Both the position numbers and the translations under genes were made by a program. The notes below the pieces were generated by a model that saw nothing but the letters and a program-made list of their open reading frames with translations, had not been told where the DNA came from and did not search any database. A stretch of 64,000 bases of DNA from an uncultured Planctomycetota bacterium (lineage in GTDB: Bacteria; Planctomycetota; Planctomycetia; Gemmatales; Gemmataceae): NCBI GenBank assembly GCA_963849325.1, contig CAWKHF010000005.1, positions 352,001 through 416,000 of the forward strand, read 5' to 3'. Shown here one piece after another: positions 1 through 64,000 of this stretch. Numbering within the stretch: position 1 is the stretch's first letter; every line of letters starts with the position of its first letter.

Positions 1-170
1 TCCCAGTTGCCGCCGTTGGGGTTGATCCACATGTCCGCGGAGAGCAAGGTGCGGTCTTCGAGCCTCTCTAAGCGCAGCGGCAAACGACGGACGAATCCGC
101 GGCGTTTCACGACCGGGCGAGACGGGCGGCCCTTTTTACTACGCCGGAAAAACCACCGCAAGAAGAACAT
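1..170 (-). CDS. 5' end of a planctomycete extracellular protein (runs off the window)
   Basis: Not in the ORF track. Manual translation from ATG at 170 gives MFFLRWFFRRSKKGRPSRPVVKRRGFVRRLPLRLERLEDRTLLSADMWINPNGGNW: an Arg-rich leader plus LERLEDRTLLS (Planc_extracel-type motif). Confidence 0.85.
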   Translation of the reverse strand, partial: MFFLRWFFRRSKKGRPSRPVVKRRGFVRRLPLRLERLEDRTLLSADMWINPNGGNW

Positions 171-227
171 GGCAGCCCTCGTCGTTGAGTATCCGCGTGC
201 GAAAACAACACCGCGAATGCGGTCGCG

Positions 228-263
228 TCCGCGTCCCGAGACAGTCCGCACTCGGGACGCGGA
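228..263. other. GC-rich hairpin upstream of the extracellular-protein gene
   Basis: TCCGCGTCCCGAG-N10-CTCGGGACGCGGA, a perfect 13-bp stem. Confidence 0.5.
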
Positions 264-332
264 CTCGAGAGCAAGCTCGCTATACTGTGAATTCCTCCTA
301 CTTTGTAGCTTCACTTTTTTGTCGTCAAGAGA

Positions 333-356
333 AAATTAATTTGCGGAAATTAATTT
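333..356. promoter_or_regulatory. Putative operator in divergent promoter region
   Basis: The palindrome AAATTAATTT occurs twice (333-342, 347-356) in an AT-rich stretch between divergent genes. Confidence 0.3.
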
Positions 357-479
357 ATCGTAAGGTTGTGTCCCTGGCGTCAAAAAACTCTGGTATACGG
401 CGTATTCTCATGTCCTTCCGAGCGGCGATTGGTTTCGATTTCCGTCCCAGCGAATGGTCGCGTGGTTAGGGAGGCGAGG

Positions 480-975
480 ATGCCGGAAGATTCCGCGGAG
501 TTGCTCCAGCGTTGGCAGGCGGGCGATCAATCGGCGGCGGCGACGCTGTTTCGTCGCTATTTCGAGCGGCTGCGCGCCCTGGCCGGCACACGGCTGTGCG
601 AGCGGATGGCGGCGCGAGTGGATGCCGACGACGTGGTGCAATCGGTCTTCAGCGTTTTTTTCCACAACGCACGGGACGGCCAAGCGTTCGCTTACCCGCG
701 AAGAGCTACCGCTGCCGTTGCGCGACGTGGTGGACGATGAAGATCTGTGGCTGACGAGCGAGCCGGCTCCTGAAGAGGCGGCCATCCTGGCCGACGAAGT
801 GCAGCGATTGCTGCGGCCGCTCAACGGAGGACAGCGCCGCATGGTCGAGCTGCGGCTGCAAGGCTTCACGTTTGAGGAAATCGCCGACCAGGTCGGCCGC
901 GACGAACGCACGGTGCGCCGAATCCTGGATCAGGTCAAACTCCAACTCGAAGAGCGCATGAGCGAGCAGGCATGA
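480..975 (+). pseudogene. ECF-type RNA polymerase sigma factor with internal deletion/frameshift
   Basis: Region 2 (LLQRWQAGDQSAAATLFRRYFERL..VDADDVVQSVF) is in one frame and region 4 (RRMVELRLQGFTFEEIADQVGRDERTVRRIL) in another. The frames join at about 675-683, and the usual intervening segment appears absent. Confidence 0.8.
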
Positions 976-984
976 TCGGCGGCC

Positions 985-1697
985 TCAGGCGCTCTTCTCG
1001 TCCAGCAGCGCGGCCAGCTGCCGCACCTTGCCCTCGTCGATCACTGCCCCGCGCCGTCGTCCCTGACAAACCGCGCCGCGCACGGCGAACCAGTCGGGAG
1101 CCAACGGCCGCAGCGTGCGCATCTCGATTGGCCCCAGTGATCCCGCCAGGGCGATCGGCACTCCCGCGACACGGCAGCGCTCACGCAGACGCTCGGCCTC
1201 GCCCACCGGCAGCCAGTCGAGCAGCGTCGATCCGTCCTTCTCCCAGGTATCGAGCAAGAACGCCCCGAGTTGATGCTGGACGGCGAAAGCGCAGACATCC
1301 TCCGGCGCAGCGCCTGCGCCCTTCGCCAATCGGCGTAGGCCACCGCCACGGCTTGGCAATGGGGTTGGTGCTCCGCCAGGGCACGCATCGCCCCATGTAA
1401 CTCCGAGGGCCAGGCGGCTTCCGCGTCCCCTGCGTATCGAGCCAGTCCCCATTTGACGTAGGCGAGAGACAGTTCGGAAGGCGGCGGATCGTCGAACCAC
1501 GTGTCGATCAGTTCGCCGAGGGCGGCACTGACCGGGCACCGTCCCGCCACGGCAGCCACCACCTCCGCGATCGTGCGATTACTCGCCCGGCCGAGCGCGC
1601 CGTGCGCCGGCTCTTTCACGTCGATCACCGAAGCGCCGCCGCGCAGGGCCGTCTCCGCTTCCGCCGCCGAACGAACGCTGACCAGCAGCCGCGTCAT
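985..1697 (-). CDS. mfnB: (5-formylfuran-3-yl)methyl phosphate synthase / 4-HFC-P synthase family (frameshift about 1320)
   Basis: N-terminal LLVSVRSAAEAETALRGGASVIDVKEPAHGALG and C-terminal LLDTWEKDG..ALAGSL..PDWFAVRGAVC motifs, split over two frames. Confidence 0.85.
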
Positions 1698-2113
1698 TCG
1701 CCCGTCACTCCTTCCTCTTCCACCCGAAAAAAGCGCATCCAGCCTGGATAGCGGCGAAAGGGCAGCGGCGTCAGGTTGGCGAAGATGAAGCCGTACAACT
1801 GCGGCGGCTCGAACCACGACGGATCGTTGAGATGACGGGCTTGGTCGGCGCGGAACTCCTCCACGGTTCGATACGTCCGGCAGTCCGTGATGTCGCCGGC
1901 GCCGACGATGCCGCCGAGCAGCTGGGCGGTCTCCAGCAGTTCGGGCGGGACGTGCCCCCACGCCTCGGGCCGTTCGTCCGGCACGCGGGCAGCGTGGATG
2001 AGGATGCGGCCGCGCCGCGCCGTCGGCCAGCGCCGCACCTCGATCGTCTTGAGACCCTGCACCAGCAGGGCGGCCCACGGCTGCTTCAAGGACAGGGCGT
2101 ATTGCGTCGCCAC
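1694..2113 (-). CDS. ASCH domain protein
   Basis: ALSLKQPWAALLVQGLKTIEVRRW..RGRILIHA is an ASCH signature; ATGA overlap with mfnB. Confidence 0.9.
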   Translation of the reverse strand: MATQYALSLKQPWAALLVQGLKTIEVRRWPTARRGRILIHAARVPDERPEAWGHVPPELLETAQLLGGIVGAGDITDCRTYRTVEEFRADQARHLNDPSWFEPPQLYGFIFANLTPLPFRRYPGWMRFFRVEEEGVTGE

Positions 2114-2160
2114 GATTCAGCTCCGGCAGGAAAATCGGGATGTTGCGATTGTACCGAGAA

Positions 2161-2206
2161 AGTCGCTTGCGGCTTAGCGATCTTTCCCGCTAAGCCGCAA
2201 GCGGCT
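2161..2206. repeat. REP-like palindrome
   Basis: AGTCGCTTGCGGCTTAGCG-N8-CGCTAAGCCGCAAGCGGCT. Confidence 0.75.
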
Positions 2207-2316
2207 GTTTCGATTTGCGGCTGCGCACGGAGCGAGCTATGGTTGCTGGCAGACCATCGGCTCGACGGCGGCCCCTGCGCCGTCCGCCCACCCCTGGGCC
2301 AACGGCGAGAGTGTTC

Positions 2317-5300
2317 ATGGCGGTCCGGATCGACAATCAGGCCGAGCCAATTCCCGGCTACAAGCTCATCGAGCGCCTGGGCGGCGGCGGCTTCGGCGAG
2401 GTCTGGAAGTGCGAGGCGCCCGGCGGCCTGCACAAGGCCATCAAGTTCGTCTTCGGCGATCTCGGCGCCGCCGGCGAGGACGGCCATCGTGCCGAGCAGG
2501 AACTGAAGGCCCTCAGCCGCGTCAAGACCGTCCGTCATCCATACATCCTGTCGCTGGAACGCTACGACATCGTCGATGGTCAGCTCATGATCGTCATGGA
2601 GCTGGCCGACCGCAACCTGTGGGACCGCTTCAAGGAGTGCCGGGCCCGCGGACTGCCCGGCATCCCCCGCGACGAGCTGCTCGGCTACATGGAGGAGACG
2701 GCCGAGGCGCTCGATCTGATGAACAGCCAGTATCAGCTGCAACACCTGGACATCAAGCCGCAGAACCTGTTCCTGGTTTATCAACACGTCAAGGTGGCCG
2801 ATTTTGGCCTGGTCAAGGATCTGGAGGGCATGCAGGCGTCGGTGACGGGTGGCGTCACGCCGGTGTACGCCGCGCCCGAGACGTTCGACGGCTGGGTCAG
2901 CCGCTTTTGCGATCAGTACAGCCTGGCCATCGTCTATCAGGAATTGTTGACGGGCCAACGGCCGTTCAACGGCAGCAACATACGTCAGCTGATCTTGCAG
3001 CACTTGCAGGCGCCGCCCAACGTCAGCTCGCTGCCGCCGGGCGAGCAGCCGGCCATCGCCCGCGCCCTGTCCAAGACGCCGGGCGACCGCTTCCCGACCT
3101 GTCACGAACTGGTCGAGGCGCTCAAGAACGGCGGGGCCGGCGGTGGCGCCGCTTCCGAGACGGCGCCCGCGGTGGAAGCGATCGCCCCCTCGCAGGTGAG
3201 TGGCCTGGTCGCCTCCGTGGGAAGACTCACCGACAACCGCACGGACAGCGCGGAAGAGTTCACCGATGACACCGCGGTGACAGCGAGCCTCCGTCAACTC
3301 CGCCGCCCCGACTCCAACCCGTGTACCACGGACGCTCTCCGCGGCGAAGGTGCCGCCCCGTCGGGCACGGCCGCCGAGCCGCGCAAGGCCCCGCCGGAGG
3401 TCAACGGCAACGGCGTCCTCTTTCCCGCCCTGGTCCTCGGTCTAGGCCAGCTCGGTCTGAGCGTGGTGCAGCGGCTACGCCAGCGTTTGCACACGCGCTT
3501 CGGCGGCCTGGAATGCCTGCCACACCTGCGGTTGCTGGTCCTCGATACCGACCCGGAAGTGGTCCGCACCGCCGGCCGCGCCGCCGCCGCCGCCCGTCTG
3601 TCCGAGGCCGAAGTATTGCTGGCCCCGCTGAATCGTCCCAGCCACTACCTCAAACCGCGCGACGGCCGACCCGACATCGACAGCTGGCTCAATCCGCGCA
3701 TGCTCTACCGCATCCCGCGTTCGCAGGTGACCACCGGCGTCCGCGCCCTCGGCCGGCTCGCCTTCTGCGACAATTATCGTCTCATCACCCTTCGCTTGCA
3801 GGCCGAGCTGAACGCCTGCATGGACCCCGACGCCCTGGCCTCCGCCGTCCATCAGACGGGGCTGGGCCTGCGCACCAACCGCGTCCGCGTCTACGTCGTC
3901 ACCAGCCTGGCCGGCGGCAGCGGCGGCGGCATGTTCCTCGATCTGGCCTACACCCTCCGCGCCCTGCTCAAGCAGGCTGGCTACGAGCAGCCCGACGTGG
4001 TGGGCGTGTTCCTGCTGCCCGGCGTCGATCGCAACCGCACGCGCGTGCTGACGCTGGGCAACGCCTGCGCCGCCCTGCGCGAGTTGAGCCACTTCGCCCG
4101 CCCCGGTACGACGTTCACCGCCCGCTATCACCAACGCGAGGCGCCCGTGCAGGACAGCGAACCGCCGTTCAGTCGCTGCGTCATGCTGCCGTTGCCGGAG
4201 GAGACCGACGAGGCGTCCACGCGCGAGCTGGTCGAGCTGACCGGGCTGTTCTTGTCGCGCGATTTGTGTTCGCCGCTGGGCCGAGTGGCCGACCTGGGCC
4301 GTGGCGGCGTGACCGGCCTGCCGTGGGATTCGCGCGGCCTGTTCTATCAGACGTTCGGCCTGTATCCGCTGTCCTGGCCGCGCCACGCCCTGCTTCGCAC
4401 CGTGCGCGCCGCCTATGTCAGCGCCTGATCCAGCGCTGGATGAGCAAGGATAGCAAGCCGCTCCGCGAGTCGGTGCGGGCCTGGATGCAGGAGCAGTGGA
4501 CGCAGCAGGAGTTCGGCTCCAGCATCCTGATGGAACGACTCAACGAGGCCGGCCGTCAGGCGCTCGGCCGCGACCCGGACGACGTCTTCCGCGGCCTGAC
4601 CGAGCCGCTGCTGGAACGCCATGCCACCGTTCTGAATCCGCCTTCGAAGCGGGGCGGCGCCGCCGTCGAACCGCATTTGCCTCCTGAAGAGATCGCCGAA
4701 GTCCTCGAGCAGTTCGAGCAACTCCTGGGCAAGCCGCAGGACGATGGCCTGTCCGAGACGCCGGCACGATTGGTCGTCGCCCTGCGCGAAGCGGCCGACC
4801 GCCTGGTCCACGAGTGGGGCCAGAAGTTGGCCGAACTGCCGGTGCGCCTGATTGAGGAGCCGGAGTTTCGCCTGGCCGGCGCCGAGGAGATCGTCCGGCA
4901 GATGGTGGCGTCGCTCGAGCAGGCCTTGCAGCATCACGAGCCGTTGTCCAAGGAGTTGACCAACCGCGCCGTCGAGGCGTACACCCGGCTGCAAGCGCTG
5001 GCCGTGCCGTCCGCGGAGAAGGCCGGCGCCTCCGGCGTCTTCCGCAAGGTCGGTTCTCGCGGCGGCCATCGCCCGATGGCCGTCGAGGCGGTCGAGTTGC
5101 TGCGCAGCTATCCCAAGTCGCTGTACCAGAGCCTGGTGCTGCGCCAGGCCGGCAATGTTTTGCTGACGCTGCGCGGTCACCTGGCCGACGAGATGCGCGA
5201 GATCAACTCCTGCCGCGTCCGTCTCGGCGAGCTGTTGCGCAAGCTGGAGGAGCCGGCCGACTCCGCCGTGTCGTCGGCGGCGCAGGCGGCGATCGGCAAA

Positions 5301-5903
5301 CACATCTTCCCCACCGGCTGCAAGGACTTCGCGGAGACGGCCACCTACTTCGAGGACCGCCTCGGTCCCGACGCGCTGCTCGTCCTGGATGGCCGCATGG
5401 AAGCGATGCTCAAGAAGCAGTTCACGGCGTTGGTCAACGTCTGCCTGACCAGCGGCAACGTGCTGAAGAACGTCGAGACGGCGATGCTGCAAACGGCCGA
5501 GCGCTTCGTCGCCGAGCAAGTAGGCGAGATCAACGTGGCGGAGATGTTCCGCGATCACCACCCCGACGCGGCGCAGGCGTCTCAGGAGATCGTGGGTTAC
5601 TTCGACGACGCCGCTCCCGAGCTGCCGGCCGAGCGTCGCGGCAATGGCGCCGAGCTGTGCGTGCTGGCGACGCCGGCCGGCCCGGCCGGCGATCACTTCC
5701 GCGAGTTGGCGGCCACGGCCTTACCCGACGTCGAATGGCACGCCGCCCCCGGTGACGAGGACATCGTACTCTACCGCGAATTGACCAACCTGCCGCTGTC
5801 CGACCTGCCGCAGCTGGGACCACTCGGTCAAGACGCATACCGCCAGATGAGCGCCGCCGAACATTTCACGCCGCATTGCCGCTGTGACGTTGATTTCAGC
5901 TGA
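2317..5903 (+). CDS. Ser/Thr protein kinase fused to a tubulin/FtsZ-like (Tubulin_2) domain and helical C-terminus (frameshift about 4405)
   Basis: Kinase motifs GGGGFGEVW, AIK, HLDIKPQN, DFG, APE. Tubulin-like motifs LGLGQLG, LDTD, GVRALGRLA, SLAGGSGGGMFLD. The C-terminal part continues in the 3321..5903 frame. Confidence 0.85.
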
Positions 5904-6283
5904 TTTCGCCAATCATCATACATTGCGAAATCGCAAGAATACTTCCTGTCTTAAATTAACATTCGTTAATATTTCTTTCCGCTCTCTCATCTTCTCCCGC
6001 TTGCCGTTAATATATTTTGATCCGCAAGTCTCGTATATCATTGGACTTGAGAAAGCTGAAGAAGAAGTAACGGAACTTCTTGTCCGATTTCGCGCCGATT
6101 TCGATGGAATATATAGGGGGCGTTCTGCCTCCTGAATCCCTCACAGGTAAAAACGACTGCTCTTCGAGCCGTCAGTGGGAGCGTGCCGCGTTCCAGCGTG
6201 CGCATCCTCGCGGCTGGAACGCGCAAATTTTTATCTGTGCGGGGATCTCCAAATGGTCCTGCCCATCGCCCGAGGAGATCCGC

Positions 6284-6889
6284 ATGAACGCGCAACAAGG
6301 CGGGCCATTCAGCGATGACGAAGACCTGCATCGCGACGATACACGAATGGTCCGGGACGACAATACCTTTCCTGGCCTGGCCGAGCATATCCGGCGGTGT
6401 CTGCACGAAGTCGGGTTGACGCCGGAGCAAGTGGAGAGGGTAACGCAGCAGGTATGGCTGGCGCTCCTGGAGAACAGGCACCTCTTTGAGGGAGAGCACG
6501 CGGAGCAACAACTGCACGCCTGGGTTGATCGCGTCGCCCACGGCAAAGCAATGGACGAACATCGCCGGGCACGACGCGAGCGGCGACTGTTTCGCGCCCT
6601 GGATGCCTTGCGGGCGGAGCCGAAAGATCGGCGAGAGGATGCGGCCGAACAGGCGGAAGTCACGCAGCACTGGTGCGAATGGTTGCGCGAAGGGATGGAG
6701 GAGATGCGCGTCCAGCATCCGCTCAATTATCGCTTGTTGTACGGCCACTACATGGAGGGGCGTAGGGCCAAGGATCTGGCGAAGGAGGAGGGTTTGAGTG
6801 TGAACGCGGTGTACCAGCGTCTTCGCTGGGCGAGGGCGTGGCTCCGAAAGCGGATGACGGAAGGAGGCGATTATGGAAGCCTGCCTTAA
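6284..6889 (+). CDS. Sigma-70/ECF-like sigma factor
   Basis: GAGGAG RBS before ATG 6284; QQVWLALLE..LHAWVDRVAHGKAMD (region 2) and AKDLAKEEGLSVNAVYQRLRWARAWLR (region 4 HTH). Confidence 0.75.
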   Translation: MNAQQGGPFSDDEDLHRDDTRMVRDDNTFPGLAEHIRRCLHEVGLTPEQVERVTQQVWLALLENRHLFEGEHAEQQLHAWVDRVAHGKAMDEHRRARRERRLFRALDALRAEPKDRREDAAEQAEVTQHWCEWLREGMEEMRVQHPLNYRLLYGHYMEGRRAKDLAKEEGLSVNAVYQRLRWARAWLRKRMTEGGDYGSLP

Positions 6890-7054
6890 TGCCGTCCCGG
6901 AATGTGAGGAAATAAATCTATTTTTTCATCACAGATTTTGGGGGGTCGAGCGATTACTATGGATAGAGGCAGAAAAAGGCGAATGCGGAGAGGAAGGCGA
7001 TCCTTGCGTCCGGTTCGGCGTGCGCCCGGAGGGTCGCCAAGGGAGGGACAATCC

Positions 7055-7321
7055 ATGCGCGGCTTGCTGGCGGCGCTGCGCCGCAAACTGAGGCTGATCC
7101 GCTGTAGGGGACGGATCGATTTCGTGCCGCCGGAGGCGGACGAGGGCTCGTTCACCTACTACGACGGGCCTTCCTTCGTTTGGACGGAGGCGGGATTTGA
7201 AGAGTCGGGTAAACCGACTCTCTGCGGCGACCGGCCGCGAACGAAGCCTGGCAATCTTCCGGTCAGCGCTCCGCTGGTAGAGGAGCCACCGGCAGAACCA
7301 TCGTGGTGCTATTGCATCTGA
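7055..7321 (+). CDS. Small hypothetical protein (88 aa) ending WCYCI
   Basis: GGGAGGGA RBS then ATG 7055; fills the gap between the sigma gene and the next gene; no recognisable domain. Confidence 0.4.
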   Translation: MRGLLAALRRKLRLIRCRGRIDFVPPEADEGSFTYYDGPSFVWTEAGFEESGKPTLCGDRPRTKPGNLPVSAPLVEEPPAEPSWCYCI

Positions 7322-7343
7322 GGACTCACGCGGAGAACGTGTC

Positions 7344-8777
7344 ATGTCCGCAACGCGGATTGTCCGGGTAGGGCATTGTGCCGTCATTCTCGGCTGTGCA
7401 GCCCTGCTGGGCTTTGCGGCGAATGCCCATGCTGATCCCAAGCCGCTGTCGAAGGCAGAGCAGGCCAAGGTCGATAAGGCCATCGAGCGTGCCGTGGCGT
7501 TCGTCAAAAAGACGCAGAAGGAGACGGGAGAGTTTGGCGAACTGAAACTCCGACTACCGGGGCTGGTTTTCAACCGCGGCTATTTCTTTTTCCCTGCACT
7601 GGCGCTCCTGGAAAGCGGCGTTCCGGGGTCCGATCCAGCCATCCAAAATGCGGCTAAGATGGTCCGCGCCTGGGAATCCCAGATGGATCGCACCTACGGC
7701 GTGTCCGTGGCTATCTTGTTTCTAGATCGATTGGGCGACCCAAGAGACAAGGAGATCATACGCAGCCTGGCTCTGCGATTGATTGCGGGGCAGACCTACA
7801 CTGGGGGGTGGGGTTATTATTGCCCTACACTCAGCGAGCAAAACCAGAACCTCCTCTGGAAAACTCTACTTGCCTTGCACGCCCACAACAATCCTCCCTC
7901 CGAGCCACGGGAGGGAAAAGCGCCAAAGTCTCCTAAGATAGCGAAAACCAACCCATCCATCCCTGTGATTTTGAGGAGCTTGGCGATCTTTCAGGATCCG
8001 ACGCGCCTTTTCAAACGCCGGGAAATTCTAATCCCTGAGGGGGCACCTCCTCCGAACCTGAACTCGCGTTTTTTGCTTGGGACCACGGATAATTCCAATA
8101 CCCAGTTTGCTGTATTGGCCCTATGGGCGGCGAGCCGGCATGGTATTCCCGTTGACCGGACCTTGGCTCTCGTCATCAAACGCTTCAGGGCGAGTCAAAA
8201 CGAGGACGGCACATGGAATTATCGTTATGGGTTCACCGGAACAGATCGTGGAAAATGGGACGGGCTGGGACCGAACAACACGGCGGCCGCTCTTATCGGA
8301 TTGGCAATGGCGTACGGGGTGCGCCAACCGCATCAGGAGAGCGTTGATCCTGATATTCGTGAGCGGATTATCCGAGGCTTGGCAGTCTTGAGCAAGACGA
8401 TTGGCACACCGACAGGACAGATGGATCGACAAGTGCCTATGGCGGACTTGTATACCTTGTGGACCATAGAGCGCGTGGCTACCCTGTACAATCTTTCGGT
8501 GATCGACGGGAAGGACTGGTATCGATGGGGCGCTGAAATTCTCGTGACCAATCAGACAGATGACGGAAACTGGATTCGCACAGCGTTACATGCCAACGTA
8601 GTGATTCGCCCGTCCTTTGGTTTACTGTTCTTGAAACGAGCGAATTTTACGAGAGATTTAACGGCGAAATTGCCCTTCACAGCGAAGGAGTTGAACGAGG
8701 GAATCGCACGCCTACGGTCCAGCGATAGCCGCATGGAACGATCGATCGCCACTCCAAGCCGTAGCACAAAGCCCTAG
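7344..8777 (+). CDS. Secreted prenyltransferase/squalene-cyclase-repeat (alpha/alpha toroid) protein, copy 1
   Basis: Signal peptide (..GFAANAHA-DP); QW-like repeats QTYTGGWGY, QNEDGTWNY, QTDDGNW; DNSNTQFAVLAL; LWTIERVA..DWYRWGA. Confidence 0.75.
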   Translation: MSATRIVRVGHCAVILGCAALLGFAANAHADPKPLSKAEQAKVDKAIERAVAFVKKTQKETGEFGELKLRLPGLVFNRGYFFFPALALLESGVPGSDPAIQNAAKMVRAWESQMDRTYGVSVAILFLDRLGDPRDKEIIRSLALRLIAGQTYTGGWGYYCPTLSEQNQNLLWKTLLALHAHNNPPSEPREGKAPKSPKIAKTNPSIPVILRSLAIFQDPTRLFKRREILIPEGAPPPNLNSRFLLGTTDNSNTQFAVLALWAASRHGIPVDRTLALVIKRFRASQNEDGTWNYRYGFTGTDRGKWDGLGPNNTAAALIGLAMAYGVRQPHQESVDPDIRERIIRGLAVLSKTIGTPTGQMDRQVPMADLYTLWTIERVATLYNLSVIDGKDWYRWGAEILVTNQTDDGNWIRTALHANVVIRPSFGLLFLKRANFTRDLTAKLPFTAKELNEGIARLRSSDSRMERSIATPSRSTKP

Positions 8778-8831
8778 CGTTGATCGGAGGAGCGGTTTCT
8801 CATCACCGATTCGCCCCTTGCGAGGAAAGCC

Positions 8832-10279
8832 ATGTTTCTGAAGCTGCGCATGTGCTTGCGAAAGGTCGCTCCTCTCCTCGGCTGTGCAGTCGTGCTTGGG
8901 TTCGGCATCGCATCCACGCCGATCTCAAGCCGCTGTCGAAGGCGGAGCAGGCCAAGGTCGATAAGGCCATCGAACGGGCCATGGCGTTCGTGAAAAAAAC
9001 GCAGAAGGAGACGGGAGAGTTTGGAGAGCTTCAAATCCGACTACCGGGTCTGATCTTCAACCGCGGCTATTTCTTTTTTCCGGCTTTGGCGCTCCTGGAA
9101 AGCGGAGTTCCAGCGACAAATCCAGCCATCCAAAAAACGGCTAAGATGGTCCGCGCCTGGGAACCCCAGATGGATCGCACCTACGGCGTGTCCGTGGCTA
9201 TCTTGTTTCTAGATCGATTGGGCGACCCAAAAGACAAGGAAATTATACGCAGCCTGGCACTGCGTCTGATCGCGGCGCAGACCTACACTGGGGGGTGGGG
9301 CTATTATTGTTCGACCCTCAGCGAGCAAAACCAGAAAATCCTCTGGAAAACTCTGCTTGCCTTGCACGCCAAAGACTATCCTTCATCCGACTCGCGGGAT
9401 GGAAAAGCGCCAAAGTCTCCTCAGATAGCGAAGACCAACCCATCCATCCCCGCGATTTTGAGAACCTTGGCGATCTTTCAGGATCCGACGCACCTCTTCA
9501 AGCGCAGAGAAGTTCTGATACATGAGGGAATGCCTCCTCCGAACCTGGACTCGCGTTTTCTGGCCGGGACCACGGATAATTCTAATACCCAGTTCGCTGT
9601 GCTGGCCCTGTGGGCGGCGAGTCGTCATGGCATTCCCGTTGACCGGACCTTGGCCCTTGTCGTCAAACGATTCACATCGAGCCAAAACGAGGACGGCACG
9701 TGGAATTACCGTTATGAGTTTACCAGAAGAGGTCGTGGAAAATGGGATGAGCGAGGGATGTGCAACACGACAGCCGCTCTTCTTGGATTGGCAATGGCGC
9801 ATGGGATGCGCAAATTGCCTCAGGACGTTACGGCTGCCGATATTCAGGAGCGGATTATCAAGGGCTTGGCGGTCTTGAGCAAGGAGATTGGTACTCCAAC
9901 AGGACAGATGAATCGGCAAGTGCCCATCAAGGACTTGTATTTCTTGTGGTCTGTGGAGCGTGTTGCTACACTGTATAACCTTTCCTTGATCGGCGAGAAA
10001 GACTGGTACCGCTGGGGCGCTGAAATCCTCGTGACCAATCAGAAGGATGATGGGAACTGGTTTGGCACAGGGTCCTATTTCAACGTAGCGGTCAGCCCGT
10101 CCTTTGGCTTGCTGTTCTTGAAGCGGGCGAATTTCACGAGAGAACTGACAGCGAAATTGCCTCTGATGGGCCGAGAACTGAACAAATCCATCATCGCTCA
10201 TTTGCGGTCGAGCGGAACGCCGACTTCTCCATCGTTGGAAAGTCGAGGAGCAACTTCCGAGTCCAACAGGGGACCCTGA
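8832..10279 (+). CDS. Secreted prenyltransferase-repeat protein, copy 2 (frameshift in signal peptide about 8910)
   Basis: Tandem paralog with long identical stretches to copy 1. ATG 8832 gives MFLKLRMCLRKVAPLLGCAVVLGFGIA, which joins HADLKPLSK in another frame. Confidence 0.75.
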
Positions 10280-10459
10280 TCCCTGAAGTAGATGATGGTG
10301 TCTGCCGCAAATATTGCCCCCGAATGATCCAGCGATTCACGCGAGAACGCGCTGACGCTCTATGCCACTTGCTCCACGATCAACGGGCATTGCGCACATT
10401 CCATCGCATCGCCCGCAAGGATAATCCGTGTCGCCCTTTACTCGCAAAGGAGGTCTGCT

Positions 10460-12484
10460 ATGTTGTCTACCGCGATCCGCCTGTACCGATGGTTCTCCGC
10501 ACCCGGCCAGACGAGGAGCCTTCGCCGCCATCCGCACTTCTTCTGTCCCAGGCTCGAAATCCTGGAAGATCGGCTGGTCCCCGATGCGATGACGTTTGTG
10601 AATCCGATTACAGGTCTTCCCAGCGTTGGGTCCTACACGGTGCTCGGGAACTGGACCGATCTGGGCCTTCTAGGAGGGCCTGGGCCCGCGAAGGCATTGC
10701 CTGGTGCCAACGACACGGCGGACATCCCCGTCGGAGCGAGTTGCACCCTTAGCAGTCTCAACGAACAGGGTCTCGCCGGCTTGACCGTGGAAGGCAGCAT
10801 GGCCGTTGCCTCGCCCCTGAGCGTCAGCGGCAACGCCACCATCTCGGGCAGCGCCGCCATGACCGTCTCCTCGCAACTGAGCGTCAGCGGCACCACCTCC
10901 CTCACCGGCAGCGCCACCCTGCTCATCGGCAGTTCCAGCGATCCCAACGCCGAAGCCTCCCTCGACACCGACACCTTCGATATGGACAGCACCGCCACCG
11001 CTACCGTCGGCGGACCCAGCGGCGGCAGCAACGGCTCCATCGACGCCACCTTCGCCACCCTCGGCGATTTCGCCCTCCTCAACCTCGGCGACCCCGGCAC
11101 CGGACTGGGCGGCAACATGGACGTCTCCAACACCATGACCATGAACGGCGGCACCCTCATCGTCGGCGGCGCCGGCGGCAGCGGCTCCGTCCTCGACGTC
11201 TACACCCTCAACGCCGCTGGCTCCAACGCCACCACCGTCAACAGCGGCGGCGAGATCGATGTGAAGAACACGGCCCTCTTCGGCGGTCCCAGCACGGTCT
11301 ACGGCGAGATCAAGGCCGAGAACGGCGGCGCCTTCGATGGCGGCAGCGTCGTCCTGGGCGGCACCGGCACCGTCAGTGGCGCCAACGGCAAGCTCGTCGC
11401 CGAGATCAACGGCTCCTTCACTTTCTTCAACGGCTCGACCTGGACCATCGGCGCCGGCAATCCCGTCGGCAGCGCCCTCAACGACGGCCAGTTCTTCATC
11501 GGTGGCACGCTGAACGTGAACACCGCCCTCAACCCCGACGGCGACATCACCCTCGACTCCAGCGGACTCCTCGCCGGCAGCGGCAGCCTCGACGAGTGGC
11601 ACGATTTCACCTGGAACGGCGGCACCCTGTCCATAGCCGGCGGCACCACCATCGAGCCGTCCAGCGACTTCAAAATGATCAACGGCGGCACCCTGGCCAG
11701 CAATCTCACCAACATCAGCTCCTACACCGAATTGCAGGGCGGCAGCAGCTTGAACCTCACCAATGGCGCCATCTTCGACAACGCCTTCGGCACCACGGCC
11801 GTGTCCATTCCCAACATTGTCACCTATGGCGGCGGCACCTTCATCAACGATGCCAACGGCACCCTGGAGGTGCAGACGCCGCTCACGATTTTCAGCCCCT
11901 TCACCAACACCGGCACCCTGGACGTGTCCGGCGGCTCGTCGCTGACGCTGAGTCCCTCCAGCGGCGCGGACGAGTTGGATGGCACGCTCGACCTGGAGGG
12001 CGTCATGACGCTGCTGGGCACGTTCGTGTCGTCCAATGGGCTGATCGTCAATGGCAGCGAGGCGCTGCAGGTCGGCGATGACAGCGGCGACAGCGGCAGT
12101 CTGGCCTTATCGCAGGGCGCCAACATCTTCGGCCACGTGGAAGTGACCGGCAGCGGCACGCTGACCAGCGATGCCCAATTGAGCAATGAGGGTACGCTGA
12201 CGCTGGACCTGGGCGGTGTGAACAGCCTGGCCTCTTATCAGCAGGCTTCCTACGGGACGCTGGAGCTGCAGCAAGCGCCGTCGGCGTTCACGACGCTGTC
12301 GGTCACGGGCAGCGCGGCGTTGGCGGGCACGGTCGATCTGCAATACGTGGACGGTTACACGCCGTCGTCGGGGACCGCGTTCACGGTGGTGACGGCCGGC
12401 TCGATCGGCGGACATTTCGATGTCATTCCCGACGGCATGACGGCGACCTACAATCCCACCAACGTCATCCTCACTCAGAATTGA
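10460..12484 (+). CDS. Planctomycete extracellular Gly/Thr/Ser-rich beta-helix (autotransporter passenger-like) surface protein
   Basis: AAGGAGG RBS; PRLEILEDRLVP motif; repetitive GxLxV/GGTL strands; C-terminal L.VTGSAALAGTV..YTPSSGTAFTVVTAGSIGGHF cap. Confidence 0.8.
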   Translation: MLSTAIRLYRWFSAPGQTRSLRRHPHFFCPRLEILEDRLVPDAMTFVNPITGLPSVGSYTVLGNWTDLGLLGGPGPAKALPGANDTADIPVGASCTLSSLNEQGLAGLTVEGSMAVASPLSVSGNATISGSAAMTVSSQLSVSGTTSLTGSATLLIGSSSDPNAEASLDTDTFDMDSTATATVGGPSGGSNGSIDATFATLGDFALLNLGDPGTGLGGNMDVSNTMTMNGGTLIVGGAGGSGSVLDVYTLNAAGSNATTVNSGGEIDVKNTALFGGPSTVYGEIKAENGGAFDGGSVVLGGTGTVSGANGKLVAEINGSFTFFNGSTWTIGAGNPVGSALNDGQFFIGGTLNVNTALNPDGDITLDSSGLLAGSGSLDEWHDFTWNGGTLSIAGGTTIEPSSDFKMINGGTLASNLTNISSYTELQGGSSLNLTNGAIFDNAFGTTAVSIPNIVTYGGGTFINDANGTLEVQTPLTIFSPFTNTGTLDVSGGSSLTLSPSSGADELDGTLDLEGVMTLLGTFVSSNGLIVNGSEALQVGDDSGDSGSLALSQGANIFGHVEVTGSGTLTSDAQLSNEGTLTLDLGGVNSLASYQQASYGTLELQQAPSAFTTLSVTGSAALAGTVDLQYVDGYTPSSGTAFTVVTAGSIGGHFDVIPDGMTATYNPTNVILTQN

Positions 12485-12569
12485 GCTTCTATTCATCGGC
12501 GGGCGGGGTCGCGCCCGCGCCTCGACATTGCTCTGGACAGCGTTGCGCCGGCTGCGATAGGCTGCCAGG

Positions 12570-13325
12570 ATGTTCGCCGGCACGCACTCCGATTATCTCG
12601 TCGATCTCGACACCTTTCGCGGCCCGCTCGACCTGCTGCTCTACCTGGTCAAGCGCGACGAAGTGGACATCCGCGACATCTCCATCGCGCGCGTGGCCGA
12701 ACAATTCCAGACATACCTCGACGCCCTGCAGCTGATCGATGTGGAAGGGGCCGGCGATTTCCTCGTCATGGCGGCGACACTGCTGGAGATCAAGAGCAAG
12801 ATGCTGCTGCCGCGGCCGGAGGAGTCGGCCGAGCCGGAGGACGATCCGCGCCTGGAGCTGGTCAAACAGTTGGTGCAGTACAAGAAGTTCAAGGACGCCG
12901 CCGCCCTGTTGGAAGCACGGGCCGAGCAACAGAGCCAGCGTCTGCCGCGCCAGACCGCGCCGCCGCCGGCCGGCGCCGCGCCGCCGCCTCTGAAGCCGGT
13001 CGAGCTGTGGGACCTGGTCAGCGCCTTTGGCCGGCTCATGCGCGAGACGCTGGCGCTGCAACCGCAGACCATCGCCGTCGATCAGACGCCGCTGCACGTC
13101 CACATGGAAGACATCCTTCGGCTGTTGCGCGAGGCGAAGCGCCTGCCGTTCTCGGCCCTGTTCACGCCGCCGCACACGCGCGGCCGGCTCGTCGGCCTGT
13201 TCCTCGCCATCCTCGAATTGACCAAGACACGGCGGATCGTCCCGGAACAGTCCGATGCGTTCGGTGACATCTGGGTGTCAATGGCGGAGAATCAACCACA
13301 GATGAACACAGATGAACACGGATAA
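12570..13325 (+). CDS. scpA: Segregation and condensation protein A
   Basis: FRGPLDLLLYLV..VDIRDISI, FLVMAATLLEIKSKMLLP, FLAILEL..Q..FGDI. Confidence 0.95.
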   Translation: MFAGTHSDYLVDLDTFRGPLDLLLYLVKRDEVDIRDISIARVAEQFQTYLDALQLIDVEGAGDFLVMAATLLEIKSKMLLPRPEESAEPEDDPRLELVKQLVQYKKFKDAAALLEARAEQQSQRLPRQTAPPPAGAAPPPLKPVELWDLVSAFGRLMRETLALQPQTIAVDQTPLHVHMEDILRLLREAKRLPFSALFTPPHTRGRLVGLFLAILELTKTRRIVPEQSDAFGDIWVSMAENQPQMNTDEHG

Positions 13326-13399
13326 AGAAAAGACAAAAAAGATGAAGAAACGATAGAATTGTATTATCCGTGTTTATCTGTGTTCATCCGTGGTTGATT
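13290..13399. repeat. Inverted repeat of nonamer units (ACAC(A/G)GATG) between convergent scpA and rluA
   Basis: AATCAACCACAGATGAACACAGATGAACACGGATAA (13290-13325) pairs with 13364-13399 across an AT-rich spacer. Confidence 0.85.
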
Positions 13400-14100
13400 T
13401 CCATTCGCCCCACACGTCCGGCAGCGGGGCCGTCACCGTCAGCGGTTCGTAGCGGATCGGATGCAGAAACGTCAGACTGCGGGCGTGCAGGGCGATGATG
13501 CGATCGCGCGGCAGCTCGGCCGGCGGCCCGAACGGCAGACGCGAGCCGTACAGCACGTCGCCGCGCACCGGCCAGCCGCGCACCGCCGCCTGCACGCGGA
13601 TCTGGTGCATCCGTCCCGTCTCCGGCTCGATCTCCAAGCAGCGCTCCATCCTCCCGCTCGCGCAAGCGCCGAAAGCGCAACACGGCCCGGCGGGCGCCCG
13701 GAGTGTCCGCCGACACGCGCTCGCTGCGGGACTCTTCCTTCACCTTCAAGAGCCAGTCCTCCCACGCGCCCTCGGTCGGCGGCGGAGCGCCGTCGGCCGA
13801 CAGCTCGACCACGGCCCAGTAGACCTTGCGCACCTGGCGATTTTGAAACTGTTCCGCCAGTCGCCGCGCCGCCTTGGTGTTGCGCGCGAACACGACCACG
13901 CCGGAGACCGGCCGATCGAGACGGTGCGGGATGCCGAGGTAGACGTTGCCGGCCTTGTGATAGCGTTCCTTGAGGTAGGACTTGACCATCGCCTCCAGCG
14001 TCGGAATGCCGGGCGGCACTCCCTGCGTCAACAGCGGCGCCGGCTTGGCCACCGCCAGGCAATGGTTGTCCTCGAACAGGATGTGCAGCGGGTCGGACAC
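13374..14100 (-). CDS. RluA-family pseudouridine synthase (frameshift about 13650)
   Basis: ILFEDNHCLAVAKP, HRLDRPVSG, KVYWAVV, then TGRMHQIRVQ..GDVLYG..LHARSLTFLHP in a second frame. Confidence 0.9.
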
Positions 14101-14150
14101 GGGATGCTCTGGCGACTCCGCTGCGCAGTCGCGGCGAAACGGGATTGCGG

Positions 14151-15551
14151 TTACGCATTCCCCATCGGCGGCAGCACGGCGGCGGCGTCCGTTTTGTCGA
14201 TCTCCTTCTTGAGGTGCTCGACCGCCTTTTCCAGCACGCGATCGACGAACGGCTTCTTGTCCTTGCCGTCCTTCTTGTTCGCCGCGACCGGCTTCGGCTT
14301 GCCGCGGACGATGTCGCGCTCGGTGCGGTAAATCATGTACTCCAGCCGCTCCTCGTCCTTCATCGACACCTCGAAGCCGGCGTCCGGCTTGACGCCCCAG
14401 TCGTCGGTCTCCTTGCTGTCGGGGAAGCGGTGGATGTTCTTGCCGCTGGGCCGCCAGTAGCTGGCCGTCGTCAGCTTCAAGGCGCTGCGGTCGTCGCCCT
14501 CGTGCATCTCGATGATGTTCTGCACGCTGCCCTTGCCGTAGCTGCGTTCGCCGACGACCACCGCCCGCTTGTGGTCCTGCAGCGCCGCCGACAAGATCTC
14601 GCTGGCGCTGGCGCTGTACTTGTTGACCAGCACCGCCATCGGATACTTCTCGGCCGGCAGCAGCAGCGTGCCGTCGGCCTTGGCGTCGTAAACCTCTTCC
14701 TTGTGGTTGCGGCCCTTGGTGCTGACGATACGGCCCTCGCTGAGAAACAGATCGCTGATCTCGACCGCCGCCTTGAGCAGACCGCCGGGATTGTTGCGCA
14801 GGTCGATCACCAGGCCGCGGATGCCCTCATGCTGCAATTCCTCGATGGCGTCGCGCATCTCCTTGGCCGCCGTCTTGCTGAAGTTGGTCAGACGGATGTA
14901 GCCGATCTTGCTGTCCTTGTCGAGCACGAAGTCCCAGACCTTGGGAGCGTCGGCCTTGCGGCGGTCGCCGAGCACGCTGGGCACGACGATGATGGCCCGC
15001 GTGATGGCCACGTCCACCGGCTCCTTGGTGCCTTCGTGCAATACCGTCAGCGTCACCGCTTGCCCCGGCTCGCCCTGGATCAGATCGACGGCCTCGCTCA
15101 TGCGCAGGTTGTCGGTCGATTTGCCGTCGATTTTGAGAATGAGGTCGCCGGCCAGGATGCCGGCCTCGTAAGCCGGCGTGCCCGGCATGGGACTGATGAC
15201 GGTCAGCTGACCGCGGTTCTGACGGTCGAAGCCGACCTGGATGCCGACGCCGCCGAACTTGCCCTCGCTGGTCTTCTCGAACTGCTTGTACTCGCGCGGC
15301 GGGATGTAGGCCGAGTGCGGGTCGAGCCGCTCCAGGCCGCCGTTAATCATGTCCTCGACCAGCTTGCGCTCGCGCGAAGCGTCGATGTCCACGACGTAGC
15401 GCTGCCGAACTTCGTGCAGCACGTCCACCACCAGGCGGACCAGCTCGTAATCCTTGTCCTTCTCGCGCGTCGGGGCGCTGTAGGAGACGGTCAGTCCCAG
15501 CAGCGATACCCCGGCGATGCCCAGCAACCAGCCCAGGTTTCGACGCGACAT
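14151..15551 (-). CDS. S41 family C-terminal processing peptidase (CtpA/Prc-like, PDZ)
   Basis: LDPHSAY, FGGVGI, DLRNNPGG, SASASEI, SYGKGSVQ, KLTTASY; N-terminal signal/anchor. Confidence 0.95.
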   Translation of the reverse strand: MSRRNLGWLLGIAGVSLLGLTVSYSAPTREKDKDYELVRLVVDVLHEVRQRYVVDIDASRERKLVEDMINGGLERLDPHSAYIPPREYKQFEKTSEGKFGGVGIQVGFDRQNRGQLTVISPMPGTPAYEAGILAGDLILKIDGKSTDNLRMSEAVDLIQGEPGQAVTLTVLHEGTKEPVDVAITRAIIVVPSVLGDRRKADAPKVWDFVLDKDSKIGYIRLTNFSKTAAKEMRDAIEELQHEGIRGLVIDLRNNPGGLLKAAVEISDLFLSEGRIVSTKGRNHKEEVYDAKADGTLLLPAEKYPMAVLVNKYSASASEILSAALQDHKRAVVVGERSYGKGSVQNIIEMHEGDDRSALKLTTASYWRPSGKNIHRFPDSKETDDWGVKPDAGFEVSMKDEERLEYMIYRTERDIVRGKPKPVAANKKDGKDKKPFVDRVLEKAVEHLKKEIDKTDAAAVLPPMGNA

Positions 15552-15918
15552 GTTCGAGCAGTCCTCCGGCAAGACGAGACACCGCTGGCGGCTTGGCGTC
15601 AAACCGCTGGCGTCAACCTCCGGATTATACTGGGCGGCCCGCTGTCAAGCGAGGGGAGAAAAAGACCGCCCTCCGGCCCGCATTTCGCCTCGTCAAAACC
15701 TCATTTCTCCTGCGGCCCAGGTCCGCAGGTCCGTTTGCGCCGATAGTATCGTTAAAAATTGTGCATTCTGCCGAAATATCCCAGATTGCCTTTGACGCCG
15801 GGCCATTCGCTTCTTATGGTCTAAGCAGGAACAGATCGGTTTTGCCGAGAAGGCACAGATTGCCTCTCCGGGCGGCTGGAGAGGTCCGCACGATTCTTTC
15901 AGTGAGGAGGTTCCGGGC

Positions 15919-16848
15919 ATGTACAGTCTCGTTCTGGCCACCATGTTGACGGCGGGCGGCGCCGCTCCGGACTTCGGCCACGGTTGCCACGGTTGCCACG
16001 GTTGTTACGGCTGCTGTGGCGGCTGCTATGGCTGCTATGGCTGTTGCGGCGGTTGCTACGGTTGTTACGGCTGTTGTGGTGGCTGCTACGGCTGCTGGGG
16101 TGGCTGCTGGGGCAGTTGCTACGGTTGCTGCGGCGGTTGCTATGGCTGCTGGGGTGGCTGCTGGGGTAGCTGCTATGGCTGCTGCGGCGGTTGCTACGGT
16201 TGCTGGGGCTGCTACGGTTGCTGCGGCGGCTACAGCGTCGCGGTCGCTCCCGTCGTCGGGATGCCGGTCGCGCCGACCGCGCCGGCCGCGCCGGAGAAGA
16301 CGCTGCCCTCCACGCCGAAGAAGACCTCTGTCTCCCTGGGCAATACGGCGGCCGTGGTCCTCAAGGCCCCCACGGACGTACAGCTGTCGATCGACGGCCG
16401 GGCCATCGCCCGCACGTCGGCCGAGGAAACCTTCCGCACGCCGGAGCTGGAGCCGGGCTACTCGTACACCTACGTGTTCAAGGCCGAGTTCGTCCGCGAT
16501 GGCCGGCCGGTCGCGCTGACCAAGGAGGTCCACGTGCGGGCCGGAAAGACCTCCGAGGCGGACTTCACCAAGCTGACCACGGTGAGCAAGGAGGTGGCGC
16601 GCGTCACGGTCAAACTTCCCGCCGACGCCCGCCTGTACGTCGATGGCGTACCCTGCCCCTTGACGTCGGCGACGCGGTCGTTCAACACGCCGGAGCTGGA
16701 GACCGGCCGCAGTTACTATTACACGCTCAAGGCCGAGTTCGTCCGCGACGGCGCGCCGCACACTCTCAGCAAGCGCGTGACCGTCGAGGCCGGCAAACAG
16801 GTGACGGTCGAGTTCAAGGAGGAGGCGGTACAGGCCGTCAGCCGCTAA
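15919..16848 (+). CDS. TIGR03000 domain protein (two domains) with Cys/Gly-rich repeat N-terminus
   Basis: [10 protein letters not shown] leader; [12 protein letters not shown] repeats; two [27 protein letters not shown] domains. Confidence 0.9.
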
Positions 16849-16951
16849 TCCACCGTTCCCGCATGACGACCCCGTTTCGCGGCGGTTCCCAGGACCGCGC
16901 GACCCTGTGAGCCGCCGCGAAACCAAAGCCACTTCTACGCCGATTGCACTG

Positions 16952-17001
16952 CAAGCAAAGGGGCCGTCTCCGCCAGCTAGCGGGAACGGCCCCTTTGCTT
17001 G
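16952..17001. terminator. Hairpin, probable bidirectional terminator between convergent genes
   Basis: CAAGCAAAGGGGCCGT...ACGGCCCCTTTGCTTG followed by T-rich sequence. Confidence 0.6.
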
Positions 17002-17030
17002 TTCTTCTCTCTCGATTGGAGCTGAACGAT

Positions 17031-17228
17031 TCAGTTGGGAGACGGGACGGTCGCAGTCTGAGTGCCTTCCTGGTCCCTCTGTCTGGACTCGTCGCGGCCG
17101 AACAAGACCTCACCCTTGTCGTCGATCACTCCCCCGGCGATCAGTTGCCGGAACTGCTCTTCGGGTGGCAACGCGCCGAATTCCGCCAGTGCTTTGCGGG
17201 TTCGTTCCACCATTTCGCGCTTCGTCAT
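17031..17228 (-). CDS. Small hypothetical protein
   Basis: AAGGAGG RBS before ATG 17228 (MTKREMVERTRKALAEF..). Confidence 0.5.
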   Translation of the reverse strand: MTKREMVERTRKALAEFGALPPEEQFRQLIAGGVIDDKGEVLFGRDESRQRDQEGTQTATVPSPN

Positions 17229-17275
17229 GTCACCCTCCTTGCGGTCCATCGCCATGCAATGGGGCGTTCCGCGGA

Positions 17276-19156
17276 TCAGCTGGATCGTCGCCAGGCACTG
17301 CCGGCGGCATCGCTAGGAACGGCGCGCCCTTCGCGCTGGAGTTTGTGCAGACCGGCCAGCACCTGCATCTCGGCGTAGCGCATCAACTCCGCTGGCAAAC
17401 CGCGATACATCGCCACGGCCAGCTCCGGCACCGTTTGCGGTTCCGCACCCAGGAATTGCAACAATTGCTCCTCGCGCTCACGGCGATGGGCCAGCGATTG
17501 CTCGATGACGAAGGCCGGCCGGGCGCTGGGCGAACCGTGCGCCGGTAGCAATAGCCGGGCCGGAAACGTTTGCAAGCGCCGCAGTGAATCGAGATACACG
17601 GACAGGTCGCCCTCCGGCGGCGGCGGAATGAGCACCGACGACAGCATCGAGATCATGTCACCGACGAACAATAAGCGATAACGCGGCTCGTAAAAGGCGA
17701 GATGTCCCGGCGCGTGGCCGGGCGTATGCACCGCCTGCAAGTGCCAGCGGCCCGCGCCGTCGGGCGCCGGTCCCAGGTCGAGACCATCGCCGTCGTTCAG
17801 ATAGCGATGCACCTCGACACGCCCGCGCAGCGCCTCCGCCGTCAGCGGATGAGCGAGGATCGGCACTCCGTAGCGGCGGGCGCAGGCGTTCGCCGCGCCG
17901 ACGTGGTCGGGATGATGGTGCGTGAGGACCACGCCGGCCGGACGCCGGTCGCCGAGCACGGCGAAGAGCCGTTCCTGTTCGGCGGGGTCGGCCGCGCCGG
18001 GATCGAGCAAGTAGGCCGGGTCGGTGCCGACGAGGTAAGCGTTGGTGTGCGTGCTCGGTGGCAGGCCGTGCGAGAACAACGGGACCATCTGCACGGCCGG
18101 GCTGAACCAGATCGGCGCATGCGGCGGAGCGTGAAACCGTCCGGGCAACTCCTCGACGGGCCGGCCGCGGATCGCCTCCAGCAGAGAGATGGTCGGCGGT
18201 GACACCAAGATGTCACCGGAAGTCCAGTCGGCCAGGACGCGCTCGGCGCTGCGCCAGGATCCCTCGGTCAGCTCGCCGGACCAGACCTCGGCCGTCTGTC
18301 CGGGGGGCAGCACGGCGACGAAAAAGGCGGTGTCGAAGCGGATCGGCGAAAACGACGGCGTCACGAGGGAGCCGGCGAAGGCCAGGTCGTCCGGCCGCAG
18401 GTGCAACTCGCGCTCGGCCAGCAGGTCGTTGAAGGAGATTTGCTCCGCCATCAGTTCGCGGCGCAGGCGGATCAGTTCGTCGGGCGGCGGGTAGGAACCG
18501 CGCTCGTCGCGGGCCAGGAGGATGCCGATCTCCTCGAACAGCTCGCGGACGGCGGCGACGTGCTGGGCGGTCAGGCCGGGCGTGTGCTGGGCAAGGGCGG
18601 CGTCGCTCCGATGGACCTTGCCGCCGGGGAAGGCGAGGAAGCCACCCAGGAAGCGCAGGGCAGCGGAGCGCGCGACGACAAAGACCTCGTCCGATCCCCG
18701 GCCGCGCGCGAGCAGCACGCTGGCCGCCTGGGGGATGGCGCTCGATTCGTCCTCGTCCTGGTCCTTGGCCTGGGGGTTGTCGCTGTCCGGGCCTTGCAGG
18801 CCGCGCTGGACGGCTTCGAGCAGGCGCTCCATGGCGAACGGCTTACGGATGTAGTCGATGACGCCGAGGTATTCGGCGTAGGCCTTGTGCCGGCTGCCCT
18901 CGTTGGCCGTAATCATGATGATCGGCGGCGCATCGGGCTTGTTCTTAAAGTGCTCCAGCACCGGATAGCCGCCCATGCGCGGCATCATCATGTCGAGGAT
19001 GACGAGGTCGGGCCGCTGCTGATACACCATCTGTTTGCCGTGCTGGCCGTCGCGGGCCTGGATGACGCGAAAGCCCTGCCGTTCCAGCACCACGCGCAGG
19101 CCGTCGCTCAGCTCGACGTCGTCGTCCACAATGAGGATCGTTTTGGGGTTCGCCAT
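17276..19156 (-). CDS. Response regulator receiver read through into NUDIX + metallo-beta-lactamase-fold hydrolase (probably two genes)
   Basis: REC: ILIVDDD..ILDMMMP..ITA..KP. NUDIX: FPGG..AVRELFEEIG. MBL: THHHPDH, HTPGHAPGH, GD, PAHG. Confidence 0.85.
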   Translation of the reverse strand: MANPKTILIVDDDVELSDGLRVVLERQGFRVIQARDGQHGKQMVYQQRPDLVILDMMMPRMGGYPVLEHFKNKPDAPPIIMITANEGSRHKAYAEYLGVIDYIRKPFAMERLLEAVQRGLQGPDSDNPQAKDQDEDESSAIPQAASVLLARGRGSDEVFVVARSAALRFLGGFLAFPGGKVHRSDAALAQHTPGLTAQHVAAVRELFEEIGILLARDERGSYPPPDELIRLRRELMAEQISFNDLLAERELHLRPDDLAFAGSLVTPSFSPIRFDTAFFVAVLPPGQTAEVWSGELTEGSWRSAERVLADWTSGDILVSPPTISLLEAIRGRPVEELPGRFHAPPHAPIWFSPAVQMVPLFSHGLPPSTHTNAYLVGTDPAYLLDPGAADPAEQERLFAVLGDRRPAGVVLTHHHPDHVGAANACARRYGVPILAHPLTAEALRGRVEVHRYLNDGDGLDLGPAPDGAGRWHLQAVHTPGHAPGHLAFYEPRYRLLFVGDMISMLSSVLIPPPPEGDLSVYLDSLRRLQTFPARLLLPAHGSPSARPAFVIEQSLAHRREREEQLLQFLGAEPQTVPELAVAMYRGLPAELMRYAEMQVLAGLHKLQREGRAVPSDAAGSAWRRSS

Positions 19157-19270
19157 GAGATAATCCTTCCGTCAAGCGCGCACCGCGGATGAATCCGCCG
19201 GGCAGGAGTTTGAATCATACCAGCCCGCCGCGCCTGCCACAAGAAAGAAGCGACCAGCCGCGAACTCTCT

Positions 19271-19323
19271 CCGAGCCTGAAGCGTAAGCGAAGGGAATTC
19301 CTTCGCTTACGCTTCAGACTCCG
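19271..19323. repeat. REP-like palindrome (AGCC.GAAGCG.AAGCG family)
   Basis: GAGCCTGAAGCGTAAGCGAAGG-N5-CCTTCGCTTACGCTTCAGACTC. Confidence 0.8.
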
Positions 19324-19349
19324 AAAGAGGGTCGCGGCTCGGTAGGCCC

Positions 19350-20325
19350 TCAATAATCCGTGCGCGCAAAGCGCCGGGCGGATAGGACCAGGACGAGGAC
19401 GGTGAAGACGAGAGAAGTCAGGATCGACGCGGCCAGGTGGACACCGCCATCGCGCAGGGCGCTGTAATCGAGCAGCCGGCCGAAGTAGTGGTCGGCGCGT
19501 AGCAGGTCGAAGAGCAGCCAGCTCAGGTCGGCCGGCTTGGGCAGCAGCCAGTAAGCGATCGACAGGCCGGCCGAGGTCTCGCCGGCCGAGGCGGCGTGCC
19601 AGCCGTGGTTGACGCACCAGCACAGCATCCAGAACAACAGCGAACCGGCCAGGCAGACCGTCGTGCTGCGCAGTGTACACGGCCAGCCAGGCGGACAGGC
19701 CGAAGAAGACGGCGAAGTGCAACAGCAGTACCGGCAGGCACAGCAGGTACAACGGCGCCCAGACGCCGGTCGCCAATCCCAGCGCCAGCCAGGTGCCGGC
19801 CACGAACAGGCACGCTTGCAAGGTCAGGAAGGCCAGCACGCCGAGATACTGGCCGGCCAGCAAGACGCCGCGCGGCGTCGGCTTGGTCAGCAGCACCGCC
19901 GACCGCGCCGGGTCGAGGAAGCTCGGCAGAAAACCCGCCGTCCAGATCAGCGCCAGCAGCACGCCGGCGGTATCGGCCACGAAGCCGGCCAGCAACAGCT
20001 GCACGAAGATAATGGCGTCCTCGGGATAGTGGCGGTAGTGAACGCGGACCAGGCCAAACAGGAAGCTCACCTCGCTGGAGGCCACGTCCACGCCCTCGGC
20101 GCGCGGCGAGGCCAGCCGCTGCGCCTCCTCCAGCGGCAGGCGCATGCGCGCCTCGCCGCGCTCGACCGGCAAGGGCGGCTCGCCCGAGATGCGTATGCCC
20201 AGGCAGAACACCACGCAGACACCCGTCACCAGCGACGTCGCCGCGAACAGGCGCGACGACACCGCCTCACGGAACGTCGTGTACACGACCCAGCCGATTA
20301 GCCGCAGTAACGTGGGGGAGTTCAT
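19350..20325 (-). CDS. ABC-2-type transporter permease (frameshift about 19670)
   Basis: Hydrophobic; TFREAV, FLPSFLDP..VLLTKPTPR..LLAGQYLG; paralog of 25303..26218. Confidence 0.8.
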
Positions 20326-20349
20326 GCGTTTCTGTCTCCAGGGGATGCG

Positions 20350-23022
20350 TCAATCGATCAGGGATATTTGCACGCCGCTTTGCATGATGCGCGACATGGC
20401 CTGCTGAATCAGGTTGATGCGCTGCTGATAGCCGCCGACGATGAGCTTGAACGACTGCGTGCCGCTGGTGTAGCCGCCGCTGGCCGGCGTGACGCCGTCG
20501 CCGCCGCTGGTCGGCGTGCCGGGATAGCCCCAACAACTCTGGATGGTGTCCGTAGTCGGCGACGTGTTGCCGACCTGCTGAATCTTGAGCAGGAATTGCA
20601 GGACGCATTGCTGCATCGGGCCGGCGGTGGGGTCGTTGGTCATGGACGGCTCCATCAGCTGGCCGAAGGCCAGGCAGTGGATGCGGGCCGGCTGCCGGGC
20701 CGTCGAGTAGCCGCCCGCCAACGTCAGGTTGCACAGCTGCTGCGCCACCGTGTACGTCATCGTCTTGGCAGACGAATTAGGGTCGGAATTGACGGTCTCG
20801 CTGTTGTCGCTGTTGCCGATTGTGTAGTAGTTGTTCCAGGGACTGACCGTATTGAGAGAGTAAGTGAACTGGTCGTGCGTGACGCCATCGGTCTCCAGGA
20901 TGACCATCTTGACGGCGCCGCAGCGGCCGCTGAAGCCACGGCTGCTATTGGAACTGAACTGATTGTAGGCCACGGCCAGGCCGGCCGACGAATCGGTGCC
21001 GCCGTTGGCATTGGGCACGTTGCCGCTGGTCGTGTCGTTGAAATTCGTGTCATACGGCCGGATCGTCCCGCTGACCGCGCCGGTGGACGAATTGATCAGG
21101 CTGTAAGGATACCACAGGGCGTTGGTCAAATAGGTATAATTCTGTCCCATGGGCACGCGGGCCGTGTTGTACGCCGAGTTGGAGGAGAAGTAGATCAGGG
21201 AGGCGCAATCGTTGGGATGGTTGGTCTGGATGTCCTGGATGGCCGACTGGATGCCGGCCTTGAGCTGCCAATCGTGGGCCTCGTGACTGGTGCCGGGGTT
21301 CCAATTGCGGCCGTACTCCGGCACGCCGACCAGGAACGCCATCATCGTCAGCGGCCCGAACCAGAAGTGCAGGCGCGGATGGATGGGAGCGTCGGTGTAA
21401 CTCATGTAGGCGCCGTTCGCCGGTGGGCTGGTGATACTCGGCGTGGGACCGAAGGTTTGGCCGCCAAAACTGTTGGAGGAGTTTTGACCGTACAAGGTGT
21501 TGATCGGATTGTACGTGTTCGTCTCGGAATTGTAACCGAGGACGAAATCGATGTATTCCTTCCAGAAGCGCTGGTCCAGGTTGCTGGTATAGCTGGAGAC
21601 GTCGCTGGGAATGGAACTGTAGTAGACGATGCGGCCGGATTGCAGGTTGGGCGGCAGCGTCTGTGGACCCGACTGGATCCAGGCCAACACGTTGGCATAG
21701 TTGATGGTGCCGCCGTTCTGGATCCATTGGCCGGAGCTGTTCCACAACACCGTGTTGTCCGTGACCGGCGTCACGCCGTCACTTTTGAAGAAATAGCGCT
21801 GTCGCCAATCGCCGGCCACGTAACCGCCCTGGCCCGGTGTGCTTACAGGGGTGCGTGGGTCGGGCGGCCACGTGTAGAAAGTCTTGCCGTAGTAACCTGG
21901 ACCTACCGTGTAGCCTTTGAAGAGGCCCGCCGTCACCTGCCATTTATTCTTCGCGGTGTTGTAGTTATAGTCGTAGCCGTTCTGCTTGAAATTTTTGTCG
22001 ATGGTGTTTGTGCTCTTCACGAAAGCCTGGCCGAGATAGTCCTGAACGTCGCCGGCGTAATCGCTGGGGCTGGCGGCGCTGGTCTTGCCTTTCTTCAGCG
22101 GCCACGGATCGCCGTCTATCGGGGTGGCGAGATATAAGTTCGTGGACGGCGTGGGCGTCACCACCGGCGTCAGATTGGCGTTGTAGCTCGACGGATTGCC
22201 GACGACGAAGGCGTTGACGTAGTTGCCGCTGCCGGTGGTATCGCACAGGTAGTCGCCGACCATGGCCGGGCCGTTGCTGGTGGCCATCGTCAGGTTGCTG
22301 GGAGCGTGCGACTCGCCGTGCAAGTCACCGTAGGCGTCCAGGCTCATCATGGGATTGGGGTTGCCCGCCGTGACGTTGGACGAGGGGAAAATCGACCACG
22401 GACCGAACTGCGGATACGTCGGGTCCGGATTCATCGAGCCGGCGGTGGGATCGCTGGTGCTCTCGTTGACGCCGCGGATGTTGACGTTGCTGCCGTACTG
22501 CATCGACGTGGAGAAGTCGAGCACGATGGCAACGTCGCGCGGACGGTGTACGGCCACGGCCAGGGCCCCGACCGAGATCGGGCTGATGCCGAACACCTGG
22601 GCGAAGTACGTCGGCTGTTGCGTCTGCACCTGTACCTGCATCGCCGTCCACGATTCGTTGGCACCCTTGGTGCCGCTGAAGTCGGCGGCGAACTGCTGCG
22701 CCGCGCTGTTGTAGCGATAGACGCCGGTCGTGATGGTGATCTGGGCCAACGTCAACGCCGTGGACAGGACGTTGTTATTGGTGGCCACGGTGGTGGCGAA
22801 ATTCTGGGCGGCGGTGAGGTTGTTGTTGACGGCGTTGCCGTTGAGCAGACGGGCGCCGGCCAGGGCGGCGAGGTCCGCCGCGTTCTGGCACTGCGTCCGC
22901 GCCACCGCCACCATGCCCAGATCGACCCCCAGGGCGATCAGGCCAATCAGGGCGATCAAGGAAACCGCTACCATCGGTAAGATGGAGCCGCGGCGGCGGA
23001 CGGCGGCGTCACGGAATAACAT
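20350..23022 (-). CDS. TadG-like pilus-associated protein with split vWA-like motifs
   Basis: RRRGSILPMVAV..GVDLG..QNAADLAALAGA (Tad N-terminus); RPRDVAIVLDFSTSM; ILETDG. Confidence 0.85.
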   Translation of the reverse strand: MLFRDAAVRRRGSILPMVAVSLIALIGLIALGVDLGMVAVARTQCQNAADLAALAGARLLNGNAVNNNLTAAQNFATTVATNNNVLSTALTLAQITITTGVYRYNSAAQQFAADFSGTKGANESWTAMQVQVQTQQPTYFAQVFGISPISVGALAVAVHRPRDVAIVLDFSTSMQYGSNVNIRGVNESTSDPTAGSMNPDPTYPQFGPWSIFPSSNVTAGNPNPMMSLDAYGDLHGESHAPSNLTMATSNGPAMVGDYLCDTTGSGNYVNAFVVGNPSSYNANLTPVVTPTPSTNLYLATPIDGDPWPLKKGKTSAASPSDYAGDVQDYLGQAFVKSTNTIDKNFKQNGYDYNYNTAKNKWQVTAGLFKGYTVGPGYYGKTFYTWPPDPRTPVSTPGQGGYVAGDWRQRYFFKSDGVTPVTDNTVLWNSSGQWIQNGGTINYANVLAWIQSGPQTLPPNLQSGRIVYYSSIPSDVSSYTSNLDQRFWKEYIDFVLGYNSETNTYNPINTLYGQNSSNSFGGQTFGPTPSITSPPANGAYMSYTDAPIHPRLHFWFGPLTMMAFLVGVPEYGRNWNPGTSHEAHDWQLKAGIQSAIQDIQTNHPNDCASLIYFSSNSAYNTARVPMGQNYTYLTNALWYPYSLINSSTGAVSGTIRPYDTNFNDTTSGNVPNANGGTDSSAGLAVAYNQFSSNSSRGFSGRCGAVKMVILETDGVTHDQFTYSLNTVSPWNNYYTIGNSDNSETVNSDPNSSAKTMTYTVAQQLCNLTLAGGYSTARQPARIHCLAFGQLMEPSMTNDPTAGPMQQCVLQFLLKIQQVGNTSPTTDTIQSCWGYPGTPTSGGDGVTPASGGYTSGTQSFKLIVGGYQQRINLIQQAMSRIMQSGVQISLID

Positions 23023-23073
23023 GGTTGATGTCTCCTCGCCCGGCGCGGGCGTGCCCTCAGAACTTGTCCGGAA

Positions 23074-23186
23074 AGCCCCTCTCCCCCGGTACTCCGGGGG
23101 AGAGGGGTTGGGGTGAGGGGGCGGATCTACTCGGGTCTCTCACCCCCTCACCCCCAACCCCTCTCCCCCGAAGCGGGGGAGAGGGG
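23074..23186. repeat. Composite palindromic repeat (CCCCTCTCCCCC../GGGGGAGAGGGG), copy 1
   Basis: Two hairpins in inverted arrangement; near-identical to 61981-62090. Confidence 0.85.
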
Positions 23187-23204
23187 AGTGTATCGAACCG
23201 ACTC

Positions 23205-23699
23205 TCAGTTCGCTTCACTATTCATCATCGCCGTCACCGAGATCGGCAAGGTGTTCCCCATGAGCAAGAACGACGGCAAGATCGGTCGATACGTCCCGGT
23301 GATTTGCACCACGATGGGACTGCCGAAGGTGGCCGAGTTCCAGCTGGAGCCGTTCAGCGCCTGAATCGTGGGCGGATAAATGGCCGTTGCCGTGCTGCTG
23401 TTGTAAATGAGGGTGGGATCGGCCGAGAACACGTTGACGGTGTACCCCTGGATCTGGGCGTCCACGCCGGCCATCTTGGCGTTGACGACGCCGATCACCT
23501 GGCCCTGCGTGGTGCCGTCGCCGGTGTGGGCCACGGCGTAGCGCACGCCTTCGCGGGCCGCGTTGTTGGTCGTGTGCAGCACCATCAGGTAGCGGCCATA
23601 TTCCAGGATGCCGAACAGAAACAGCATGGCGATGCCCAGGACGAAGGCCATCTCCACCGTGCTGGCGCCGCGGCGCTGGGGCTGCTGGGAAAGCCTCAT
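23205..23699 (-). CDS. TadE-family pseudopilin
   Basis: RRGASTVEMAFVL..FGILEYG..AAREGVRYA. Confidence 0.9.
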   Translation of the reverse strand: MRLSQQPQRRGASTVEMAFVLGIAMLFLFGILEYGRYLMVLHTTNNAAREGVRYAVAHTGDGTTQGQVIGVVNAKMAGVDAQIQGYTVNVFSADPTLIYNSSTATAIYPPTIQALNGSSWNSATFGSPIVVQITGTYRPILPSFLLMGNTLPISVTAMMNSEAN

Positions 23700-23723
23700 C
23701 GTTGCCACTCCTCGGTCCCACTA

Positions 23724-24242
23724 TCAGGGCGACCAACCGGGAATCGTCGTGTTGACGGTGAACGGTGTATCCACCAGGATCACCCAGGTCGTTTGCGCCG
23801 TCAGCGTGCCGCCGAGAGGGATCGGCGTCCAGTTGACGTCCTGCGCCGGCAGCGCGACGGTGACCAGGAAGCGCTCGCCCTGCAAGCCCTGGTAGGGGTC
23901 GGTGCGCGTCAGGTCGCCGTCGAGGAACTGAAACGTCACCTGCACGTCGTTGACCTGGCTGGCGCCGACGACGCCGGCGGCGACAAGGTACTCGCGCACG
24001 GTGTCCTGGACGTTGGGCAGGCCGCTGGAGGCGTGGATTTGCGTGAAGGCGCCGACTTGATTGATGATCTGCGCCTGCGAGGCCAGCCGCGCTCCCTCGC
24101 GGGCGGCATTGTCCATCAGCTGCATGACCTCGATGATGCGGCCCACCTGCAACAGTCCGAACAACAACAGCAGCAGCAGCGGCGCGAGAAAAGCGAATTC
24201 CACGGCCGCCACGCCGCGGCGCCTTCGCCGGCGACGAAGCAT
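23724..24242 (-). CDS. TadE-family pseudopilin
   Basis: RRGVAAVEFAFLAP..AAREGARLA. Confidence 0.9.
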   Translation of the reverse strand: MLRRRRRRRGVAAVEFAFLAPLLLLLLFGLLQVGRIIEVMQLMDNAAREGARLASQAQIINQVGAFTQIHASSGLPNVQDTVREYLVAAGVVGASQVNDVQVTFQFLDGDLTRTDPYQGLQGERFLVTVALPAQDVNWTPIPLGGTLTAQTTWVILVDTPFTVNTTIPGWSP

Positions 24243-24270
24243 GGGAGCAAACTCCCCTCTTGTCAACAAG

Positions 24271-24328
24271 ACGAGCCCGGAGCGCAAGCGACGGATTTTT
24301 CCGCCCATCGCTTGCGCTCCGGGCTCGT
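24271..24328. repeat. REP-like palindrome (AGCCCGGAGCG.AAGCG family)
   Basis: ACGAGCCCGGAGCGCAAGCGA...TCGCTTGCGCTCCGGGCTCGT. Confidence 0.8.
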
Positions 24329-24508
24329 AGAAAAGAACTCGTAATCCCTTTTTTCCGAACCAGACAGAAGAATTGTCAAAATCTAGAACATGCTCCGCGG
24401 CCTGTCAAATGCCACACCGTTTGCTCGCCGTCGTTGCGTGAGCTAGACTCCAGCGCCGGCCGGGAGTGGTCCCCGGCGTCTGCCCCGCACCTCGATCCGG
24501 TGGCGGTC

Positions 24509-25306
24509 ATGATCGCAACAACCTTAGCTCCTCCCCCCGTCCGCAATCAGACGGACGCCGCCGCGGCGTTCGTGAACGTGTCCAAGACGTATCGAGACGG
24601 TCTGTTCCGCCGCCGTAACGTGGAGGCGGTGCGCGGCGTCAGCCTGCGGATCGAGGCCGGCGAGGTGCTTGGCCTGCTCGGTCCCAACCGCGCCGGCAAA
24701 ACCACGTTGGCCAAGATGCTGCTGTCGCTGTGTCAGCCGACGTCCGGCGCGGTGGTGCGCCTGGGCCGGCCGCTGTCCGACCGCGGTACGCTGGGACAGG
24801 TCGGCTACGTCCACGAGAACCACGCCTTCCCGCGCTACCTCGGCGCCGCCGCCCTGCTCGAATACTACGAGGCGCTGACGCTGCTGCCTTCCGAGTTGGT
24901 CCGCGAACGGGTGCCGCGCTTGCTGGAGCGCGTTGGCCTGGCCGACCGCGGACGCGAACCGATCGCTCGCTTCAGCAAGGGCATGCTCCAGCGCCTCGGC
25001 ATCGCCCAGGCGCTGCTCAACGAACCGCGCCTGCTGGTGCTGGACGAACCGACGGAGGGATTGGACCTGGGCGGCCGGCGTCTGCTGCGCGACGTGGTGC
25101 GCGAGGTGCGCCAGCGCGGCGGCAGTGTGCTGCTGATCTCGCACGTACTATCGGAGGTCGAGCACCTATGCGACCGCGTCGCCGTGCTGGTGGGCGGCCG
25201 GCTCGTCCACGATGGTCCGCTCGCCGAGTTGACACATGACGACTCCGGCGCGCCGCGTTCGTTGGAGAAGACCCTCAAAGACCTGTACGCAAAGACGAGC
25301 GCATGA
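24509..25306 (+). CDS. ABC transporter ATP-binding protein
   Basis: Walker A GPNRAGKT, signature FSKGM, Walker B LLVLDEP, H-loop ISH. Confidence 0.95.
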   Translation: MIATTLAPPPVRNQTDAAAAFVNVSKTYRDGLFRRRNVEAVRGVSLRIEAGEVLGLLGPNRAGKTTLAKMLLSLCQPTSGAVVRLGRPLSDRGTLGQVGYVHENHAFPRYLGAAALLEYYEALTLLPSELVRERVPRLLERVGLADRGREPIARFSKGMLQRLGIAQALLNEPRLLVLDEPTEGLDLGGRRLLRDVVREVRQRGGSVLLISHVLSEVEHLCDRVAVLVGGRLVHDGPLAELTHDDSGAPRSLEKTLKDLYAKTSA

Positions 25307-26218
25307 ACCTCTTCGCCATCCTATCCGCCGTCCGTTGGCTGGTCCGCGACACGTTTCGCCAGTCGCGCGCCTCCGGCGCCTTCGGGCTGATGCTCGCCGT
25401 CAGCCTGGCCGGCGTCGCTCTGTGCCTGACGACGACGCTCGTCGCCGATGGTCCCGACGCCCCTGGCCGCCTCGACCTGGCCTTTGGCGCCGTGCAGGTG
25501 CCGCTAGACGGCGGGCCGGACGCCGCGGTGCGAACGCTGGAGGCGTACCTGGCCGGCTGGGGTGCCGACACGGCCGGTCTGTTGCTGGCGCTGCTGTGGA
25601 CGGCCGGGTTTTTACCGTCGTTCCTCGACGCCGGCACGGCGGCGGTACTGCTGGCCAAGCCGGTGCCGCGCTGGGGCCTGTTGCTGGGCAAGTATCTCGG
25701 CGTCCTCGCCTTCGTCGCCGTGCAGGATGGCCTGTTCGTCCTCGGCACCTGGATGGCGCTGGGTCTCCGCACCGGCGTATGGGATGGTACGTATCTGCTG
25801 TGTCTTCCGTTGCTTCTCCTGCACTTCGCCATCTTTTTCAGCTTCTCGGCCATGCTGGCGTCGGCGACGCGCAGCACGGTCGCCTGCGTGTTCGGCTCGG
25901 TGCTGTTCTGGCTCTTGTGCTGGGCGATGAACCTCGGCCGGCACTGCCTGCTGCTGCTGCCAGACGTGCAAGGCGCGGCCGCTGGCCTCGGTCATACCGT
26001 CGAGCTGGGGTACTGGACTTTGCCCAAGCCTCTCGACGGTCATCTCCTCCTGCTGGGCCTCCTGCAAGACGATCGCGGGCTGGGGCGAGTCCTCGACACG
26101 CACGCCCTGACGGCGTGCGGCGCCTGGCAGCCGGTCGCCTCTCTACTGGCGTCGTGCCTCTGTGCCGCGGCGCTGCTGGCGCGTAGCGGCGTATGACTTC
26201 GTCACGGCGGAGTATTGA
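25303..26218 (+). CDS. ABC-2-type transporter permease (probable frameshift near 3' end)
   Basis: ATGA overlap with the ATPase; DTFRQS, FLPSFLD..LLAKPVPR. A shifted frame ends YDFVTAEY* at 26218, like the paralog's RFARTDY*. Confidence 0.85.
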
Positions 26219-26253
26219 GCCGGTGAGCAACCGGCATCAACGGACATTCCCTT

Positions 26254-26640
26254 TCAAGGCGAGGGATCAGCAGCTGGCGGCCGTCGGATGCGCGTGTGAT
26301 TGATGTCTGCGACGACGAAGCAGCGTGCCAGGGTGTCAAGAGGCTGTTCCTGGACCACGCGCCGAAGGATTTCCAGGACGGCATCTCGGCTGCGATTGCG
26401 AGGACGCAGAAGGAGTATCCCCGGATGGGCGCCGGGCGGAAAGCGGCGGACGTCGGCAAAATCGAGATCAAGGGTGATGAAGAACCGCCCTTCCGAAACC
26501 GCCCGCTGCCACACCAAAGTGTCTTCCGCGCCGCTGAGTCCTTCGTCCGTCACGCGCTCCGCGGAGTAACCGGCCCCGTTCAAGAATTCCCCATGAGACT
26601 GGGCCAGGTTCTCATCCAGCTTGAGCCGCAACGCACTCAT
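26254..26640 (-). CDS. DUF5615 PIN-like toxin
   Basis: LKLDENL..GLSGAED..EGRFFITLDLDFAD..HPGILLLR. Confidence 0.9.
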   Translation of the reverse strand: MSALRLKLDENLAQSHGEFLNGAGYSAERVTDEGLSGAEDTLVWQRAVSEGRFFITLDLDFADVRRFPPGAHPGILLLRPRNRSRDAVLEILRRVVQEQPLDTLARCFVVADINHTRIRRPPAADPSP

Positions 26641-26867
26641 CGCAAGGGCACCAATTCCTCTTCACCGGCGAGGATCGCGGCATAGGACAGGGCTGCTCGA
26701 ACGTCCTCCGCGGTCAAGGGAGGATAATCGCGGACGATTTCCTCCGGGTTCAATCCCTCGGCCATATTATCCAGGATGACGGAGACCATGATGCGCGTCC
26801 CCCGAATGCACGGCTTACCGTGACAAACACGAGGATCGGTCGTGATTCGTTCCTGCCAACGATTCAT
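26637..26867 (-). CDS. DUF433 antitoxin
   Basis: RITTDPRVCHGKPCIRGTRIMV..EEIVRDYP.LT.EDVRAAL.YAA; 4-bp overlap with the toxin. Confidence 0.95.
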   Translation of the reverse strand: MNRWQERITTDPRVCHGKPCIRGTRIMVSVILDNMAEGLNPEEIVRDYPPLTAEDVRAALSYAAILAGEEELVPLR

Positions 26868-26947
26868 CGGAAAGGTCCTGCGGTCCTGGGAGCTTCGCCA
26901 TCTGGGCCTGAACTCATTCTAAGGAGGCGTCCACGAATGACTTCCAA

Positions 26948-27010
26948 GTTTAGCCGCGACGCGCAGCGGAGCGCGGGGCTGCCGCGCTCCGCTGCGCGTC
27001 GCGGCTAAAC
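26948..27010. repeat. REP-like palindrome GTTTAGCCGCGACGCGCAGCGGAGCGCG, copy 1
   Basis: Perfect 29-bp arms; same family at 49688-49757 and 55955-56017. Confidence 0.9.
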
Positions 27011-27035
27011 GAAATTATTACTGGACGCGCCCTAA

Positions 27036-27126
27036 GCGGCGAACCGGCTGGGTAGACAGCAATCCGTTTCCAAGTAGAAAAGGTCATCCGGATTTTCGAT
27101 CATGGCCGTCACCAGCACTTTGCCAT
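27036..27126 (-). pseudogene. Degraded N-terminal fragment resembling planctomycete clan-AA aspartyl-protease genes
   Basis: With two frame corrections it reads M(G)KVLVTAMIENPDDLFYLE(N)GLLSTQPVRR. Family resemblance is from recollection only. Confidence 0.35.
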
Positions 27127-27154
27127 GGATGATGTCTCCCTGATGTTCTCCCTT

Positions 27155-28456
27155 TTACTCTTCATGGCCGTGAAGAAAGCGCACCTGCACGTCCGGCCCC
27201 TGGATGTGGTGCAGCAGGTGGCGCGGCAGGTAGCAGCGGATACTGACACGGTCCTCGTGAAACTCCTGCCGATAGATCTCGGCGTGCGCCGCCAGGTACG
27301 ACAGTACCTTGCCGTTGCCGGCGCCAGTCTCGATGGCGGCGTCGGCGAAGTCGGCGCTGAGCATCTCGATCACCGCTTCTTGCAATTGCTCCAGTCCGCG
27401 CCGCTCGACGGCGCTGACGGCCACGGTGCGCGGGTGATGGCTCTGCAACACCTGCAAATAGGACGGATCGCTCACGCGGTCGGCCTTGTTGAGCACCAGC
27501 AGCGTCGGCTTGTCGCCGCAGCCCAACTCCTTGAGCACGGCGTTGACGGCCTTGATCTGGTCCTCGGCGAAGGGATTGCCGGCATCGACGACGTGCAACA
27601 GCAGCCGTGCTTGCCGGGCTTCTTCGAGCGTGGCCTTGAACGACGCGATCAGATGGTGCGGCAGGTCGCGGATGAAGCCGACCGTATCGCTGAGCAGGAC
27701 GCGGCCCCAGTCCTTGAGGTGCCATTGCCGCGTGCGCGTGTCCAGCGTCGAGAACAGCTTGTCCTCGACGTAGACGCCGGCGCCGGTCAGGGCGTTCATG
27801 AGCGTGCTTTTGCCGGCGTTGGTGTAGCCGACCAGCGAGACGGTGTGCTCCTCGCGGCGGCTGCGCACCTCGCGCTCCTTGCGCGCCTGCACCTCGACGA
27901 GGCGAGCCTTCAGGTCGCGGATGCGATGATCGACGATACGGCGGTCTTCTTCCAGCTGCGTCTCGCCGGGGCCGCGCGTGCCGATGCCGCCGGCGGCGCG
28001 GCCCAGGTGCGACCACATCTGCCGCAGACGCGGCAGGGCGTACTCCAACTGGGCCAACTCCACCTGCAAACGGGCCTCCATCGAACGCGCCCGCGTGGCG
28101 AAGATGTCGAGGATCAATTCGCTGCGGTCGAGCACCTTGAGCTTGGTGGCCTTTTCGAGGTTGCGGACCTGGCCCGGCGACAGATCGTTGTCGAAGATGA
28201 TGACGTCGGCGTCGCTGGCCTGGACCTGCTCTTGCAGTTCCTGGAGCTTGCCCTTGCCGATGTAACTGGCGGGGTTGACCTTGTCGCGGCGCTGGCACAG
28301 ACCGCCGACGACGATGGCACCCGCCGTGGTCGCCAGGCCGCGCAGCTCCTCCAAGGGGTCGCCGCCCAGCCACGGCCGCTCCGGCAAGGCCACGCTGACA
28401 AGAAAGGCACGTTCCAGGTGGACGGTCAGTTCGTCGCGGGTTGTATCGAGAGTCAC
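27155..28456 (-). CDS. hflX: GTPase HflX
   Basis: YIGKGK, LILDIFA..EARLQVELAQL.Y, RGPGETQLE.DRR, GYTNAGKS, DTVGFI, NKAD. Confidence 0.97.
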   Translation of the reverse strand: MTLDTTRDELTVHLERAFLVSVALPERPWLGGDPLEELRGLATTAGAIVVGGLCQRRDKVNPASYIGKGKLQELQEQVQASDADVIIFDNDLSPGQVRNLEKATKLKVLDRSELILDIFATRARSMEARLQVELAQLEYALPRLRQMWSHLGRAAGGIGTRGPGETQLEEDRRIVDHRIRDLKARLVEVQARKEREVRSRREEHTVSLVGYTNAGKSTLMNALTGAGVYVEDKLFSTLDTRTRQWHLKDWGRVLLSDTVGFIRDLPHHLIASFKATLEEARQARLLLHVVDAGNPFAEDQIKAVNAVLKELGCGDKPTLLVLNKADRVSDPSYLQVLQSHHPRTVAVSAVERRGLEQLQEAVIEMLSADFADAAIETGAGNGKVLSYLAAHAEIYRQEFHEDRVSIRCYLPRHLLHHIQGPDVQVRFLHGHEE

Positions 28457-28622
28457 AGTTGTTTGTTGTCCCTCCTTCTCCCTCAATTCTAGACTCACTC
28501 GTCAAGGGAAACCAAGTCGAAACGCACGGGCACGAATTTCGACCTACAATAACGAATGGCATGCGCGGACGGCGGTCCTTCCTCCCCTTGAGCTATCCGC
28601 GCCGCCGAGCGAGGGGCCTATC

Positions 28623-29332
28623 GTGGCGACAGCCCGCACCGGGGGCGACCCGGATTTACGCCTGTGGATCGAACGCCTCAAGGACAAGGACGGACACAAA
28701 CGGCTGCACGCGGCGACGGTGCTGGCGTCGCTGGGACCGCGCGCCGCACGGCCCTGGAAGCGATCATCGAGGCGCTGAAAGATCCCCTGCCGGAAGTGCG
28801 GCGCATGGCCGCCTTCAGCCTGGGTGAAATCGGCACCGAGGCGCGCACGGCCATCCCGGCGCTGATGCAGGCGCTGCAGGACGAGAGCGAGGCCGTCCGC
28901 CGTCGCGCCGTTGTTGCTCTGGGCGACATGGGGCCGGAGGCGCGGCTGGCCGCCGGCGCTCTCATCCAGTCGCTGCGCGACGCCAGCGCCTCGGTGCGCC
29001 GTCACGCCGCCGCGGCCCTGGGCGACATCGGGCCGACCGCCGCCGTCGCCGTCCCGGCGCTGATCGAGGCGCTGCGCGAAGACGACGTCAAGAACCGAGC
29101 GGTGTCGGCCGCCGCCCTGGTCAAGATGGGCACCCGAGCCGTGCCGCGTCTGATCGAGGCGCTGCGCGACGCCGACGCCAACGTCCGCCGTCACGCCGCC
29201 CGGACGCTGGGCAAGAACCCCCGCGCCGCCGACGCCGTGCCGGCTTTGACGGAACTGCTGCACGACCCCGAGCCGATGGTCCGCGACGCCGCCGCCGAGG
29301 CCCTGCGCTGCGCTTCCAGTTCGGAGTTCTGA
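28623..29332 (+). CDS. HEAT/PBS-lyase repeat protein (frameshift about 28750)
   Basis: Repeated LIEALxD..VRR.AA.ALG.IG motifs; first repeat is in an upstream frame. Confidence 0.85.
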
Positions 29333-29395
29333 GTTCTGAGTGAAGAAGTCGGAGTTCGGTTTTCACTCAGAACTCAGAACTCCGAACTCAGAACT
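29318..29395. repeat. Inverted heptamer tandem repeat (AGTTC(T/G)G)n / (C(A/C)GAACT)n
   Basis: Read directly from the sequence. Confidence 0.8.
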
Positions 29396-29443
29396 TTTGA
29401 GTGGCGTTGTCAGATTCGCCGCCGTCTCGTTACAATCCACGCC

Positions 29444-29956
29444 ATGACGACGACTCCGCGTCAGACCGTGCCGTTCCGCGTCGGTATCGGACACGATACG
29501 CATCGTTTGGCCGAGGGTCGGCCTCTGCTGCTGGGCGGCGTTCGCGTCGAGCATCCGCGCGGCCTGGTCGGTCACAGCGACGCCGACGTCGTGCTGCACG
29601 CCCTGACCGACGCCCTGCTCGGCGCCGCCGGCCTGGGCGACATCGGCGACGCCTACCCCGACACCGACCCCGCCTGGAAGGACGCCGACTCGCGCCGCTT
29701 TCTGCGCGAAACGCTGGCCCGGCTGAACCAGGCGGGCTGGCGCGTGGTCAATGTCGATGTCATCATCTTCGCCCAGGAGCCGAAGCTCGGGCCGGTCAAG
29801 GCCGCCATCCGCCACAACCTCGCCGAACTGCTCGGACTCGACGCCGCGACCGTCAACGTCAAGGCCAAGACCGGCGAGCGCGTCGGCCACATTGGCCGCG
29901 CCGAAGCGCTGAGTTGCCAGGTCGTCGCCCTGATCTCACAAGGGAATAGGGAATAG
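29444..29956 (+). CDS. ispF: 2-C-methyl-D-erythritol 2,4-cyclodiphosphate synthase
   Basis: RVGIGHDTH, GHSDADV..HA..DALLGA, GDIG, NVKAKT.E. Confidence 0.97.
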   Translation: MTTTPRQTVPFRVGIGHDTHRLAEGRPLLLGGVRVEHPRGLVGHSDADVVLHALTDALLGAAGLGDIGDAYPDTDPAWKDADSRRFLRETLARLNQAGWRVVNVDVIIFAQEPKLGPVKAAIRHNLAELLGLDAATVNVKAKTGERVGHIGRAEALSCQVVALISQGNRE

Positions 29957-30027
29957 GGAATAGGGAATAGCGACTCGAAATGTCTTTTCCCTATTCCCTA
30001 TTCCCTATTCCCTATTCCCTATTCCCT
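29941..30027. repeat. Inverted heptamer tandem repeat (AGGGAAT)4 ... (TTCCCTA)5-6
   Basis: Read directly; lies between ispF and the cysS RBS. Confidence 0.9.
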
Positions 30028-30035
30028 GAGGAGTT

Positions 30036-31514
30036 ATGGCCCTGCGCGTCTACAACACGCTGACCCGTCAGAAGGAGGAGTTTCAGACCGTCGATCCGGG
30101 CAAGGTGCGCATGTACGTGTGCGGCCCCACGGTCTACAAGCCCAGCCACATCGGCCACATGGTCGGCCCGGTCATCTTCGACACGGTCAAACGCTTCCTG
30201 ACCTACCTGGGCTACCAAGTCACCTGGGTCGTCAACATTACCGACGTGGACGACAAGCTCATCGTCCGCGCCCGCGAGCTGGGCACCACGGTCAAGGAGC
30301 TGGCCGAGCGCATGACGCGCGATTACGTCGATTGCCTGCAAAAGCTCAACGTCACCGGCATCGACCACATGCCGCGCGCGACCGAGCACATCGCGGAGAT
30401 GATCGAGATCATGCACGGCCTAATCGCCAAGGGCCACGCCTATCCCTCCGGCGGCGACGTCTACTTCGACGTCAGCAGCGACCCGGACTACGGCAAACTA
30501 TGCAACCGCGATCCCGAACAGCTGGAGGCGGGGGCGCGTATCGAGGTCAGCGACAAGAAGCGCAACCCCGGCGACTTCGCCCTGTGGAAAGGCTCCAAGC
30601 CAGGCGAACCGGCCTGGGACAGTCCGTGGGGACCGGGTCGGCCCGGTTGGCACATCGAATGCTCCGCCATGAGCATGAAGCTCCTGGGCACGACCCTCGA
30701 CATCCACGGCGGCGGTCTCGATTTGCAGTTTCCCCACCACGAAAACGAACTGGCCCAGTCCGAATCGTTCACGGGACAGACGTTCGCGCGCTACTGGATG
30801 CACAACGGCCTACTCAAGATGGGACAGACCAAGATGGCCGGCTCGATCGGCAACGTGGTCAACATCGTCGATTTGCTCCAGAAACACTCGGCGGAGACGG
30901 TGCGCTTCCTGCTTCTGAACACGCACTATAGCAGTCCGATCGAGTACAGCGAGGATCGCCTCGCCGAGCTGCGCCGCGGTCTGGACGGGTTCTATCGCTT
31001 CTTCGAGCGCTACCAGCGCATCCGCGGCCGCGGCTTCCACGAGTTGACCGCGCCGGCGAAGCAGGGGCCGTTCGACGCCGGCTCGTCGCCGAGCGAGTTC
31101 CTCAACGACGTGGCTCGACTGCGGGCGACGTTCCTCGACAATATGTCCGACGATTTCAACACCGGCGGCGCCATCGGCGCGCTGAACGAACTGTTGACCG
31201 CCCTCAATCGGTTCGCCGATGCGCGGCAACTCGAAGGGCCGGGACGGACAGAAGAGGCCGTCACGGAGTTCGATCGCGGCGCGATCGTGCTGCGTGAGTT
31301 GAGTCAAGTGCTGGGTCTGTTCCACCGGCCACAGGAGAGCGGCGGCGCGAGCGATGAGTTGGTCAACGGCTTGATGCAGCTGCTTCTCGATCTACGGGCC
31401 GAGGCGCGCAAGGCCAAGAACTACGCTCTGTCCGACCAGATTCGGCAACGACTGGGACAGCTCGGCGTCACGTTGGAGGACCGCACCGGCGGCACCGGAT
31501 GGCGGAGGGGATGA
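30036..31514 (+). CDS. cysS: Cysteine--tRNA ligase
   Basis: CGPTVY..HIGH, NITDVDDK, DFALWK, GRPGWHIECSAM, DIHGGG.DL.FPHHENE; KMAGS in place of KMSKS. Confidence 0.98.
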   Translation: MALRVYNTLTRQKEEFQTVDPGKVRMYVCGPTVYKPSHIGHMVGPVIFDTVKRFLTYLGYQVTWVVNITDVDDKLIVRARELGTTVKELAERMTRDYVDCLQKLNVTGIDHMPRATEHIAEMIEIMHGLIAKGHAYPSGGDVYFDVSSDPDYGKLCNRDPEQLEAGARIEVSDKKRNPGDFALWKGSKPGEPAWDSPWGPGRPGWHIECSAMSMKLLGTTLDIHGGGLDLQFPHHENELAQSESFTGQTFARYWMHNGLLKMGQTKMAGSIGNVVNIVDLLQKHSAETVRFLLLNTHYSSPIEYSEDRLAELRRGLDGFYRFFERYQRIRGRGFHELTAPAKQGPFDAGSSPSEFLNDVARLRATFLDNMSDDFNTGGAIGALNELLTALNRFADARQLEGPGRTEEAVTEFDRGAIVLRELSQVLGLFHRPQESGGASDELVNGLMQLLLDLRAEARKAKNYALSDQIRQRLGQLGVTLEDRTGGTGWRRG

Positions 31515-31544
31515 ACGCGGTCGTTGCATTGAGGCGAGGACATC

Positions 31545-31865
31545 ATGAACCCCTGGGCGCCGATCCGATACCGGGAATTCTGGGACGTCCCCCGCATCTT
31601 CCTGGTCCCCTATCAGGGGAAATGGTTCCTGTTCGACTGCCCTTTCGACGAGACGAGCGAAGATTATCCCGATTCGTATCGGGTCTACGTCATTCCCGAA
31701 CCTTCCGAGGAGGAACTCGCCGGCTCCTGGGATAAATTGCCGGAGAAGGCGATGCGCTGCTGGGGCGATGTCCCCATCGGGACAGTGCGCTTTGACCTGA
31801 GCAAACGAGGGGAGATCGACACCAGCGTCCTCGACGAGCTGACGGCTCGGAGCAACGTCGGTTAG
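31545..31865 (+). CDS. Hypothetical protein
   Basis: GAGGA RBS; 106-aa ORF (IRYREFWDVPRIFLV..LFDCPFDE..DY) with plausible composition. Confidence 0.7.
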   Translation: MNPWAPIRYREFWDVPRIFLVPYQGKWFLFDCPFDETSEDYPDSYRVYVIPEPSEEELAGSWDKLPEKAMRCWGDVPIGTVRFDLSKRGEIDTSVLDELTARSNVG

Positions 31866-31899
31866 CCGCGCTGTCTTCTTGCTCTCCGCCTGCGGAGTA

Positions 31900-33497
31900 T
31901 CAGGGGTTCTTCACGCCGCCCAACACGCGGTTCAATTCCTCCAGCTCGACCGGCTTGGGCAGATGGGCGTCGAAGCCGGCGTCCTGCGTGCGCCGGCGGT
32001 CCTCCTCCTGAGCGTAGCCGGTCAGGGCGACCAGCAGCACCGCGTTTCCCAGCGTCGCTCGGACCTGCCGTGCCACCTCGCAGCCGTCCAGGCCAGGCAA
32101 GCCCAGGTCGATGAGGACCACCTGCGGCCGGACGGCCAGGGCGCGTTCGACACCCTCCGGGCCGGTCGCCGCCGTCTCGGTGCGATGGCCAAGCATCTTC
32201 AGCAGCGTGGCCAGCGTGTCCCGCGCGTCGGCGTTGTCCTCGACGATGAGAATGTGACAGGCCGGCGCGACGGGCGGGGCGATGTCGAGCGGCTCCTGGG
32301 ATCCAGCGGAAGGCGGCGCCGAAGGCTGGGCCGACGCCACCGGCAGACGCACCACGAATTCGCTGCCCTGGCCCGGCCCTTCGCTGTGAGCGCTGACTCG
32401 ACCGCCGTGCAGCTCGACCAGCTGACGCACCAGCGTCAAGCCGATGCCCAGGCCGCCCTGCGCGCGGTCCAGCGATCGGCCCACCTGGGTGAACAGGTCG
32501 AAAATGCGGCCGAGCATGTCCGCCTCGATGCCGACGCCGTTGTCGCGTACGCGCAGCACCGCCTCCTCGCCCTCGCGGCCGACCGTCAGGTGGATTTGCC
32601 CGCCGCGTTCGGTGTACTTGCCGGCGTTGCCGAGTAGGTTGACGAGCACCTGCACCACGCGCGCCTCGTCGGCCTCCAGGTAGACCGGCTCGGCGGGCAG
32701 CTCAACCGAGAGACGATGTTCCTGCGACTCGAACAGCGGCCGAACCGTCTGCACGGCCTGCGTCACCACCTGGCCGACGTCGAAGACCGTCCGCCGCAGC
32801 TCCAGCTTGCCGCGAACGATGCGCGTCAGGTCGAGCAGGTCGTCGATCAGGCGCACCATGTACTTGACCTGGCGCTGCATGATCTCGCGGGCCTGAAGGA
32901 GACGCGCGTCGGACAGGCCGGTCAGCCGAAACAGTTCCAGCGACGTCAGGATGGGGGCCAGCGGATTGCGCAGCTCGTGGGCCAGCATGGCCAAAAACTC
33001 GTCCTTGCGCTGGTCGGCCTCCTTCAGCGCCTCGGCCTGCTCGCGGAGCGACGCTTCGCTCTGCCGCGCGAAGGCGCTGACGCTGACGGTGATGGCCTCG
33101 TCGAGGGCCAGGCTGATCGCCATGACCTCGCGGAAGTGCAGCGGACGATCCAGCGTCTCTTCGAGGTACTCGAAGAGAACGAGCCGGAGGATCTGGTAAT
33201 CGCGCACCACCTCGGGCAGCGACCAGCCGACTTCCCAGCGCTGTTCGCCGTGTTCGCGCGCGGGGCATGGTGCGGCGCCCCGTTGCTGCCGATGCTCTCG
33301 GCCAGGGTTTGCCCCAGAGTGTGGAGCAAGTGGGTCAAATCGTCCAGAAGGGTCTGATGGTGAGCGCGGGCGGCGTGGGGCTGTTCCTCAACGGCCCGCC
33401 GCGCCCAACGTTCGAGGAGGATGCCGGCATCACGTTGGATCAGCAGACCGACCTCCCGGTGTTGCTCGGAACGAAGCATTCGCGGATCGAGGTTCAT
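31900..33497 (-). CDS. Hybrid histidine kinase with RsbRD-N-like sensor domain and C-terminal receiver (frameshift about 33260)
   Basis: FLAMLAHELRNPL, NLLGNAGKYT, DNGVG, GGLGIGL; REC ILIVEDN..IDLGLP..KP; N-terminal HGEQRW..GWSLPEVVRDY. Confidence 0.9.
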
Positions 33498-33644
33498 ACC
33501 GGTATCCTGGCGCCGTTGCCTGAGGGATCGAGTCCCGTGCGAATCCACGGTGGGGAGATTATAGCAGGCCGCGAACGAATCTGTCCACCGCTCCGTTCGA
33601 CGGGCGAGCGTTCCTCGGCCGCGTCTCGAAGGACGACGACGCGG

Positions 33645-34403
33645 TTAGTTCGGCGGCGTCTCCAGCACGCGCCGCCAGCGCCGCAGCACCTCCGCGAAGG
33701 CGGCGCCGTACGTCGCTTCCAGCGGGACCGTGACGGCCTTCTCCGGCGCCAAAAAGAGCGGCATGTCGGCGAGGCTGTCGCCGACTCGAAACGGCACGAC
33801 GTAGGCCCGCACCGTCAGCCCGGATTCGTAAGCGGCCAGTGTCAACGGCTTGTCATCCGGGGCGGCCTGTTCCTCGCCGGCGATCTCCTGCCAGATCTCG
33901 TTATGAATGCCCTGCGGGTCGCGTCGTCCCGGCGGATGCGGATCGAGGATGAGCAGATGGATGCGGTTGTCGAGCAGCTCGGCCGCTTTCTGGACGAACG
34001 CTCGCAGGGCATTGCGGCCGGCCTTGTTGCTCGGCGACACGATTTCGATCATGGCCACGATGCGGTCGCCGCTGACGTGACGAACCGCGATGCTATTCTG
34101 TTTGCGGCGATAGAACGCCATGTCGGTCTCGGCGGTCGGCTGTAACTTCGGGGAAGCGAGCAGGACGCCGCCGCCGGAGGGTGAGGCATCGCCATCGGTC
34201 CCGTCGCCGTCGTCGTCACCCTCGGACTTGCCCTGGAGAGTCAGCACGTCGGGTCCGAAGCCAGCCGCGTGTTGCTCCGCCAGGGCGTAGTAGTCGGCCG
34301 GAAGAACGCCTTGATTCAAGGTTCGCGCGATTTCCGTGATCCAATCGTGATGGAAATGGTGAAAGATCCCCGCTTTGACGCGCGTCCAGTCGTGCATGGG
34401 CAT
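33645..34403 (-). CDS. DUF4058 family protein (PD-(D/E)xK-like)
   Basis: MPMHDWTRV.AGIFHHFH..W; IEIVSPSNK; G..L.DMPLFL..VPLEATY. Confidence 0.85.
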   Translation of the reverse strand: MPMHDWTRVKAGIFHHFHHDWITEIARTLNQGVLPADYYALAEQHAAGFGPDVLTLQGKSEGDDDGDGTDGDASPSGGGVLLASPKLQPTAETDMAFYRRKQNSIAVRHVSGDRIVAMIEIVSPSNKAGRNALRAFVQKAAELLDNRIHLLILDPHPPGRRDPQGIHNEIWQEIAGEEQAAPDDKPLTLAAYESGLTVRAYVVPFRVGDSLADMPLFLAPEKAVTVPLEATYGAAFAEVLRRWRRVLETPPN

Positions 34404-34488
34404 GGTTGGCTCTCCGTGTTCAGCCCTCAGGATCACTCGAGGTTTATTATAGCCGGCGCGGTGGACACGACACATCCGCCGCGAAGAC

Positions 34489-34565
34489 TCAGTGCAGCGG
34501 CTTGGCGTCCGCCTTGAGCAACTCCGCCGCCTCTTGCCGCAGCCGTTGGTAGAGCAAACAATCCT
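34489..34565 (-). pseudogene. Remnant 3' end of a paralog of the kinase-WD40 gene
   Basis: CLLYQRLRQEAAELLKADAKPLH* versus CLLYRRLRQEAAELLTTDSKPMR* at 36503-36574; both followed by GTCTTCG. Confidence 0.7.
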
Positions 34566-34598
34566 CCCGGCTCGCCTTACGCGCGGTTCGGTCGTCGT

Positions 34599-34775
34599 TC
34601 ACCGCGCGTTCCGGACGCCCTTGCGGTCTTTCGTTGCCGGCCGTCCCTTCTGCTTTCGCTTTTTCCGTTTGCGAACCTTGTCCACGGCCGCCTTTTCGGC
34701 CGGATTCGTGATCGGTTCGGCCCGGACGCGCTGTAAAGGCGCGAGACTGGGTGGCCGGAATGTTTTTTTGGACAT
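34599..34775 (-). CDS. Small basic protein (58 aa; not in the ORF track)
   Basis: GAGGAG RBS; MSKKTFRPPSLAPLQRVRAEPITNPAEKAAVDKVRKRKKRKQKGRPATKDRKGVRNAR*. Confidence 0.5.
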   Translation of the reverse strand: MSKKTFRPPSLAPLQRVRAEPITNPAEKAAVDKVRKRKKRKQKGRPATKDRKGVRNAR

Positions 34776-34883
34776 CGTTCACTCCTCTGGCTCAAGCACG
34801 GGAAAGAGGTGCTCTCCCTTCAAGACGTCGCCGCCGCCACGCGGAAGGCGAATCAAAGGAAGCGAATCAAAGGTGTCAGGAAC

Positions 34884-36392
34884 GAATGGCGTTCGGTTAA
34901 GCCGCATCTTCTTGTGGTGGTGACGTTTGATGCAACAATCTCTCGCGTAGCACGGCTCGTGGCTTATTCATCAGATCGTAGGGTTTGGGCCGACGTTTCT
35001 TCACACGCGGTTCCACGCGACCGGGACGACACGGTATTACCCGCAACCGTGGCAATTCCTCGCCACGCCGCGCTTCCCGCAACCATCGCCACGCATCCGC
35101 GAAGCTAATACGATCCGGATCCACCTCTTGCCGCCGCGCTGCCTCCAACATCACCCGACGCACCAGATTATACACCAACACGAAGACCAACATTTCCTTC
35201 CACACACCACGCCAAGTCTCACAACGCAGCACATCCGATGCCAGCGTTTGCTTCAGGTGACGCAGATTGACTTCCACGCCCCAACGCTTCTCGTACAGCC
35301 GCGCCAACACCTCCGGCGGATAACGCCGTCGATCCAACAGCGTCGTCACCAGCGTCAACTCCCTCACTCGGCAACTCGGCGTCCGGATCGACACACGCAC
35401 CTCACGGACCACCAGCGACGACGGCAACGCGTCGTACTCCTGGCTGTTCATCCACGACGGACACTCGGCCGGCTTGAAGTACTCGACGAGTTGGTCGTCG
35501 CGGCCCAGCCGCCGCAGCCAGCGCGACCGCGGCAAGCCGGCTTCTGCCTTACGGGGCTGGCGGTCCGGCGGCAGGTGCGCCCGCCGCGGCTTGAAGGAGA
35601 TGATCAGACACTGATGGGCACGAAAGAGGCCGAAAACGCCACGTTTATGCCGCATCGCCAGGTGAGCATAGGAGCAGAAAGCGCGATCGCCGGCCACCAC
35701 GTCGCCGGCCCGCAGGCCGCGATGGGTCCAGGCCAGATCGGCCAGGTCGTGCGTCCGCAACGGTCCCGGCATGGCGTTGATCAGATAGCCGGTGTAGGCG
35801 TGGAACTGCACCAGCAGGTGGGCCGTCGGGAAGCCGCAACCTTCGGCCTGCTGGCCGCTCTGGCCGAAGGCGGCACGCAAGTCGGGCGTGTCCGGCATGG
35901 AGAAACTGGAACCATCGAGGAAAAAGACGCGATGACCATGCCACAAGGCGCGCGGGTCGTCGTCGGCGTAGCGGCGGCAGCGGTCGAGGACGGCGGCGTC
36001 CAGTCGTTGGAAGAAGGGCAGGGGCAGGCGTTGGCGGGCCTCGCAGTAGGAGGAGTCCGCGAAGGAAAGCTTGGCGAGGCGGCGGAGTTCGGGGACCGAG
36101 GTGTTGCCTTCGAGGATTTGGCGGATGAACAGGTGGGTGGTGACCAGGGGAGTCAGCCGACGCTGACGTCCGCCCAGACGGAGCGTTCGTGCTGAGGGAA
36201 TGGATGAGGGGGGCATCGATCCATTGGGCGGTAGCACCCTTGATGCGTTGGAGGGCTTGCGACATACTAAGCATGGTGGCCTCCTGAGATGATGAGGTCT
36301 GGACAACTCCATCATGGCAGGAGGCTGCCGCCTTTCCAAGATCGTCAGAAGTTCAAGCAGCGAAAGAGGCTACGCTTAACCGAACGCCATTC
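34884..36392 (-). mobile_element. IS4-family insertion sequence (about 1.5 kb)
   Basis: Terminal inverted repeats GAATGGCGTTCGGTTAAGC (34884-34902; 36374-36392) enclosing a DDE transposase. Confidence 0.9.
34897..36274 (-). CDS. IS4-family transposase (5' frameshift(s))
   Basis: YCEARQRLP, LDGS, GDRAF, LVTTL, YEKRWGVEVNLRHLK (YREK motif), EPRVKKRRPK; stop codon lies inside the TIR. Confidence 0.92.
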
Positions 36393-36449
36393 GTTCCTGA
36401 CACCTTTTTTCCCTCTTTTTGACCTTAAAAGGTTCCTGACACCTTTTTT
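36393..36449. repeat. Two copies of GTTCCTGACACCTTTT repeat (inverse copy at 34869-34883)
   Basis: 36393-36410 abuts the IS end; 36427-36449 is free-standing. Confidence 0.8.
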
Positions 36450-36502
36450 CCCTCCTTTTTTTCCTATCCTAATTTACGCTGTCCCTTTTCTCCTACGAAG
36501 AC

Positions 36503-42196
<5,694 letters not shown>

Positions 42197-42335
42197 GAGC
42201 GGCCCCTGGCAATCCCCTGGGAGCACGACGCATTTCCGCATCCTACCTCGCGCGGACGGCGGGAGCAAGATGCTGGTCCTCGACCGTTTCGCCATTCCGT
42301 CTTGTGCGTCCGCGCCGGGACGGTACGCTGGGAGC

Positions 42336-42869
42336 ATGAACGCGGCGTCCTCGCTCTCGGGTCCACGCATTCTCGGCCTCGATCCCGGCCTGCAAGTGAC
42401 CGGCTATGCCGTCCTCGAAGCGCGCGACGGTACGCCGCGCGTCTGCGAGGCCGGCGTCATCCGCAGCGCCGAGTCGCGCGAAACAACGGACATGGCCCCG
42501 CGCGTTCGACATCTGTACGATGGTATAGTAGAAGTGCTGGAACAGTATAGACCCGGCGTGGTCGTGATCGAGCAGCTTTTCGCCCATTACGAGCATCCGC
42601 GAACGGCGATCCTGATGGCGCACGCCCGCGGCGTGATGTTCCTGGCGGCGGCGCAGCGCGATCTGCCCGTGGTCAGCTACAACGCCACGCGCATCAAGAA
42701 GACGATCACCGGCAGCGGCCGCGCCTCCAAGGAGCAAGTGCAGCGGACCATCCAGCGCGAGCTGGGCTTGGCTGAGCTGCCGGAGCCGCCCGACGTGGCC
42801 GACGCCCTGGCCGCCGCCCTGTGCCATTACCACGCCGTCAAACTGCCGGCTACCGAGCCGAGAGCGTAA
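42336..42869 (+). CDS. ruvC: Crossover junction endodeoxyribonuclease RuvC
   Basis: ILGLDPG..TGY, IEQLF, HARGV, IKKTITGSGRASKEQV, DVADALA.A.CH. Confidence 0.97.
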   Translation: MNAASSLSGPRILGLDPGLQVTGYAVLEARDGTPRVCEAGVIRSAESRETTDMAPRVRHLYDGIVEVLEQYRPGVVVIEQLFAHYEHPRTAILMAHARGVMFLAAAQRDLPVVSYNATRIKKTITGSGRASKEQVQRTIQRELGLAELPEPPDVADALAAALCHYHAVKLPATEPRA

Positions 42870-42886
42870 GCGACCGGAGGAGATTC

Positions 42887-43528
42887 ATGATTACCAAGAT
42901 CACCGGCGTACTCAACCGCGTACTCGATGAGGAAGTGCGCCTGCAGGTGGGCGCCCTGGAGTATCAGGTGCTGGTGCCGGAGTTCATTCGTCGCCGCGTC
43001 CAGGGCGGCATCGGACGCGAGATGACCCTGCACACCAGCCATTACCTCGACGGCAATCCCATGCAGGGCCGCGTCGTGCCGCGGTTGATCGGCTTCACCA
43101 GCGAGGCGGAGCTGGATTTCTTCGAGCTGTTTTGCACCGTGGACAAGGTCGGCACGCGCAAGGCGCTCAAGGCGATGGTGCGGCCGATCAAGGAGATCGC
43201 CGACGCCATCCAGCGGCAGGACAGCAAATGGCTGACGACGCTGCCCGGCGTCGGCGCCGCCACGGCCGAGCAGATCATCGCCACGCTGCGCCGCAAGGTG
43301 ACGAAATACGCCCTCATGACGCCCGCCGGCGAGGAGACGCCCGAAGGCGCCGCGGCGTCGCCCGCCACCGTGGTGGACGGCAACGTCATGGAGGACGTGT
43401 ACCAGGCGCTGATGAGCGTCGGCCACAGCCCGCAGGAGGCGCGCAATCGCCTCGACAAGGTGCTGTCCACCGGCCGCTCGTTCACGTCGGTGGAAGAGGT
43501 GCTGCTGGAGATTTACAAGGGAGAATAA
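42887..43528 (+). CDS. ruvA: Holliday junction branch migration protein RuvA
   Basis: MITKITG, LIGF..E..FF..VDKVG, LPGVG..TAEQII; located between ruvC and ruvB. Confidence 0.95.
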   Translation: MITKITGVLNRVLDEEVRLQVGALEYQVLVPEFIRRRVQGGIGREMTLHTSHYLDGNPMQGRVVPRLIGFTSEAELDFFELFCTVDKVGTRKALKAMVRPIKEIADAIQRQDSKWLTTLPGVGAATAEQIIATLRRKVTKYALMTPAGEETPEGAAASPATVVDGNVMEDVYQALMSVGHSPQEARNRLDKVLSTGRSFTSVEEVLLEIYKGE

Positions 43529-43533
43529 TCTTG

Positions 43534-43596
43534 GGCGAGCGGGGGGCGTCAGCCCCCTGTTGAGAAGCAACAGGGGGCTGACGCCCCCCGCTCGCC
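43534..43596. repeat. REP-like palindrome inside ruv operon
   Basis: GGCGAGCGGGGGGCGTCAGCCCCCTGTTG-N5-CAACAGGGGGCTGACGCCCCCCGCTCGCC. Confidence 0.9.
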
Positions 43597-43620
43597 GGGA
43601 TGCGTTATCGAGGTCCATTC

Positions 43621-44659
43621 ATGGCACGTCAAGCCATCGTACAAGGTAACGGCGACGAGGAATCGCGGCAGCGCGACGCAGCGCTGCGGCCGCGCTGGCT
43701 GCGCGAGGTCATCGGCCAGAAGGCCGTCGTGCAGCGGCTGAACATCGTCCTCAACGCCTGCAAGAAACTCAAGGAGCCGCTGTCGCACATCCTCTTCGAC
43801 GGCCCGCCCGGCCTGGGCAAGACGACCTTCGCCACCGTCCTGCCCAACGAGCTGGGCACGGCGATCCAGATGACCAGCGGGCCCGCCCTGGCCAAGCCGG
43901 CCGACCTGCTGCCGTTCCTGACCAACCTCGAAGAAGGCTCCATCCTGTTCATCGACGAGATCCACCGGCTGCCGCGCGTGGTCGAGGAGTTCATCTATCC
44001 GGCGATGGAGGACTTCCGCCTCGACATCGTGCTCGGCGAAGGCATGAACGCCCGTACCATCAATTTGCGTCTCAAGCCGTTCACGCTGATCGGCGCCACC
44101 ACGCGCAGCGGCATGTTGTCCGGCCCGATGCGCGACCGCTTCAAGATGCACGAGCACCTGGAGTTCTACACGGTCGAGGAGCTGGCCGAGATCGTGCCGC
44201 ATCAACGCCCGCAAGCTGCAGACGAGGATCGCGGACGACGCGGCCATCGAGTTGGCCCGCCGCAGCCGGGGTACGCCGCGCGTCGCCAACGCGCGCCTGT
44301 GGTGGACGCGCCATTTCGCCACCAGCGAGGCCGACGGCCACATTACCTTCGACATCGCCCGCGCCGCCCTGGACATGGCCGAGGTGGATCGGGAAGGGCT
44401 GGACAAGCAGGATCGCCGCTATCTGGAACTGCTGGTCGGCGTCCACAACGGCGGCCCGGCCGGCGTCGAATCGCTGGCCGCCAGCATGACGCTGCCGGTC
44501 GATACCCTCAGCGACGAGATCGAGCCGTATCTGCTGCGCGAGCAGTTCATCCTGCGGACGTCGCGCGGCCGGACGGCCACGCCACGGGCCTATCAGGTCC
44601 TCGGCCGGCCCATGAAACCCGAGCCGCCGGAAGACCGTCAACCGGGCCTGTTCGATTAA
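43621..44659 (+). CDS. ruvB: Holliday junction helicase RuvB (frameshift about 44200)
   Basis: [28 protein letters not shown], then [24 protein letters not shown]. Confidence 0.97.
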
Positions 44660-44664
44660 GGTCT

Positions 44665-44718
44665 GAGCCGCGACCGTCAGGGAGCGGTGCGTTCTCCGCT
44701 CCCTGACGGTCGCGGCTC
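44665..44718. repeat. REP-like palindrome
   Basis: GAGCCGCGACCGTCAGGGAGCGG-N8-CCGCTCCCTGACGGTCGCGGCTC. Confidence 0.9.
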
Positions 44719-44925
44719 GGAGGGGCGGAGCGTCAGCTGCAATCCTCGAAAGAAACGAGCCGTGATCTCGTTATGTCGCACTCTTCACCTATTCGCAAGT
44801 ACAGTTCTGATCGAAAAAACCACAGTTACCCCCTGTCATTATCTTCGCAATCGATATAAATTACCCAGCTTCAAGAGTCGGTGTCTCTTTCCCAGCACGG
44901 CGCGCCGTATGCAAGAGGAAAAGGG

Positions 44926-45513
44926 ATGCCAGGTTTTAGTAGAAGAATCGCCCAACATGGCACCCGATGGTTATTCCTCCTAGAAGAGAGACTCGGATGT
45001 CCCGCACCCTGCGAGTACTTTTCCGCCGCGACCCCTTCCCGCGATCGTGCGGAAGACCAAATTCGGTATGAAGGATATGACTTTCTTTGGCCCGACGGCC
45101 GGCCCGCCGCCGTGGGACTGACCGCGTTGTGTACGCACGGTCAGCGACTGCTCGGCCTGGGTCGTCATCTGGCCGGCGCCCGCGAACGCCTGGTGGATCT
45201 GATCGTTTTTCCACTGCCCGACCGCGAGGCGTCGTTGACGCGCTTGCCCGGTCATCGCGTCCGCCGTTTCTTCCTCCAACGCGACGGCCGACAAGGTCGG
45301 CTCCACTTCCTCGACGGCACGCCCACCACCGTCGTCTTCGACCTCGACCGCGATGAAGCTCCGGTCCTGCACTGGATCGGCCTGCCGGCCCTGGACGACG
45401 GCGAAAGGGAGTGGTTCGATCTGGCCGCTCGTCCCGTCGAATTGGCCGCGCCCGCGCTGCGAAGCTCTACCCCGGTCCTGGGCATTCCTTCCGTGGCCCA
45501 CGATACCGTTTAG
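44926..45513 (+). CDS. Hypothetical protein
   Basis: ORF filling the ruvB-moaA gap; no recognisable motif. Confidence 0.55.
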   Translation: MPGFSRRIAQHGTRWLFLLEERLGCPAPCEYFSAATPSRDRAEDQIRYEGYDFLWPDGRPAAVGLTALCTHGQRLLGLGRHLAGARERLVDLIVFPLPDREASLTRLPGHRVRRFFLQRDGRQGRLHFLDGTPTTVVFDLDRDEAPVLHWIGLPALDDGEREWFDLAARPVELAAPALRSSTPVLGIPSVAHDTV

Positions 45514-45530
45514 CCGCGAGGCGACACGGC

Positions 45531-46513
45531 TCATCCGCCGATGGCGTGCATGGTGCGTAACGGCTTGATGAACCGCGCCGTGTTGATCTCGTGCCCCTCC
45601 CACTTGTCGTACACGTTCTGACGGATCACCTCGGCCAGGCGCGCGTCGTCCGGCCGGCCGCGCAGCAGCGGTTTGACGTCCGCCTCGTTCAGCGCGAACA
45701 GACAGTTACGCAGCTTGCCGTCGGAGGTCAGGCGCAGACGGTTGCAGCTCATGCAGAACGGCCGCGACACCGAAGCGATGATGCCGACCTTGCCGCCGCC
45801 GTCGCTGTACTGAAAATCCATGGCCGGCGCGCGCGGGTCGTAGTCGTCGGCCGGAACCAGCGGGCCTACCTCGCGCTCGATCTGTTCGAGGATCTCGTGG
45901 GCGAAGTAGACCTTGCCGCGCTCCCATTCGGCGGCGCCGATCGGCATGTACTCGATGAAGCGCATCTCCAGGCCGTGCTCTCGGGCATAACGAGCCAGCG
46001 GCACCACGTCGGCATCGGTCAGTCCGCGGATGCTGACGGCGTTGATCTTGATGGGACGGAAGCCGACGCTGCTTGGCCGCCTCAATGCCGGCCAGCACTT
46101 GCTCCAGCCCGTCGCGGCGGCTGACGTCGCGGAAACGGCCGCGGATCGAGCGTGTCGAGGCTGACGTTGATGCGGCGCAGCCCGGCGTCGAAGAGCGCCT
46201 GCGCCTGGCTCGCCAACAAGAGTCCGTTGGTGGTCAGGCCGACGTCGCGGATGCCGGGTACGTCGGCCAGCATGCGCACCAGGCGCGGCAGGTCGCGCCG
46301 CAGCAGCGGTTCGCCGCCGGTCAGCCGGATTTTGTCGATGCCCAGGGGTGCGGCCACGCGGACGAAGTGCGTCATCTCCTCGAAGGTGAGTAGTTCGGCG
46401 CGATCCAGGAAGACGACGTCTTCGGGCATGCAGTAGGTGCAGCGGAGGTTGCAGCGATCGGTGACGCTGATGCGCAGGTTGTTGTGAGTACGCCCAAAGG
46501 TGTCAGTCAGCAT
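45531..46513 (-). CDS. moaA: GTP 3',8-cyclase MoaA (frameshifts about 46075-46145)
   Basis: [49 protein letters not shown]-terminal IGG. Confidence 0.97.
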
Positions 46514-46618
46514 GGGGCCGCGCATCCGGGGTCCGTGGGGTTCAAGACGACTCGTATTAGTGTAGCAGAAAGGCTGGCCGCTTGTGCCGTCTCAGCCGCC
46601 CGAGTTCCGAAGGGATTC

Positions 46619-46969
46619 TCACGGCAGTCCCAGCGCTACTTTCAGGCAATCGTTGAGCTTTTGTGTCATGGCCGCCGAGAGCGATCCCAGCACCTGGGCG
46701 ATGGTGTCCGCGTACACGGTCACGAGCAACAGGCAGGACACGACGGAATCACGGACCAGTCCTGTAGCCTTTCCGTCGGGTGTATTCGTGTCGATGAACA
46801 GACAGGCGGGATTGCCCGCCATCGTCAGGTTCTTCGTGACCTCGGCAACGACGATGGTACTGACGGCTCCCGCATACGCATCGGACTGCACGACCACGGC
46901 CGGCCGCTTCTTCCCGCGCAGCCCCGACGGATGCGGGAAGCGGACCAGGACAATGTCGCCTCGGTTCAT
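46619..46969 (-). CDS. PemK/MazF-family toxin
   Basis: MNRGDIVLVRFP..KKRPAVVVQSD..TGL..DS..LK.AL. Confidence 0.92.
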   Translation of the reverse strand: MNRGDIVLVRFPHPSGLRGKKRPAVVVQSDAYAGAVSTIVVAEVTKNLTMAGNPACLFIDTNTPDGKATGLVRDSVVSCLLLVTVYADTIAQVLGSLSAAMTQKLNDCLKVALGLP

Positions 46970-47217
46970 GGTTTCTCCGGGACATCGTCGTACTCGTTCA
47001 TGTCCTCCCAACCCGCGTGCTTGCCCGCCTCCCAGGCCAGATCGTGAAGCTCCTCGCGCGTCCACGAACTGTCGTCGTACTCCTCCTCCTTTAGACGCTC
47101 GTATTCGTCAACGCGGAGCAAGACGAACGTCTCCTTGGTCCGGGGATTCACGAGGCGCGGCGGGGCGGCTTCGGAGTTCTCCAGCGCTCGCATTTGTTGT
47201 TCGGTCAGTTCGATCAT
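46966..47217 (-). CDS. Putative antitoxin
   Basis: Acidic 83-aa ORF (MIELTEQQ..GWEDMNEYD) with ATGA overlap into the toxin. Confidence 0.75.
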   Translation of the reverse strand: MIELTEQQMRALENSEAAPPRLVNPRTKETFVLLRVDEYERLKEEEYDDSSWTREELHDLAWEAGKHAGWEDMNEYDDVPEKP

Positions 47218-47381
47218 GACGACCTCCTTTTCCTGCATCGTACCGCTTCCGCACCCTGCCGGCCATCGCTGGTAGATTCGTCTCCGGCGACGCGAAATCG
47301 AGCGGGGGCTTGAAATCCCCTGCCCGAACCCGCAATCTACCTGGATTACCGGGCAACCCGACTCCCGCGGAGCCGATTGCG

Positions 47382-49699
47382 ATGGCGGAGCCGACCAGCA
47401 TCACCACAACCCCTGCCTCCCTTTCGGGGAACCTCGCTCCGGAGGAATCGAAGCACCAGCCGTATGTCCCCGATACCGTGAACATGCCGGAGTTCACCTG
47501 GACAGGCCGTCCTGCTCGGCGCTGGACTCGGCATCCTCTTCGGCGCCTCGTCGCTGTATCTGCTGCTCAAGGTCGGCATGACCGTGTCGGCGTCGGTGCC
47601 CATCGCCGTGCTGTCGATCACGCTGTTCCGCGCCTTCTCGCGGGCCTTCGGCTTTCGCCGGGCGACCATCCTGGAAAACAACATCGTGCAGACGACCGGC
47701 TCGGCCGGCGAGTCGATCGCCTTCGGCGTCGGCGTCACCATGCCGGCGCTGCTGCTGCTCGGCTTCGAGATGGACGTGGTCCGCGTCATGACCGTGTCGG
47801 TGCTGGGCGGACTGCTCGGCATCCTCATGATGATCCCGCTGCGGCGGGCCTTCATCGTCAAGCAGCATGGCAAGCTGACTTATCCCGAGGGGACGGCCTG
47901 CGCCGAAGTGCTGGTCGCCGGCGAGAAGGGCGGGGCCACGGCGCGCATGGTCTTCGTCGGCTTCGGCATCGCGCGCGTGCACAAGTTCTTGACCAAGGCG
48001 TGCAAGCTCTGGGCCGACGAGCCGGCACAACATCTTTACCAGATCGACAAGGGCGTCAAATACGGCCTGCCGGGCGCCGAGGTCAGCGGCGAGTTGGCGC
48101 CGGAGTTGCTCGGCGTCGGCTACCTGATCGGGCCGCGCATCGCCTCGCTGATGATCGCCGGCGCCTTGCTATCGTACTTCGTGATCGGCCCGCTCATCGC
48201 CACCTTCGGCGACAAGCTCCCCGAGCCGGTATCGCCGGCCAAGACGCTGATCCACGACATGGGACCGGGCGACTTGAAGGCCAACTACCTGCGCTACATC
48301 GGCGCCGGCGCCGTGGCGGCCGGCGGCATCATCAGCATGATGCCGCGCGATGCCGCTGATCCTCGCCTCGATCGTCTCCGGTCTGCGCGACCTGCGCGCT
48401 ACGCGCGTCGCCGGCGCCGAGGCCGTCGCCCGCACCGAGCGCGATCTGTCGATGAACGTCGTCCTGTTCGGCAGCCTCGGTCTGGTCGTCCTGCTGATGT
48501 GCGTGCCGGCCCTGGGACTGGGCTTCAGCTTCCAGGGATTGCTCGGCGCCCTGATGATCCTGCTGTTCGGCTTCCTGTTCGTCACCGTCTCGTCGCGGCT
48601 GACCGGCGAGGTCGGCTCGTCGTCCAACCCGATCTCCGGCATGACCATCGCCACGCTGCTGATGACGTGCCTGATCTTCCTGGCCCTGGGCCGCATCGGC
48701 CCGTCGGCGATGCTGACGGCGCTGACGGTGGCGGCGGTGGTGTGCATCGCCTCGTCCAACGGCGGCACCACGTCGCAGGACCTCAAGACCGGCTACCTGG
48801 TCGGGGCCACGCCGCGCAAGCAGCAATTGGCCATCCTGGTCGGCGCCCTGACCTCGGCTGTGGTGATCGGCGTGACCATGCTCGCCCTCGACGCCGCCGG
48901 CACCCATTACACCAACCAAGAGCTGCCAAAGAGCAAATTCGTCATCCCTCCGGACGCTCCGCGCGAACGGGCCGGCAAGCCCCACGAGGACGATGTCAAC
49001 GAATATCACGTCGTTCACGTCCGCGAGAGAACGACGAGCAACAATCCCGAGGTAACGCCGGGCCGCTATCTCGTCAAGGACGGATGGTTCGCCGGCGTAT
49101 CGAACCGATATGCCGATCAATCGCAAACGGCCCAAGATGGACAACGGTCAGGATGCCCCCGAGGCGTTCGCCGCTCCGCAGCCGCAGCTGTTCGCCCTGC
49201 TCATCGAGGGCATCCTCGGCGGCAAGCTCGAATGGGGCCTGGTCGTCATCGGCGTGCTTGATCGCCGTGGCGCTGGAGCTGGCGGGGGTGTCGGCGCTGC
49301 CGTTCGCGGTCGGCATGTATCTGCCGCTCAGCGCCACGACGCCGATCTTCGTCGGCGGCATGTTGCGCTGGCTGGCGGACCGGCTGCGCGGCCGGTCGGC
49401 GTCCGAGGCCGAGACGGAAACCAGTCCCGGCGTGCTGCTGTCCAGCGGCTACATCGCCGGCGGGACGCTGTGCGGTCTGGTCATCGCCTTCTTCGTGTTT
49501 CTGCCGGATAGCTTCAACCAAACCCTGGACCTCAGCCGCTTCCTGGGCGACGGAATACGTGCGAAAGGCGCGGCCGAGCCGAAGCGGGTCGCGCTGCTGA
49601 TGTTTCTCGATTCTGGCGGCCGTGTTGTTGTGGGTAGGAGTGCGCAGGGCGCCCGTGGAGGACGATGCGGCCGGGACATCGAATCACTCTTCCGTTTAG
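47382..49699 (+). CDS. OPT-family oligopeptide transporter (several frameshifts)
   Basis: TVSASVPIAV, ENNIVQT.GSAGES, LTYPEGTACAEV, GSSSNPISG, SQDLKTG.LVGATP, APQ, FAVGMYLP. Confidence 0.93.
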
Positions 49700-49757
49700 C
49701 CGCGACGCGCAGCGGAGCGCGCTCGCGCTCCGCTGCGCGTCGCGGCTAAACGGAAGA
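49688..49757. repeat. REP-like palindrome GTTTAGCCGCGACG family, copy 2
   Basis: Perfect arms extended by TCTTCC/GGAAGA. Confidence 0.9.
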
Positions 49758-49787
49758 CTCCTTCTTCTCCTGGAGAGGATCTCTGTC

Positions 49788-51877
49788 ATGAAGATTCTGC
49801 TATTGGCGACGCTGATCGGAACGGGCCTGCTGCTGACCGCCGTGCCCGTCGTCTTCGGCGACGAGGGCATGTGGCTGTTCAACAACCCGCCGCGTCCGCA
49901 ACCTCAAGAAGCACTACGACTTCGACATCACGCCCGACTGGCTCGAACACGTGCAGAAGTCGTCGGTGCGCTTCAACAGCGGCGGCTCCGGCTCGTTCGT
50001 CTCGGCCGACGGCCTGGTGATGACCAACCACCACGTCGGCGCCGACTGCCTGCAGAAGATCAGCGACAAGGAGCACAACTACGTACCGCGACGGCTTCCA
50101 CGCCCGCACCGGGGCCGAGGAACGCAAGTGCGACGACCTGGAACTGAACGTCCTCATGAGCATCGAGGACGTGACCGAGCGCGTCAAGGCGGCGGTCAAG
50201 CCGGATATGACAGCCGGCCGAAGGCGTTCGCCGCCCGCCGCGCCGTCATGGCCGAGATCGAGAAGGAATCGCTCGACAAGACCGGCCTGCGCAGCGACGT
50301 CGTCACGCTCTACCAGGGCGGACAGTATCACCTTTATCGCTTCAAAAAGTACACCGACGTGCGTCTGGTCTTCGCCCCGGAGCAGCAGATCGCCTTCTAC
50401 GGCGGCGACCCGGACAACTTCGAGTATCCGCGCTACGACCTCGACGTTTGCTTCTTCCGCGTCTACGAGAACGGCAAGCCGGCCCGGATCGAGCACTATC
50501 TGAAGTGGAGCAAGGCCGGTGCGAAGAAGGACGAACTGGTGTTCGTCTCCGGCCATCCCGGCCGCACCGACCGCCTGGCGACGCTGGCCGAGCTGGACTA
50601 TCTGCGCGACACCGGCTTCCCGTTCCTGCTGCAGCGGCTGAACCGCTGGGAAGTGCTGCTGCTGGCGTTCAGCGGCCGCAGCGAGGAGAACGCTCGACAG
50701 GCCAAGGAACTGCTATTCGGCGTGCAGAACAGCCGCAAGGCCCGCGTCGGCGGCCTGGCCGGCCTGCTCGATCCGCAGCTGATGGCTCGCAAGAAAGCAG
50801 CAGGAAAAGAGACTGCGAGCCAAGGCCGCCGAGGATGAATCCCTCAAGGACACGCGCACCGCCTGGGACCGCATCGCCAAGGCGCAGAAGGTCCGCGCCG
50901 CCAACATTCGTCCGCTACACCATGCTCGAAGCCGGCGCCGGCTTCAACAGCGAGTTGTTCGGCATCGCCCGCACGCTGCTGCGCGCCGCCGCGGAGAAGG
51001 CCAAGCCCAACGCCCAGCGTCTGCGCGAGTTCCGCGACTCCAACCTCGAATCGCTGGAACTTCAGCTCTTTTCGACGGCGCCCGATCTACGACAACTACG
51101 AGAAGGTCAAGCTGGCCGACGCTCTGACCTTCCTGGCCGGCGAACTGGGCTACGACAACGCGCTGGTGAAGAAAGTGCTGGCCGGCAAATCGCCGCGGAA
51201 CGCGCCTACGAGCTGGTCAACGGCACCAAGGTCAAGCGGGTGGCGTTCCGCAAGAAGCTGTACGAGGGCGGCAAGGAGGCGGTGGACGACGCCAACGACC
51301 CGATGATCGAGCTGGCCCGCCTGGTCGATCCCGAGGCGCGGGCGGTGCGCAAGGTCATCGAGAGCGAGGTCGAGGAGGTGCAGCGGCAGGCCTACGCCGA
51401 GATCGCCAAGGTCAAGTTCGCCCTGGAGGGCACCAACACCTACCCCGACGCGACCTTCACGCTGCGGCTGGCGTTCGGCAGGTCAAGGGCTACGAGGAGG
51501 ACGGCAAGCACGTGCCGTTCGAGACGACCTTCGCCGGCCTGTACGAGCGGGCCAAGGAGAAGAACAACCGGCCGCCGTTCGACCTGCCGCCGCGCTGGGT
51601 CGAGAAAAAGGACAAGCTGAACCTGAAGACGCCGTTCAATTTCGTCTGCACGGCCGACATCATCGGCGGCAACTCGGGCAGTCCGGTCATCAACCGGCAA
51701 GCCGAGGTGGTGGGCCTGATCTTCGACGGCAACATCCAGTCGCTGGTGCTGGACTTCGTCTACAGCGACGAGCAGGCCCGCGCCGTGTCGGTCCACTCGG
51801 CCGGCATCGTCGAGGCGCTGCGCCAGGTCTACGACGCCGACGAGCTGGCCGACGAGCTGACGGGACGGAAGAAGTAG
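49788..51877 (+). CDS. S46 family dipeptidyl peptidase (several frameshifts)
   Basis: Signal peptide + DEGMW; GGSGSFVS.DGLVMTNHH; GGDPDNFEYPRY; YPDATFTLRL; DIIGGNSGSP; GLIFDGN. Confidence 0.93.
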
Positions 51878-51886
51878 AGGCGTCGT

Positions 51887-51918
51887 TCGGGACTCGTAGC
51901 GTACGCTACGAGTCCCGA
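51887..51918. repeat. Perfect 32-bp palindrome (terminator or REP-like)
   Basis: TCGGGACTCGTAGCGT|ACGCTACGAGTCCCGA just after the S46 stop. Confidence 0.75.
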
Positions 51919-52014
51919 CGAAATCGGGTGAGCACGTCTGCTCGGACGCCCGACACGTCCTCCATTCTGCTAGACTGTATTGGTGATGATTTTCCCTTTG
52001 AAATGGGAGCCGCT

Positions 52015-52290
52015 ATGACGTTCCCCGTGATCGTTCATCCTTCGCACGGTCAATTTGAAGCCGCACTCGTTGGTGCGCCCGACGTATGCGCTACGGCTGC
52101 GACACGCGAAGAAGCGCTCGCCGCACTGGAAACGGCGATTGCGCGGCGACTGGATCAGGGTGAGCTGGTCGCGCTGGAAGTTCGCCGCCGCGGTTTGGCC
52201 GGGTTATTTGGGAGATACCGCGACGATCCCACCTTGCGCGAAATCTGTCAAGCGGTCTACCAAGAGCGCGATGCCGACGTGCGGGAATGA
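52015..52290 (+). CDS. Putative antitoxin (HicB-like N-terminus)
   Basis: A.AATREEALA.L..G.YRDDPTL.EI; ATGA overlap with the PIN gene. Confidence 0.75.
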   Translation: MTFPVIVHPSHGQFEAALVGAPDVCATAATREEALAALETAIARRLDQGELVALEVRRRGLAGLFGRYRDDPTLREICQAVYQERDADVRE

Positions 52291-52706
52291 AAGCGTTCGA
52301 CACCGACATTCTGACGGAAATCCTGGCGGGCAATCCGGCCTACGCCGAGCGAATCGCAAAGGTTGCGGTCGTTGAGCAGGCGGTGCCGATTGTCGCCGTC
52401 GAGGAAATTCTCCGCGGCCGACTCAACGCCATCCGCCAAGCGGAAGCCGCCAAAGCGAAAATCACGATTGAACAAGCTTATATGCTGTTCGAGCCAACGC
52501 TGGCCGACATCCGCGAGGTGAAGGTTCTTTCGTTTACCGAGCAGGCGGAGGGGTTGCGGAACGAATGGCGGAAATTGAAAATCCGAGGGTCCACGCACGA
52601 TCTGCGTATAGCCGCGATTTGCGTGGTGAACGCGGCCACGTTGGTCACGCGCAATCGCCGTGACTTCCAGAACATTCCAGGACTCGCGGTTGAATTTTGG
52701 GAATAG
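52287..52706 (+). CDS. VapC-family PIN toxin
   Basis: FDTDIL, EE..RG, DLRIAAI..TLVTRN.RDF..IPGL.VE.W. Confidence 0.93.
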   Translation: MKAFDTDILTEILAGNPAYAERIAKVAVVEQAVPIVAVEEILRGRLNAIRQAEAAKAKITIEQAYMLFEPTLADIREVKVLSFTEQAEGLRNEWRKLKIRGSTHDLRIAAICVVNAATLVTRNRRDFQNIPGLAVEFWE

Positions 52707-53102
52707 CCAGCTCCCCCCGCTCGCCTTTCTCGTTCTGCCTCATCCGCCATCAGCGCACGCATCAACGCTGAGCAATCCATTCGCGCACGCCGGCCGTCCC
52801 GCCGTCGCTTTGATGGCGTAAGTACCTGAATGACAGATGGTTCAAGCAATCGGAGTGCCGGTCTTTCCGCCCGGCACGTCACTTGCCTTTACCAATGCTC
52901 AACCTCTCCCGGCGGAGCATACTCATCCGGATTACCTGAACAGGTAACGCCTTTTTCATATGAGTATGCCTACAATGCCTGGCCCTCCGAAGGATGTCAG
53001 GAACCTGCCACCCATGCTCTCTCCGCTGCCGGCTGGGCGACCCGTTGACGCGAAAGGGCTCGCCAGCGCCCGGACCCCGAAAGTCTACTTGGGAGACCTC
53101 CA

Positions 53103-53591
53103 ATGAAATGGATGAGCCGCACGTTCGGTAGCGCCTTCGTTTTCGCCGCCCTGTTGCTGAGCTTCTCCGATCTGCCCGTCGAAGGGATGGTTGATCTGCT
53201 GCTCCAGGCGGACCCGTCCGCGGATCGCATCTCGCTGGTCGAGGAGCAGCGCCGGAGCGTCCAGCTGGCGGAGGAGTCCACCATCGTCCTCGCGCGCCTC
53301 CGCAACAAGGACCGGATCTCGCAGCAGGTGATCGCGGGAGACCTGACCCTGTTGCAGGCGGCGGCCAGGTTCATCGCCCTCAACGACACGCCCGAGAGCC
53401 GCGAAAACCTCCGCCGCGCCTTCCCGGCCCATTCCGAGGGCGAGAGCGTCTGTCTCCAGGTGATGAAGTGGGTCGAGAGCGAGGCCCGCTTGCGGGCGTC
53501 GCCCAGTCAGGCCGAGGCGGTCTGCCGTCGTTTGCAAGAGGAGCTGTGCGCGCATCTGGAATATCACGGCACCGTAACACTGTCGGAGTGA
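53103..53591 (+). CDS. Hypothetical protein with N-terminal hydrophobic segment
   Basis: GGAGA RBS; LTLLQAAARF..FP..SEGE..C.QV..W; typical codon usage. Confidence 0.7.
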   Translation: MKWMSRTFGSAFVFAALLLSFSDLPVEGMVDLLLQADPSADRISLVEEQRRSVQLAEESTIVLARLRNKDRISQQVIAGDLTLLQAAARFIALNDTPESRENLRRAFPAHSEGESVCLQVMKWVESEARLRASPSQAEAVCRRLQEELCAHLEYHGTVTLSE

Positions 53592-54666
53592 GACGGCGGC
53601 GATTCCGCCAGCCAGGGCCGAACGACCTCGCGGCCGAAGCGTGTACTAAACGGCGTGGCCGCACGCGGCAGCACGTGGGTCAGGTCGAAGAAATCGTCGT
53701 CCGGCACCCAGTCGCGGGTATCGAGGATGGCGAGGTGGTAGGTGTCGGCCAGTTGCTTCAGGTATGCCTGGAGACGTTGCCGAGTCGCCGGGGGATAGCA
53801 GGCGCGGAGGACGCTGTGTTCGGGCATGAGCAGCAGGGCGGCGCGGACGTGGCGCCGGCTACACTCGTCGAGCAGTTCGTGCAGGGCGCGGTCGGCCACC
53901 GGCTTGACCTGGAATTGTTCGAGGATGGGGCGCATCTGCCGGCGGACGTCCTCAATGCGGCGCTGGAAATCCTGCGGCGAGCCGCGCTCCGACGGGGCCG
54001 GCAGCCAGCCCAGCTCCTTCGGCTCGCGCCGGCCACAGTCGGGCCAGAACACGATCGGCCCTTCGTGACGCGGCAGCAACACCGGAGCGTAGCGATCCAG
54101 GACGCGGGCACGATGGCATAGCACCGGCGCGAAGCCTTCGCGGAGCAGCTGCGTCAGCCCCGCCGCCCGCGCCGCGAAATAGCGGTACACAAACGGCCCA
54201 TCGATCCACTCCAGTCCGCGAGCCGTGAGGAAGCTCTCTTCCGCGAAGCCGGCCTCCTGCGTCAGCATCGCCGGAAAGACCTCGATCAACACCGAGTCCG
54301 GCCGTACTCCCGCGGCCAGGACGCGGCGGAAGACGAGCAGTTCGTGCAGCGGTCCTCCCCACAACAGCGCGGCGTTGAAGACCGTCGGCGTCGCGGCGGC
54401 GTCGCCGAGCAAGGGATTGAGGACGGTGGGCCGGATGGCGTTGGCCGGACGCGAGCTGCCCAGGACCAGGACCAGCGGCCGGCCGGGCGTCTCGGCCACG
54501 CGCGCCGCAGGCTGGTCAGGACCGAGCTGAATTCGGGATCGCGCAGCTCGGGATGACGATGACCCAGCCAGAACCCTAGGGCGAGCTGGCAGCACGCGAA
54601 CAGTACGAGCGTCCACAGCACCGCCGCCCGTCCCCGCGGCGCCGGGCTGAGAAAGAGCCGCGACAT
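53564..54666 (-). CDS. SGNH-like (DUF1574-like) membrane-anchored protein (frameshift about 54505)
   Basis: TM helix, VLVLGSSR, FFDLTH (DxxH). Confidence 0.7.
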
Positions 54667-54756
54667 GACAGCACCTCCCGGATACCGACCCGAATCGGGA
54701 GGGGATAATCCGAGGCACCAGTCCTGTCAATGCCAGTTCCGATCGGCCAATGGTCC

Positions 54757-55941
54757 TCAACGCTTGATCGTCTTCGGCACGGGGTCGGTGGCGAACGGCC
54801 AATCTACCGGCTGATACTTGATGCCCAGGTGCGGCGTCTCGACGCGGCGATGCTTCTCGGCCCGGCTCGTCATCACCGCGTCGAGAATGCCGGTGGTCAG
54901 CAGCGTCCGCTCGACGGGGTAGGCGGCGTGTCCGGTCTGCATCATGGAGTCGATGGCCCTGACGAGATAGGCGAAGTGGCCGAACGGATCGGGATGCTGC
55001 AAATAGAAATGCGTGGCAACCGGCTTATCGCGGCCCTTGAGTCGGCCGGCGAAGATGAAGGCGCCGCCGTCGCCCTCGTGGATCCAGCCGTTGGGCATCA
55101 GGACCGCCGCTCGGAAGCCGTCGCGGTACTCGATGAGAAACAGTCCGGCGTCCTTCGCCTTCGATGTCGTCTCGCGGATGTCGGTCCTGGCGTGCGCCGG
55201 CACCAGCGCCGACGCCGCCTCCAGCAGCGGCTTCGACCAGCGGCCCTCGTCCAGCGCCTGCCACATGGCCGCGCCTTGCAAACACTGCACGGCGCGGACG
55301 CCGGTCTCGCCGCCCTTGCGGCGCTCGGCCATGCACTGCAAGCCCTCCAGGGCGTGGAAACCGTAGCCCTCGAATGGCCCGTAGCCGATCTGCACTGCCT
55401 CGATCAGCGGGCAGTCCTTCGGCAGTTTCAACGGCGGCCGCCGCCACGTCAGCGGCACCGACGAGCCGGCCATCAGCGGCACGAACAGGGCGCGCGATCG
55501 ATCATACATCCATTTCGCGTCGGTCCACGTCGCGGACAAGTGCTTATCACTGAACACCGGCATGGACTTTTTCGACTTCTCGAAGACCTGGCACACTTCC
55601 TCGAAGAAGCGGCGGCGCGGGTAGAGAACTTGGCCGCGCGCGTTCTTCGGATAGTCGCCGTGCTCGCCGATGCACAACACGCCATCCACGGCCAACCCGT
55701 CGCCGCCAAGCGTCAGGGCGCCCGCGATGGTGGGATAGATGGTGAAGCCGTGCTTCTTCGCCAGGTCACGGCTCCTGTCCTTCGCCGGCGTCTGATCGAC
55801 GTACAGGGACACGAGTTTCAGGTTTGGGCCAGCGCCGCCGTCGTGGTTGTACCCTTCGAGGATTTTGCCGACGATGACGTCGGCGTGCGACCAGCGCGTG
55901 TACACGGTGACGACGGCGGCAACTCGTTTGGGTTGGTTCAT
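54757..55941 (-). CDS. Hypothetical protein, divergent Gfo/Idh/MocA-like oxidoreductase
   Basis: SHADVI.GKIL.G, VDGVLCIGEHGDYP, PVFSDKHLS, MAGSS.P, YGFHALE, YPVERTLLTTG. Fold assignment is inferred. Confidence 0.7.
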   Translation of the reverse strand: MNQPKRVAAVVTVYTRWSHADVIVGKILEGYNHDGGAGPNLKLVSLYVDQTPAKDRSRDLAKKHGFTIYPTIAGALTLGGDGLAVDGVLCIGEHGDYPKNARGQVLYPRRRFFEEVCQVFEKSKKSMPVFSDKHLSATWTDAKWMYDRSRALFVPLMAGSSVPLTWRRPPLKLPKDCPLIEAVQIGYGPFEGYGFHALEGLQCMAERRKGGETGVRAVQCLQGAAMWQALDEGRWSKPLLEAASALVPAHARTDIRETTSKAKDAGLFLIEYRDGFRAAVLMPNGWIHEGDGGAFIFAGRLKGRDKPVATHFYLQHPDPFGHFAYLVRAIDSMMQTGHAAYPVERTLLTTGILDAVMTSRAEKHRRVETPHLGIKYQPVDWPFATDPVPKTIKR

Positions 55942-55954
55942 AGGCGCTCCCAAT

Positions 55955-56017
55955 GTTTAGCCGCGACGCGCAGCGGAGCGCGGCCGTCCCGCGCTCCGCT
56001 GCGCGTCGCGGCTAAAC
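55955..56017. repeat. REP-like palindrome GTTTAGCCGCGACG family, copy 3
   Basis: Same arms as 26948-27010. Confidence 0.9.
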
Positions 56018-56021
56018 GAAA

Positions 56022-57017
56022 TCACTCGGCGGGTTGCAGCTTCGGAAAATTCTTCGATACCAAGGTCTCAAACTTCGTATCGGTCTTGCGGACCATGCGG
56101 GCGCTGGCGCCGCGGGACTCGATGATCTTCATGCCCTTTTCCGGCCCAAGCACGGCGGCCACCTTCGTCAGACTATCGGAGTCGATACCTTTTTTCGCCA
56201 CGACTGTCACGCTCATTCGGCCAACCAAGCCAATCCCCGTTCGCGGATCGACAATGTGCGAATAGCGCTTGCCGTCGATCTCGACGAACTGCTCGGCGTC
56301 GCCGGAGGTGGACACGGCGGCGTCGCGCAGGACGAGGCGGCCGGCGTCCTTCTCGCCGGGCAGCGGAGCGATGGCGACCTTCCAGCCCTCGGCGCCGGGC
56401 GGCGGTCCACTGACGGCGATGTCGCCGCCGGCAGCGACGAGAGCGCGGCCCAGTCCGTGCTTGTGCAGCACCGTCAGCGCCTCGTCGGCCGCGTAGCCCT
56501 TGGCGATGCCGCCCAGGTCGAGCAACATGCCCGGCTTGAGCAGCTGCACCGTGCGCGCCTTCTCGTCCAGGCGGACGTTGCGCCAGCCGACCAGGGCGCG
56601 AGCCTCGGCCAACTTCTCGGTGTCGGGCAACTTCTTCTGCTTGCGCGCCTTGCGCCACAGACGCACCACCGGGCCGACTGTCACGTCGAATGCGCCATCG
56701 GATTGTCGGGACACTTCCTGCGCACGGGATAGAACAAAGAACAGTTCGGCGCTGACCGGCACGGGCGGCCCGCCGGCGCGGGTACACAAGCGCATCAATT
56801 CGCTGGTTGGATCGTAGTCGCTCATGGTAGCATTGAGGGACGCGATGCGAGCGAAGGCGTCCCGGACAGCGCGGTCGGCCATGTCCCTGTCCGGCGCGTA
56901 AACGAGGATTCGGAACCGCGTACCCATGTGCGGTTCGGTGTAGCTGTAGCGCGACAGGGCGGGTTCCGCCCCTCCCGCCAGCAGGACGGCCAGCAGACCG
57001 AATAGACGCGGACGCAT
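56022..57017 (-). CDS. apbE: FAD:protein FMN transferase
   Basis: MGT, SDY.P.SEL, GAFDVTVGP, LDLGGIAKGYAAD, GGDI, STSG, YSHIVDPRTG. Confidence 0.95.
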   Translation of the reverse strand: MRPRLFGLLAVLLAGGAEPALSRYSYTEPHMGTRFRILVYAPDRDMADRAVRDAFARIASLNATMSDYDPTSELMRLCTRAGGPPVPVSAELFFVLSRAQEVSRQSDGAFDVTVGPVVRLWRKARKQKKLPDTEKLAEARALVGWRNVRLDEKARTVQLLKPGMLLDLGGIAKGYAADEALTVLHKHGLGRALVAAGGDIAVSGPPPGAEGWKVAIAPLPGEKDAGRLVLRDAAVSTSGDAEQFVEIDGKRYSHIVDPRTGIGLVGRMSVTVVAKKGIDSDSLTKVAAVLGPEKGMKIIESRGASARMVRKTDTKFETLVSKNFPKLQPAE

Positions 57018-57071
57018 GGCGTGGACCTCCTCAATCGACAACCTCTGGCAACGTTGTGGAGATTACCACAG

Positions 57072-58108
57072 ATGGGACGACTGTTACAGTTTTCCGTGGC
57101 TGCCAGTCTCGGCGTGCTGGTCCTGGCCCTGGGACGGCCGGGCGAGATCCCCGAGGCGGCGCCGGCCCGCGCCGAAGCGCCGGCGGCGGCGCATCCGTCG
57201 TACACGGAGACCATCCCCGGCACCCAGGCGAAGTTTGAGATGATCGCCATCCCCGGAGGCGAATTCGTCATGGGCAGTCCGGCCACGGAAAAGGACCGCA
57301 AGGACGACGAAGGGCCGCAGCATCCCGTCAAGGTTCGACCGTTCTGGATGGGCAAGTGCGAGGTGACGTGGGACGAGTTCGACCTGTTCTGGCGCGCCAA
57401 GCCGGGCCAGAAAGAGGACAAGGAGCCGGACAATCCCAAGGACGCCGACGCCGTCACGCGACCGACGCCGCCCTACGCCGACGAGACCTTCAAAAAGGGC
57501 CGCGAGGGTCATCCGGTCCTGTGCATCACCTGGCACGCCGCCATGCAGTATTGCCGCTGGTTGTCGGTCAAGACCGGCAAGGCCTACCGTCTGCCGACTG
57601 AGGCCGAGTGGGAGTACGCCTGCCGCGCCGGCACCAAAACGGCCTACTTCTTCGGCGACGATCCCGCCAAGCTCGGCGATTACGCCTGGTTCATGGATAA
57701 TGCCGACGACAAGACGCATCCGGTCGGCAGCAAGAAGCCCAATCCGTGGGGTCTGCACGACATGTACGGCAACGTGTCCGAATGGTGTCTCGACGAATAC
57801 AAGAGCAACGCCTACGCCGGTTTCTCCTCCGACAAGCCGACGCTGGCGCCGGTGGTGCTGCCGGGCGAGAAAGTGTTCCGCGCGCGGTGCGTGGCGGCTC
57901 GTGGGGCGACGAGGCCAAGGACTGCCGCAGCGCCGTCCGGTTGGCCTCGGAGCTGGCCTGGATGGTCCAGGATCCGCAACGGCCGCGCAGCATCTGGTGG
58001 CTGACCGACGCCGATTTCGTTGGGTTTCGTGTGGTCCGTGCTGTCGAGGAACAGGACAATTTGAAGGGCTTCCGCTCGCGGATCACGCGGCAAAGCCCGG
58101 TGGAGTAA
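57072..58108 (+). CDS. Secreted FGE/sulfatase-modifying-factor (SUMF1-like, C-type-lectin fold) domain protein (frameshift about 57885)
   Basis: Signal peptide; GGEFVMGS..DEGPQH.V, EVT, YRLPTEAEWEYACRAG, PNPWGLHDMYGNVSEW, RGGSW, GFRVV. Confidence 0.92.
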
Positions 58109-58111
58109 CGC

Positions 58112-58168
58112 TACCAGCCCAGAGCGTCAGCGACGGGGCGGACCCGTCGCTGACGCTCTGGGCTGGTA
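58112..58168. repeat. REP-like palindrome (AGCCC.GAGCGTCAGCG family)
   Basis: TACCAGCCCAGAGCGTCAGCGACGGG-N5-CCCGTCGCTGACGCTCTGGGCTGGTA. Confidence 0.9.
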
Positions 58169-58232
58169 TCCCTGCGTTCCTGGTATGGTGCCGGGCGCAG
58201 GGCCAATCCTTTCGCACCAGGAGAGACACGAG

Positions 58233-59537
58233 ATGAATAGCAGCGACACGACTCGGGACAGCGCCTCGCGGCGCGATTTCCTCAAGACGACGACGGTGGC
58301 GGCTGGCGCCGCCCTGGTCAGCAACCTGAGCCTGGCGCCGGCGGTCCACGCCGCCGGCAGCGATCAGATCAAGGTCGGCATCATCGGCTGCGGCGGCCGC
58401 GGCGGCGGCGCCGGCGAAGACGTCCTTCGCTCCGCCAAGGGCGTCACCATCCATGCTCTAGGCGACGTGTTCTCGTTCCAGGTGGACGGCGCCCGCGGCC
58501 GTCTTTCCAAGCTCGCCCAGAAGGACGACATCAAGGGCATGGGCAACAGCGTGGACGTGGATGGCCGTTGTTTCAGCGGTCTGGACGCCTACAAGCAGGT
58601 GCTCGACAGCGGCATCAACTACGTCATCCTGGCCACCTCGCCGGGCTTCCGGCCCATCCACCTGCAAGCGGCCGTCGCCGCCGGCAAGAACATCTTCACC
58701 GAGAAGCCCGTCGGCGTGGACGGACCCGGTATCCGCAAGGTGCTCGAAGCCTACGAGGAAGCCCAGAAGAAGGGCCTGCACATCGCCGCCGGCACCCAGC
58801 GCCGCCATCAGCTGCCCTACATCGAGACGATGAAGCGCATTCACGACGGCGCCATCGGCGACATTGTCGGCGGTCGTGGCTACTGGATGCAGGGCATCCT
58901 GTGGGCGCGCGATCCGCGGCCGGAGATGACCACCGATGTCGCCAAGCAAATTTGGAACTGGTACAACTACACCTGGCTGTGCGGCGATCACATCGTCGAG
59001 CAGCACGTTCACAACCTCGACGTGCTCAACTGGGCCATCGGCACGCACCCCGTCAGCGCCGTCGGCATGGGTTATCGCACTCGTACCGACCCGCGCTACG
59101 GCCACATCTACGACTTCTTCGCCATCGACTTCAAGTATCCCAAGGGCGTCCACACGCTGAGCATGTGCCGGCAGATCAGCAACTGCGCCAGCGAGGTCGG
59201 CGAATACCTGGTCGGCACCAAGGGCATGTGCCACGTCAACGCCTACAACATCAACGGCAAGAGGGTCGCCGGCAAGGGCGGCACCAATCCCTACGTGCAG
59301 GAACACACCGACCTGATCGAGAGCATCCGTACCGACAAGCCGCTCAACGAACTGAAACAGGTGGCCGAGAGCACGCTGACAGCCATCCTGGGCCGCATGT
59401 CGGCGTATACCGGCAAGGAAGTGTCGTGGGAGCAGGCGCTCAACTCCAAGGAAGACACGATGCCCAAGGATCTGACCTGGGAGATGAGTTTGCCGATGCC
59501 GCCGGTCGCGGTCCCCGGCAAGACGGCGCTGATTTGA
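58233..59537 (+). CDS. Tat-exported Gfo/Idh/MocA oxidoreductase, copy 1
   Basis: SRRDFLK; IGCGGRG; EKP; GTQRRH; GDHIVEQHVHNLD. Confidence 0.95.
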   Translation: MNSSDTTRDSASRRDFLKTTTVAAGAALVSNLSLAPAVHAAGSDQIKVGIIGCGGRGGGAGEDVLRSAKGVTIHALGDVFSFQVDGARGRLSKLAQKDDIKGMGNSVDVDGRCFSGLDAYKQVLDSGINYVILATSPGFRPIHLQAAVAAGKNIFTEKPVGVDGPGIRKVLEAYEEAQKKGLHIAAGTQRRHQLPYIETMKRIHDGAIGDIVGGRGYWMQGILWARDPRPEMTTDVAKQIWNWYNYTWLCGDHIVEQHVHNLDVLNWAIGTHPVSAVGMGYRTRTDPRYGHIYDFFAIDFKYPKGVHTLSMCRQISNCASEVGEYLVGTKGMCHVNAYNINGKRVAGKGGTNPYVQEHTDLIESIRTDKPLNELKQVAESTLTAILGRMSAYTGKEVSWEQALNSKEDTMPKDLTWEMSLPMPPVAVPGKTALI

Positions 59538-59632
59538 CGAAACGAATGGCTTGACAAGCCCACCGCGCCGGCGACGGAATGGTCTCGCCGTCGGCGCGGG
59601 GGGCGGGTAGCCCGAATCAGGAAAGACCGAGC

Positions 59633-60951
59633 ATGAACGACCCCAACACGAATCGGAAGCGCGCCACGCGGCGTGATTTCCTCAAAACGACGACGGTGGC
59701 GGCCGGCGCCGCCGTGATCGGCAACCTGAGTCTGGCGCCGGCGGTCCACGCCGCCGGCAGCGATCGAATCAAGGTTGGTCTTATCGGTTGCGGCGGTCGC
59801 GGCAGCGGCGCCGCCGAGAATGTGTTGTCCGCCGCGCCGGGCGTCCACATCGTGGCCCTGGGCGACGTTTTCGCCGACCGTCTCCAGGCGGCCCGCGACC
59901 AGCTGACGAAATTCGCCGCGCAAAAGGAGATCCAGGAGCGTGGCAACGCCATCGATCTGCCGGAGTCGCGCTGCTTTGTCGGGCTGGACGCTTACGACAA
60001 GGTGATCAACTGTGCGGAAGTCAACTACGTGATTCTGGCGACGCCGCCCGGCTTCCGTCCCCTTCACCTGCAAGCGGCCGTCGCCGCCGGCAAGAACATC
60101 TTCGCCGAGAAACCCGTCGGCGTGGACGGACCGGGTATCCGCAAAGTGCTGGCCGCCTACGAAGAGGCCCAGAAAAAGGGCCTGCACATTGTCGCCGGCA
60201 CGCAACGCCGCCATCAACGAGCTTATCTGGAAACCCTGAAGCACATCCAGGACGGAGCGATCGGCGAGCTGGTCGGCGGCCGCTGTTACTGGAACCAGGG
60301 TACGCTGTGGAAGCGTCTGGCCAAGCCGGGCGTGACCGACGTCGCCTATCAGATTCACAACTGGTACGCCTTCCCCTGGCTGAGCGGCGATCACATCGTC
60401 GAGCAGCACGTCCACAATCTCGACGTGCTCAACTGGGCGTTCGGCGCCCGCCGGTGGCGGCCGTGGGCATGGGCTACCGCGTGCCCCGCGATGAGGGCTT
60501 CGGTCCCATTTACAACTTCTTCGCCATCGACCTGGAGTATCCCAAGGGCGTCCACGCCCTGAGCATGTGCCGTCAAATCGACAACTGCGTCAACGAGATT
60601 GGCGAGCACCTCGTCGGCAGCAAGGGCCACTGCCACGTCAACGCCTACAACCTCAACGGCAACGTCCTGTTCAAGCGCGCCCAGTTGAAGCAACATGCCA
60701 ACCCCTACGTGCAGGAGCACACCGACCTGATCGAGAGCATCCGCTCCGGCAAGCCGCTCAACGAGCTGAAACAGGTGGCCGAGTGTACGCTGACGGCCAT
60801 CCTGGGCCGCATGTCGGCGTACACCGGCAAGCGTGTCTCGTGGGAGCAGGCGCTGAACTCGAAGGAAGACACCATGCCCAAGGATCTGACCTGGGACACG
60901 CACTTGACGGTGCCGCCGGTGGCCATGCCCGGCAAGACGCCGCTGATTTGA
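59633..60951 (+). CDS. Tat-exported Gfo/Idh/MocA oxidoreductase, copy 2 (frameshift about 60448)
   Basis: TRRDFLK; same motifs as copy 1; tandem paralog. Confidence 0.93.
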
Positions 60952-60966
60952 CGGACGAGCCGCACA

Positions 60967-61000
60967 TCCACCCGGAGGGTCGGGCGACGCTCCGGGTGGA
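60967..61000. terminator. Hairpin between convergent genes
   Basis: TCCACCCGGAG...CTCCGGGTGGA. Confidence 0.5.
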
Positions 61001-61027
61001 CGGCGATCGATGGCCAGCTCTCTCCGC

Positions 61028-61877
61028 TCACGTCTCCGGGTCGATCCCCAACGCACGCAGTTGGGCGGCCAGTCGCTCGGCGCGTTGGCGTTCCTGCTCG
61101 GCGCGTTGCCGTTCTTGCTCGGCGCGTTGGCGCTGCTGCTTGGTTCGCTTTCGCGCGCTGGGTCTGTTGCTCGGCCTGTTCGGTGCGTTCCTGGCCGGTG
61201 GGTATGAGGAAGCCGTCGCGGTCGCACCAACGCAGCCAGTTGCGTTCGGACCACTCTTCATAAACGCCATCCCATAACGTCAAGCCCAGTCCCACCTTGG
61301 GCAGCCACGCGGTCTTGGCAGGTCGATAGACGCCCCCGCGCAAAGCGAAGACGCGCAGGATGCCGCCGTCCAAGTGATTATCCGGATCGTAAATGACGTA
61401 ATAGGGGACCGGGATGCTCTCGTATTCGTCCTTCTTGTAGTCCTCCTCGCCGCCGCGGCGATCCGAGACGAACTCGATGGCCACTTCCGGCGGTTTGCCG
61501 ACGATCCAGGTGAAGTAAGAATTGTTCTCTTTCCGCGACAGATCTCTGCCGACGGGGTAATCGAGGCTGAGCATGACGTCCGGAACCAGCGGTGGTTTCT
61601 TCGAGTAGAAGAGTCCCACGTTGGAGAAAACCACGAAGGTGCGGCCGCCCGCCGGCTTCCACGACACGTACAACGGCTCGGTTAGCAGCCGGTACTGCTT
61701 TTCCGCGTAGATGCTTTCCACGGGTTCGCCGTCCTCGATGACCAGATCGTCGATATTGGGCCACTCTTGGGATGGTAATGGGGAAGGCGTATTATCACCT
61801 GGTCCAGTCGGCGACCACGAAGGGGGGTCCAGTGGATTCGTGGGATCGATGATGTCGTCGTCCACAGCGTCTCCCAT
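61028..61877 (-). CDS. Uma2/DUF820 family endonuclease-like protein with coiled-coil tail (frameshift about 61150)
   Basis: EDGEPVES..EKQ.RLL, PDVMLSL, PPEVAIEFVS, YYVIYDP, WLRWCD; AEQERQR repeats; LRALGIDP. Confidence 0.9.
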
Positions 61878-61980
61878 CGGTAAGGGGGGAGAATGACGGA
61901 GAGATCTGTTGGCGATTGTAGCGGCGGGAGAGGGAGAAAGGGTAGCCCGGTTGCCGCTGGCGGCTTCGTGTCTGTCCGTT

Positions 61981-62090
61981 AAGCCCCTCTCCCCCGGTAC
62001 TCCGGGGGAGAGGGGTTGGGGTGCGGATTCCGCGGGTTTGTCGCCCCCTCACCCCCAACCCCTCTCCCCCGAGTACGGGGGAGAGGGGGG
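61981..62090. repeat. Composite palindromic repeat, copy 2
   Basis: Near-identical to 23074-23186. Confidence 0.85.
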
Positions 62091-62140
62091 CTTACGGGAC
62101 CGACTCTTAGCGTTCCTCGCCAAGCCGCCGGCGGCCCCGA

Positions 62141-64000
62141 TCACTTATTCTCGTACTTCCGCAGGATCTCCTCGCGCGGCACGCCGGCGATCGACTCGAA
62201 GCCGCCCGCCAGGATCAGGTCGGCCAGCTGGCTCACGTCGCGGAAGTAGCGATCGCTCGGCCGTTTGCCCGTCAGCTTGCGGCGCAGATCCTGACACAAA
62301 ATGTCCGCGGCGGCGGCCGAGGCTTCGTTGCCCTGGCGATGGCCCCACAGGGCCGTCACCAGAATGACCACGTTGTCCTGCATGCGCTGCGACAACTCGG
62401 CCATGCGGCACTGGCGATCGGCCAGCTTGAGCTGATACTTCTCCATCGCGCCCGTCACCTCGCCGCGCAGCCGGCCGAAGCCGTCCAGGGCGAAATCGAC
62501 GTGATCGGCCAGGCGTTTGTCCATGCCCGGCACCTGCTGGCGATCGCGCGGCGCGAGCATTTGACCGACTTTCCAGCGTGCATAAGGGGCCAATTCTTTG
62601 CGCAGCTTCCAGGCGTGCAGCGGGTTGAGCGGGTTGGGCTTCTTGATCCCTAGCCGTTGCACCGCCTTGCCGATCGGCTCGAAGAAGCGCTTGCCGTGCT
62701 CCTTGACCAGCGACTTGAAGAACGCCATGCCCAGCATCTCGCCCTCGCCCTCGTAGATGCACGGGGCCAGGAAGTCGTAGACGTTGTCGCCGAAGAGGTG
62801 GCCCTTGAGGAACGAGCGGCCGCCGTGCGTCTTCATGAACAGCTCGATGGCGGCTTCCTTCATGGCCTCGCTGCCGAAAATCTTGGCGATGATGCACTCC
62901 ATCTCGCCGCGGTAGCCCTCGTCGATCAGCCAGGAACCCCAGGCCACCAGGGCGTCGGCGCCGGCGATGAGCCCGGCCAGGCGGGCGATGCGCCGCTTGA
63001 CCAGCTCGCGCGTGGCGATGGGCTGGCCGTAGGTGCGGCGAAACTCGGCCCACGGCAGCAGGTTGGCCAGCATCACGCCGCATGCTGCCGGCCGCTCCGG
63101 CACACAGCGACACGCGGCCCAGGTTCAGGCCGTGATAGGCGATGGTCAGACCGTCGCCGATCGGCGGCTTGAGCAGGTTTTCCTTCGGCACGCGGAAATT
63201 CGTGAAGCGCAGGCCGTTGTTGTAGGCGTGCCGCAGGGCGTACAGACCATAGGGCACGACCTGGAAATGCTCGTTCTCCTGGGTCGGCAGATCGACAACG
63301 AGCACGGCCGGCTTGCCGTCGAGCAGCACCACCAGGCCGGCGGTGCGGCCGGGGATGACGTTGGTGATGAACAGCTTTTCGCCGTTGACGACGTAGTAGT
63401 CGCCGTCGAGTACGGCGGTGGTGCGCAGGGCGGTGAGGTCGGAGCCGGCGCCCGGCTCGGTCAGGGCGAAGCCGGACAGCGCCTGGCCGTTGGCGAGCCT
63501 GGGCAGAAAGCGCTCCTTCTGCTCCGGGCGTGCCGAAGGTGCGCACCGGATCGACGGCGCCGATGCAGCCGTGGATCGAGGCCAGGCCGGCGATCATGGC
63601 ATCCTGCGTCGCCATGCGCGTCAGGAAGTTGCTGAAGCGCGCGAACGGCGCGCCCTGTCCGCCGTAGCGCGGATCGATGAGCAGACCCCAGTAGCCGGCG
63701 CCGGCCAACTCCTGAAGCGTCTGGGGCGAGACCTTGCCGTGCTCGTCGTGGATCTGGCCCTCGGCGCGGCGGCGGCGGACGATCTCGAGCGACGCCTCCA
63801 TGCAGCGATCGCATGGCGCGGACGCCGGCAGCGGCGGCGGAGAGAACAGATCGAGCGGCACGTGGCCGTCCCAGACCGCCTTGTGGATGGGGCTGTTGGC
63901 CGTCTGGTACTGCGGCTTGAAGAGCGATTCGACCTGTTCGTCGGCCCGGTCCACGGCGCCGGTGCGCCGAGCTTCCTCTTCCGTCTTGCCGCCCAGCCGC
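62141..64000 (-). CDS. Acyl-CoA dehydrogenase family protein (5' end outside window; frameshifts)
   Basis: GYWGL.I...[47 protein letters not shown]. Confidence 0.92.

Follow-up and report, generated by a model that had tools for sequence, protein, structure and literature searches.

According to the cited passages of the 2021 census of flavinylation systems (Meheust et al., 2021, eLife; PMC8238504), orphan apbE genes with unidentified substrates are present in 4% of genomes. For the Tat-exported Gfo-type sugar 3-dehydrogenases, the reoxidation of bound NAD is left open in the cited parts of two reports (PMC8121099; 10.1101/2024.03.25.586180), one of which suggests 'specialized proteins, such as cytochromes' for this step; in the same parts, enzymes of the GFOR and BT2158 type are thought to use a second sugar for recycling their NAD(P), and a protein partner is not described. 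Here, we have analyzed a window of 64,000 nucleotides from an uncultured Gemmataceae bacterium, in which an apbE gene lies beside a gene for a protein with the fold of formylglycine-generating enzyme (FGE) and two genes for Gfo/Idh/MocA oxidoreductases. On the basis of current results, we consider that this cassette is probably an extracytoplasmic redox module, in which the FGE-fold protein would represent a new ApbE substrate class and accept electrons from Gfo-bound NAD(P)H; we assign this reading a probability of roughly 0.58.

The apbE gene (56022-57017, minus strand; PF02424, with the ATG at 57017 taken as the start) and the gene for the FGE-fold protein, which is predicted to be secreted (57072-58108, plus strand; PF03781, ATG at 57072), are divergent, and the sequence confirmed the 54-bp head-to-head spacing given in the initial annotation (57018-57071). 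They are followed on the plus strand by Gfo1 (58185-59537; PF01408, PF22725, PF02894 and a Tat signal), whose true start is likely the ATG at 58233, and by its paralog Gfo2 (59579-60951; 69-75% identity). PF01408 was found on both genes (32.4 and 44.1 bits, cut-off 24), the PF22725 match scored 30.1 bits and the Tat signal model TIGR01409 26.7 bits (cut-off 16.7); these domains and twin-arginine signals agree with the earlier description of two Tat-exported paralogs behind the FGE gene. A Tat-bearing ortholog of Gfo1 was located within 700 bp of the FGE gene and on the same strand in 46 of 83 subfamily loci. Downstream of apbE and on the same strand lies a gene for a 398-residue protein with no family assigned (p398; 54757-55953). 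It had been labeled 'Gfo-like', a label that is unsupported, since the protein has no Pfam or NCBIfam match and only a weak language-model lead to GFO_IDH_MocA (0.83); its nearest Atlas clusters are hypothetical proteins of Planctomycetota, and no signal peptide was evident. It adjoins apbE in 5 of 17 apbE-containing genome loci (L004, L008, L010, L012 and L013) and is an optional part of the cassette; a frameshifted paralog is present at C5:1066190-1067360. In relatives, the cassettes accompany genes for 3-keto-disaccharide hydrolase, xylose-isomerase-like TIM barrels, ThuA, lactonase and SusC/D, and no conserved cytochrome or other acceptor was found beside the cassette in the six Gemmataceae loci examined.

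The ApbE of the cassette matched PF02424 with an E-value of 1e-79 (268.3 bits, curated cut-off 25.6), and its hydrophobic N-terminus could be read as an export signal. Its best solved relatives are the FMN transferases 7esa (E 8.9e-47; residues 23-319 aligned) and 6nxi (residues 26-325), and the stretches GGIAKGY, TSGD and YSHI(V/I)DP match the solved enzymes in the alignment. On this sequence evidence, the protein is a member of the FAD:protein FMN transferase family and is predicted to transfer FMN. The residues taken as catalytic in these stretches follow in part the review PMC12052999. A quick tree was built from 36 ApbE sequences, in which the window ApbE and all 20 FGE-adjacent ApbEs formed one clade (SH-aLRT 95), which also contained unlinked ApbEs of three genomes with a Pro-type FGE loop; the ApbEs of a genome with a DAVAGAT loop fell outside it.

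Known ApbE substrates were then sought beyond the neighborhood, in which the initial annotation had recognized no canonical FMN-binding protein. PF04205 (FMN_bind), PF03116 (NqrB/RnfD) and PF10029 (DUF2271) did not match anywhere in the 8.16-Mb assembly (84.7% complete), which extends that observation to the genome; PF12094 (DUF3570) also gave no match, a weak blank because this model matched in no control genome either. The FGE-fold protein itself matched none of these four models. Among 121 Gemmataceae genomes, ApbE was present in 118 and FMN_bind in one; DUF2271 was detected in 18, in ORFs mostly of 500-620 residues; in G056, this match and an ApbE match are immediately adjacent within a single open frame. 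NqrB/RnfD was represented only by 16 weak partial matches of at most 34 bits.

The FGE-fold protein matched PF03781 with an E-value of 6.5e-51 (173.9 bits) and has a hydrophobic N-terminus, MGRLLQFSVAASLGVLVLALG, as read from the sequence. Its intact orthologs have 345 residues, and the 120 homologs listed share 61-85% identity with it and are mostly 339-349 residues long. Formylglycine-generating enzyme requires two catalytic cysteines near the C-terminus. In a 27-sequence alignment, this pair is absent from the C-terminal part: C161 is the sole invariant cysteine, and the C-terminal cysteine of RGGSWGDEAKDC is replaced by leucine in several members. The subfamily is instead marked by a C-terminal DPQxPxSxWW stretch and by a loop insert, D126-A-V-T-R-P-T132-P-P-Y (57447-57476). 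The exact codons of this insert, which had already been pointed out, were located, and it is missing from the remaining FGE paralogs of this genome in the four best tblastn alignments. The loop does not conform to the published motif D-x-x-[S/T]-G-A-[S/T], as Arg-Pro replaces Gly-Ala. Its seventh residue, Thr132 (57465-57467), is proposed from the sequence as the FMN acceptor. Across the 120 close homologs listed, Asp at the first position, Thr or Ser at the fourth and Pro at the sixth were found in all, and the seventh residue was Thr in 119 and Ser in one, with a variable flanking insert (residues 108-124). No flavin-binding pocket could be assigned, and confidence for the loop is low in the only structure model.

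Distant members of the subfamily carry the published motif at the aligned position, in the forms DAVSGAT, DVVSGAT, DAISGAT and DAITGAT (L076, L081, L095, L097, L098 and L102), and intermediate forms such as DAVAGAT, DAI(S/T)GPT and DAISQPT could also be identified. One of these distant proteins (P0372, from L095) combines a membrane helix at the N-terminus with four CxxCH motifs. In its 120 best homologs, PF03781 occurs together with the NapC/NirT domain PF03264 in every case, and Dxx[ST]GA[ST] and four CxxCH motifs are each present in 119. The exact motif was also found in four unfused lineages (L019, L075, L076 and L081), and another subfamily member (P0267) is fused to a planctomycete cytochrome c domain. 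Judged by domain content, the NapC/NirT and cytochrome c fusions point to electron transfer and fit the proposed redox role beside exported Gfo/Idh/MocA enzymes. Such a role had been suggested earlier for the FGE-fold protein, and the canonical ApbE loop and the fused c-type cytochromes of its distant relatives lend it support.

It had also been asked whether the loop motif is tied to apbE linkage, and this appeared to be the case. In 141 fetched loci we examined 83 ORFs of the FGE subfamily for an ApbE gene within 1.5 kb: this was found for 52 of 71 ORFs with Pro at motif position 6 and for none of nine with a Gly-Ala loop. The 76 remaining FGE-family ORFs of these loci included a single case, a truncated subfamily member. 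In the Gemmataceae sample, apbE and the FGE-fold gene lie within 3 kb in 104 of 115 genomes, always divergent, although this within-family synteny partly reflects shared descent and the genomes counted are non-independent. The adjacency recurs in other gene orders and other phyla, for example as apbE-FGE-Gfo (L024 and L073), as Gfo-FGE-apbE-lactonase (L078) and as Gfo, 3-keto-disaccharide hydrolase, FGE and apbE (L087). Among 301 Planctomycetota genomes outside Gemmataceae, divergent apbE/FGE pairs were present in at least 10 genomes of three more families. ApbE was found in all 49 genomes with the FGE subfamily and in 187 of 252 without it (lists cross-checked by hand), a difference that overstates the signal because ApbE is common in these phyla. 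One locus (L013) contains apbE and the FGE-fold gene with no Gfo gene within 10 kb.

If the cassette is such a redox module, both dehydrogenases would be exported by the Tat pathway in folded form with NAD(P) bound, and the FGE-fold protein would be exported separately. In the periplasm, the neighboring ApbE would transfer FMN from FAD to Thr132 in D-A-V-T-R-P-T, which implies that a specialized ApbE accepts the Arg-Pro variant. The FGE-fold protein would contact the Gfo enzymes, and its tethered flavin would accept hydride from dehydrogenase-bound NAD(P)H, thereby reoxidizing it, and release single electrons; in relatives, these might pass to a fused cytochrome, either NapC/NirT or planctomycete cytochrome c, and then to the quinone pool. 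A broader proposal, to which we give even odds, is that the FGE-fold family in Planctomycetota, Verrucomicrobiota and Bacteroidota represents unrecognized covalent flavoproteins made by ApbE, which convert the hydride of NAD(P)H into one-electron steps toward cytochromes c and the quinone pool, and that a specialized ApbE clade has co-evolved for D-x-x-[S/T]-x-P-[S/T], a motif that housekeeping ApbEs may refuse.

Several other explanations have to be weighed. The initial annotation had missed two frameshifts. The FGE-fold ORF loses its frame near 57879-57887, inside a CGCGCG run (a one-base frameshift), and a different frame encodes its final 75 residues up to the stop at 58108; Gfo2 has a one-base frameshift at about 60449. 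With both frames broken in the given sequence, the cassette could be decaying and non-functional in this genome. However, the parts behind the breaks contain no additional stops and share 65-89% identity with orthologs (75-89% for the C-terminal 75 residues of the FGE-fold protein), and the FGE ORF is unbroken in both same-genus genomes (L040 and L041). Moreover, of 14 genes of this assembly compared with close relatives, seven were split over at least two frames, including a trpF-type PRAI, OMP decarboxylase and an OPT transporter in which the frame switches five times; the same kind of split affects a second apbE, its Gfo neighbor and the p398 paralog. Both breaks are therefore most likely assembly errors, and decay appears extremely improbable.

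A different possibility, which we regard as unlikely, is that the loop was flavinylated in ancestors and still is in the Gly-Ala relatives, while the Arg-Pro form is unmodified and the adjacent ApbE serves another target or functions chiefly in FAD hydrolysis or flavin trafficking in the periplasm. Changing Gly to Ala or Ala to Val in the motif causes a loss of about 50% according to section 8 of a review (PMC12052999), and Arg-Pro alters both of these positions; Pro does not appear in that section, and a Pro-containing flavinylation site was not found in the literature searched. ApbE-family proteins with non-transferase activity are described in the cited part of PMC4767422, and two Arg-Pro members (L072 and L074) have no ApbE within 1.5 kb, although the flanks available on either side extend for at least 1.5 kb. 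Against this, Asp, Pro and the terminal Thr/Ser are kept in all 120 close homologs listed, whereas the remainder of the insert varies, and ApbE adjacency is confined to Pro-type loops (52/71, compared with 0/9 for Gly-Ala) and recurs in different gene orders and phyla. The genome has no known substrate family, and the Gfo alignment offers no other conserved candidate site (no invariant Ser/Thr and no [ST]GA[ST]). The FGE-fold protein might also assist the Gfo enzymes in a non-redox capacity, for instance as a substrate-binding or assembly factor, with the apbE linkage due to co-regulation or shared descent and the loop kept for structure or binding. Structural FGE-fold proteins do exist, as PorK/GldK are among the fold and family matches, and the loop has no confident structure in the model (pLDDT <50). 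But a chance or structural loop would not produce the exact ApbE motif in 119 of the 120 homologs that carry a fused cytochrome and in four unfused lineages, and the NapC/NirT and cytochrome c fusions indicate electron transfer, which makes an accessory role very unlikely.

If the redox-module reading is true, it would answer how Tat-exported Gfo-type dehydrogenases, whose periplasmic NAD(P) cannot exchange, are reoxidized, and periplasmic sugar oxidation would become respiratory. It would also provide a substrate for some of the apbE genes left as orphans by the 2021 census, as far as its cited passages go (PMC8238504), and add a fifth, structurally unrelated carrier fold; an FGE-fold carrier of covalent flavin has not been described in the literature searched. 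A natural Pro-containing motif with a dedicated ApbE would broaden the rules of flavin tagging, which bears on ApbE as a protein-labelling tool as treated in the cited part of PMC12052999.

Compared with known systems, the window protein shares the PF03781 domain and the overall fold with formylglycine-generating enzyme, whereas its subfamily lacks the conserved C-terminal cysteine pair and keeps only C161 invariant. The closest solved structure is PvdO of Pseudomonas aeruginosa (PDB 5hha), a periplasmic protein of FGE fold (Foldseek E 1.2e-19, 32% identity). To our knowledge, neither flavinylation nor a Gfo partner is known for PvdO; the window protein scores 130 bits against the NCBIfam PvdO model, far under the cut-off of 500, and its subfamily differs from PvdO by the loop insert and the C-terminal DPQxPxSxWW. 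Like Zymomonas GFOR and the Bacteroides glycoside 3-dehydrogenase BT2158, which bind NAD(P) tightly (PMC8121099; 10.1101/2024.03.25.586180), the Gfo enzymes of the window have a twin-arginine signal and Gfo/Idh/MocA domains; Gfo1 reaches only 31.4 bits against the BT_2158 family NF058561 (equivalog cut-off 750) and is thus not an ortholog. The LacABC-type glucoside 3-dehydrogenase, a flavoprotein, possesses a cytochrome subunit of its own. The cassette would resemble that cytochrome-c-linked system, as cited in PMC8121099, in passing electrons from periplasmic sugar oxidation to the respiratory chain via cytochrome c, whereas the NAD(P) enzyme of the window would require a separate flavin carrier. 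With respect to the ApbE flavinylation systems (FMN_bind, NqrB/RnfD, DUF2271 and DUF3570; PMC8238504), the carrier of the cassette has an FGE/C-type-lectin-like fold outside all substrate domains given there, the window lineage has x-Pro in place of Gly-Ala, and a Tat-exported NAD(P) dehydrogenase would serve as the partner; the main text of that census contains no occurrence of FGE, sulfatase, Gfo, NapC or sugar. On the other hand, the cassette resembles these systems in that the gene for an exported ApbE neighbors that for its presumed substrate, the candidate Thr/Ser acceptor ends a seven-residue motif led by Asp, and the predicted function is extracytoplasmic electron transfer, and the exact motif is also shared, but in distant members of the subfamily.

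The apbE gene (56022-57017, minus strand; PF02424, E 1e-79) is separated by 54 bp from a plus-strand gene for an FGE-sulfatase domain (PF03781, E 6.5e-51), which starts at 57072 and ends, in another frame, at 58108. Two Gfo/Idh/MocA genes with twin-arginine signals follow on the plus strand (Gfo1, 58185-59537; Gfo2, 59579-60951). The codons of the insert D-A-V-T-R-P-T-P-P-Y lie at 57447-57476, exactly where the initial annotation had placed them. Its observation was essentially right: the gene layout and the insert stood, whereas the frame changes in the FGE gene and the second Gfo gene had been missed. The gene behind apbE (54757-55953, minus strand), which it had called Gfo-like, encodes a 398-aa protein that matched no Pfam or NCBIfam model and hinted only weakly at Gfo membership. 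In addition, a 390-aa ORF for a putative Uma2-family endonuclease (60705-61877, minus strand; PF05685, E 3.4e-8) lies behind the second Gfo gene and overlaps with its end. The C-terminal part of this ORF looks like the Gfo gene read on the opposite strand, and the actual gene is therefore probably shorter.

The FGE frame is broken in a CGCGCG run near 57881 (57879-57887), and that of Gfo2 changes near 60449. Both genes could be regarded as real pseudogenes, a reading that we rejected because 7 of the 14 genes compared in this assembly, by aligning proteins of close relatives to the genome, were split over at least two frames. These included an OPT transporter (five frame switches), a trpF-type PRAI and OMP decarboxylase. 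Further split genes are the second apbE, the Gfo gene beside it and a 398-aa-gene paralog. The sequence after the FGE and Gfo2 breaks stays well conserved, and the FGE ORF is unbroken in both genomes of the same genus (L040 and L041). On the basis of this widespread splitting, the conserved parts after the breaks and the unbroken ORFs, both genes were taken to be intact in the organism, and the two frameshifts are most likely assembly errors. One soil-metagenome run matched 6% of the sampled words, and no RNA run was among those listed. Single-base indels are very frequent across the assembly (G000; for example, C5:399506-402000), with one gene split five times, and its gene calls and completeness estimate (84.7%) are probably affected.

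The public sequences closest to the FGE-fold protein carry the label Gemmataceae, most of them with a length of 339-349 aa. The loop insert is missing from the genome's other FGE paralogs, and together with a C-terminal DPQxPxSxWW stretch it is common to members in Planctomycetota, Verrucomicrobiota and Bacteroidota; judged from these sequence features, the protein is a member of a distinct subfamily. A true formylglycine-generating enzyme acting on sulfatases was considered and rejected, as no conserved cysteine pair was present in the subfamily alignment and the protein is therefore not such an enzyme in the catalytic sense. Its best solved fold match is PvdO. In the AlphaFold model of an ortholog (P0002; mean pLDDT 76.6), residues 110-133 fall below pLDDT 50, which places the candidate site where a probably flexible loop, modelled with low confidence, ends. 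Among the 120 longer forms of P0002 listed, none was fused to ApbE or to Gfo/Idh/MocA. A representative search with the subfamily profile A2 returned, in its best 150, almost exclusively long multi-FGE-domain proteins, and the only useful single-domain fusions among them were the proteins P0267 and P0271. On two metagenome contigs (L092, 5334-8008; L103, 6001-7927), FGE-fold genes or domains occur as tandem sets of two or three with loops reading D-G-V-T-R-P-S or D-A-V-T-R-P-T, and no ApbE or Gfo gene was present in the flanks examined.

Alignment-based reading of the loop in the 120 closest homolog clusters revealed Asp at position 1, Thr/Ser at position 4 and Pro at position 6 in all 120, with Thr (119) or Ser (1) at position 7. 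The part of the insert before the motif is variable among close homologs, and the loop itself is under strong selection. In distant subfamily members the aligned loop reads DAVSGAT, DVVSGAT, DAISGAT or DAITGAT, that is, exactly Dxx[S/T]GA[S/T], and intermediate loops (DAVAGAT, DAI(S/T)GPT and DAISQPT) also occur; by alignment, the homologous loop in these relatives is a flavinylation motif. The published motif and the effects of substitutions in it are described in section 8 of a review (PMC12052999). A scan of the whole genome for D..[ST]GA[ST] in ORFs of at least 80 aa gave 41 matches, none of which was near either apbE gene or in a recognisable flavin-carrier context.

The linkage between the two genes is widespread. 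Of the 121 genomes in the family sample, 118 have an ApbE ortholog and 117 an FGE ortholog, and the two lay within 3 kb of each other, always divergently, in 104 of the 115 genomes with an FGE ortholog row, although the relatedness of the genomes means that such linkage counts overstate independence. In the other 11 the genes were mostly at contig ends. The genomes that lack an ortholog-level match to the FGE protein (G006, G044, G057, G118, G096 and G100) have none to ApbE either, with the caveat that adjacent genes can go in one loss event. Among fetched loci, ApbE was encoded within 1.5 kb of 52 of the 71 subfamily ORFs with Pro at position 6, versus none of the nine with Ala (83 ORFs in total) and, in those loci, a single one of the 76 remaining FGE-family ORFs, itself a truncated subfamily member; the enrichment of the motif near apbE that the initial annotation would predict was thus borne out. 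Outside the family (301 genomes of the phylum sample), ApbE was present in 49 of 49 genomes with the subfamily versus 187 of 252 without it. Divergent pairs occurred in at least 10 genomes of three more families, a lower bound since 150 of 416 ApbE matches were listed. Gene order varied among relatives outside the family: apbE-FGE-Gfo in L024 (a Saprospiraceae-labelled MAG) and L073, Gfo-FGE-apbE-lactonase-sugar transporter in L078, and Gfo, 3-keto-disaccharide hydrolase, FGE and apbE in L087. At one locus (L013), apbE and the FGE gene occur with no Gfo gene within 10 kb, which points to these two as the core pair. The co-directional cassette of L024 (3020-10716) has genes for a Rep3-type replication initiator and a ParA-like protein beside it on a contig of 11 kb, and may thus be plasmid-borne and mobile. 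Another locus, L011, on a contig assigned to a proteobacterial MAG and labelled uncultured Alcaligenaceae, has the apbE/FGE/Gfo cassette in divergent arrangement. Its proteins are 57-60% identical to those of the window, and its ApbE groups inside the Gemmataceae clade of the ApbE tree; it looks like a mis-binned planctomycete contig.

The window's ApbE aligns well to solved FMN transferases. In a quick tree of a small sample (36 sequences), it formed one clade with all 20 FGE-adjacent ApbEs (SH-aLRT 95), which also included unlinked ApbEs of three genomes with Pro in the FGE loop. The second ApbE paralog of the family belongs to another clade, and the ApbEs of the DAVAGAT genome fall outside the FGE-adjacent one. 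Models for FMN_bind, NqrB/RnfD, DUF2271 and DUF3570 had no match anywhere in the 84.7% complete genome (the DUF3570 control matched nowhere), which extends the earlier failure to recognise a canonical FMN-binding substrate near the cassette. Across the 121 family genomes, FMN_bind matched in 1, NqrB/RnfD in 16 (weak partial matches of at most 34 bits) and DUF2271 in 18, mostly in ORFs of 500-620 aa. All 18 of the latter carry a further ApbE match in addition to the usual two, and in one of them (G056:C13:33275-34681) the DUF2271 and ApbE matches abut in a single 570-aa open frame, which looks like an ApbE-DUF2271 fusion; such a protein would form a third flavinylation unit, self-contained and distinct from the two orphan ApbEs. 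According to Meheust et al. (PMC8238504), some genomes still have orphan apbE genes, and less prevalent substrates have yet to be identified. The dehydrogenase itself is an unlikely target of ApbE, since neither an invariant Ser/Thr nor [ST]GA[ST] was present in a 25-sequence Gfo alignment.

The gene for the genome's second ApbE (C2:249800-253600; L071 5377-10231) shares an operon with those for a DoxX-like membrane protein and another Tat-signal Gfo/Idh/MocA protein, preceded by a DUF4912 gene; the order ApbE2, DoxX-like, Gfo was found in 7 of 8 fetched family genomes (L164-L171). Each of the family's two orphan ApbEs is thus associated with exported dehydrogenases of the Gfo type. In a six-sequence alignment, the DoxX-like protein showed no conserved flavinylation-like motif.

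In 46 of 83 subfamily loci, a Tat-bearing Gfo gene was found no more than 700 bp away on the same strand; short flanks truncate many of the others. Neighbours in relatives are sugar-related (SusC/D, xylose-isomerase-like TIM barrels, ThuA, 3-keto-disaccharide hydrolase and lactonase). With a score of 31 bits versus a cut-off of 750, Gfo1 is not orthologous to the Bacteroides glycoside 3-dehydrogenase. Complex prediction for the intact Gfo and FGE-fold pair of L010, run without controls, scored 0.00 against a mark of 0.32 and counts neither way. No conserved cytochrome or other acceptor was found in six family loci, which share apbE, FGE, Gfo and sometimes the 398-aa gene.

Three relatives (in L095, L100 and L102) have an N-terminal NapC/NirT tetrahaem domain (PF03264) before the FGE domain, and the L095 protein has a membrane helix and four CxxCH. 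Both domains are present in all 120 of its best homologs; four CxxCH occur in 119 of them, and the loop is canonical in 119 and reads DAISGPT in one. All nine of the 83 subfamily ORFs with four CxxCH are Gly-Ala or Gly-Pro, and another protein fuses a planctomycete cytochrome c domain to a subfamily member with a DVVSSPT loop. On general biochemical grounds, a flavin would be needed between an NAD(P)H hydride donor and one-electron haems; in the fused relatives, the domain order nearly spells out the proposed electron chain.

In this chain, dehydrogenases would be exported by the Tat pathway with NAD(P) bound, ApbE would attach FMN to Thr132 of the exported FGE-fold protein, the flavin would reoxidise the dehydrogenase-bound NAD(P)H, and electrons would move on to a cytochrome or into the quinone pool. 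Redox potentials favour flow from the dehydrogenase towards quinone. For the window, three links are inferred: that the Arg-Pro loop is modified, that the protein contacts Gfo, and which acceptor comes last. The bold proposal of the initial annotation, a covalent flavoprotein serving the exported oxidoreductases, is the best-supported reading; the chance that the window's own protein carries the flavin covalently and works for the Gfo enzymes is somewhat better than even (roughly 0.58), and the presence of ApbE substrates somewhere in the subfamily is likelier still. PMC8121099 and 10.1101/2024.03.25.586180 treat as unsettled how Tat-exported Gfo-type enzymes are reoxidised. In the portions of the literature covered, no paper was found that joins ApbE or flavinylation with FGE-type proteins, PvdO, Gfo-type or glucoside 3-dehydrogenases or NapC in the relevant sense, and FGE, sulfatase and Gfo do not occur in the main texts of PMC8238504 and 10.1101/2024.03.13.584918. 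ApbE-based extracytoplasmic electron transfer is known as such, and the new elements would be the carrier fold, the variant motif and the class of client enzymes.
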